A stretch of 19,859 bases of DNA from positions 1 through 19,859 of the IMG/VR virus record IMGVR_UViG_3300045988_109904; one strand, given 5' to 3'. The DNA comes from a virus (taxonomy: Duplodnaviria > Heunggongvirae > Uroviricota > Caudoviricetes). A model generated the notes under the pieces. That model was not told the DNA's origin, did not search any database, and worked only from the letters and a program-made list of their open reading frames with translations. The translations under genes were made by a program, and so were the position numbers. How positions within the stretch are numbered: position 1 is the first letter of the stretch; each line of letters opens with the position of its first letter. This document shows, one piece after another, positions 1 to 19,859 of the stretch.

Positions 1-77
1 AGTTGCCAGACCGCAAGGTGTTTTAACAAATCAAAAGGGGTTTTAATAACTGGCTTAAAGCTGAAAGCTTTCCGGAA

Positions 78-100
78 CCCCCAGCCTAGCTGGGGGTTTT
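78..100 (+). terminator. Putative rho-independent terminator (plus-strand orientation)
   Basis: Perfect 8-bp GC-rich stem cccccagc (78-85) / gctggggg (89-96) with 3-nt loop, followed by TTTT (97-100). The U-tract is on the plus strand only. Confidence 0.5.
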
Positions 101-110
101 CTGTGCACAA

Positions 111-135
111 GAAAAGGCGGGCAATTCGCCCGCCT
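111..135 (-). terminator. Putative rho-independent terminator for the minus-strand accessory gene / late tail operon
   Basis: Stem ggcgggc (116-122) / gcccgcc (128-134) with 5-nt loop. On the minus strand it is followed by TTTT (complement of 112-115 aaaa). It lies about 200 nt downstream of the stop of the 341..934 gene. Confidence 0.55.
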
Positions 136-340
136 GTCCTGATTTGAACTCACTCATTTTCCGACTGACAATTTACATAGCCCAAAAGTTATCAAATCTG
201 ACGGTCTGCTTTGAACAAGAAGCGGACATTTGCCTGTCAGGGTATATACCGCTCTGCGGTTATTATCCAGAATCAATAATTCATCTGAGTTGGATTACAT
301 ATAAAACATAGTTACCCCATGAATAACCATTAGCAGATTA

Positions 341-934
341 TCAATTATGTAAATCTTTTGTTTTATGTTCTTTGGTGTGTTGTGACAACAAATGGCTATA
401 GCGTTTAAGCAAAATATTAGAAAGATTAAGCTCATTCATGAAGTGTTCTTCTAATAAGTAACCATCAATATCAACTTTAATATCATTACCACTTTTCATC
501 TTCTGTAACGTAGATTTTACACGCTCCAGCAGGATGCTTTGCTCATGGTAATAGTCCATAAGAAGAGTAACATCCTCTTTATCAAGCTTACTTAATTCGC
601 TGAAGTAGGATTTAAACACTTTATCAGTCTGGTTTAATGCAATCTGTAAGCGAGGCCCCCCTAATGATTTGACATTAATGGCAAAAGGCTCGCCAACAAA
701 ATGCTCCGAATTTTCGTCAAAGCCAATATATCTCGTTTTATCAAGAAAAGTGAGAGCGCGATGGTTATTAGCGATTTCATATGCAAACATTGTTCTGATA
801 CTGTCCCTCTCAGCCTCCATAGTTATATCATCACGATGATTTGTATAAAATATATTTCCAACAAAGAGAACCATAGCAAGAATCACTGAACTTGCCTCCC
901 AGTTAATATTTTTTAATCGTCGCTTAGTAAACAT
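341..934 (-). CDS. Hypothetical membrane-anchored accessory protein (197 aa) at the post-tfa variable locus
   Basis: ATG at 934-932 preceded by AAGGTG 4 nt upstream; stop at 341-343. Basic N-terminus (MFTKRRLKN) followed by one hydrophobic helix (SSVILAMVLFVGNIFYT), then a hydrophilic domain of about 160 aa. Markedly AT-rich compared with the adjacent tail genes. I recognise no family. Confidence 0.75.
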   Translation of the reverse strand: MFTKRRLKNINWEASSVILAMVLFVGNIFYTNHRDDITMEAERDSIRTMFAYEIANNHRALTFLDKTRYIGFDENSEHFVGEPFAINVKSLGGPRLQIALNQTDKVFKSYFSELSKLDKEDVTLLMDYYHEQSILLERVKSTLQKMKSGNDIKVDIDGYLLEEHFMNELNLSNILLKRYSHLLSQHTKEHKTKDLHN

Positions 935-1155
935 ACCGCACCTTAATTATCAAAAATATTCCTTCAGTGTTATCTGGTTAGCCTAAACCAAGTCATTAAA
1001 GTCTGCAGGATATCATATACATAAAATGTATTGATTAGAATTTGCACTAATAAAATAATGCTTTACTAAAATCTACTCCAGACACAGAGCGGCCTGTCAG
1101 ATTAGGCTTTACTCTGTGCCATAGATATGTTTGCTCACTCCAGAGATCATACAAC

Positions 1156-1683
1156 TTATTGCGGCATTTCCGGCCATTCAGGATTTGCAGGATCCACACG
1201 ACTGACCAGAACGCTGTAACGCTCCCATGCATCCAGTCGGCTACGCTCCTCATCTGTTGCCATGTTCAGTCTGACCGCGCGCTCCAGCGGCAAAATCACG
1301 GATTCAGCATCTGCAAGAAGTCTGGCTTTCCGGTTTTCTGCCTGCTGCAGCAATTCCTCTGCCGTATAAATGCGTTTAATCACTTTGCCGTCCTTAAACA
1401 TCCAGTTCCCTGAAATGTCCGCCCGTCGGTTAGCAGTAATATCCGCCACTTCAACAACACTTAATCCATCCGGTCTGATAGCTGTCACATCCTTTTCCAC
1501 ATAGCGGATGATATTATCTTTGTCGTACGCTATTTTTAGCGTGTCATCAGCAAAATACTTTTGTTCTTCGTACCAGTTCTTACCATCTTCTGAAAAAAAC
1601 CAGACAACATCAAAGTCTTTTGTCAATTGATATTGTTCAACCGTTTTTGGATTCCCCGCCGTAATATTTTTTAAATGCTGCAT
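1156..1683 (-). CDS. G: Tail fibre assembly protein (P2 gpG-like, Tfa family)
   Basis: 175-aa ORF with ATG at 1683 and TAA at 1156-1158, sitting 3 nt after the tail-fibre gene stop. The C-terminal region ([14 protein letters not shown]...NPEWPEMP) is characteristic of Tfa chaperones; length matches P2 G. Confidence 0.9.
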
Positions 1684-1686
1684 AAA

Positions 1687-4446
1687 TTATACCTGCGCCA
1701 CGTTATACCATGTCCCGTTAATGTATTTCTGAACCGGTCTGTAATATACACCACCAATGTTATCGGCAGAGTTTGAGCCGGTATCCTGAACAATAATGCC
1801 GGAATATACACACCCGGACGGTGCCTGATGTGTCCATGTCATGCCATTGTTCGCAGGTTTGTATGTGGCAGCACCACCAAGCCGGATATCCCGGACATAG
1901 CGGGAATCAAAGTTACCGTAATCCGAGGGATTAACACGCCCCGTAATATTTATGGTTTTATTACTTTGAATACTTCCCGAGACAAAGCGCATAACATGGA
2001 CGCTATTAGCATAAACATCCAGATTACCATCACCATTTTGTTTAAAGCCCGTGTCATTATCACCCAAAACAATCGAATTACCGCCAAGAGCACTGGATGT
2101 TCCTATACCCAGAGCACCATTCAATTGACCACCAGATAACGGCAGTGCACCGACATCTCCCGCTGTAGGTTTTCGCGTTGTGGTATAAAACTCAGACCAG
2201 TCAGCCTCGAATCCGTAACCGTCACGAGCAGAACGATAAAAAATACCGCCGTTCTTATAATTAACGCGGAACTGGGCGGCGGGACAACTTCCTTCACCGA
2301 TATTAAAATGAAGAATTAACGTTGATGCCCCACCAGTAGTTGCGTTATAGGCTCCGCTACTCCAGTTCCACCCAACGGCTTTATCATTCGCAACGGTGTC
2401 TCCTGTTTTTCCTGAAGCAAATGCACCAATATTTTTCGGCGTCAGGTTAATATCTGATGTTCCATCAAACGAAACGTTATTAATTTTACGGGCTGTTTTC
2501 AGCTTTGTTGCTGTCGCCGCATTGCCGGACAGTTCACCAGAAAGGCCAGCACTGAATGTCTGTTTCGCGCCCCATGTCTGGGCTTCGTCAATGATTGGTA
2601 CTCGTCTTGCTGTGATCGTGCGGCTTCCCGGATTTCCTGAAATACGCACCATAAAAAATCGGTAGTTCGCTTTACTTACAGTGCTGCGCCATACATGCAT
2701 TGAGCGCCCCGTACCGGAATCATCACTCGGACCAACTGCGATGTTTATCAGGTTGCCATCAATGACGCCCCAGTCCATACCGTCGGGAATATTGGTCATA
2801 TTATCCAGCCTAACGGTTATCAGACTGCCCGGCACAAAATCGTAGGTCTGCCAGTCCAGGCTGGTGAGCTTTGCCACAGCACCGCCGATACCCAGATTCA
2901 GGGGAAGTGAATACGAGGTGTAGACTTCCCGCCATTCGCTCCATGAGCTGCCGGTAAAGACGCGCTCAAAGGTGCGGCCTTTAAGGGTTGTACCTGTTCC
3001 GGCAGTTGTATAACGCTGCCATACATTAACACCATCAAACCGCCTCAACACTTCCAGAATGCCGAGTACAGTCACGCCGTTTCCGTCCAGTACTGGACCG
3101 TTGGTCGCTTTACCTGTAACGCTGTAAATACCTGGTGAGGTTACATCATTCAAATCACCTTCGTAATAACGACTCTCTGACTGATGACCGACTCTTAACC
3201 ACGGTTCCCACTGCGGATTTGATGCATCCCAGCTTGCCGCAAGGCAGCGGACATACATATTTCCACGGCGAGTGGTATAACGTTGCGTTCTTCCATAATT
3301 TCCGCCTTCGAGGATCTCAAGCATCCCCTGAGCAAAGCCGCCTTCCTCTGGATAATTGCGTTCATATGAAGCTATAGCCGAGCTACTGTTACGCCATAAA
3401 CCAAGATGTTCGGCGGCTCCAAGCGTATTCAGGTCTATAGTCGTACTCAAAGGGCGGGTAGCTGATTGAGTGTGACGCCATATGCCCCACGGACCATCAG
3501 AGCCATTCCACTTATTGGCGAGTCTGCGTATGTATACATTGCCGTCTCTCGTGGTGAAGCGTTGCGTACCTGCAAAATTGCCGGCAGCAAAAACCTCAAG
3601 CACACCGACAGCATTATCTTCCGGGAAATTTTTCTCCAGTGTTGCGTTAGTTGAGGTAGTTTTAGACCAGATTCCCAGATAAGCCTTAACGGGACCAAAT
3701 GTATTCAGATCAGCATCAAGCGGCATTTCGCCATTGTTTTTCATAAACGTCAGGCTGGTAACGCCAACATTGTCCAGAAAAGCGTCCTTATCTGGAATAT
3801 CGCCACCGTTCTGGTCTTTCTGCAGACGTTTCTCAGCATTGTCATAGGCTGCTTTTACTGCCTTTGGCGTTGCAGCCTGCTTTTCACTGGTGCTGTTTGT
3901 TGCACTGCTTAACTGAGTAAAACCTTTTTCTGTCAGCGTGGCGTCAGGATGGCGGCGGGACTGCTCATGCTCTGCGATTTTGTCATCGACGTAATCCTGC
4001 GTCGCCATCACTGTGCTGGCATCAATACTCAGCTCAACGGACGCCACGTTGCTGAGAATAATAACCATGCGGCAGGTCTGCGCACGTCCGGAGCCTTCAG
4101 CCAGTTCTGGCTTATAGCTTTCTGCCATGTTGGATACCGCAATCAGTGTTCCGGCATCGTCATACAGACCAAGCTCACGCATCCAGAAGCCGCCCACTTC
4201 TGGCGGAACAACCAGTTCAGCCACGATATAGTTTTTATTCTTGTTATCCACACTGACTTTATTCAGTGCATGACGCCAGACTTCATGCACCAGTTTCGTC
4301 TGACCGGCATCCGGCACCGGCAATTGGCCATTACCGTCACCCACAGCCATTGCAGACAGGTTTACTTTTTTCCCGCCGGGAACAGTGGCGGCTGCCAGCT
4401 TCGCGGCTCCGGCAGTAGTGATAACGGTTTTAAATTTCGTGCTCAT
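1687..4446 (-). CDS. H: Tail fibre protein (P2 gpH-like N-terminus, divergent and extended C-terminal receptor-binding region)
   Basis: 919-aa ORF with ATG at 4446 and TAA at 1687-1689. The N-terminal ~200 aa contain strings I recall from P2 gpH (TVITTAGAAKLAAAT, EVWRHALNK, PPEVGGFWMRELGLYDDAGTLIAV, ATQDYVDDKIAEHEQSRRHPDA, KGFTQLSSATNSTSE). The remainder is Gly/Ser/Thr/Asn-rich fibre-like sequence with internal repeats. Confidence 0.92.
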   Translation of the reverse strand: MSTKFKTVITTAGAAKLAAATVPGGKKVNLSAMAVGDGNGQLPVPDAGQTKLVHEVWRHALNKVSVDNKNKNYIVAELVVPPEVGGFWMRELGLYDDAGTLIAVSNMAESYKPELAEGSGRAQTCRMVIILSNVASVELSIDASTVMATQDYVDDKIAEHEQSRRHPDATLTEKGFTQLSSATNSTSEKQAATPKAVKAAYDNAEKRLQKDQNGGDIPDKDAFLDNVGVTSLTFMKNNGEMPLDADLNTFGPVKAYLGIWSKTTSTNATLEKNFPEDNAVGVLEVFAAGNFAGTQRFTTRDGNVYIRRLANKWNGSDGPWGIWRHTQSATRPLSTTIDLNTLGAAEHLGLWRNSSSAIASYERNYPEEGGFAQGMLEILEGGNYGRTQRYTTRRGNMYVRCLAASWDASNPQWEPWLRVGHQSESRYYEGDLNDVTSPGIYSVTGKATNGPVLDGNGVTVLGILEVLRRFDGVNVWQRYTTAGTGTTLKGRTFERVFTGSSWSEWREVYTSYSLPLNLGIGGAVAKLTSLDWQTYDFVPGSLITVRLDNMTNIPDGMDWGVIDGNLINIAVGPSDDSGTGRSMHVWRSTVSKANYRFFMVRISGNPGSRTITARRVPIIDEAQTWGAKQTFSAGLSGELSGNAATATKLKTARKINNVSFDGTSDINLTPKNIGAFASGKTGDTVANDKAVGWNWSSGAYNATTGGASTLILHFNIGEGSCPAAQFRVNYKNGGIFYRSARDGYGFEADWSEFYTTTRKPTAGDVGALPLSGGQLNGALGIGTSSALGGNSIVLGDNDTGFKQNGDGNLDVYANSVHVMRFVSGSIQSNKTINITGRVNPSDYGNFDSRYVRDIRLGGAATYKPANNGMTWTHQAPSGCVYSGIIVQDTGSNSADNIGGVYYRPVQKYINGTWYNVAQV

Positions 4447-4456
4447 TGTTTCTCAC

Positions 4457-4987
4457 TTATCCGGGATAAACAGTAATAACATCACCATCACAGACCACAC
4501 CGCCTGTATACAGACAGCCGGGAATGTCCTGGATAATGTTCAGACCGATAAGGTGGCGACTTGCGGGTTTGGCATCGGCAATAAGCCGTTCCATTTCCAG
4601 ATACATCTCCTCCGTGATGCCGCTTTCCAGTACGCCGATATCAAGGCGGAAGGTTCCGGGCGGGTCGTTTGTCTCCCACCATTCCTTTACGTTAATGAGA
4701 TAGCCGAGCGGCTCCACCACACGCCGGATTGCGCCGACAGTGCCTTTATGACAGTGGATGAAATAGGCATCGCGGATAACGGCGCGTTTTGTCGCTTCCG
4801 GCCACTTTTCATCCCACCTGTCGACCGAAAATGACCACGCCAGCCACGGCAGCAGATTTGCCGGGCAGGTGTCCGGGTTCCACAGCTCACGAATACTGAC
4901 CGGCGTTTTTTCAATTTCCGCACAGGCTTTTGCGGCGGCAACTTCAAGCGGCGATGAGCCGGTTGGCAGCAGGCGCGAATCACTCAT
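4457..4987 (-). CDS. I: Baseplate / tail-fibre attachment protein (P2 gpI-like)
   Basis: 176-aa ORF with ATG at 4987. Sequence MSDSRLLPTGSSPLEVAAAKACAEIEKTPVSIRELWNPDTCPANLLPWLAW... matches P2 gpI as I recall it. Its start overlaps the stop of J (4980-4982). Confidence 0.93.
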   Translation of the reverse strand: MSDSRLLPTGSSPLEVAAAKACAEIEKTPVSIRELWNPDTCPANLLPWLAWSFSVDRWDEKWPEATKRAVIRDAYFIHCHKGTVGAIRRVVEPLGYLINVKEWWETNDPPGTFRLDIGVLESGITEEMYLEMERLIADAKPASRHLIGLNIIQDIPGCLYTGGVVCDGDVITVYPG

Positions 4988-5888
4988 CCGAGCCTCCGGT
5001 CACGACGCGGTATTCGGTGCAGAAAGACGCCTGCGTATTGTTAAGCACGATGTCGGCCAGCGGTGCAGCCAGTTCGACACGCTGCACGCCTTCCACATGC
5101 AAAGCGGCATAAATGGCAGACAGACGGATGTCGCGCCCCAGCCGGTGCTGTGCCGTGATGTACGCTTCCAGTTTTTTCACGGCAGCAGCGCGGATGGGTT
5201 CGCTTTCTGGACCAGGGTAAAGATACAGCGTGGCGTTTATCTGGTATTCAACAATGGCGGCAGACTGCACGGTCACACGGTCAGCCACCGGCCTGACGTC
5301 CTCGCCATTAAGGGCGTTACGCACCACAGCCAGCAGGTCTTCGGATGCCACACCGTTATTTTCACGTGACAGCACGGAGATGGTGACGCAGGCCGGAGAC
5401 GGACTGGTAACAGAGATATCCGCGACACGCCCGTCAGCACTGCGACCATGATACTGATAGGCACCCACCGACCCGGCGACGCTTAAACCTTCAAAGGCCT
5501 GCTGAATACGCAGACGATAATCGGTGTCAGATTCCATCACTGCCGGTGTCGGCGGAATGGTCGAATCATCTGCCGGGGTGATAGTCAGGCGCGTGGTGTT
5601 GTAATTGGCACCAATCACATCAAGGTCATTACCGGCGGCACAGGCCAGCATTACCGCCCGTGCAGCCTCATTCACACGCTGACGCCAGATAAGCTCACGA
5701 TAAGCATTTTCCTCCAGCAGTTTGACGAGAGGCTCAGATTCCAGCGTCAGGGTACGGGCGACCGCCTCCTGCTGGTCTTCCGGGTAAAGGGAAATCAGTG
5801 TCGCCTTGCGTTCGGCGAGAATGGTTTCAAAGTCCAGCTCCTCAACCACATCCGGTGCGGGTAGCTGGTTCAGGTCGATAATCGGCAT
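4980..5888 (-). CDS. J: Baseplate assembly protein J (P2 gpJ-like)
   Basis: 302-aa ORF with ATG at 5888, stop overlapping the I start. It sits in the P2 gene-order position between W and I; size and sequence character fit the baseplate J family. Confidence 0.9.
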   Translation of the reverse strand: MPIIDLNQLPAPDVVEELDFETILAERKATLISLYPEDQQEAVARTLTLESEPLVKLLEENAYRELIWRQRVNEAARAVMLACAAGNDLDVIGANYNTTRLTITPADDSTIPPTPAVMESDTDYRLRIQQAFEGLSVAGSVGAYQYHGRSADGRVADISVTSPSPACVTISVLSRENNGVASEDLLAVVRNALNGEDVRPVADRVTVQSAAIVEYQINATLYLYPGPESEPIRAAAVKKLEAYITAQHRLGRDIRLSAIYAALHVEGVQRVELAAPLADIVLNNTQASFCTEYRVVTGGSDE

Positions 5889-5892
5889 GGTT

Positions 5893-6240
5893 TCAACTCA
5901 CAGGGATGGTTAACGAAAGTGGCTGGCCGGTGTCGTTATGCTGGCCGGTTAACGTAACTGTCATTCGACCGTCAAAGCTGCGCGCCGTGGTGACGGATGA
6001 CAGGGTGACGCGGGGTTCCCATTTCAGCACCGCCATGTAACAGGCGACCTTAATCTGCAACTCAAGCGCCGGAGTCTGCGGCTGGTCAATCATTGACGCC
6101 AGCAACGAGCCGTAATCACGACGCATCACCCGCGAGCCGACCGGTGTGCGCAGGATATCGCCGATACTCTGGCTGATATGCTCAAGGTCAGTGACAGTCA
6201 GGCCATCACTGCAATTCATTCCGAGATAACGCGCTGTCAT
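5893..6240 (-). CDS. W: Baseplate wedge protein W (GpW/gp25 family)
   Basis: 115-aa ORF with ATG at 6240. The V stop (6237-6239) overlaps this start, consistent with translational coupling. Size and position match P2 gpW. Confidence 0.9.
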   Translation of the reverse strand: MTARYLGMNCSDGLTVTDLEHISQSIGDILRTPVGSRVMRRDYGSLLASMIDQPQTPALELQIKVACYMAVLKWEPRVTLSSVTTARSFDGRMTVTLTGQHNDTGQPLSLTIPVS

Positions 6241-6872
6241 AGAGGGCTCCCGGTTGTGCCGCCGCTGTCGCCGGGGTGTTTATGGGTATGCAGCACCTTA
6301 CCGTTTGATGAGAGTTCACCACCGGTGTGTTCAATGTTGCCGCGCATCGTCCCACCCTTCTGCACTTCCAGCGTGCCGGTAGTCAGTTTGTTAGTGCAGA
6401 CCACCTCCGGTGTGTCCAGGGTGACGCGGGTTGATGCTTTCACCATGACCACCGGCACCGTGGCAGTAACAGAATCAGAAGCCGTCACGCTGGCCGTTTT
6501 AATTCCGCTTACCGTGAGTGCACTGGTTTCGGGTTCATACTCAATCACCGCCCCGTCAGGGAAACGGATATGCAGGGCATCCGCCGACGCAGACGGCGCG
6601 GGGTTATCGCCGGAATAAATCCCCGGCAGAACGAACGCCGTGTCGAGTTCACCGCCCACGGCCAGAATCAGCACCTGTTCCCCCACGGAAGGTGCCCACC
6701 ATGTGCGCGAACGTCCGGCGCGATGGGTCAGCCACTGCAGCCAGTCGGTACACATGCCGCCGGTCTGCACACGGCAGCGACCGGCGTTAAGGTCGGTTTC
6801 GACGATAACGCCGGTGCGAATCATGTTGCGCAGTGCGCGCGCGAGTTCCTGAATATTTGCGAGAGTGTTCAT
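6237..6872 (-). CDS. V: Baseplate spike / assembly protein V (P2 gpV-like)
   Basis: 211-aa ORF with ATG at 6872. The C-terminal HTHKHPGDSGGTTGSP-type motif is typical of gpV spike proteins. It is the first gene after the S-V intergenic region. Confidence 0.9.
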   Translation of the reverse strand: MNTLANIQELARALRNMIRTGVIVETDLNAGRCRVQTGGMCTDWLQWLTHRAGRSRTWWAPSVGEQVLILAVGGELDTAFVLPGIYSGDNPAPSASADALHIRFPDGAVIEYEPETSALTVSGIKTASVTASDSVTATVPVVMVKASTRVTLDTPEVVCTNKLTTGTLEVQKGGTMRGNIEHTGGELSSNGKVLHTHKHPGDSGGTTGSPL

Positions 6873-6938
6873 AACGGGAAGGATGCCGCCGGGTCATACC
6901 GGCGGCAATGTGACGATGAGGTGTCGGGAATGGCACAA
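6873..6938 (-). promoter_or_regulatory. S-V intergenic region: expected position of a late promoter (P_V) plus a stable leader stem-loop
   Basis: The call is positional: in P2 a late promoter precedes V. Seen in sequence: a GC-rich 8-bp inverted repeat gccgccgg (6885-6892) / ccggcggc (6899-6906), and a TGT...ACA dyad at 6922-6937 with 10-nt rather than the expected 12-nt spacing. No perfect late-promoter dyad was found. Confidence 0.3.
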
Positions 6939-7391
6939 CTAACGGTCGAGGTGAGCCAGGATAATCTCTTCAATCATCTGCACATCCTCACCGGTAAAGC
7001 CGAGCAGAGGACGCGCCGGATAATCAATTTTCTTACCGTCTTTCCGGTTTTCTTCCGACAGACCGAACTGATGCACGCTGGCGATTTTCGGTGACTTCCC
7101 GCCGTAAAACTCCATTGATGCCTGTTCCGGGCTGGCGCGGATATGCAAAAAACGACTGGTGATAAGTTTCGCAAACATTTTTCGCTTAACGCGACCGGTC
7201 TTTTTTCTGGCGCTCTGCTGCTGGCGTGGCGCGTAGGGTGTGCCGTCCGGGGCTTTCTGTGCCATCACCCGACGCTGCTGACTCTGACGCAGACGTTTCG
7301 CCAGTTCGGCACTCAGTCGTCGACGCCCTGACGGTGACAGCGATTCAATAAGTCCGGTCAGCCGGTCTTCAAAACGCTTAAACTCATTCAT
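6939..7391 (-). CDS. S: Tail completion protein S (P2 gpS-like)
   Basis: 150-aa ORF with ATG at 7391; the R stop (7384-7386) overlaps. Sequence MNEFKRFEDRLTGLIESL... and size agree with P2 gpS. Confidence 0.9.
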   Translation of the reverse strand: MNEFKRFEDRLTGLIESLSPSGRRRLSAELAKRLRQSQQRRVMAQKAPDGTPYAPRQQQSARKKTGRVKRKMFAKLITSRFLHIRASPEQASMEFYGGKSPKIASVHQFGLSEENRKDGKKIDYPARPLLGFTGEDVQMIEEIILAHLDR

Positions 7392-7851
7392 CCCACTTGC
7401 TCACCAGTTCGCCATTGATATAAAGCTCCACCGGGCGGGTGACCGGCTCCGGCGGCGGAGGTTCCGGGATATTCTTCACATGCAGTGCGCCGTCCACCTC
7501 ACTGACCAGCGTTCGCTCGGTCAGCATCAGGCTGATGCTGATATCAAAGCTGCTGTCATTGTTGATGTCTGCATAAAACGTGAAGCCCTTTTTCTGACCT
7601 GCGTCGGTGGTCATGATGTCGGGCTGATTTTCCCGCAGCCACGCCAGCACCGGCACGATGAGCAGGTCAAAATCACCGGTAAAGTCGGTCACAATGACAT
7701 TGAGCGTGTAACGCTTTTCGAATGACAGCGACGTCGCCAGTGTGGAAGCAATACTCCCGTTATCCACGAATATCCGCAGCATATCGGGGTTAGTTTTCAG
7801 CACCGTGACGGCATCAGTCAGCGCCCTGCGCAGGCTGTCGGGTTTGAGCAT
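7384..7851 (-). CDS. R: Tail completion protein R (P2 gpR-like)
   Basis: 155-aa ORF with ATG at 7851. Position and size match P2 gpR. The 3' end of lysC overlaps its 5' region. Confidence 0.9.
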   Translation of the reverse strand: MLKPDSLRRALTDAVTVLKTNPDMLRIFVDNGSIASTLATSLSFEKRYTLNVIVTDFTGDFDLLIVPVLAWLRENQPDIMTTDAGQKKGFTFYADINNDSSFDISISLMLTERTLVSEVDGALHVKNIPEPPPPEPVTRPVELYINGELVSKWDE

Positions 7852-8104
7852 CGTTTTCGTCCTGACAGTGTTTAATCATTTTTACCTGGCTGGCACAGCG
7901 TGCCAGCGCGTTCTCAAGCTGCCGGATATCGGCACTTAAATCGCCGTTCGTCTCCGGGTCACTGCCCGGCATCGGGCAAAGACTCACTTTCGGGCAGGCG
8001 TTGTGGACAATCACTGGCGTCGGTGCAGGCGGGGCGCTGGTGCAACCGGCGCACAGCATCAGGCAGGTCAGCGCCATACCAGCGGCGAAAATCCTCGTTT
8101 TCAT
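7814..8104 (-). CDS. lysC: LysC, Rz1-like outer-membrane lipoprotein spanin (o-spanin), embedded in an alternative frame of lysB
   Basis: Internal ATG at 8104-8102 of the 7814..8221 track ORF gives a ~96-aa product. It starts MKTRIFAAGMALTCLMLCAGC (signal peptide plus lipobox L-C-A-G-C) and is then Pro-rich. This is the same embedded arrangement as P2 lysB/lysC. Confidence 0.75.
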   Translation of the reverse strand: MKTRIFAAGMALTCLMLCAGCTSAPPAPTPVIVHNACPKVSLCPMPGSDPETNGDLSADIRQLENALARCASQVKMIKHCQDENDAQTRQPAQGAD

Positions 8105-8384
8105 TAAGTAACCTCGTGATGGTTTTCTCGCGCAGTGCTTCACGCTTCGCGGCGTTCTCCAGTTCCTGACGCAGTGCCACCTGCGCCAGCTCGTTTTTGT
8201 CTGCCCTGGTGAGTGCAACATGAAGCTGATTTTTCAGCATGGTGATGGTCGTCTGCTGCCCGCTGGCGACGCTGTTCGCCCTGTCCAGTGAGGTGCGCAG
8301 GCTGGCGTTTTCATGCTTCGCCAGAAACAGCCCCGCCACCGCCAGCGATAACAACACGACCAGCACAATCATCAGCTTTGACAT
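7959..8384 (-). CDS. lysB: LysB, Rz-like inner-membrane spanin (i-spanin)
   Basis: 141-aa ORF with ATG at 8384. N-terminal transmembrane helix (MSKLMIVLVVLLSLAVAGLFLA) followed by a charged coiled-coil-like periplasmic domain. It is in the P2 lysB position. Confidence 0.85.
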   Translation of the reverse strand: MSKLMIVLVVLLSLAVAGLFLAKHENASLRTSLDRANSVASGQQTTITMLKNQLHVALTRADKNELAQVALRQELENAAKREALREKTITRLLNENEDFRRWYGADLPDAVRRLHQRPACTDASDCPQRLPESESLPDAGQ

Positions 8385-8797
8385 AATTCCCGCCCCTCAA
8401 GACGCTGACGACAGGCTTTACGTATCAGCCGGAAAAACACCGACGCCACGAGGTAAATCAGCGCAGTAAAAATCCACCCGGCAGCGACCAGCGAGATAAA
8501 CGTCGCCACCATCACCACCAGAGCCGCCGCCCGTCTGCGCCACGGCACCGGCTGCAAAAACAGCGACGCGACAATCTTCACGGCCAGCGATTCCGGCGAC
8601 AGCTCCCGCCCGTAGCGCTCCAGTACATACTCTGTGGCATACACGCCGACACCACCGGCAACCACACAGATAACCGTCGCCAGAATCGCCCCGGCGGCGA
8701 CAAAACTGACGGCCACGCTCTGCGGGTAAATCAGGGACAGTGCCAGCATCAGCGCCAGCGACACGTTCAGCATCAGTGAAAGGGATAATTTCTTCAT
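8372..8797 (-). CDS. lysA: LysA, multi-pass membrane protein of the lysis cassette (lysis-timing / antiholin-like)
   Basis: 141-aa ORF with ATG at 8797 and stop overlapping the lysB start. It has several hydrophobic segments and sits between the endolysin and spanin genes as in P2. Confidence 0.85.
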   Translation of the reverse strand: MKKLSLSLMLNVSLALMLALSLIYPQSVAVSFVAAGAILATVICVVAGGVGVYATEYVLERYGRELSPESLAVKIVASLFLQPVPWRRRAAALVVMVATFISLVAAGWIFTALIYLVASVFFRLIRKACRQRLEGRELCQS

Positions 8798-8811
8798 GGT
8801 GTTTACTCCGT

Positions 8812-9309
8812 TTAAGCCGGTACGCCGCCAGCGGTACGCCAGACGGTGACCAGTTTTTCCAGTGAATGCTCACGCTGACCGTAACCGGCTCCCGGCAGGG
8901 ACGCCCAGATATTGCGACAGCGTGAAATAGCGCGCTCAATGCGTCCCGCCCGGATGTCATCCAGTGCACCGCGTTCGCGGATCAACTGAATGGCGAGCCT
9001 GTCCTGTGACAACGGACTGAAATCCGGCAGGGCAAGCTGTTTGCGGTAGTGCGGCCAGAACAGGTAAAGCTGCTGATAGCGACCGGATGCCGTGGACTTT
9101 TCACCGCGACGGTTAAACACCTTCGCCGGTCGGCCATGCGCGAACGGGTGGTCACTGTAGTCGGTGAAAATTTCCGGCTTCCCGTCCAGTCCGGTGACTA
9201 TCACGTCATAGCCCCGGTTTTTCGTCAGCGGATGGTTTGCCGTCCCTTCGGACACGGCCAGCATGTCGAGAAAGGCGGCGATATTCTGATGCGTGTTAAT
9301 AACCGGCAT
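8812..9309 (-). CDS. K: Endolysin (P2 gpK-like)
   Basis: 165-aa ORF with ATG at 9309, immediately downstream of the holin gene. Size and sequence fit P2 gpK. Confidence 0.9.
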   Translation of the reverse strand: MPVINTHQNIAAFLDMLAVSEGTANHPLTKNRGYDVIVTGLDGKPEIFTDYSDHPFAHGRPAKVFNRRGEKSTASGRYQQLYLFWPHYRKQLALPDFSPLSQDRLAIQLIRERGALDDIRAGRIERAISRCRNIWASLPGAGYGQREHSLEKLVTVWRTAGGVPA

Positions 9310-9590
9310 TACGGTTTCCCCCTGCCCTTAAAGCGGCGCTGAATGGCAATCTCAATCACCTGATAACCGGCGATACCCAGCATGGAGCCGATGCCGCACA
9401 CCGCAGGCAGTGACAGGTCAGGAAACTGCACCAGAACAACACCGGCAACCATCGAGACAAAACCACCGAGCAACATGCGCCCGATAAACAGACGCGGGGT
9501 GATGGGTTCACCACCGGCAAGCACCTTGCCGACAACAATCAGCACCCCAATCATGAAAAGCGACAGGACGCTTTTTTCTTCTGCTGTCAT
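9309..9590 (-). CDS. Y: Holin (P2 gpY-like)
   Basis: 93-aa ORF with ATG at 9590. It has hydrophobic transmembrane segments and a charged C-terminus (RRFKGRGKP), and its stop overlaps the K start. Confidence 0.9.
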   Translation of the reverse strand: MTAEEKSVLSLFMIGVLIVVGKVLAGGEPITPRLFIGRMLLGGFVSMVAGVVLVQFPDLSLPAVCGIGSMLGIAGYQVIEIAIQRRFKGRGKP

Positions 9591-9593
9591 GCG

Positions 9594-9797
9594 TTACTCC
9601 CACAGATTGACAGTTTCAGCCACGGGCGCGGTCTGAACGTCGGGCAGTTCGACGGCGGTGCCGTGTGGCAGCACCGCACCCAGTTCAGCCAGTCCCGGAT
9701 TTGCGGCGAGCACGGTCTCAACCACGCCCTCAGTGCGCCCGTAATACCGGACACAAATGGCGTCGAGCGTGTCGCCCTGTAGCGCAAAGGTCTTCAT
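9594..9797 (-). CDS. X: Tail protein X (P2 gpX-like, LysM-like small protein)
   Basis: I trimmed the track ORF (9594..9866) to the internal ATG at 9797-9795, giving 67 aa: MKTFALQGDTLDAICVRYYGRTEGVVETVLAANPGLAELGAVLPHGTAVELPDV... The L stop overlaps this ATG (ATGA), and the size equals P2 gpX. Confidence 0.88.
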   Translation of the reverse strand: MKTFALQGDTLDAICVRYYGRTEGVVETVLAANPGLAELGAVLPHGTAVELPDVQTAPVAETVNLWE

Positions 9798-10306
9798 CAG
9801 ATTTGACTCACGATGCAGCGCGGCTTGCCCTGGATGCGCGCCACTGCCCAGCGCATATCCCGCCACAGCTCATCAATGGTGCTGTCAATGCTGTCGGCCT
9901 TCTTGTCGCCTTTCGCACTGGCATCCACACCGCGATAACGTTCATAAAGCGACGCGGTCGCCATCGCACACACGGCGCGCTCGTAGTAAAAAACTTTGAT
10001 GCTTTCACCGTCGATGTCGTCCGCCGGGACGTCCGCCAGACGCGTAAAACCGGCGGCAATTTTCTGTTCGCGGTACTCGTACAGCTCCGCATTCGTCTCC
10101 GCCATGCCTGACTTGATGGCCTCACGCAGACGGGCGGGGGCGACGGTCTGCTCAAGGCGCATACGTTCCCGGACGCGCTTCGGGTCGATATCGGGAAAAA
10201 AGAACGTGTTTTTAATCACCGGCTCGTCGCCTGCCGGTTGCGGGATGACCACCGTACCCTCACCGGACACGGGAGCCTCCTTTCGCGGAATAATCAGCGT
10301 CATCAT
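9797..10306 (-). CDS. L: Head completion / stabilisation protein L (P2 gpL-like)
   Basis: I trimmed the track ORF to ATG at 10306-10304 (a second ATG follows immediately), preceded by AGAGGT. The product of about 169 aa starts MMTLIIPRKEAPVSGEGTVV..., matching P2 gpL as recalled. Confidence 0.88.
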   Translation of the reverse strand: MMTLIIPRKEAPVSGEGTVVIPQPAGDEPVIKNTFFFPDIDPKRVRERMRLEQTVAPARLREAIKSGMAETNAELYEYREQKIAAGFTRLADVPADDIDGESIKVFYYERAVCAMATASLYERYRGVDASAKGDKKADSIDSTIDELWRDMRWAVARIQGKPRCIVSQI

Positions 10307-10405
10307 GACTACCTCTGAAAAGTCGGGCGGTGGACGCCGGTGCAGTGTCAGGTGATTCACCCTCACTGACCGGCGTGCCGCCCTGGCGCGGGGCGCATTC
10401 GGTTG

Positions 10406-11149
10406 TTAACTGGCTTTCTTTTTCGGGCGTCCACGTTTTGCCGGTGTCACGCTCCGGATCTTACGCGGGGCGCGGGTGGCCGCTTTGGGCTGCGGCTCCG
10501 GCTTCGGTTTCAGCTCCCGCTCCAGTCGTTCAATCTCTTTTTTGACGCCTGCCTGACAGTCGAGCTGTGTCGCACGTTGCAGGTGAGCCAGCGCACCGGC
10601 GGCATCACCACCGTCACGCAGAAACAGACCGGTGATTTTGTGCAGCTTTGCGCGCACTTCATCAGGCATGTCAGCCGTGGCGGTCAGTTCAAGGGTCTCC
10701 GTCAGCAGGCGGGTATCCACAGACTCACCGGCAGCGTGAGCGCGCATGGCCGCAAGCGCTACCTCCTCGGTGAACATGTACGGCGGGGTACGGCGGTGTT
10801 TACCCGGCATGGTCAGACCGTACTTCAGGGCATAACGGGCAATCTCCAGCGCACCGGCAATATCGCCGGTATCCAGACGCCACAGCATGACCGTCATCAG
10901 AATGTCATCCTGTGCACCTTTGCCCTGCTCCAGCACGCCGTTCACCCACGGCAACCAGAACGGCAGCAGTTCGCGTTTTTTCGCGGCCTTCAGCTCTTTT
11001 GAATAAATCGCTTTCAGTGTGCGCTGGTCTGCGGCGAGCTTAACCAGCATCTGCTCATAGACAGTTGCATGTCGCAGCGGGGCGGCTTCCCGCTGCGCGG
11101 TCATCGCTGCCGAGACCCGCATCATGTGGCGCTGTGCGGGACTCGTCAT
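10406..11149 (-). CDS. M: Terminase small (endonuclease) subunit M (P2 gpM-like)
   Basis: 247-aa ORF with ATG at 11149 and TAA at 10406-10408. It has a basic C-terminal tail (PKAATRAPRKIRSVTPAKRGRPKKKAS). Size and position (between N and L) match P2 gpM. Confidence 0.9.
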   Translation of the reverse strand: MTSPAQRHMMRVSAAMTAQREAAPLRHATVYEQMLVKLAADQRTLKAIYSKELKAAKKRELLPFWLPWVNGVLEQGKGAQDDILMTVMLWRLDTGDIAGALEIARYALKYGLTMPGKHRRTPPYMFTEEVALAAMRAHAAGESVDTRLLTETLELTATADMPDEVRAKLHKITGLFLRDGGDAAGALAHLQRATQLDCQAGVKKEIERLERELKPKPEPQPKAATRAPRKIRSVTPAKRGRPKKKAS

Positions 11150-11152
11150 CGG

Positions 11153-12226
11153 TTACGCTCCCGGCTCTGCGGTCGCTTTAGCCAGTGTGGAGAAATCACC
11201 GACCTTAATTTTTTCCACCAGACAACCGGCGGCGTAGTCTTCCACCACGTAATCAATGTTCATTGACTCGTAGTTCTCCACGCGGTCGAGTTTCGGGTTT
11301 TCCTCAATCACGCGGCGATGGCTGTCATCCATGTAGTAGATGGACAGGTTTTCCAGCTTTGTGATGAGCATCGCATCCGCCGGGAAGTACGGGACGCGTA
11401 CCGCCGGCAGGTTACCGATGCGTTTCTGGCTGATGATGACGTCAGCGGCCAGCATTTCGCTGTTGTCCTGCTCCTTGTTGACGATGGGAAAATACTTGTC
11501 CGCCAGTAGCTGACGTCCCACAATCACCACAAGGTCAGGGTCTTCCTGATACCACGGCTCAATCAGGTTGTTGGTCGCATCCATCACCAGTGCGTCAAGG
11601 CTGGCATAATCACCGCCCTTACCCACGCGGATGACCTCAGAGGTGGTGCGACCTTCCTCGTCAGCGACCTTGCTCATCACGCGCGCCGGGGCTTCATTGC
11701 GGTATTTCTGCAGCCAGCCGACCGCCACATCCTGCAGCATCGGATTGCTGCTGCGGTCAGAGGTTCCGGCACGCCTCACGCCGTTAAAACCGGCCATGAT
11801 TAAATCAAGGGACTGGCGTTTGATAATGGCGTTACGGACACGGAGCTGGAAATCCTGATAACGCGCCCACAGGTCCAGCGTTTTGTAGCGGATATAAAAA
11901 TCGAAGTTAATCTGGTCGCATTCGTACTTGTTTGACGCCAGCTTCGAGAAGTCCTTCGGCTGACGCTCGGTGCCACCGGCGGTGTCGGTGGTGCTGGCGA
12001 TGGAGCCGGTGACACCGATGCCAATTTTTTCCCCTTTCATTTCGCTGACCGGCACAATGTTGATGCGGGTCAGAAAGTCAGAGGACTCCTGCATGGTGTT
12101 CATCAGGGTCTGGGTGACCGACGGTTCAACGGTGAATTTTTTCGACACATCACCGGCGTCGATGCCGTTCAGTTCGGCAACACGGGACAGGTAGGCATTA
12201 AATTTAAAGCGGGTTTCCTGGCGCAT
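11153..12226 (-). CDS. N: Major capsid protein N (P2 gpN-like)
   Basis: 357-aa ORF with ATG at 12226 preceded by AGGAA. Size and position between scaffold O and terminase M are as in P2. Confidence 0.92.
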   Translation of the reverse strand: MRQETRFKFNAYLSRVAELNGIDAGDVSKKFTVEPSVTQTLMNTMQESSDFLTRINIVPVSEMKGEKIGIGVTGSIASTTDTAGGTERQPKDFSKLASNKYECDQINFDFYIRYKTLDLWARYQDFQLRVRNAIIKRQSLDLIMAGFNGVRRAGTSDRSSNPMLQDVAVGWLQKYRNEAPARVMSKVADEEGRTTSEVIRVGKGGDYASLDALVMDATNNLIEPWYQEDPDLVVIVGRQLLADKYFPIVNKEQDNSEMLAADVIISQKRIGNLPAVRVPYFPADAMLITKLENLSIYYMDDSHRRVIEENPKLDRVENYESMNIDYVVEDYAAGCLVEKIKVGDFSTLAKATAEPGA

Positions 12227-12284
12227 AGTTTTTCCTGAAATTAAGGGTTAATCGTGAAGGTTTTCCCGGACTGACTGACGCCGG

Positions 12285-13139
12285 TCAGCAGTTCGTCATC
12301 AGGGCGTCACCGCCACCACCGGTGGCCTTGCTGCGGCGCTGCTGGGTCAGACTTTCGGTGTGGTCGAGACTGTTTTTCAGGCGGGTGAATGCCTGGCTGG
12401 TTTCATCCGCCCTGTCAGTCACATCCTGCTTAAGTGCGGAAAAAGCGGTTTCCATCTCAGCGAGGCGCTGCTCAGTGGCGCTCAGTTTTTCCTGCACATG
12501 TTCAGCAACAGCGGTCACCGCTTCATGCACGTCATTCAGACGGGCGTCATCGCTGGCCTGTTTGCGGCCAAAAATGGACTTCACCTTTTCGGTCAGGGCG
12601 GTGAACACGGTTTCAGGCAGGTCTTCAAATTCCAGCTCAACGGGCGTTGCCACTGAAATCAGGTTTTCAGGGCTTAATTTGAAGCGGTTCAGGGGGTTGT
12701 GTTTTGCCGTGCGGCAGAATTCCAGGTATTCCGTGCCGAGGCTTGCCGGGTCATCGGTGACGGCCAGACCCACCAGATAACATTTGCCGGTATTGGCAAA
12801 GTTCGGCTGAATTTCCATTGAGGTATAGACCTTCTGCGCGGCCTTGTTCATCGCGATAAGGTCATCGGTCGGGGTGATTTTCGCAAACAGCGCCCATTTG
12901 CCTTTCAGCGCCGAATCATCGTCAATCTTTTCGGCCTTCAGTTCGACCACATCGCCATAACGCTTAAAAATACCGTCAGGCAGGACGCCGCGCAGATGTT
13001 CCAGGTTAATGCGGCAACCATAGACTCGCGGGTCAAAGGTTTCGGCCATTTCCTGAATATCCTGCGCACTGATGACACGCCCGTCACAGGTGTCACCCTC
13101 AACGCCGATACGAAAGAATTTTGAGACTTTTTTTGCCAT
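12285..13139 (-). CDS. O: Capsid scaffolding protein O (P2 gpO-like)
   Basis: I trimmed the track ORF (12285..13205) to the internal ATG at 13139-13137, giving 284 aa starting MAKKVSKFFRIGVEGDTCDGR, which is the P2 gpO length. The C-terminal region is helical and charged, as expected for a scaffold. Confidence 0.9.
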   Translation of the reverse strand: MAKKVSKFFRIGVEGDTCDGRVISAQDIQEMAETFDPRVYGCRINLEHLRGVLPDGIFKRYGDVVELKAEKIDDDSALKGKWALFAKITPTDDLIAMNKAAQKVYTSMEIQPNFANTGKCYLVGLAVTDDPASLGTEYLEFCRTAKHNPLNRFKLSPENLISVATPVELEFEDLPETVFTALTEKVKSIFGRKQASDDARLNDVHEAVTAVAEHVQEKLSATEQRLAEMETAFSALKQDVTDRADETSQAFTRLKNSLDHTESLTQQRRSKATGGGGDALMTNC

Positions 13140-13312
13140 TGTCAGGAGTCCTGAATAGTGATTAGAGGAGTCACATGTCGGCATCAGTTTCCCGACGATA
13201 CGCATCCTCCGCCATCAGTCCCGGATGGCTTATCACTGACACAACAGCACCTTAGCGAATCGCGGGGCGCGACTCAGTAGCCTTGCCGTGTATTCATCAC
13301 GGCGAGGTATTC
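13140..13312. promoter_or_regulatory. Divergent O/P intergenic region: expected site of the divergent late promoters (P_O and P_P)
   Basis: 173-bp gap between divergently transcribed O (minus) and P (plus). The call is positional, from P2 organisation. I found no perfect TGT-N12-ACA late-promoter dyad by eye. Confidence 0.4.
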
Positions 13313-15085
13313 ATGACCATCACCACAGACACCACTCTTTTACACGACCCGCGTCGTCAGGCGGCGCTGCTGTACTGGCAGGGGTTTTCCGTGCCGCAGA
13401 TTGCCGCCATGTTGCAGATGAAACGCCCGACGGTGCAGAGCTGGAAACAGCGCGACGGCTGGGACAGCGTTGCCCCCATCAGCCGTGTCGAAATGAGCCT
13501 GGAAGCGCGGCTGACCCAGCTCATCATCAAACCGCAGAAAACCGGCGGTGACTTCAAGGAAATTGACCTGCTGGGACGCCAGATTGAACGACTGGCACGG
13601 GTAAACCGCTACAGCCAGACCGGCAACGAGGCAGACCTTAATCCGAACGTCGCTAACCGCAACAAAGGCGGGCGTCGCAAACCGAAAAAGAATTTTTTCA
13701 GTGACGAAGCCATCGAAAAGCTGGAGCAGATTTTCTTTGAGCAGTCTTTCGACTATCAGTTGCACTGGTATCGCGCCGGGCTTGAGCACCGCATCCGCGA
13801 TATCCTGAAATCCCGCCAGATTGGCGCGACGTTTTATTTTTCCCGCGAGGCACTGCTGCGCGCCCTGAAAACCGGTCATAACCAGATTTTTCTGTCGGCC
13901 AGTAAAACGCAGGCGTATGTGTTCCGCGAATACATCATCGCCTTTGCCCGTCTGGTGGACGTTGACCTTACCGGTGACCCGATTGTCCTGGGCAATAACG
14001 GCGCAAAACTGATTTTTCTCGGCACCAACTCCAACACCGCGCAGAGCCATAACGGCGACCTGTACGTCGATGAGATTTTCTGGATCCCGAATTTTCAGGT
14101 ACTGCGTAAGGTGGCATCAGGTATGGCCTCACAGAGTCACCTGCGCTCGACCTATTTCTCCACCCCGTCCACGCTGGCGCACGACGCCTACCCGTTCTGG
14201 TCAGGTGAACTGTTCAACCGGGGACGTGCCAGCGCCGCCGAACGTGTGGAAATCGACGTCAGTCATAACGCCCTTGCCAGCGGGCTTCTCTGTGCGGACG
14301 GCCAGTGGCGGCAGATTGTCACCATTGAGGACGCCCTGAAAGGCGGCTGCACACTGTTCGACATTGAGCAGCTCAAACGTGAAAACAGCGCCGACGATTT
14401 TAAAAACCTGTTCATGTGTGAATTTGTTGACGACAAGGCGTCGGTGTTCCCGTTCGAGGAGCTGCAACGCTGCATGGTCGACACGCTGGAAGAATGGGAA
14501 GACTATGCACCCTTTGCCGCCAATCCGTTCGGCTCCCGCCCGGTATGGATTGGTTACGACCCGTCACACCGTGGCGACAGTGCCGGATGCGTGGTGCTGG
14601 CACCGCCGGTGGTGGCCGGTGGCAAATTCAGAATACTTGAGCGTCACCAGTGGAAAGGCATGGACTTTGCCACTCAGGCTGAATCCATCCGCAAACTCAC
14701 CGAAAAATACAACGTCGAATACATCGGTATTGATGCCACCGGCCTCGGTGTCGGCGTGTTCCAGCTCGTGCGCTCGTTCTATCCCGCCGCGCGCGATATC
14801 CGCTACACACCGGAAATGAAAACCGCAATGGTGCTCAAGGCAAAAGACGTTATCCGCCGTGGCTGTCTGGAATATGACGTCAGCGCCACCGACATCACCA
14901 GCTCGTTTATGGCTATCCGCAAGACCATGACCAGCAGCGGACGCAGCGCCACTTATGAGGCCAGCCGCAGCGAGGAAGCCAGCCACGCCGACCTCGCCTG
15001 GGCGACCATGCACGCCCTGTTAAATGAGCCACTCACCGCCGGTATCAGCACCCCGCTGACATCCACCATTCTGGAGTTTTACTGA
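13313..15085 (+). CDS. P: Terminase large (ATPase) subunit P (P2 gpP-like)
   Basis: I trimmed the track ORF to ATG at 13313 (GAGGT 4 nt upstream; the track start at 13283 is TTG). The 590-aa product starts MTITTDTTLLHDPRRQAALLYWQGFSVPQIAAM; this length equals P2 gpP. Its TGA overlaps the Q ATG. Confidence 0.93.
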   Translation: MTITTDTTLLHDPRRQAALLYWQGFSVPQIAAMLQMKRPTVQSWKQRDGWDSVAPISRVEMSLEARLTQLIIKPQKTGGDFKEIDLLGRQIERLARVNRYSQTGNEADLNPNVANRNKGGRRKPKKNFFSDEAIEKLEQIFFEQSFDYQLHWYRAGLEHRIRDILKSRQIGATFYFSREALLRALKTGHNQIFLSASKTQAYVFREYIIAFARLVDVDLTGDPIVLGNNGAKLIFLGTNSNTAQSHNGDLYVDEIFWIPNFQVLRKVASGMASQSHLRSTYFSTPSTLAHDAYPFWSGELFNRGRASAAERVEIDVSHNALASGLLCADGQWRQIVTIEDALKGGCTLFDIEQLKRENSADDFKNLFMCEFVDDKASVFPFEELQRCMVDTLEEWEDYAPFAANPFGSRPVWIGYDPSHRGDSAGCVVLAPPVVAGGKFRILERHQWKGMDFATQAESIRKLTEKYNVEYIGIDATGLGVGVFQLVRSFYPAARDIRYTPEMKTAMVLKAKDVIRRGCLEYDVSATDITSSFMAIRKTMTSSGRSATYEASRSEEASHADLAWATMHALLNEPLTAGISTPLTSTILEFY

Positions 15086-16119
15086 TGAGCAAGAAAAAAG
15101 GGAAAACACCGCAACCTGCGGCAAAAAAAATGACCGCCAGCGCCCCGAAAATGGAGGCATTCACCTTTGGTGAGCCGGTGCCGGTGCTCGACCGCCGTGA
15201 CATTCTGGATTACGTCGAATGTATCAGTAACGGCAGATGGTATGAGCCGCCGGTCAGCTTTACCGGTCTGGCAAAAAGCCTGCGTGCTGCCGTGCATCAC
15301 AGCTCACCGATTTACGTCAAACGTAATATTCTGGCTTCAACGTTTATCCCGCACCCGTGGCTTTCCCAGCAGGATTTCAGCCGCTTTGTGCTGGATTTTC
15401 TGGTGTTCGGTAATGCGTTTCTGGAAAAGCGTTACAGCACCACCGGTAAGGTCATCAGACTGGAAACCTCACCGGCAAAATATACCCGCCGTGGCGTGGA
15501 GGAGGATGTTTACTGGTGGGTGCCGTCCTTCAACGAGCCGACAGCCTTCGCGCCCGGCTCCGTGTTTCACCTGCTGGAGCCGGATATTAATCAGGAGCTG
15601 TACGGCCTGCCGGAATATCTCAGCGCCCTTAACTCTGCCTGGCTGAATGAGTCGGCCACGCTGTTCCGCCGCAAGTATTACGAAAATGGCGCACATGCCG
15701 GATACATCATGTACGTCACCGATGCCGTGCAGGATCGCAACGATATCGAAATGCTTCGCGAAAACATGGTGAAGTCGAAAGGCCGCAACAACTTTAAAAA
15801 CCTGTTTCTCTATGCCCCGCAGGGGAAAGCCGACGGCATTAAAATTATCCCGCTCAGTGAAGTGGCGACGAAGGACGATTTTTTTAATATCAAAAAAGCC
15901 AGCGCCGCTGACCTGCTGGACGCACACCGCATCCCCTTTCAGTTGATGGGTGGCAAGCCGGAGAACGTCGGGTCACTGGGTGATATTGAGAAAGTGGCAA
16001 AGGTCTTTGTCCGCAATGAGCTAATCCCGTTACAGGACAGGATTCGGGAAATAAACGGCTGGCTCGGCCAGGAGGTCATCCGCTTTAAAAACTACTCACT
16101 GGACACTGACAACGGCTGA
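15085..16119 (+). CDS. Q: Portal protein Q (P2 gpQ-like)
   Basis: 344-aa ORF with ATG at 15085 overlapping the P stop (ATGA). It is followed by a strong terminator and the cos match, as in P2. Confidence 0.93.
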   Translation: MSKKKGKTPQPAAKKMTASAPKMEAFTFGEPVPVLDRRDILDYVECISNGRWYEPPVSFTGLAKSLRAAVHHSSPIYVKRNILASTFIPHPWLSQQDFSRFVLDFLVFGNAFLEKRYSTTGKVIRLETSPAKYTRRGVEEDVYWWVPSFNEPTAFAPGSVFHLLEPDINQELYGLPEYLSALNSAWLNESATLFRRKYYENGAHAGYIMYVTDAVQDRNDIEMLRENMVKSKGRNNFKNLFLYAPQGKADGIKIIPLSEVATKDDFFNIKKASAADLLDAHRIPFQLMGGKPENVGSLGDIEKVAKVFVRNELIPLQDRIREINGWLGQEVIRFKNYSLDTDNG

Positions 16120-16124
16120 ACATC

Positions 16125-16146
16125 GCCGCCTGCGGGCGGCTTTTTT
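16125..16146 (+). terminator. Rho-independent terminator after Q
   Basis: Stem gccgcc (16125-16130) / ggcggc (16135-16140) with loop tgcg, followed by TTTTTT (16141-16146), 5 nt after the Q stop codon. Confidence 0.75.
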
Positions 16147-16288
16147 ACACCCCGTCATCACGCCCTCACACGCTCACCACCGCACAAAACACCCCGCAGA
16201 CACACCAACGCCCTAGCAGGCCAAGTAAACGCCTTCACGACGCGCTCAGACGCTGAAAAAATAAAATCCGCACCACCGCCAGCGCGCA

Positions 16289-16307
16289 GTGCTTTCCCCG
16301 CCTCGCC
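16289..16307. other. cos site (19-nt cohesive-end sequence of P2/P4 type)
   Basis: The minus strand of 16289..16307 reads GGCGAGGCGGGGAAAGCAC, which matches the P2 cohesive-end sequence as I recall it. It lies in a C-rich region about 170 bp past Q, where cos sits in P2. Confidence 0.65.
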
Positions 16308-16325
16308 CGCCCGCTTCATAGGGCG

Positions 16326-16347
16326 CTTTTAATGCAATTGCATTAAA
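16326..16347. repeat. Perfect 22-bp palindrome ttttaatgcaa|ttgcattaaaa
   Basis: The two halves are exact reverse complements with no spacer. It lies 19 bp from the cos match, at the GC-rich to AT-rich transition. Function is unknown (candidate protein-binding site). Confidence 0.85.
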
Positions 16348-16631
16348 ACACAGTAACCGCATCAACACTGGTAACAAACATGGAAAAGCATGGCAACTAA
16401 CACACGCAAAAAAATGCACTTAATGAATGCAGTAATAAAAATCTCAGGAAATTGACAATTCATTTATTTTTTCAAAATCCCAGTTAGTTAAAGGCTCGCT
16501 ATCATTACAAGCAATCAAAAAATGTCTTAGCTCTAACAGCAAGTAGTAATAGTAGTTGCCACCAACAAGCGTTAACATTACCATAACAAACAACAAGCAT
16601 TCCTACACCTACATCAGATGAACAGGTAATT

Positions 16632-17996
16632 ATGATTAATTTAATTATGGGTGGTTTTCCCGACCACTACGACCACTGGAAACCATTCAGCCAAAATAAT
16701 GGAGAATTCTCATTTCTTTTATCACGAATGTTTGAAAACACCTCCGATGGTATTCGCAAAAAACTATCCCCATTAAGCAGCAATGTACTATCTTATCTTG
16801 AAAAACTCCCAACAATATTCATGAGTGAAGCTTATCAAATAGAGGGAGCAAAACCTTATTATGTCGACATACGAATTGGAAGAATTTCAAATATTCACAT
16901 TAAGGGAAAAGAAATCAACTTCCAATTTGCAATCACCCATACACACAATGAAATCAAAATATCAGACGCCAAAAGTGTTGAAAGCAGTTTAGAACTCGGA
17001 ACTTATGGCCTTAAAAGAACACACTGGGCCATAAAAGACAAAAATATAGATGATATCCTTAAGACATTTGGTATTAACCAAAATGCACAAGTGGATAGCA
17101 GTCCAGCGCCTCTCCCAGACGAAGATAGCACATTATTAACCGTAAATAGTTTACAAGAATTTATTGAAAAAGTTCTCCATATAACAGCAGATATGGATGA
17201 GGAGATTTTTTACAGGGGTCATTCAGATTCATCTTATGAACTTGCACCATCTCTTTTCAGAAAATATGAAAATGGGAACTATAAATTTCTACATAATGAA
17301 ATCAACCTTGTTAAAGAAGCATTGAGCGCAAGACCCTCAGAATTCATTGATGATACATCAATGCTTGATAAACTTGTAAGAATGCAACATTATGGCATAC
17401 CTACTCGCTTACTTGACATCACATCAAATCCATTAATTGCACTTTATTTTGCATGCAGTAGTATAAATTCCGACAAAAACGATATCGATGGTCAAGTAAT
17501 AATATTTAAAACACACAGAGAGAACATTAAATTTTTCGATTCCGACACTGTCAGTTGCATATCTAATTTATGCATGCTATCAAAAGACATGAAAGACAAG
17601 CTTTCTTTCGAAGAAAGAAATAATGATTTTAACAACTCTCATGCTTGCCTTAAACTCTTAGAATCCATAAAGCATGAAAAACCATATTTTCAAAGCATAA
17701 TAAATCCAGATGATTTGGAAAAGATAATTTTTGTAAAAAGCAGGATAAATAATGAAAGAATATCATCTCAATCCGGTGCCTTTTTATTATTCGGTAATAA
17801 CGCCGTTTTTCCTGAGATATCCAACGATCAGGCAGATAATTCACCATACAACTTTAAGACAGAAAAAATAAACATCAGAGACAAAAAGAAAATTTTAAAA
17901 GAACTTGCCGTGCTCAATATTACTGATGCCACTGTATATTTAGGATTGGAAAGAACAATGAAACTAATCACAGAAAAATACACATTAAAAAATTAG
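16632..17996 (+). CDS. FRG-domain protein (454 aa) with an unassigned ~190-aa N-terminal domain; candidate anti-phage cargo
   Basis: ATG at 16632 (AGGT 4 nt upstream), TAG at 17994-17996. The central region carries FRG-family signature strings: FYRGHSDSSYELAPSLFRK (from aa 193) and QHYGIPTRLLDITSNPLIALYFAC (from aa 252). The gene is AT-rich, unlike the phage core. Confidence 0.85.
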   Translation: MINLIMGGFPDHYDHWKPFSQNNGEFSFLLSRMFENTSDGIRKKLSPLSSNVLSYLEKLPTIFMSEAYQIEGAKPYYVDIRIGRISNIHIKGKEINFQFAITHTHNEIKISDAKSVESSLELGTYGLKRTHWAIKDKNIDDILKTFGINQNAQVDSSPAPLPDEDSTLLTVNSLQEFIEKVLHITADMDEEIFYRGHSDSSYELAPSLFRKYENGNYKFLHNEINLVKEALSARPSEFIDDTSMLDKLVRMQHYGIPTRLLDITSNPLIALYFACSSINSDKNDIDGQVIIFKTHRENIKFFDSDTVSCISNLCMLSKDMKDKLSFEERNNDFNNSHACLKLLESIKHEKPYFQSIINPDDLEKIIFVKSRINNERISSQSGAFLLFGNNAVFPEISNDQADNSPYNFKTEKINIRDKKKILKELAVLNITDATVYLGLERTMKLITEKYTLKN

Positions 17997-18023
17997 CATT
18001 CCATAACCAAAATATCTCCATAC

Positions 18024-18052
18024 TTCCCCGCAGAAATTAAGGCTACGGGGAA
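18024..18052. terminator. Hairpin between the convergent FRG and RT genes (possible bidirectional terminator)
   Basis: 7-bp stem ttccccg (18024-18030) / cggggaa (18046-18052) with a 15-nt loop, in the 108-bp gap between the two stop codons. The long loop and absence of a clean U-tract make this a weak call. Confidence 0.3.
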
Positions 18053-18104
18053 ATAACATCAGTAAGTATCTTAAGAACAATATAATCACTTACAGGAACC
18101 TGTA

Positions 18105-19082
18105 TTAAAGTGCAGTACTTGCTTTTAATGTAAGCACCTTTGATCTATAACGTTGTTCAATTACCCCCATAGAATGCAATCGTCCAAATAACTTTTTGGC
18201 AGTATGAGTTTCTCTTGCACACGCTGCATCCTTTATCATTTTCCAATATTCAATTTCTTGAGACATTAAAAGATGCTGCTTATTCCTGACTTTTAAAGAA
18301 CCGCCCAAAACAATAACACCTGTTACCAACTTAGGCTTTTCTCTACTATAAATTTTTGTTTTATCCGCATGCATCACATGACCATGCTTATTTATTATTT
18401 TGCGAATCACTGAACAAAATAGTCTATTAACGTTTTGTCCTGAAAAAGTTAGATCATCAACATAAACAGACATATTTACGTGTAGTTTATTACAAAGTTG
18501 GTGTATTTCTCCGAACATTCTTGAATTTGCAAAATATGCAAGAGGCATACTAATCCTGCTACCTGTAGGCAAACGCCCATAGCAAGTACATATATACGAT
18601 AATACATCCGCAACATCAGATGACATCTTCATAACAGAAAAAAAGAATGAAAATATCATTTCTCTAGTAGTTGATGGAAAAAAAGCCCTGATGTCGGTTG
18701 TCATCAACCTTTCATTATTAAGGTGGATTTTAGCATTAGTAACATTAGAACATCCCTTCTTTCCAGAATGTAGATAATCTGGCAAGGTAATTCGCGATAG
18801 CAGACTTGCAATACGAGTATGCACCACATCTAATTTTTCTAATGGTTTTTGTATCTTACGTGGCTTTCCGTTTTTAGATAACTGTTCAAAAATAGAATAA
18901 TTGCCTTCATCTTTTTTTAAGGTTGATAAATCCCCTACATCAACCCCCAATAAAGAAGCCAATTTCCTTTTACTTCTCATTTTATAAAACGGCGAATCAA
19001 TTATATCGTAAGATTTATTTTTAGTGGAAATTTTGAGTTTTATTCGTCTTTTCATTTTTCTTATTCGCCCACTCAATAACAT
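18105..19082 (-). CDS. Reverse transcriptase, retron-type (about 316-325 aa)
   Basis: ATG at 19082 (alternative ATG at 19055), TAA at 18105-18107. It has RT catalytic YVDD (aa 207-210, nt 18464-18453), LPTGSRISMPLA (the QGxxxSP-like motif), and two retron-RT hallmarks: NAxxH (NAKIH, aa 116-120) and VTG (KLVTGVIV, aa 252-259). Size matches retron RTs (Ec86 RT is about 320 aa). Confidence 0.88.
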   Translation of the reverse strand: MLLSGRIRKMKRRIKLKISTKNKSYDIIDSPFYKMRSKRKLASLLGVDVGDLSTLKKDEGNYSIFEQLSKNGKPRKIQKPLEKLDVVHTRIASLLSRITLPDYLHSGKKGCSNVTNAKIHLNNERLMTTDIRAFFPSTTREMIFSFFFSVMKMSSDVADVLSYICTCYGRLPTGSRISMPLAYFANSRMFGEIHQLCNKLHVNMSVYVDDLTFSGQNVNRLFCSVIRKIINKHGHVMHADKTKIYSREKPKLVTGVIVLGGSLKVRNKQHLLMSQEIEYWKMIKDAACARETHTAKKLFGRLHSMGVIEQRYRSKVLTLKASTAL

Positions 19083-19353
19083 CTAATACTTTACCAGCTA
19101 AATTTAAACGGAAACGCTTAGATAAACGCCCCTGCGTACCTAACGATTCTGAAAAAAATACTAAAGAAGATACCGGCATATCGAAATGGGAGGCGTAACG
19201 CTGTAAAACATCAATTGTAGGCGACCAAACCCCACTTTCGAGTTCTACTATTTTTTCTTTTGGAATACCTAAAGATGTTGATAAATCAACCAATGACTCT
19301 TTATGGTATTGCCTTATTAAACGAAGGGCTCTGTGTAACATAGGCAACTCCAT
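19021..19353 (-). CDS. XRE-family helix-turn-helix protein (110 aa) immediately upstream of, and overlapping, the RT gene
   Basis: ATG at 19353 (alternative ATG at 19341 with GGAG 6 nt upstream). HTH_XRE-like segment LRLIRQYHKESLVDLSTSLGIPKEKIVELESGVWSPTIDVLQRYASHF. Its 3' end overlaps the RT 5' end by about 35-60 nt, suggesting co-translation. Confidence 0.75.
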   Translation of the reverse strand: MELPMLHRALRLIRQYHKESLVDLSTSLGIPKEKIVELESGVWSPTIDVLQRYASHFDMPVSSLVFFSESLGTQGRLSKRFRLNLAGKVLDVIEWANKKNEKTNKTQNFH

Positions 19354-19377
19354 GCTATTGAAACTAGGGAGGACGCA

Positions 19378-19533
19378 TTACTCATCACCCCCTTCAAAGT
19401 AGTCCAGTGCTCGAGTGGCTAAATCAAACAGTCTAATACCCCATTTGATTAATTTCCAAACATAACCAGCCCACTTTTTCAGGTTTGACTTGTTCTGCGC
19501 CTGCTGTTCGTTGGTTAATTTATCATTCTTCAT
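19378..19533 (-). CDS. Small ORF (51 aa) with a strong RBS, between the structured RNA region and the HTH gene
   Basis: ATG at 19533-19531 preceded by AAGGAG 7 nt upstream; stop at 19378-19380. Product MKNDKLTNEQQAQNKSNLKKWAGYVWKLIKWGIRLFDLATRALDYFEGGDE has a Trp-rich amphipathic stretch. The track's 130-aa version starts at TTG and reads through the structured region; I prefer the short form. Confidence 0.45.
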   Translation of the reverse strand: MKNDKLTNEQQAQNKSNLKKWAGYVWKLIKWGIRLFDLATRALDYFEGGDE

Positions 19534-19547
19534 GATTTGCTCCTTAT

Positions 19548-19802
19548 GCCCATAGTGTGCAAACGATATGTCTGCTCCAACACTATGGTTCGCCCTCATA
19601 AGGATGAGATTGAACAGCACTAGCCCCCTGCTCCACGAACCCTTGGTCGCCCAAAGGGTTCGAATACCCATACGCCATACCGCCTGATCCTGTGACTCTT
19701 GTCGCTGGCAGGGGCGTTGCGCGGGGTAAATGTTAGAAAGCGTTAACTTTCCACGGGTAAAGTTACCCAATTGATGGCGATGTATCTCACTAACTAACCA
19801 AT
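19548..19802 (-). ncRNA. Candidate structured non-coding RNA (possible retron msr-msd, or a structured operon leader)
   Basis: Dense inverted repeats on a GC-richer patch: an 11-bp stem with one bulge, cgaacccttgg (19636-19646) / ccaaagggttcg (19651-19662); a perfect 9-bp stem ccatagtgt (19550-19558) / acactatgg (19580-19588); and small hairpins around 19596-19612 and 19749-19770. Direct repeats tggagcag and gggcga(a)cca are also present. It lies downstream of an extended -10 promoter. Boundaries are approximate and a1/a2 repeats were not resolved. Confidence 0.35.
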
Positions 19803-19808
19803 GTTTGC

Positions 19809-19837
19809 ATCATAACAAGTAAACCGTTGTATTTGAT
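19809..19837 (-). promoter_or_regulatory. Candidate sigma70 promoter with extended -10 driving the RT-module transcript
   Basis: Minus strand reads TGtTATGAT (TG at 19817-19816, -10 hexamer 19814..19809). The -35 (atcaaa, 17-bp spacer) is weak. The predicted start near 19802 coincides with the beginning of the structured region. Confidence 0.35.
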
Positions 19838-19859
19838 CTCCCTATATATAATATTTTTT

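What the first reader, a model, noticed from the sequence alone, without database searches (positions are those of the whole stretch)
341..934. AT-rich membrane-anchored 197-aa protein at the post-tail-fibre-assembly (Z/fun-position) variable locus
Downstream of gene G, where P2 carries the non-essential T5-exclusion gene Z/fun and where P2-like phages vary, there is an AT-rich gene whose product has a short basic N-terminus, a single transmembrane helix and a ~160-aa hydrophilic domain. The positive-inside rule suggests this domain faces the periplasm. That topology in this slot fits a superinfection-exclusion or injection-blocking protein, but I recognise no family, so it may be an uncharacterised one.
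Basis: partly seen in the sequence, partly recalled or inferred. Interest (0 to 1): 0.55.

Follow-up and report, generated by a model that had tools for sequence, protein, structure and literature searches.

The report
Membrane-anchored cargo protein in P2 prophage
A real, AT-rich, 197-residue gene sits in the known variable "Z/fun" slot of a P2-like E. coli prophage; it encodes an inner-membrane-anchored four-helix bundle of an uncharacterised family whose relatives also ride on P4 satellites, plasmids and a conjugative element and sit beside known anti-phage systems, so it is most likely an untested phage-exclusion or defence gene.

Summary
ORF 341..934 (minus strand, 197 aa, AAGGTG ribosome-binding site) has 35% GC against 51% for the window. 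It has a basic N-tail, one hydrophobic helix (about 13-31) and no other hydrophobic segment. It lies after tail-fibre-assembly gene G; in uninterrupted relatives the sheath gene FI follows, which is the P2 Z/fun hotspot.

It is a real gene. It is present in 203 of 5,426 complete E. coli genomes and 13 Peduovirus records, with dN/dS of 0.07-0.31.

It matches nothing in Pfam, NCBIfam, PADLOC or PDB. It matches only PHROG 3829, which has no known function. NCBI's name "lysogenic conversion protein" has no experimental basis that I could find. It is unrelated to P2 Fun(Z), P22 SieA or SieB, or Rz spanins.

AlphaFold (pLDDT 85) gives a TM helix that runs on into a four-helix bundle. Charge bias across 39 family members predicts N-in, C-out.

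Relatives (24-70% identity, Enterobacterales only) are single-gene cargo. They occur in the other P2 hotspot, in P4 satellites, an ICE and plasmids, and next to Gabija, Lamassu, SIR2-HerA, an R-M-like pair and an AbiC-like gene.

Best reading: a stand-alone anti-phage protein acting at the envelope, probably at genome entry. The mechanism is inferred, not shown. It is a solid, testable candidate but not a surprising one.

The parts
341..934 (-). Coding sequence of the 197-aa protein. Residues 1-12 form a basic cytoplasmic tail. Residues ~13-31 form the TM helix, with a conserved NWEAxSVxxAMxLF motif. Residues ~38-178 form a four-helix bundle with a conserved loop at 67-91. Residues 186-197 are a disordered tail.
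   Evidence: ORF listing; hydropathy, charge and GC; family alignments; AlphaFold model with pLDDT 84.8; dN/dS 0.07-0.31.
939..944 (-). Shine-Dalgarno sequence AAGGTG, 4 nt upstream of the ATG.
   Evidence: Read directly from the sequence. It is conserved as TAAGGAGG in the Enterobacter plasmid copy.
946..973 (-). Only sigma-70-like match upstream (ATAACA-16-GATAAT, 9 of 12). It is doubtful, because its -10 element ends 1 nt from the SD and would leave almost no leader.
   Evidence: Consensus scan. The scan found fewer promoter-like sites than in shuffled sequence, so this is not evidence of function.
935..1065 (-). AT-rich (35% GC) upstream region specific to the cargo. The gene's own promoter is presumed to lie here but was not located.
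   Evidence: GC content. Homology to P2 downstream of G stops at about 1066. The same upstream stretch travels with the gene onto an Enterobacter plasmid.
1083..1118 (-). Hairpin CACAGAG...CTCTGTG in the ~95 nt after the G stop codon that are shared with P2. It belongs to the phage backbone and marks the left edge of the variable slot. It has no U-tract typical of a terminator.
   Evidence: Alignment with the P2 G-fun intergenic region. It was not called as a terminator by the scan.
136..340 (-). 205-nt 3' untranslated stretch between the stop codon and the terminator. No convincing ORF or RNA structure was found in it.
   Evidence: ORF list; RNA fold z-score -1.7; no Rfam match.
115..135 (-). 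Strong intrinsic terminator (9-bp stem with 7 G-C pairs, followed by TTTTCTT). It is the first strong terminator after G, so it ends both the cargo transcript and any read-through from the late V-G operon.
   Evidence: Terminator scan. P2's own V-operon terminator cannot be aligned here.
1..108 (-). End of an IS200C copy (STnc490 / IS200 5' UTR RNA), inserted between the cargo terminator and the FI promoter region. It is not part of the gene, but it bounds the slot in this genome.
   Evidence: Most E. coli matches start at base 109, and only one genome shares the junction, with an annotated IS200C tnpA next to it. Rfam RF01405 matches at 101.8 bits.
1156..1683 (-). Tail-fibre-assembly gene G, the conserved upstream flank of the slot.
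   Evidence: Pfam Caudo_TAP, E = 2e-34; 74% identical to P2 G; RefSeq annotation of an identical prophage.

Best explanation
The gene is a self-contained, horizontally mobile 'moron' that encodes a stand-alone anti-phage exclusion protein acting at the cell envelope.

The product inserts in the inner membrane as a type II (N-in, C-out) signal-anchor protein. About 12 basic residues stay in the cytoplasm. A conserved TM helix with small-residue packing positions (S16, A20) runs straight on into the first helix of a ~140-residue periplasmic four-helix bundle.

Almost nothing of the protein is cytoplasmic, so it can only meet an incoming phage in the periplasm or the membrane. The most likely action is to interfere with the genome-delivery step. 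It could bind a phage tape-measure, ejection or tail-tip component, or it could bind the host inner-membrane protein that such components use.

It is probably transcribed from its own AT-rich upstream region in the lysogen, and also by read-through from the late V-G operon. Transcription ends at the terminator at 135..115.

Shown: the gene is real and under purifying selection; the architecture and fold; the cargo and defence-island contexts.
Inferred: topology, expression, anti-phage function, and the step that is blocked.
For: (1) It sits in a slot known to hold defence cargo. P2 fun(Z) occupies it. Vassallo et al. found three validated systems there. The NAR 2026 survey places 16% of P2 defence systems in the tail-gene hotspot downstream of GpL.

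(2) The family behaves like defence cargo. Homologues are solitary genes in many independent settings:
- the other P2 hotspot, after the portal gene and beside a KAP NTPase;
- between the alpha primase and the element end in P4-like satellites of Pantoea and Kosakonia, which is a reported minor P4 defence hotspot;
- among the tra genes of an ICE;
- an IncFII plasmid;
- directly beside Gabija GajA/B, Lamassu LmuA/B and SIR2-HerA;
- beside a putAbiC-domain protein;
- beside a C5-methylase/DUF4928 pair at the end of a lambdoid prophage.

(3) No conserved partner gene was found across these contexts, so it works alone.

(4) It is AT-rich (29-36% GC) in every host regardless of flanking GC, and dN/dS is 0.07-0.31.

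(5) Topology. There is one hydrophobic segment. The N-tail carries a mean net charge of about +3, against about -0.6 for the 15 residues after the TM, and the bias holds in 36 of 39 members. A distant clade keeps a C-terminal CxxxxC pair in an otherwise Cys-poor domain.

(6) The AlphaFold model has pLDDT 84.8 and pTM 0.73. It shows a continuous helix 12-66 and then a four-helix bundle.

(7) TM residues (N11, W12, E13, A14, S16, V17, A20, M21, F24) are invariant across the 53-94%-identical members, which suggests a specific intramembrane contact.

(8) The gene is combined with at least three different G alleles and with unrelated H receptor-binding ends. It is therefore not an accessory of one tail fibre.
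Against: - There is no experimental datum for any family member. No literature hit was found for its accessions, its PHROG or its name.
- Guilt by association cannot separate anti-phage from other envelope functions.
- No credible promoter was located, so expression in the lysogen is assumed.
- The hydrophobic segment of the E. coli protein is only moderately hydrophobic (1.54).
- Topology is predicted from charge bias only.
- PADLOC (2023 version) does not list the family even as a candidate.
Confidence: 0.45

Rival explanations
1. Abortive-infection effector. The protein is anti-phage but does not block entry. On infection it oligomerises through its conserved TM helix and permeabilises or depolarises the inner membrane, so the infected cell dies before phage are released.
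For: - It has the same defence-island and hotspot contexts as the best explanation.
- Its neighbours (Gabija, Lamassu, SIR2-HerA, an AbiC-like gene) are largely abortive or DNA-targeting systems.
- The TM helix is conserved and has small-residue spacing (S16, A20) typical of helix-helix packing.
Against: - Only about 12 residues are cytoplasmic, so the protein cannot sense intracellular phage products. A trigger would still have to arise in the periplasm or membrane.
- One moderately hydrophobic helix is a poor pore former on its own.
Confidence: 0.2
2. Lysogenic conversion or envelope modulation not aimed at phages. The periplasmic bundle binds a host inner-membrane or periplasmic protein, such as a sensor kinase, a Tol/Ton component or part of the LPS or O-antigen machinery. 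Alternatively it gives entry exclusion against conjugation, or immunity to a colicin or T6SS effector. In each case the lysogen's envelope physiology or competitive fitness changes.
For: - NCBI names the family 'lysogenic conversion protein'.
- One homologue lies among the tra genes of an ICE, where entry-exclusion genes also lie.
- Small type II membrane proteins that modulate sensor kinases are known (my own knowledge, e.g. SafA acting on PhoQ).
Against: - The name has no traceable experimental basis.
- No toxin or effector gene is adjacent in any context, and no partner gene is conserved.
- The recurrent neighbours are anti-phage systems, not envelope or virulence genes.
- The ICE copy is on the opposite strand to the tra genes and sits about 1.5 kb from an IS110-family transposase gene, which fits hotspot cargo rather than a tra-operon exclusion gene.
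Confidence: 0.17
3. A phage-benefit function in the lytic cycle. The candidates are an extra tail-fibre or baseplate accessory, a lysis-timing factor, or an i-spanin-like protein. It would be co-transcribed with the late V-G operon.
For: - It is on the same strand as H and G, with no strong terminator between G and the ORF, so late read-through transcription is likely.
- The topology (N-terminal TM, helical periplasmic domain) matches Rz-type i-spanins (my own knowledge).
Against: - It is absent from P2 itself, and only 203 of 5,426 complete E. coli genomes carry it, whereas seven times as many records match the flanking stretch that holds G.
- It occurs in satellites, plasmids, an ICE and chromosomal islands with no tail or lysis genes nearby.
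- It is combined with unrelated H/G alleles.
- The phage already has a holin, an endolysin and an Rz-like spanin at 7959..9590.
- hhalign probability against the P22 Rz-like spanin is 0.3%.
- There is no adjacent o-spanin lipoprotein gene.
- The model is a compact bundle, not an extended coiled coil.
Confidence: 0.05
4. Functionless AT-rich hitch-hiker: an ORF that persists only through linkage to mobile elements.
For: There is no known function, the family is tiny (19 representatives among 1.84 billion), and truncated copies exist (99-aa and 147-aa variants).
Against: - Purifying selection is clear. dN/dS is 0.07-0.31 with synonymous sites near saturation between genera.
- Full-length conservation down to 24% identity keeps the same architecture.
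- The AlphaFold model built from the family alignment is confident.
Confidence: 0.03

Closest known systems
P2 Fun(Z) (T5-exclusion / lysogenic-conversion gene of phage P2)
   Same: It occupies the same slot between G and FI, it is AT-rich non-essential cargo, and it is regarded as a lysogenic-conversion or defence gene.
   Different: Fun(Z) is 529 aa, on the opposite strand, and lies behind P2's own V-operon terminator. It shows no sequence relationship: tblastn did not find P2 and hhalign gives 0.07% probability. Nothing links the present protein to T5.
P22 SieA (inner-membrane superinfection-exclusion protein that blocks DNA injection)
   Same: It is a small (162-164 aa) prophage-expressed inner-membrane protein. 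It is encoded next to virion genes, is sufficient on its own, and acts on the genome-delivery conduit (PMC10883804). This is the functional model proposed here.
   Different: SieA has three predicted TM segments and a conserved motif predicted to be cytoplasmic. The present protein has one TM segment and a large periplasmic bundle. hhalign gives 2.5% probability, from TM-helix composition only.
N-terminally anchored Sie proteins with an extracytoplasmic domain (lactococcal Sie2009 type; T4 Spackle; HK97 gp15 moron)
   Same: From my own knowledge, these are single small proteins with an N-terminal membrane anchor or signal sequence and an outward-facing domain. They are encoded as morons, and HK97 gp15 lies within the tail-gene region. 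They block DNA entry after adsorption.
Periplasmic four-helix-bundle sensor domains (4HB_MCP/TarH of Tar, Tsr, PcaY, PilJ; sensor-kinase input domains)
Rz-type i-spanins
   Same: They share the type II topology and an all-helical periplasmic domain (my own knowledge).
   Different: hhalign gives 0.3% probability. There is no o-spanin partner gene. The phage has its own Rz-like spanin at 7959..8384. The family also occurs outside phages.

Membership tests
PHROG 3829 / NCBI 'lysogenic conversion protein' cluster (uncharacterised) | Full-length sequence match to the family profile | tested here: met
   phrog_3829 matches at E = 5.7e-137 over residues 1-197 of 197. The exact sequence is in a 569-member 90% cluster that carries that NCBI name.
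PHROG 3829 / NCBI 'lysogenic conversion protein' cluster (uncharacterised) | Demonstrated lysogenic-conversion phenotype behind the name | tested here: not met
   No paper in the library holds the accessions, the PHROG id, or the phrase in this context. PHROG lists the function as unknown.
P2 Fun(Z) | Sequence homology to Fun(Z) | tested here: not met
   hhalign of the family profile against P2 Fun(Z) gives 0.07% probability. P2 NC_001895 is absent from the tblastn hits.
P2 Fun(Z) | Location between G and FI in a P2-like phage | tested here: met
   The strand is opposite to that of fun(Z).
P2 Fun(Z) | Blocks growth of T5 | not testable with these tools
   This needs a plating assay.
P22 SieA-type exclusion proteins | Sequence homology and a three- or four-TM architecture | tested here: not met
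   hhalign gives 2.5% probability. The protein has one hydrophobic segment only, against three predicted TM segments in SieA.
P22 SieA-type exclusion proteins | Blocks DNA entry after normal adsorption | not testable with these tools
   This needs adsorption, K+ efflux and DNA-entry assays.
SieB / T4 Imm and other Pfam-modelled exclusion families | Match to the Pfam model or to P22 SieB | tested here: not met
   The query has no Pfam family at E <= 10. None of the 40 family members has a hit below E = 0.002. hhalign against P22 SieB gives 0.2% probability.
Known or candidate defence systems in PADLOC-DB v2 | Match to any of the 5,027 models | tested here: not met
   No families at E <= 10. Neighbouring genes in the same window and in related loci do match, so the tool works.
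Rz-type i-spanin | Sequence similarity, a partner o-spanin lipoprotein gene, and a place in the lysis cassette | tested here: not met
   hhalign gives 0.3% probability. No conserved neighbour was found. The lysis cassette, with its own spanin, is at 7959..9590.
4HB_MCP / TarH periplasmic sensor domains | Profile match, plus a second TM segment and a cytoplasmic signalling module | tested here: not met
   There is no Pfam match. The protein ends about 20 residues after the bundle with no second hydrophobic segment. Only generic fold similarity was found.
Prophage 'moron' (autonomous promoter-gene-terminator cargo) | Atypical base composition, an insertion between conserved backbone genes, and its own terminator | tested here: met
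   GC is 35% against 51%. Homology to P2 ends about 95 nt after G. A strong terminator lies at 135..115.
Prophage 'moron' (autonomous promoter-gene-terminator cargo) | Own promoter that is active in the lysogen | tested here: inconclusive
   The only consensus match (973..946) is badly placed relative to the SD. In the Pantoea P4 copy the gene follows a terminator-like hairpin, which implies its own promoter there. There are no transcript data.

The most novel reading that the evidence does not exclude
The family is a new, minimal type of envelope-level immunity. A single type II inner-membrane protein uses its periplasmic four-helix bundle to recognise a conserved feature of phage genome-delivery machinery, or of the host channel that machinery uses, and stops infection before DNA enters. 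It is portable enough to be shared by P2 phages, their P4 satellites, ICEs, plasmids and chromosomal defence islands across Enterobacterales. This sharing occurs even though a recent survey found that P2 and P4 almost never exchange defence genes.
Probability: 0.3. Interest if true: 0.6.

Novelty: new member of a known kind. Interest (0 to 1): 0.42.

Why it matters
If the protein is an anti-phage exclusion factor, it would add a one-gene, 197-residue system with no homology to any described one. That system is carried by about 4% of sequenced E. coli genomes and is currently invisible to PADLOC and to curated family libraries.

Its periplasm-facing architecture would make it a convenient probe of a poorly understood step: how tailed phages get DNA across the periplasm and inner membrane. 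Escape mutants would name the phage component it targets.

It is also relevant to phage-therapy host-range prediction.

It gives a concrete case of one cargo family present in both P2 hotspots and in P4 satellites. If it has no phenotype, it is simply one more unknown hotspot ORF.

Tried and rejected
- Curated libraries gave nothing: Pfam at E <= 10, NCBIfam (only a 13.8-bit chance hit) and PADLOC. A Pfam scan of all 40 family members gave only scattered chance hits.
- A PDB sequence-profile search gave nothing below E = 0.13.
- The first AlphaFold run, on a shallow alignment of 30 close homologues, failed (pLDDT 53). Adding the 24-40%-identical members found by the exhaustive HMMER scan raised it to 84.8.
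- Literature searches for the accessions, the PHROG id, the FIG id and 'lysogenic conversion protein' found nothing relevant. Odegrip 2006 is not held in the library. None of the new systems named in the 2026 P2/P4 survey resembles this protein.
- A search for a conserved partner gene within 1.2 kb, across 11 contexts, found none.
- A metal-binding or di-iron reading of the E/H residues in the bundle was dropped, because those residues are not conserved in the distant clades.
- A cleavable signal peptide was considered and rejected. There is no small -1/-3 residue pair after the hydrophobic core, the TM residues are conserved, and the model shows a continuous helix 12-66.
- The promoter scan gave no usable site.
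- Folding the 3' untranslated region showed nothing beyond the terminator.

Full report
**1. What is there**

The minus strand of 341..934 holds an ATG-initiated ORF of 197 codons. An AAGGTG Shine-Dalgarno sequence at 944..939 lies 4 nt upstream. The ORF is 34.8% G+C, in a window of 50.6%. The neighbouring G and H genes are 45% and 49%.

The product has a basic N-tail, MFTKRRLKNINWE. It has a single hydrophobic stretch at about residues 13-31, with a Kyte-Doolittle 19-residue mean of 1.54. Nothing hydrophobic follows (maximum 0.38), and there are no cysteines.

The ORF lies 221 nt downstream of a Caudo_TAP tail-fibre-assembly gene (1156..1683) that is 74% identical to P2 G. That gene follows a 919-aa tail-fibre gene.

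In E. coli prophages 99.9% identical over 109..1700, the next genes are the sheath FI, tube FII, E/E', T, U and D. This is exactly the slot where P2 carries fun(Z).

The rest of the window is a P2-type late region.

**2. It is a real gene**

The exact protein belongs to a 569-member 90% cluster. The DNA is present once, on the chromosome, in 203 of 5,426 complete E. coli genomes at 95-100% identity. It is in 13 Peduovirus records and 27 IMG/VR P2-like contigs.

Pairwise Nei-Gojobori dN/dS values are 0.24 within E. coli and 0.07-0.14 between genera, where synonymous sites are close to saturation. They are 0.19 and 0.31 within two distant clades.

**3. Transcription-unit anatomy**

The first ~95 nt after the G stop codon align with P2. 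This stretch includes a CACAGAG...CTCTGTG hairpin at 1118..1083. Homology ends near 1066. From there to the ATG the sequence is cargo-specific and AT-rich.

P2's annotated V-operon terminator has no counterpart here. The first strong intrinsic terminator on this strand is at 135..115, 205 nt after the stop codon. It has a 9-bp stem with 7 G-C pairs and a T-run.

I infer that the ORF can be read through from the late V-G operon and also has its own promoter. Two observations suggest this. The same upstream ~200 nt accompanies the gene on an Enterobacter IncFII plasmid. In a Pantoea P4-like satellite the gene follows a terminator-like hairpin.

No convincing promoter was located. The single consensus hit, at 973..946, would leave almost no leader.

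Bases 1..108 are the end of an IS200C copy. Rfam STnc490 matches there at 101.8 bits. Only one other genome shares the junction. The IS element sits between the terminator and the FI promoter region.

**4. Family**

No Pfam, NCBIfam or PADLOC model matches. The only named family is PHROG 3829, 'unknown function', at E = 6e-137.

An exhaustive HMMER scan of 1.84 billion cluster representatives found just 19. A profile search of 5.8 billion sequences found 53, all from Enterobacterales. The genera are Escherichia, Salmonella, Enterobacter, Pluralibacter, Kosakonia, Pantoea, Serratia and Dickeya, plus Proteus and Limnobaculum.

Members range down to 24% identity and keep the same plan: a basic tail, one TM helix and a ~165-residue helical domain. 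R47, Y52, N57 and L117 are invariant across the whole family. Within the 53-94%-identical group the TM helix itself is nearly invariant (N11 W12 E13 A14 S16 V17 A20 M21 F24). That hints at a specific contact inside the membrane.

NCBI's recent name, 'lysogenic conversion protein', appears on many members. I found no publication behind it.

**5. Structure and topology**

With only close homologues AlphaFold failed (pLDDT 53). With the distant members added it gave pLDDT 84.8 and pTM 0.73. The model has one continuous helix, 12-66, in which the TM segment runs on into bundle helix 1. A conserved loop follows at 67-91, then helices 92-116, 119-148 and 151-178. This is a membrane-anchored up-down four-helix bundle.

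For topology, the N-tail carries on average 3.6 K/R and 0.6 D/E. The 15 residues after the TM carry 2.7 K/R and 3.3 D/E. The bias points the same way in 36 of 39 members. One distant clade keeps a C-terminal CxxxxC pair, and another keeps a C-x4-C pair in the loop, in otherwise Cys-poor domains. That would suit a disulphide in the periplasm. N-in, C-out is thus well supported as a prediction, but it is not shown.

**6. Context of relatives: the main functional evidence**

Each of the following is an independent setting.

- a. The Z/fun slot of E. coli P2-like phages. There the gene is combined with at least three G alleles (about 99%, 79% and 72-73% nt identity) and with unrelated H C-termini.
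- b. The other P2 hotspot, just after the portal gene, beside a KAP P-loop NTPase (32% identity).
- c. P4-like satellites of Pantoea and Kosakonia, directly after the alpha primase at the element's edge. The 2026 survey lists primase-to-att as a minor P4 defence hotspot.
- d. A Salmonella ICE, between tra genes and about 1.5 kb from an IS110-family transposase gene.
- e. An Enterobacter IncFII plasmid, next to IS91 and VapC.
- f. Serratia, next to Gabija GajA/GajB.
- g. A metagenomic contig, next to Lamassu LmuA/LmuB.
- h. Dickeya, next to SIR2-HerA and IS110.
- i. Proteus, next to a putAbiC-domain protein and an HD protein.
- j. Salmonella, at the end of a lambdoid prophage, next to a C5 methylase and DUF4928.
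- k. Pantoea rodasii, and a metagenome contig, near ParB, an AbiJ-N-domain protein and a 1,524-aa AAA protein.

No neighbouring ORF is conserved between contexts, so the gene is a stand-alone unit. It is 29-36% G+C wherever it sits, even in 52-56% G+C surroundings.

This is the signature of mobile defence cargo. The slot itself has yielded validated systems. In the 2026 survey, six of eight randomly chosen unknown loci at P4 hotspots were protective.

**7. Mechanism**

What is shown is the architecture, the selection and the company the gene keeps. The rest is inference.

Only about 12 residues are cytoplasmic. The protein therefore cannot read intracellular phage signals. Whatever it recognises must be in the periplasm or the membrane, and that is where tailed phages assemble their genome-delivery conduit.

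The most economical model is superinfection exclusion at the entry step. It is functionally like P22 SieA, an inner-membrane protein that is sufficient on its own and whose escape mutations map to ejection proteins.

I give this 0.45. Abortive, membrane-damaging action gets 0.2. A non-phage envelope, entry-exclusion or immunity role gets 0.17. A lytic-cycle role gets 0.05 and no function gets 0.03.

**8. Comparison with known families**

Direct profile comparisons show no relationship to P2 Fun(Z) (0.07%), P22 SieA (2.5%), P22 SieB (0.2%) or the P22 Rz-like i-spanin (0.3%).

It works like a Sie protein only by analogy. It is a member of none of the families tested. Sie2009, T4 Spackle and HK97 gp15 are recalled analogues that I did not test.

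**9. Verdict**

The T5 suggestion has no support.

The slot is a known defence hotspot. Unknown ORFs there are expected, and many of them turn out to be defensive, so a specialist would not be surprised.

The value here lies in a compact, widely distributed and easily testable candidate whose periplasm-facing design is unusual among catalogued defence proteins. Novelty: a new member of a known kind. Interest: 0.42.

Noticed in passing
window 1..108: The end of an IS200C element is inserted between the cargo terminator and the FI (pF) promoter region of the prophage. Rfam STnc490 / IS200 5' UTR RNA matches at 1..98 on the minus strand at 101.8 bits. Only one of 5,426 complete E. coli genomes shares this junction. 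Whether it affects late F-operon expression is unknown.
   Followed up: partly
window 16632..19353: The other P2 hotspot, after portal Q, carries defence cargo. It holds a 454-aa FRG-domain protein that matches the PADLOC candidate PDC-S15 (16632..17996, plus strand). It also holds a type VI retron: a reverse transcriptase (18105..19082, minus strand) and an HTH_VI partner (19021..19353, minus strand). Rfam found no retron ncRNA.
   Followed up: partly
window 19378..19770 (-): A 130-aa ORF next to the retron matches PHROG 5826 (unknown function, E = 3.5e-65). It has no Pfam or PADLOC hit. It might overlap the retron's non-coding RNA region.
   Followed up: no
window 1083..1118 (-), and 1066..1155: About 95 nt after the G stop codon are conserved with phage P2, including a CACAGAG...CTCTGTG hairpin. 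The conservation ends abruptly where the cargo begins. This stretch may be the recombination boundary of the hotspot, or a processing or attenuation signal for the V-G operon.
   Followed up: partly
L044 3172..5585 (IMG/VR contig IMGVR_UViG_641736172_000003): A 32%-identical family member sits in the portal-proximal hotspot of another P2-like phage. It lies immediately after a 593-aa KAP-family P-loop NTPase, which resembles the single-gene 'Reve' system described in the 2026 P2/P4 survey.
   Followed up: partly
L009 5001..5600 (Pantoea) and L012 6001..6591 (Kosakonia); also L043: The same protein family (62% identity) is carried by P4-like satellites just after the alpha primase. So one cargo family is shared by P2 phages and P4 satellites, although a recent survey reports that the two almost never exchange defence genes.
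   Followed up: partly
distant homologues P0063, P0067, P0070-P0078 (C-termini) and P0065 (residues 82/87): Conserved cysteine pairs spaced i, i+5 (CxxxxC) occur in the predicted periplasmic part of the distant clades. They are absent from the E. coli clade. They may form a disulphide loop. P0063 also has a CQCNC motif in its cytoplasmic tail.
   Followed up: no
window 1687..4446 (-): The tail-fibre gene H is 919 aa, against 717 aa in a related prophage that carries the same cargo gene. It has a gp37_C-type C-terminal domain. Only the N-terminal ~207 and the C-terminal ~83 residues align between the two, which illustrates receptor-binding module swapping right next to the cargo slot.
   Followed up: partly
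L010 4893..5486 (Enterobacter cloacae plasmid CP033467): The plasmid copy is annotated as a 161-aa N-terminally truncated protein. However, the reading frame is open over the full length, with GTG or TTG in place of the ATG. The P2-type post-G sequence is still attached upstream, so it is a captured fragment of a P2-like phage.
   Followed up: partly

Follow-up and report, generated by a model that had tools for sequence, protein, structure and literature searches.

On balance, we read the FRG-domain gene found just inside the cos end of a P2-like prophage of E. coli as a stand-alone immunity gene, carried by the prophage to the benefit of the lysogen and encoding sensor and effector in a single protein. 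The gene occupies positions 16632..17996 on the plus strand of the window (the whole stretch of viral DNA that was analysed, 19,859 nucleotides); its open reading frame starts with ATG and, stop codon included in these coordinates, encodes 454 residues. The initial annotation had described a single AT-rich gene of this size carrying two signature strings of the FRG family, and that description holds: GC content is 33% in the gene versus 56% in the adjacent terminase and portal genes, and both strings occur, FYRGHSDSSYELAPSLFRK spanning residues 193-211 and QHYGIPTRLLDITSNPLIALYFAC residues 252-275. RefSeq titles the 454-residue protein 'FRG domain-containing protein' (WP_016239053.1), and phrog_4962 (PHROG) matches it over its full length. 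Three parts can be told apart, all on the plus strand: an N-terminal domain (16632..17081, residues 1-150), predicted to form a PUA-like beta-barrel and putatively a sensor; an inter-domain linker (17082..17135, residues 151-168); and a C-terminal FRG region (17136..17993, residues 169-454), a putative effector with a predicted ADP-ribosyltransferase (ART)-like fold. Upstream of the gene, a candidate sigma-70-like promoter at 16556..16584 on the plus strand (TTGCCA, 17-nt spacer, TACCAT; 9 of 12 consensus matches) lies 48 nt 5′ of the ATG and could possibly be the gene's own, though the candidate is weak because the consensus scan yields 17 sites where chance gives 12.9.

Location is one of the arguments for defence. 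An exact match to the reverse complement of GGCGAGGCGGGGAAAGCAC, which we take to be the 19-nt cos sequence of P2, was found by script at 16289..16307. It marks the end of the phage genome and the start of the cargo slot, and it follows the Pfam-confirmed terminase (13283..15085) and portal (15085..16119) genes. Since the match ends at 16307, the FRG gene begins 325 bp past cos, which bears out the earlier placement of a single gene in the cos-proximal slot. It is a self-contained occupant of the cos-proximal sub-slot of the Q-to-A hotspot, and experiments have established this hotspot of P2-like phages as a reservoir of anti-phage systems (Rousset 2022, PMC9122126). An identical FRG protein is present in the isolated phage P2_2H1 (Peduovirus P22H1); the end of the P2_2H1 record was considered as a marker of the cos end and rejected, as that record terminates in Nextera adapter sequence. 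The classic lysogenic-conversion anti-phage genes of P2, old, tin and fun(Z), are likewise AT-rich, prophage-carried cargo of the cos/Q-to-A slot or another tail-region slot, but they have no sequence or domain kinship to the FRG protein, for which PADLOC gave no OLD or other family match apart from PDC-S15. No PADLOC match was obtained for the other cargo genes of the same P2 slot.

The assignment of the C-terminal half to the FRG family is far beyond chance. Pfam FRG (PF08867), the sole Pfam match of the protein, aligns with residues 191-281 (nt 17202-17474, plus strand) over profile positions 2-92 of 94 at E = 2.4e-21, with 76.9 bits against a cut-off of 25, so that an assignment first made from motif strings is now confirmed by profile HMM. 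In addition, 14 PDC-S15 models of PADLOC match the protein, with model PDLC04936 covering residues 168-451 (model positions 21-297 of 300) at E = 7.3e-98. The initial annotation had been aware of no FRG-domain protein among named defence systems, a view that this match shows to be outdated, as the family is the PADLOC candidate PDC-S15. This family is one of PADLOC's 145 phage defence candidates, nominated through guilt-by-embedding (Payne et al.) and derived from genes inside BREX, DISARM, type I RM and Hma systems. The gene described here belongs to it by direct sequence membership and, like it, stands as a single gene lacking a conserved partner; PDC-S15 is a catalogue entry only, and its models span the FRG half, the N-terminal domain not being part of the definition. 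The searchable literature yielded no experimental work on an FRG protein, and FRG goes unmentioned in Rousset 2022, the 2026 P2/P4 hotspot paper, two type VI retron preprints, the DefensePredictor preprint, the Metis and PUA-Cal-HAD preprints and Kaur 2020.

Across 45 homologues, the (F/Y)RG motif corresponds to F193-Y194-R195-G196, with Y194, R195 and G196 invariant. Further invariant positions of the FRG half include H197, R210, Q252, H253, T258, R259, D262 and N266, as well as S304-C309, E349, K350, N374, R376, S379, Q380 and G382. Fold matches of this half include the ART-fold proteins Scabin, which modifies DNA, and Tpt1, which acts on RNA, and from the predicted model we propose, with moderate confidence, that the FRG half adopts a divergent version of the ADP-ribosyltransferase fold. 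FRG had been assigned to the ADP-ribosyltransferase superfamily, as a possible NADase effector, by the Aravind group (Burroughs and Aravind 2020, as cited in PMC9503650). In the predicted model, R195 and H197 lie where the first strand ends and T264-S265-N266 come after the second, while at the usual ART Q/E-x-E position the homologue alignment has the stretch S379-Q380-S-G382 with no evident invariant Glu. At the sequence level, ART models in Pfam, NCBIfam and PADLOC gave no match other than FRG, and NCBIfam itself lacks a model for this protein. RES toxins, DarT, Tre/Rhs ART toxins and Tpt1/KptA are ADP-ribosyltransferase superfamily effectors of conflict systems; unlike these systems, the FRG protein has no antitoxin partner of the DarG, Xre or ParS kind; PADLOC gives no DarT or DarG match, and no antitoxin gene adjoins the FRG gene.

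The N-terminal part is a separate domain, as the initial annotation had it, but is shorter than the roughly 190 residues then proposed: about 150 residues are followed by an 18-residue linker that is predicted at low confidence (pLDDT 58-70) and poorly conserved (16% mean pairwise identity among homologues). The accompanying statement that this domain matches nothing recognisable stands at the level of sequence. Pfam searches of 30 N-domains returned no consistent family even at E ≤ 10, including EVE, YTH, ASCH and PUA, and a sequence-profile search of the PDB with the family alignment gave zero matches even at E ≤ 10. It fails at the level of fold, where the best matches include THYN1 with 5mC DNA, the modification-dependent endonuclease VcaM4I, the McrB N-domain and the 5hmC-specific PD-T4-3, and the domain proves to be a widely reused module. 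From these model comparisons we assign it, with moderate confidence, a PUA-like pseudo-barrel fold. Its signature consists of SRxxExT (31-37) and RTHWAxK (129-135), and the invariant residues are F28, R32, E35, T37, E66, G123, R129, W132 and K135. Among the conserved residues are the aromatic F28, H131 and W132 and the basic R32, R129 and K135, which to judge by their kind in the sequence would fit a base or nucleotide pocket. Mean pairwise identity is 40% in this sensor half versus 57% in the effector half, and such faster divergence of the sensor half is common among immune sensors.

The N-domain recurs in combination with many kinds of effector. A word-indexed search for homologues, run on the N-domain by itself, gave nothing beyond fragments of the same protein, and an exhaustive profile search was used instead, recovering 911 cluster representatives, 80 of which were scanned for domain partners. 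The CAP12/Pycsar type was the commonest TIR partner (20/80), with other TIR-type matches to TIR_2 (5), TIR (4) and SEFIR (1); Abi_C and FRG were found in seven proteins each, Ser/Thr kinase in five and PNP in two, alongside single cases of Schlafen AlbA_2, AbiJ_NTD3, EAD2 and CD-NTase. The N-domain profile with its 911 clusters, joined to TIR, Abi_C, Ser/Thr kinase, PNP, Schlafen or FRG, is new here. Fusions of the N-domain to TIR constitute the PADLOC candidate PDC-S35 (N-domain plus CAP12/Pycsar-type TIR, ~300 aa), also a single-gene candidate, which shares the N-domain with the FRG protein and carries a TIR NADase-type effector where the latter has FRG. Across the combined PDC-S35 and FRG N-domain set, R32 and W132 are invariant and RTHWAxK is nearly so. 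Because its N-domain joins many effector modules elsewhere, the FRG protein looks like a one-protein sensor-effector. A broader proposal, which we put forward only tentatively, is that the N-domain may represent an unnamed PUA-like receptor family for a nucleotide danger signal, gating at least eight effector types (TIR, SEFIR, Abi_C, Ser/Thr kinase, PNP, Schlafen, cyclase-linked and FRG) in ~900 clusters, and that FRG may be a new putative NAD+-dependent ART-fold immune effector.

A precedent for such an architecture comes from Metis and PUA-Cal-HAD, in which binding of m6dAMP by a PUA-like sensor has been shown experimentally to trigger an NAD+- or dNTP-depleting effector. Metis of E. coli (MisA/MisB = PUA-Cal-HAD) has, like the FRG protein, an N-terminal PUA-like sensor, a linker and a C-terminal enzyme, the destruction of NAD+ or nucleotides by that enzyme being shown for Metis and predicted for the FRG protein; the PUA-like family of Metis/PUA-Cal-HAD is also found fused to HEPN, TIR, DrHyd, HNH and McrB. 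The effectors differ, with FRG (ART-like) here and a calcineurin-like metallophosphatase (PF00149) in Metis, and the FRG protein has no PF00149 match. Metis also has a HAD partner, the MisB phosphatase, which it requires to remove basal m6dAMP, whereas the FRG gene has none, its neighbors being only cos/portal and a retron. The motifs SRxxExT and RTHWAxK likewise differ from the reported PUA-Cal pocket residues.

For the FRG protein we infer a mechanism in which the PUA-like barrel (residues 1-150) would act as the input, the FRG region (residues 169-454) as the output, and the linker as a flexible connection between them. In an uninfected lysogen, the N-domain would hold the FRG domain inactive. 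Upon infection by a competing phage, it would bind a nucleotide-type cue, which might be a free modified mononucleotide arising from phage degradation of host DNA, comparable to the m6dAMP of Metis/PUA-Cal-HAD, or a modified base carried by phage nucleic acid. Binding of the cue would release or oligomerise the FRG domain, and the freed domain could then consume NAD+ or ADP-ribosylate an essential target; growth of the infected cell would stop and phage production would be aborted. That the gene defends at all is suggested by its location in the Q-to-A hotspot, the swapping of cargo there, the PDC-S15 match and the lack of a fixed partner, and also by the modularity of the N-domain, the Metis/PUA-Cal-HAD precedent and the faster divergence of the sensor.

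The same two domains could instead make up a modification-dependent, restriction-like enzyme, whose PUA-like domain would read a modified base in the phage DNA or RNA polymer (e.g. hmC, glucosyl-hmC or m6A) and whose FRG domain would ADP-ribosylate that nucleic acid in the manner of DarT, Scabin or pierisin, blocking replication and not necessarily killing the cell. Readers of modified DNA such as THYN1 (5mC), VcaM4I, the McrB N-domain and PD-T4-3 (5hmC) among the N-domain fold matches speak for such an enzyme, as does the presence of DNA-modifying Scabin and RNA-acting Tpt1 among those of the FRG half; fusions of PUA-like domains to nucleases are established type IV restriction enzymes (PMC6765204). 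However, none of the 80 N-domain proteins scanned has a nuclease partner. Their commonest partners, TIR, Abi_C, kinase and PNP, target metabolites or host components and not invader DNA, and the PADLOC DarT models go unmatched. We consider a restriction-like enzyme unlikely.

A survey of homologue contexts, proposed alongside the initial annotation, placed the relatives of the FRG gene in variable regions and in the cargo slots of prophages, and no partner gene proved to be conserved. A paralogue with 48% identity (P0049) occupies the same P2 slot, where it has other partner genes and no retron. A 58%-identical relative is found at another cargo position in Klebsiella P2-like prophages, flanked by the gpU tail gene on one side and the tail-fibre genes on the other. 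A 47%-identical relative lies at the end of a lambdoid prophage, adjoining a colicin, and phages Tritos and PhiR11_1 carry relatives at 44-45% identity. A pattern-limited scan of one genome per species gave 277 loci, the best 80 of which were examined for context; among 851 ORFs within 6 kb of these best 80 loci (80 species), no family occurs in more than eight loci or at a fixed position. Immediate neighbors of relatives include integrases, IetS, cytosine methylases, ResIII/DEAD helicases, AbiEii-type ATPases and MobA; some neighbors in other species are ordinary housekeeping genes, a point against a defence role.

These contexts bear on whether the gene serves the phage in some way other than defence, as a lysogenic-conversion or phage-benefit factor. 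It might, for example, encode an ART-like enzyme that modifies host proteins in the prophage's favor, or it might counteract defence, with the PUA-like domain sequestering immune signalling nucleotides. We regard a role of this kind as quite unlikely, given that relatives are encoded at 277 loci, the best 80 of which have no P2 portal or terminase genes nearby, that the N-domain is common to TIR, Abi_C and AbiJ-type abortive-infection modules, and that the family is found embedded inside BREX, DISARM and RM systems.

It is also conceivable that the protein is the orphan effector of a nucleotide second-messenger pathway, with the N-domain acting as receptor for a cyclic oligonucleotide or other signal from a cyclase encoded elsewhere, as in CBASS. 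In one 760-residue protein (P0217), a full CBASS-type CD-NTase (PADLOC Cyclase, E = 1e-112), the N-domain and FRG are united in one chain. In another (P0269), the N-domain is joined to the catalytic part of a CBASS-type PNP effector, at the position where such an effector normally bears its receptor domain, and the most frequent TIR partner of the N-domain is of the CAP12/Pycsar type. Yet the P0217 fusion rests on one metagenomic contig, and no CD-NTase was found in the window (PADLOC), within 10 kb in the best 80 of the 277 loci (tblastn), or beside the N-domain-TIR or N-domain-PNP-kinase proteins that were checked. A phage with ~33 kb of packaging space is, moreover, unlikely to hold an effector that needs a host cyclase, and we judge such an origin of the signal improbable.

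If the FRG gene defends, as we favor, it would give the FRG domain, found in thousands of bacterial and phage proteins, its first functional support, and an ART-fold enzyme would join the few immune effectors that target NAD+ (TIR, SIR2, SEFIR and the Metis phosphatase). Were the N-domain indeed a receptor family, the P2 cargo gene would be an E. coli member of a large family of one-protein immune sensors. The shared N-domain would also offer a handle on what PDC-S15, PDC-S35 and the kinase, PNP and Abi_C fusion candidates sense, at a time when PUA-like sensing of methylated mononucleotides has only just been discovered. Should it turn out not to defend, the gene would simply join the other uncharacterised cargo of P2. 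The system is unusually tractable, being one 1.4-kb E. coli gene, available in the isolated temperate phage P2_2H1 and located beside a separately testable retron.

This neighboring retron is of type VI, and its protein genes lie outside the FRG unit at 18105..19533 on the minus strand (PADLOC and RefSeq). They comprise the RT (18105..19082, minus strand; PADLOC RT_VI, E = 1.1e-105), the HTH protein (19021..19353, minus strand; PADLOC HTH_VI, E = 7.2e-30) and a 51-residue small protein, SP (19378..19533, minus strand; translation and RefSeq annotation). The type VI retron operon, ncRNA-SP-HTH-RT, is self-contained, with the small protein as toxin (type VI retron preprints). By analogy with these operons, the ncRNA is expected upstream of SP and partly beyond the end of the window; it was not recognised, because Rfam gave nothing at E ≤ 1 on positions 16000-19859.

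The FRG gene is independent of this retron, as the initial annotation had thought probable. That FRG is instead an accessory effector of the retron, the two convergent modules forming one system, was considered and rejected as highly improbable on comparative data that largely refute it: all 60 of 60 complete E. coli genomes with the FRG allele have the retron allele alongside (at least 99% identity), but this linkage is uninformative because the copies are a single, nearly clonal cassette. About 40 further E. coli genomes hold relatives of the retron at ~75-85% identity, and the two such loci that were inspected lie in the same P2 slot and carry, in place of FRG, either a 266-aa hypothetical gene or several small hypothetical ones. 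Conversely, the paralogue P0049 sits in this slot without a retron, and RT_VI and HTH_VI occur near none of the best 80 of the 277 loci in other species. Type VI retrons, as noted, are already complete with SP as their toxin, and FRG is absent from both type VI retron papers. The FRG gene (plus strand) and the RT gene (minus strand) converge on a 108-bp gap, within which a hairpin (CCCCG, 15-nt loop, CGGGG) can be read at 18026..18050. The terminator scan missed this hairpin because its loop is longer than 8 nt; it is possibly a bidirectional terminator that insulates the FRG and retron modules from each other.

The FRG gene is an unbroken 454-codon ORF with an ATG start (window 16632..17996, + strand), and both FRG signature strings that the initial annotation had quoted are present in its product. 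A Pfam profile search confirmed the family assignment, with PF08867 (FRG) matching residues 191-281 (E = 2.4e-21, 76.9 bits versus a cut-off of 25), and RefSeq already calls the product 'FRG domain-containing protein'. The gene has a GC content of 33%, versus 56% in the P2-type terminase (13283..15085) and portal (15085..16119) genes, both assigned by Pfam, that lie just upstream. The 19-nt cohesive-end sequence of P2 has an exact match, as its reverse complement, at 16289-16307, so the FRG gene starts 325 bp inside the genome end. On its 3′ side, a 108-bp gap carrying a CCCCG/CGGGG hairpin separates it from the stop codon of a reverse-transcriptase gene that runs towards it. A 50-aa TTG-start ORF (16444-16596, − strand) lies in the stretch from cos to the FRG gene and overlaps the upstream region of the latter; listed as a hypothetical protein in the record of phage P2_2H1 and lacking a RefSeq annotation, it is unlikely to be a genuine gene.

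The initial annotation had placed this protein outside the named defence systems and presented it as a candidate for an undescribed defence factor. The first statement holds for validated systems only: a full-text literature search found no experimental work on FRG, PF08867 or PDC-S15 in a phage or defence setting, and the main text of the P2 hotspot papers does not mention the FRG gene, but 14 PADLOC-DB models of the candidate type PDC-S15 match the C-terminal 285 residues (best E = 7.3e-98). These 145 candidate-only 'phage defence candidates' were taken from genes embedded in BREX, DISARM, type I RM and Hma systems. 'Undescribed' is thus an overstatement, since the family is already a catalogued candidate with a predicted effector role.

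The one observation to be corrected concerns the N-terminal domain, which spans about 150 residues followed by an 18-residue linker, rather than about 190. We predict a PUA-like fold for this domain and an ART-like fold for the FRG region (residues 169-454), the latter matching more than 20 ART-superfamily structures, including TreX (6.3), diphtheria toxin (5.4) and Tpt1 (5.2), along with ArtA, heat-labile toxin, PARPs, exotoxin A, RES toxins and Scabin. Both predictions are of moderate confidence, because Foldseek against the PDB gave no significant match and sequence profiles did not match any PUA-like or ART family. Among members of the FRG family, the N-domain has diverged more quickly than the FRG half (mean pairwise identity 40% versus 57%).

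When a profile built from the N-domain was run against 1.84 billion cluster representatives, 911 proteins matched at E ≤ 0.001 (273 at E ≤ 1e-10); their lengths lie between about 150 and 867 aa, and the position of the domain varies among them. A Pfam scan of 80 of these proteins found it joined to CAP12/Pycsar-type TIR (20 proteins), TIR_2 (5), TIR (4) and SEFIR (1) domains, as well as to Abi_C (7), FRG (7), protein kinase (5) and PNP_UDP_1 (2), with single cases of AbiJ_NTD3, Schlafen AlbA_2, guanylate cyclase, EAD2, FGE-sulfatase and a DncV-like nucleotidyltransferase. Architectures include AbiJ_NTD3 + N-domain + TIR, N-domain + Ser/Thr kinase, EAD2 + N-domain + kinase + FGE-sulfatase, N-domain + CBASS-type PNP effector + kinase, and N-domain + Schlafen, while the N-domain–TIR fusions of about 300 aa correspond to the PADLOC candidate PDC-S35. 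Across the 80 proteins, R32 and W132 never vary, and E35, T37, R129, T130, H131 and K135 are nearly invariant. The variety of partners, together with the faster divergence, is the signature of a putative input domain, sensor or regulatory, paired with interchangeable toxic outputs; it also places FRG among the effectors, most often alongside NAD+-degrading TIR domains.

The closest logic with experimental support is that of Metis / PUA-Cal-HAD, in which ligand binding by a PUA-like domain activates a fused NAD+- or dNTP-destroying enzyme; PUA-like domains of that family also occur in fusions to HEPN, TIR, DrHyd, HNH and McrB domains. By analogy, the P2 FRG protein may combine a PUA-like sensor and an NAD+-directed effector in one protein. 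It would be autoinhibited before infection; binding of a nucleotide-type cue of infection by the PUA-like domain would end the autoinhibition, and the ART-like FRG domain would then deplete NAD+ or ADP-ribosylate a target, aborting the infection. We infer the ligand, chemistry and outcome from Metis, and draw the architecture and genomic contexts from observation. Three differences speak against counting the FRG protein simply as a member of Metis: its effector fold is another one, its conserved motifs differ, and no MisB-like 'cleaner' gene accompanies it. What appears new is the recognition, at the level of fold, that the orphan N-domain is PUA-like, the finding that it is reused with many types of effector, and the link that results to the sensing of modified mononucleotides, itself a recent discovery. 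The hypothesis is a concrete one, directly testable in E. coli with an available phage. A rival reading, to which we give a small but real chance, is that FRG ADP-ribosylates modified phage nucleic acid directly.

Full-length two-domain homologues (41-67% identity) gave more than 3,500 matches and are frequent among Enterobacterales, Aeromonas, Rhizobiales, Sphingomonadales, Pseudomonas and further groups. A pattern-limited scan that took one genome for each species found 277 loci encoding a relative, patchily distributed. Relatives occur in phages Tritos and PhiR11_1, and the full-length family is phrog_4962, with no function assigned there. A paralogue with 48% identity (P0049) holds the same slot and orientation in other E. 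coli P2-like prophages, another homologue adjoins a colicin and its immunity gene at the end of a lambdoid prophage, and in Klebsiella P2-like prophages the homologue sits at a different cargo position, between the gpU tail gene and the tail-fibre genes. Directly upstream of the Klebsiella homologue is a 439-465-aa gene on the same strand (L001-L004, 8432/8510-9829, + strand) with no PADLOC or PHROG match (439-aa form scanned) and no precomputed Pfam match; it may be a partner gene or a separate cargo gene.

When 851 ORFs within 6 kb of the FRG gene in 80 species were clustered, no neighbour family occurred in more than 8 of the 80 loci and none had a fixed position across genera. The 137 immediate neighbours fell into 92 Pfam families, including phage integrases, IetS proteases, cytosine methylases, ResIII/DEAD helicases, AbiEii-type ATPases and MobA, along with ordinary metabolic genes. 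Given this make-up and the absence of a recurrent partner, the FRG gene stands alone, in regions that are variable and often mobile or defence-like in character. A non-defence phage function for the gene is unlikely in our judgement. That the protein is an orphan second-messenger effector is quite improbable; an architecture in line with this idea is P0217, a 760-aa chain in which a complete CBASS-type CD-NTase is joined to the N-domain and FRG (L097, 6001-8283), and which may be a CBASS-like system in one chain or an artefact of assembly or gene calling. Its ORF was seen on one metagenome contig only, amid transposases and with a DruA gene nearby.

The adjoining type VI retron module is complete (18105-19859, − strand), comprising RT_VI (18105..19082; PADLOC E = 1.1e-105), HTH_VI (19021..19353; E = 7.2e-30) and a 51-aa small protein (19378..19533, from translation and RefSeq annotation), all on the − strand, and an ncRNA region that runs off the window end and has no Rfam match. 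According to two recent preprints, neither of which mentions FRG, type VI retrons are self-contained ncRNA-SP-HTH-RT operons whose toxin is the small protein. Several complete E. coli chromosomes match the 3.7 kb portal-to-retron stretch at 100% identity, and the FRG allele is found in 60 of 5,426 complete E. coli genomes at 99% identity or more; its co-occurrence with the retron in 60/60 is uninformative on function because this is one nearly clonal cassette. Sequenced phage Peduovirus P22H1 (Escherichia virus P2_2H1) encodes the identical protein at this same position, and the same retron and then replication gene A come after it. The initial annotation had judged the two modules probably independent, and relatives of either module sit without the other. 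Retron relatives at about 75-85% identity occur in about 40 further E. coli genomes, and the two loci inspected use the same P2 slot with other cargo between cos and RT and no FRG: three small hypothetical genes (89, 64 and 145 aa) in O157:H7 FRIK944 (L095, 2946-3876) and one 266-aa hypothetical gene (phrog_7611) in strain CUPS04 (L096, 3025-3825), with no PADLOC match for the 89-, 145- and 266-aa genes scanned. P0049 is accompanied not by a retron but by two unrelated convergent genes of 198 aa (phrog_13799; L006-L009, 11772-12369, − strand) and 243 aa (phrog_3403; 12451-13183, − strand), neither with a PADLOC match, which may form another uncharacterised cargo system. In other species, 80 FRG loci (the best 80 of 277) were examined, and no RT_VI or HTH_VI lay within 10 kb of any of them. 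On this genomic evidence the retron and the FRG gene are separate systems, and a role for FRG as a retron accessory is barely credible.

The window is collinear with NZ_CP043406.1 (strain NMBU-W13E19) apart from an ISEc12 element (IS21-like) that splits the GPO scaffold gene of that strain (L101, 9055-12543); the insertion is absent at the corresponding site (~13007-13024), and the window prophage is therefore intact there. In the P2_2H1 genome record (LR595870.1; L014, 1-22) the end is Nextera transposase adapter sequence, AGATGTGTATAAGAGACAG, so this terminus is not the true cos end. At the other end of the window, AT-rich sequence (GC 0.37-0.38 over 1-1000) immediately beyond the tail-fibre assembly gene (1156..1683) holds an ORF of 197 aa (341-934, − strand; RefSeq hypothetical protein WP_042209895.1) whose product has a hydrophobic segment near its N-terminus. 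The ORF lies at what we take to be the Z/fun position of P2, and its site looks like a second P2 cargo position.

Follow-up and report, generated by a model that had tools for sequence, protein, structure and literature searches.

The window, by which we mean the whole 19,859-nucleotide stretch of phage DNA that was analysed, is 100% identical to Peduovirus P2_2H1 (LR595870.1). An AT-rich island (GC 0.30–0.36 in the profile) lies 3′ of the portal gene and ends just short of replication gene A, whose stop codon falls past the window end. In P2_2H1 the retron region is positioned between gene A and the portal gene, in a variable hotspot that is an established site of anti-phage cargo in P2-like phages (Rousset et al. 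2022, PMC9122126). The genes considered here are as follows.

13283–15085: terminase gene
15085–16119: portal gene
16632–17996, plus strand: FRG-domain gene, 454 aa (Pfam FRG, E = 2e-21; PADLOC candidate defence family PDC-S15, E = 7e-98)
18105–19055, minus strand: RT, a retron reverse transcriptase of 316 aa with a YVDD motif (PADLOC RT_VI, E = 1.1e-105; Pfam RVT_1)
19021–19341, minus strand: HTH protein of Cro/C1 type, 106 aa (PADLOC HTH_VI, E = 7.2e-30)
19378–19533, minus strand: SP, a 51-aa small protein and predicted toxin, kept in all homologous loci and carrying QQAQ and FEGGDE motifs

The minus-strand operon reads leader, SP, HTH and RT. The HTH gene has a GGAG ribosome site 5′ of its ATG at 19341 and overlaps the RT start at 19055; the program-made list of open reading frames over-extends both genes (RT to 18105–19082, HTH to 19021–19353), and the starts used here were set by homologues and ribosome sites. 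The RT_VI match spans 278 of 279 profile positions, with RT_III-A as the second-best PADLOC family at 5e-45. Type VI retrons are defined by the SP-HTH-RT gene set and its order, the HTH protein being of Cro/C1 type (cluster 2_1) (Mestre et al. 2020, PMC7736814). Here the RT belongs to the Type VI clade, the HTH gene lies upstream of the RT gene and overlaps it, and SP lies upstream of HTH; the operon is therefore a Type VI retron, carried on a P2-like phage. Its SP shares 70% identity with that of a Yersinia enterocolitica locus, and its RT 71% with a Yersinia RT. The FRG/PDC-S15 gene shares the P2 hotspot with the retron and is convergent to it, and the N-terminal ~170 aa of its product have no family assignment. 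The RT of P2-EC30, reported from the same hotspot (Odegrip 2006), was set aside, being an unrelated Abi-P2 polymerase.

The leader lies directly upstream of the minus-strand operon and is accordingly to be read on the minus strand. Within it, the earlier note had singled out positions 19548–19802 as a densely structured, GC-richer patch, and both properties are borne out. GC content is 0.510 in the patch versus 0.349 in the island at 16250–19547, and the minimum-free-energy (MFE) fold of the minus strand reaches −108.5 kcal/mol (z = −4.99, with 0 of 200 shuffles as good). The plus strand folds less well (z = −2.96), which assigns the structure to the operon's sense RNA; as a correction to that note, all elements are on the minus strand. 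The two strongest stems it described were recovered as well, the 9-bp stem with 9-nt arms at 19550–19558 and 19580–19588 that are 100% complementary (inverted repeat I3), and the 11-bp bulged stem with 9-nt, 100% complementary arms at 19636–19644 and 19654–19662, extended to 11 bp in the MFE fold. The same is true of the short direct repeats, namely two copies of CTGCTCCA and, on the RNA strand, two of GGGCGA (19652–19646 and 19595–19589). An Rfam covariance-model scan of both strands of 16000–19859 returned 0 matches at E ≤ 1, and a tRNA/tmRNA scan, prompted by a GGUUCG-like hairpin, found none. From promoter to 3′ end, the elements of the predicted RNA are the following.

19809–19817, minus strand: extended −10-like element TGtTATGAT (hexamer 19814–19809), recognized by conservation in 21 homologues
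19338–19803, minus strand: predicted hybrid RNA of 466 nt (MFE −164.6 kcal/mol, z = −5.19; consensus fold; pair counts)
19788–19803, minus strand: 5′ terminal stem-loop CAUUG/UAGUG, present in the MFE fold, with 85.7% pairing and little covariation across 21 sequences
19776–19780, minus strand: 5′ single-stranded element UCGCC, complementary to repeats R1 and R2 and paired by RNAalifold with the R1 loop (100% paired)
19754–19769, minus strand: msr-like stem-loop SLa of 6 bp, 97.6% paired, 4 pairs changed on both sides
19735–19752, minus strand: msr-like stem-loop SLb of 7 bp, GGAAAGU/GCUUUCU, 98% paired, 1 pair changed on both sides
19666–19727, minus strand: long imperfect hairpin of 62 nt, the predicted msd (reverse-transcription template), conserved at the base and hypervariable at the apex
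19636–19662, minus strand: hairpin HPx, CGAACCCUU/AAGGGUUCG (inverted repeat I4), with the invariant repeat R1, GGGCGAC (19652–19646), in its loop
19624–19635, minus strand: IR1, UGGAGCAGGGGG, invariant and 94% paired in 21 sequences (RNAduplex)
19612–19619, minus strand: UGCUGUUC, the 5′ strand of a covarying long-range helix with SP codons 8–11 (GAACAGCA, 19509–19502)
19604–19597, minus strand: anti-Shine-Dalgarno (anti-SD) strand UCCUUAUG of the anti-SD:SD helix
19595–19589, minus strand: direct repeat R2, GGGCGAA, in the internal loop adjoining the anti-SD helix, invariant in 21 sequences
19550–19588, minus strand: hairpin HPs (I3), nested within the anti-SD:SD helix, 14 pairs of which 9 changed on both sides
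19541–19548, minus strand: SD strand of the SP gene, CAUAAGGA, sequestered by the anti-SD (covariation and single-sequence MFE)
19359–19371, minus strand: IR2, CUCCCUAGUUUCA, just 3′ of the SP stop codon, nearly invariant though non-coding

An extended −10 promoter had been placed immediately upstream of the patch, and of this claim the −10 part stands. In TGtTATGAT the first, second and sixth letters of the hexamer (T, A and T; 19814, 19813 and 19809) are invariant in 21 of 21 homologues while the surrounding stretch is variable. No −35/−10 pair accompanies it: a two-hexamer consensus scan for promoters and terminators gave nothing at the leader, so the promoter call is one of conservation. 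Transcription is predicted from these letters to start near 19803, very close to the patch boundary drawn in the earlier note. A second −10-like element, TATATA (19845–19850, minus strand), lies ~35 nt upstream of the first, in a stretch that runs to the window end. It aligns with TGnTATAAx of cl2075-type relatives, non-P2 ones included, and may be an additional promoter with its −35 past the window.

IMG/VR, GTDB genomes and metagenomes supplied homologous loci, as did contigs whose encoded RT homologues are 54–80% identical. RT scans supplied 3 loci in genome contigs and 4 in metagenome contigs, and diversity came mainly via protein search with contigs and via IMG/VR; a nine-sequence HTH alignment was too divergent to serve as a scan seed. 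In the RNAalifold consensus of the resulting 21-sequence alignment, 27 of 85 pairs are compensatory. HPx and the anti-SD helix were included in a composite structure of 97 pairs, and this was compared with slid structures and with 500 shuffles. Across the 21 loci the architecture is conserved: 95.5% of cells are paired versus 39–48% in the slid controls, 34 pairs are changed on both sides versus 8–20, and 0 of the 500 shuffles reach the observed value on any of the five measures. The MFE fold of the 466-nt RNA as a single sequence reproduces the composite helices. MAFFT sets the Vibrio-type sequences one column out of register at HPx, so that the 87.7% pairing obtained there is understated, and for three helices, IR1–IR2, the 5′ stem-loop and the 5′ closing one, conservation among the 21 sequences is too high for covariation to show.

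Two features of this architecture bear on the suggestion, made in the earlier note, that the patch is either an msr-msd or a regulatory RNA. The first is the segment at 19727–19666, which folds as one hairpin of 52–88 nt in 21 of 21 homologues though the apical sequences are unrelated, its basal pairs covarying. The adjacent HPx shows compensatory changes in three loci (L021, L033 and L017) and in Vibrio-type loci, and by analogy it is the predicted template for the 5′ stem-loop of full-length msDNA. The 5′ terminal stem-loop may be the counterpart of the ‘upstream stem-loop’ reported for cl2075 retrons. The second feature is the anti-SD:SD helix, which is 99.4% paired in the alignment, has 5 of its 8 pairs changed on both sides and is also present in the single-sequence MFE fold. 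Because it has been kept by compensatory changes across lineages, we argue that sequestration of the SP ribosome-binding site is under selection. The possibility raised earlier that structure gates translation of the small ORF is supported, with the upstream anti-SD strand as the pairing partner of its SD.

The CDS of SP, too, takes part in the fold, forming a covarying long-range stem; the leader-to-CDS helix UGCUGUUC/GAACAGCA in addition has 8 bp, is 100% paired and has 2 pairs changed on both sides. Around the gene, IR1 and IR2 are predicted by RNAduplex to form a 12-bp duplex, 94% paired and invariant in the close 21-sequence set, and one compensatory change, U-A to C-G, occurs in the Vpa2-like locus; this predicted duplex has its counterpart in the IR1–IR2 pairing described for cl2075 retrons. 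In the consensus fold, 19789–19784 is an alternative to 19635–19630 as the partner of GUUUCA.

Several further pairings and repeats were observed in this part of the RNA. The sequence UGGAGCAG occurs twice, in IR1 (19628–19635) and in the apical part of HPs (19572–19579), the second copy being kept in close relatives only. A local hairpin, CUCAU/AUGAG (19595–19608, minus strand), is 94% paired in 21 sequences and mutually exclusive with the anti-SD:SD helix; it could represent the ON state. Between the HTH SD and start codon, GUUGCC (19340–19348, minus strand) is complementary by RNAduplex to GGCGAC of the R1 loop (19646–19652), a match conserved in the E. coli/Klebsiella subgroup only, which may be coincidence or a lineage-specific link to HTH translation. 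Finally, TGTTATGAT, a candidate 5′ inverted repeat that pairs with the SD in the MFE fold, was rejected: it varies as TAnnnT without compensation in the invariant SD.

This RNA has published relatives. Retron-Vpa2 makes a ~470-nt hybrid RNA (hyRNA) that combines the SP ORF with an msr-msd (Zhang et al., bioRxiv 10.1101/2025.10.22.683967). In that system RNA-seq, msDNA mapping and reporter assays show that the msr-msd is linked to a toxin ORF whose translation is repressed; msDNA of 63 and 86 nt maps to the long stem-loop, and translation of the toxic SP needs msDNA. There are two 7-nt direct repeats, one in the msd loop and one in the riboregulator, and derepression requires the additional 23 nt that msDNA has at its 5′ end, in which the repeat lies (10.1101/2025.10.22.683967). 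SP is the toxic effector both in Vpa2 (10.1101/2025.10.22.683967) and in Retron-Sen3 (10.64898/2026.04.27.721009). Among our loci, one from V. parahaemolyticus (L038) encodes SP residues K15, I39, F43 and F45 and HTH residue R7, exactly those mutated in the Vpa2 study. Its leader aligns with that of the window, and its MFE fold shows the same helices made from different sequences: the anti-SD helix CUCUGUAAU/AUUACGGAG, the leader-to-CDS helix UGCUGAUC/GAUCAGCA and CGAGACGGGGG/CCCCCUAGUUUCG, with GGACGAA at both repeat sites. The window region is therefore a member of the hybrid RNA family.

The window and Vpa2 share the operon order leader-SP-HTH-RT, with RTs 54% and HTH proteins 49% identical, and both RNAs are ~470 nt long. 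The helices match one-to-one: two small stem-loops, the msd hairpin, the repeat-1 hairpin, the predicted IR1–IR2, the leader-to-CDS helix, and the anti-SD:SD helix that encloses a hairpin and has repeat 2 beside it. They differ in most helix sequences, in the repeats (GGGCGA in the window, GGACGAA in Vpa2) and in SP, which is barely alignable; Vpa2 is placed in another Type VI sub-lineage, ‘Large’ (Garcia-Rodriguez et al.). In the cl2075 lineage, represented by Retron-Sen3, the ncRNA lies within ~280 nt of SP and has a long stem-loop with a variable centre, together with sequestration of the ribosome-binding site and IR1–IR2 pairing around SP (Garcia-Rodriguez et al., bioRxiv 10.64898/2026.04.27.721009). 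The window shares with Sen3 an SP-HTH-RT retron of Enterobacterales and an ncRNA within ~280 nt of the SP start; the SL3 of Sen3, a system compared by description only, is ~166 nt long as opposed to the 62-nt hairpin here. Retron-Eco12, an E. coli Type VI retron whose full operon under its native promoter defends against lambda-vir, has, like Vpa2, no detectable basal msDNA (10.1101/2025.10.22.683967); matched by description only, it may be the window element or a close relative.

Compared with a canonical msr-msd (Retron-Eco1/Ec86), the leader likewise lies beside an RT of the retron clade, with short msr-like stem-loops 5′ of a long msd hairpin, and its 5′ element and repeat 1 take the a1 and a2 positions. 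In contrast to the canonical form, the RNA runs on into a toxin ORF, terminal inverted repeats lie around that ORF, and in the relatives of the window msDNA is scarce at rest and acts as activator rather than antitoxin. A search of the leader for a canonical a1/a2 pair and branching G yielded none that could be assigned; the a1/a2-like pairing between the 5′ UCGCC and the repeat-1 loop is only 5–7 bp, has no G directly after it and covaries across lineages. The leader does have the features of the hyRNA and cl2075 descriptions, being a covarying RNA continuous with the SP CDS, with a variable-centre stem-loop, the SP ribosome-binding site in a stem and a pair of ~7-nt repeats. This RNA class is already published, as hyRNA (Zhang et al. 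2025) and as the cl2075 ncRNA (Garcia-Rodriguez et al. 2026).

Given these observations, the patch very probably forms the 5′, non-coding portion of the hybrid RNA of a Type VI retron, joining a reverse-transcription template to a translational gate for the SP toxin. That the msr-msd and translational-gate readings hold at once is supported by the Type VI operon and by helix-for-helix homology to the hybrid RNA of the Vpa2-matching Vibrio locus. By analogy with those relatives, the leader and SP would be transcribed as one RNA, the template would be reverse transcribed and SP would be derepressed by msDNA. Minus-strand transcription would run from the −10 element at 19814–19809, through the SP gene, to the HTH start. 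As an msr-msd-like module, this RNA would present two small stem-loops, the long variable hairpin (19727–19666) and the conserved hairpin (19662–19636), and the RT would copy both of the latter into single-stranded DNA. As a riboregulator, it would pair the anti-SD (19604–19597) with the SP ribosome-binding site (19548–19541), long-range helices tying the leader to SP codons 8–11 and to the sequence just 3′ of the SP stop, so that the toxin would be poorly translated at rest. As in Retron-Vpa2, phage recombination or anti-RecBCD functions may cause msDNA to accumulate. Its hairpin loop, complementary to the 7-nt repeat beside the anti-SD, would then open the fold, SP would be made and growth of the infected cell would stop.

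The same RNA could work under a different regime. In Retron-Sen3, ssDNA, which depends on the RT, and SP are made constitutively and control by HTH is post-translational (10.64898/2026.04.27.721009). A locus so armed at all times would use its leader mainly as RT template and as scaffold for an RT-HTH complex; ssDNA and SP would be constitutive, HTH would neutralize the SP protein, RecBCD inhibition would release it, and SD pairing would only tune SP levels. The SP, HTH and RT of the window are closest to Enterobacterales cl2075-type systems, as with the Yersinia RT and SP, and Sen3 belongs to that lineage; since SP similarity leads to a lineage whose Sen3 is controlled by HTH in this way, an msDNA-dependent translational switch may not be the main control at the window locus. 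Against such a regime stand the maintenance of the anti-SD:SD helix by compensatory changes across lineages and the lack of detectable basal msDNA in Retron-Eco12. On balance we regard Sen3-like control as possible, if somewhat doubtful.

Far less probable is a leader or attenuator of the SP-HTH-RT operon that acts purely in cis and has no role as a reverse-transcription template. It would agree with the sequestered SD and with the missing a1/a2 pair and branching G. Yet a hairpin with hypervariable apex and conserved base beside two small stem-loops is the layout of an msr-msd, msDNA maps exactly to the equivalent hairpin of the homologous Vpa2 RNA, and Sen3 yields RT-dependent ssDNA. More improbable still is a coding role. 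The earlier note found no convincing protein ORF in the patch, its one candidate being a frame with a TTG start. This frame (19378–19770), an in-frame 5′ extension of the 51-aa ORF to 130 aa, is open in the window and is annotated in LR595870.1 as a hypothetical protein (VUD38001.1), for which the patch would encode the N-terminal part. It is not conserved among the 21 homologues, however: an in-frame stop lies 3–21 codons upstream of the ATG in 10 of them and the frame is shifted in others, so the region upstream of the ATG is not coding. Near-identical DNA of the extension gives unrelated peptides among homologues, no family match was found for the 130-aa frame, and other records, including RefSeq E. 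coli and Klebsiella phage entries, annotate the 51-aa form. The 130-aa hypothetical protein of the record is thus re-annotated as the 51-aa SP (19533–19378) together with an ncRNA.

Scarcely credible, too, is a P2 backbone element such as a gene A 3′ UTR or terminator, GC-richer because it lies outside the imported island, for although the GC of 0.51 resembles that of the phage backbone (0.54) and the patch abuts gene A, the sequence accompanies the retron at chromosomal non-P2 sites and covaries as one RNA with the SP gene. Leader and retron occur beyond P2 prophages beside yeiP in E. coli C5 (L017) and in a non-phage setting in Dickeya (L030), which makes the leader part of the retron cassette and not of the phage backbone. 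The SP-HTH-RT cassette with its leader appears as one mobile unit shared between P2-like prophages (P2 contexts L018, L019, L028, L029 and L032) and chromosomal sites (L017, L030). The gene adjacent to the RT varies among loci, being FRG/PDC-S15, HNH, DUF8093 or genes for hypothetical proteins.

Within the hybrid RNA reading, one detail is possibly unreported, namely covariation between a single-stranded element near the 5′ end and both 7-nt repeats. In the window UCGCC (19780–19776) is complementary to R1 and R2, and its RNAalifold pairing with the HPx loop could be followed into more distant IMG/VR loci, whose Type VI identity was confirmed by RT_VI and HTH_VI. The repeats differ by lineage (GGCGA, GACGA, GAGG, CUGGU, CCGAGA, CCGAAAG, CGAGA, GAGAG, CGAGG, GGGUGA and GCGAGA), and in each of 12 Type VI lineages a complementary 5–7-mer lies 6–13 nt upstream of SLa. 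Examples of element and repeat are UCGCC/GGCGA, UCGUC/GACGA (Vpa2), CCUCG/CGAGG, ACCAG/CUGGU, UCUCGG/CCGAGA, CUUUCGG/CCGAAAG, UCACCC/GGGUGA and UCUUGC/GCGAGA (with one G-U), among others. Repeats were placed by structural position in segments delimited by hand, since an automatic longest-shared-substring search picked unrelated repeats in several loci, and significance was assessed by reassigning repeats among loci. In the 12-lineage test, 0 of 200,000 reassignments reached the observed complementarity, whether Watson-Crick pairs alone or also G-U pairs were counted, and the figure for a test on six lineages was 2 of 720 permutations. In the close set of 21 sequences, element and repeat form a pairing that is either invariant or wobble-only. 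Where the two repeats differ, some lineages fit repeat 1 better and others repeat 2, as would be expected if the element pairs with both.

The sequence of the element is that of the msDNA loop proposed as activator by Zhang et al., and its position is that of a canonical a1; the text of the two preprints does not mention it. We offer, as a tentative proposal that we rate below an even chance, that the riboregulator has a third, apparently undescribed partner in this 5′ element, which would couple reverse transcription and translation in cis. At rest the element would be held by repeat 1. After reverse transcription of repeat 1, its removal by RNase H or its titration by msDNA, pairing of the element (or of msDNA itself) with repeat 2 beside the anti-SD would turn on toxin translation. 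Mapping of Vpa2 msDNA reaches beyond repeat 1 (10.1101/2025.10.22.683967), and if the three-partner proposal is true, two priming geometries might account for the 63-nt and 86-nt msDNA species. How msDNA opens the riboregulator is listed as an open question by Zhang et al., and the three-partner model is a testable answer to it.

Of 5426 complete E. coli genomes, 100 carry the leader (72–100% identity), which makes it an accessible native model; it was found in Klebsiella phages as well. With each helix now placed by coordinate, mutagenesis can be aimed at any of them. Before 2025, Type VI retrons were thought to be without ncRNA and msDNA. The hybrid RNA reverses the usual retron logic, in that msDNA activates the toxin instead of serving as antitoxin, and the window shows such an RNA on an inducible P2-like coliphage, in a hotspot for anti-phage cargo.
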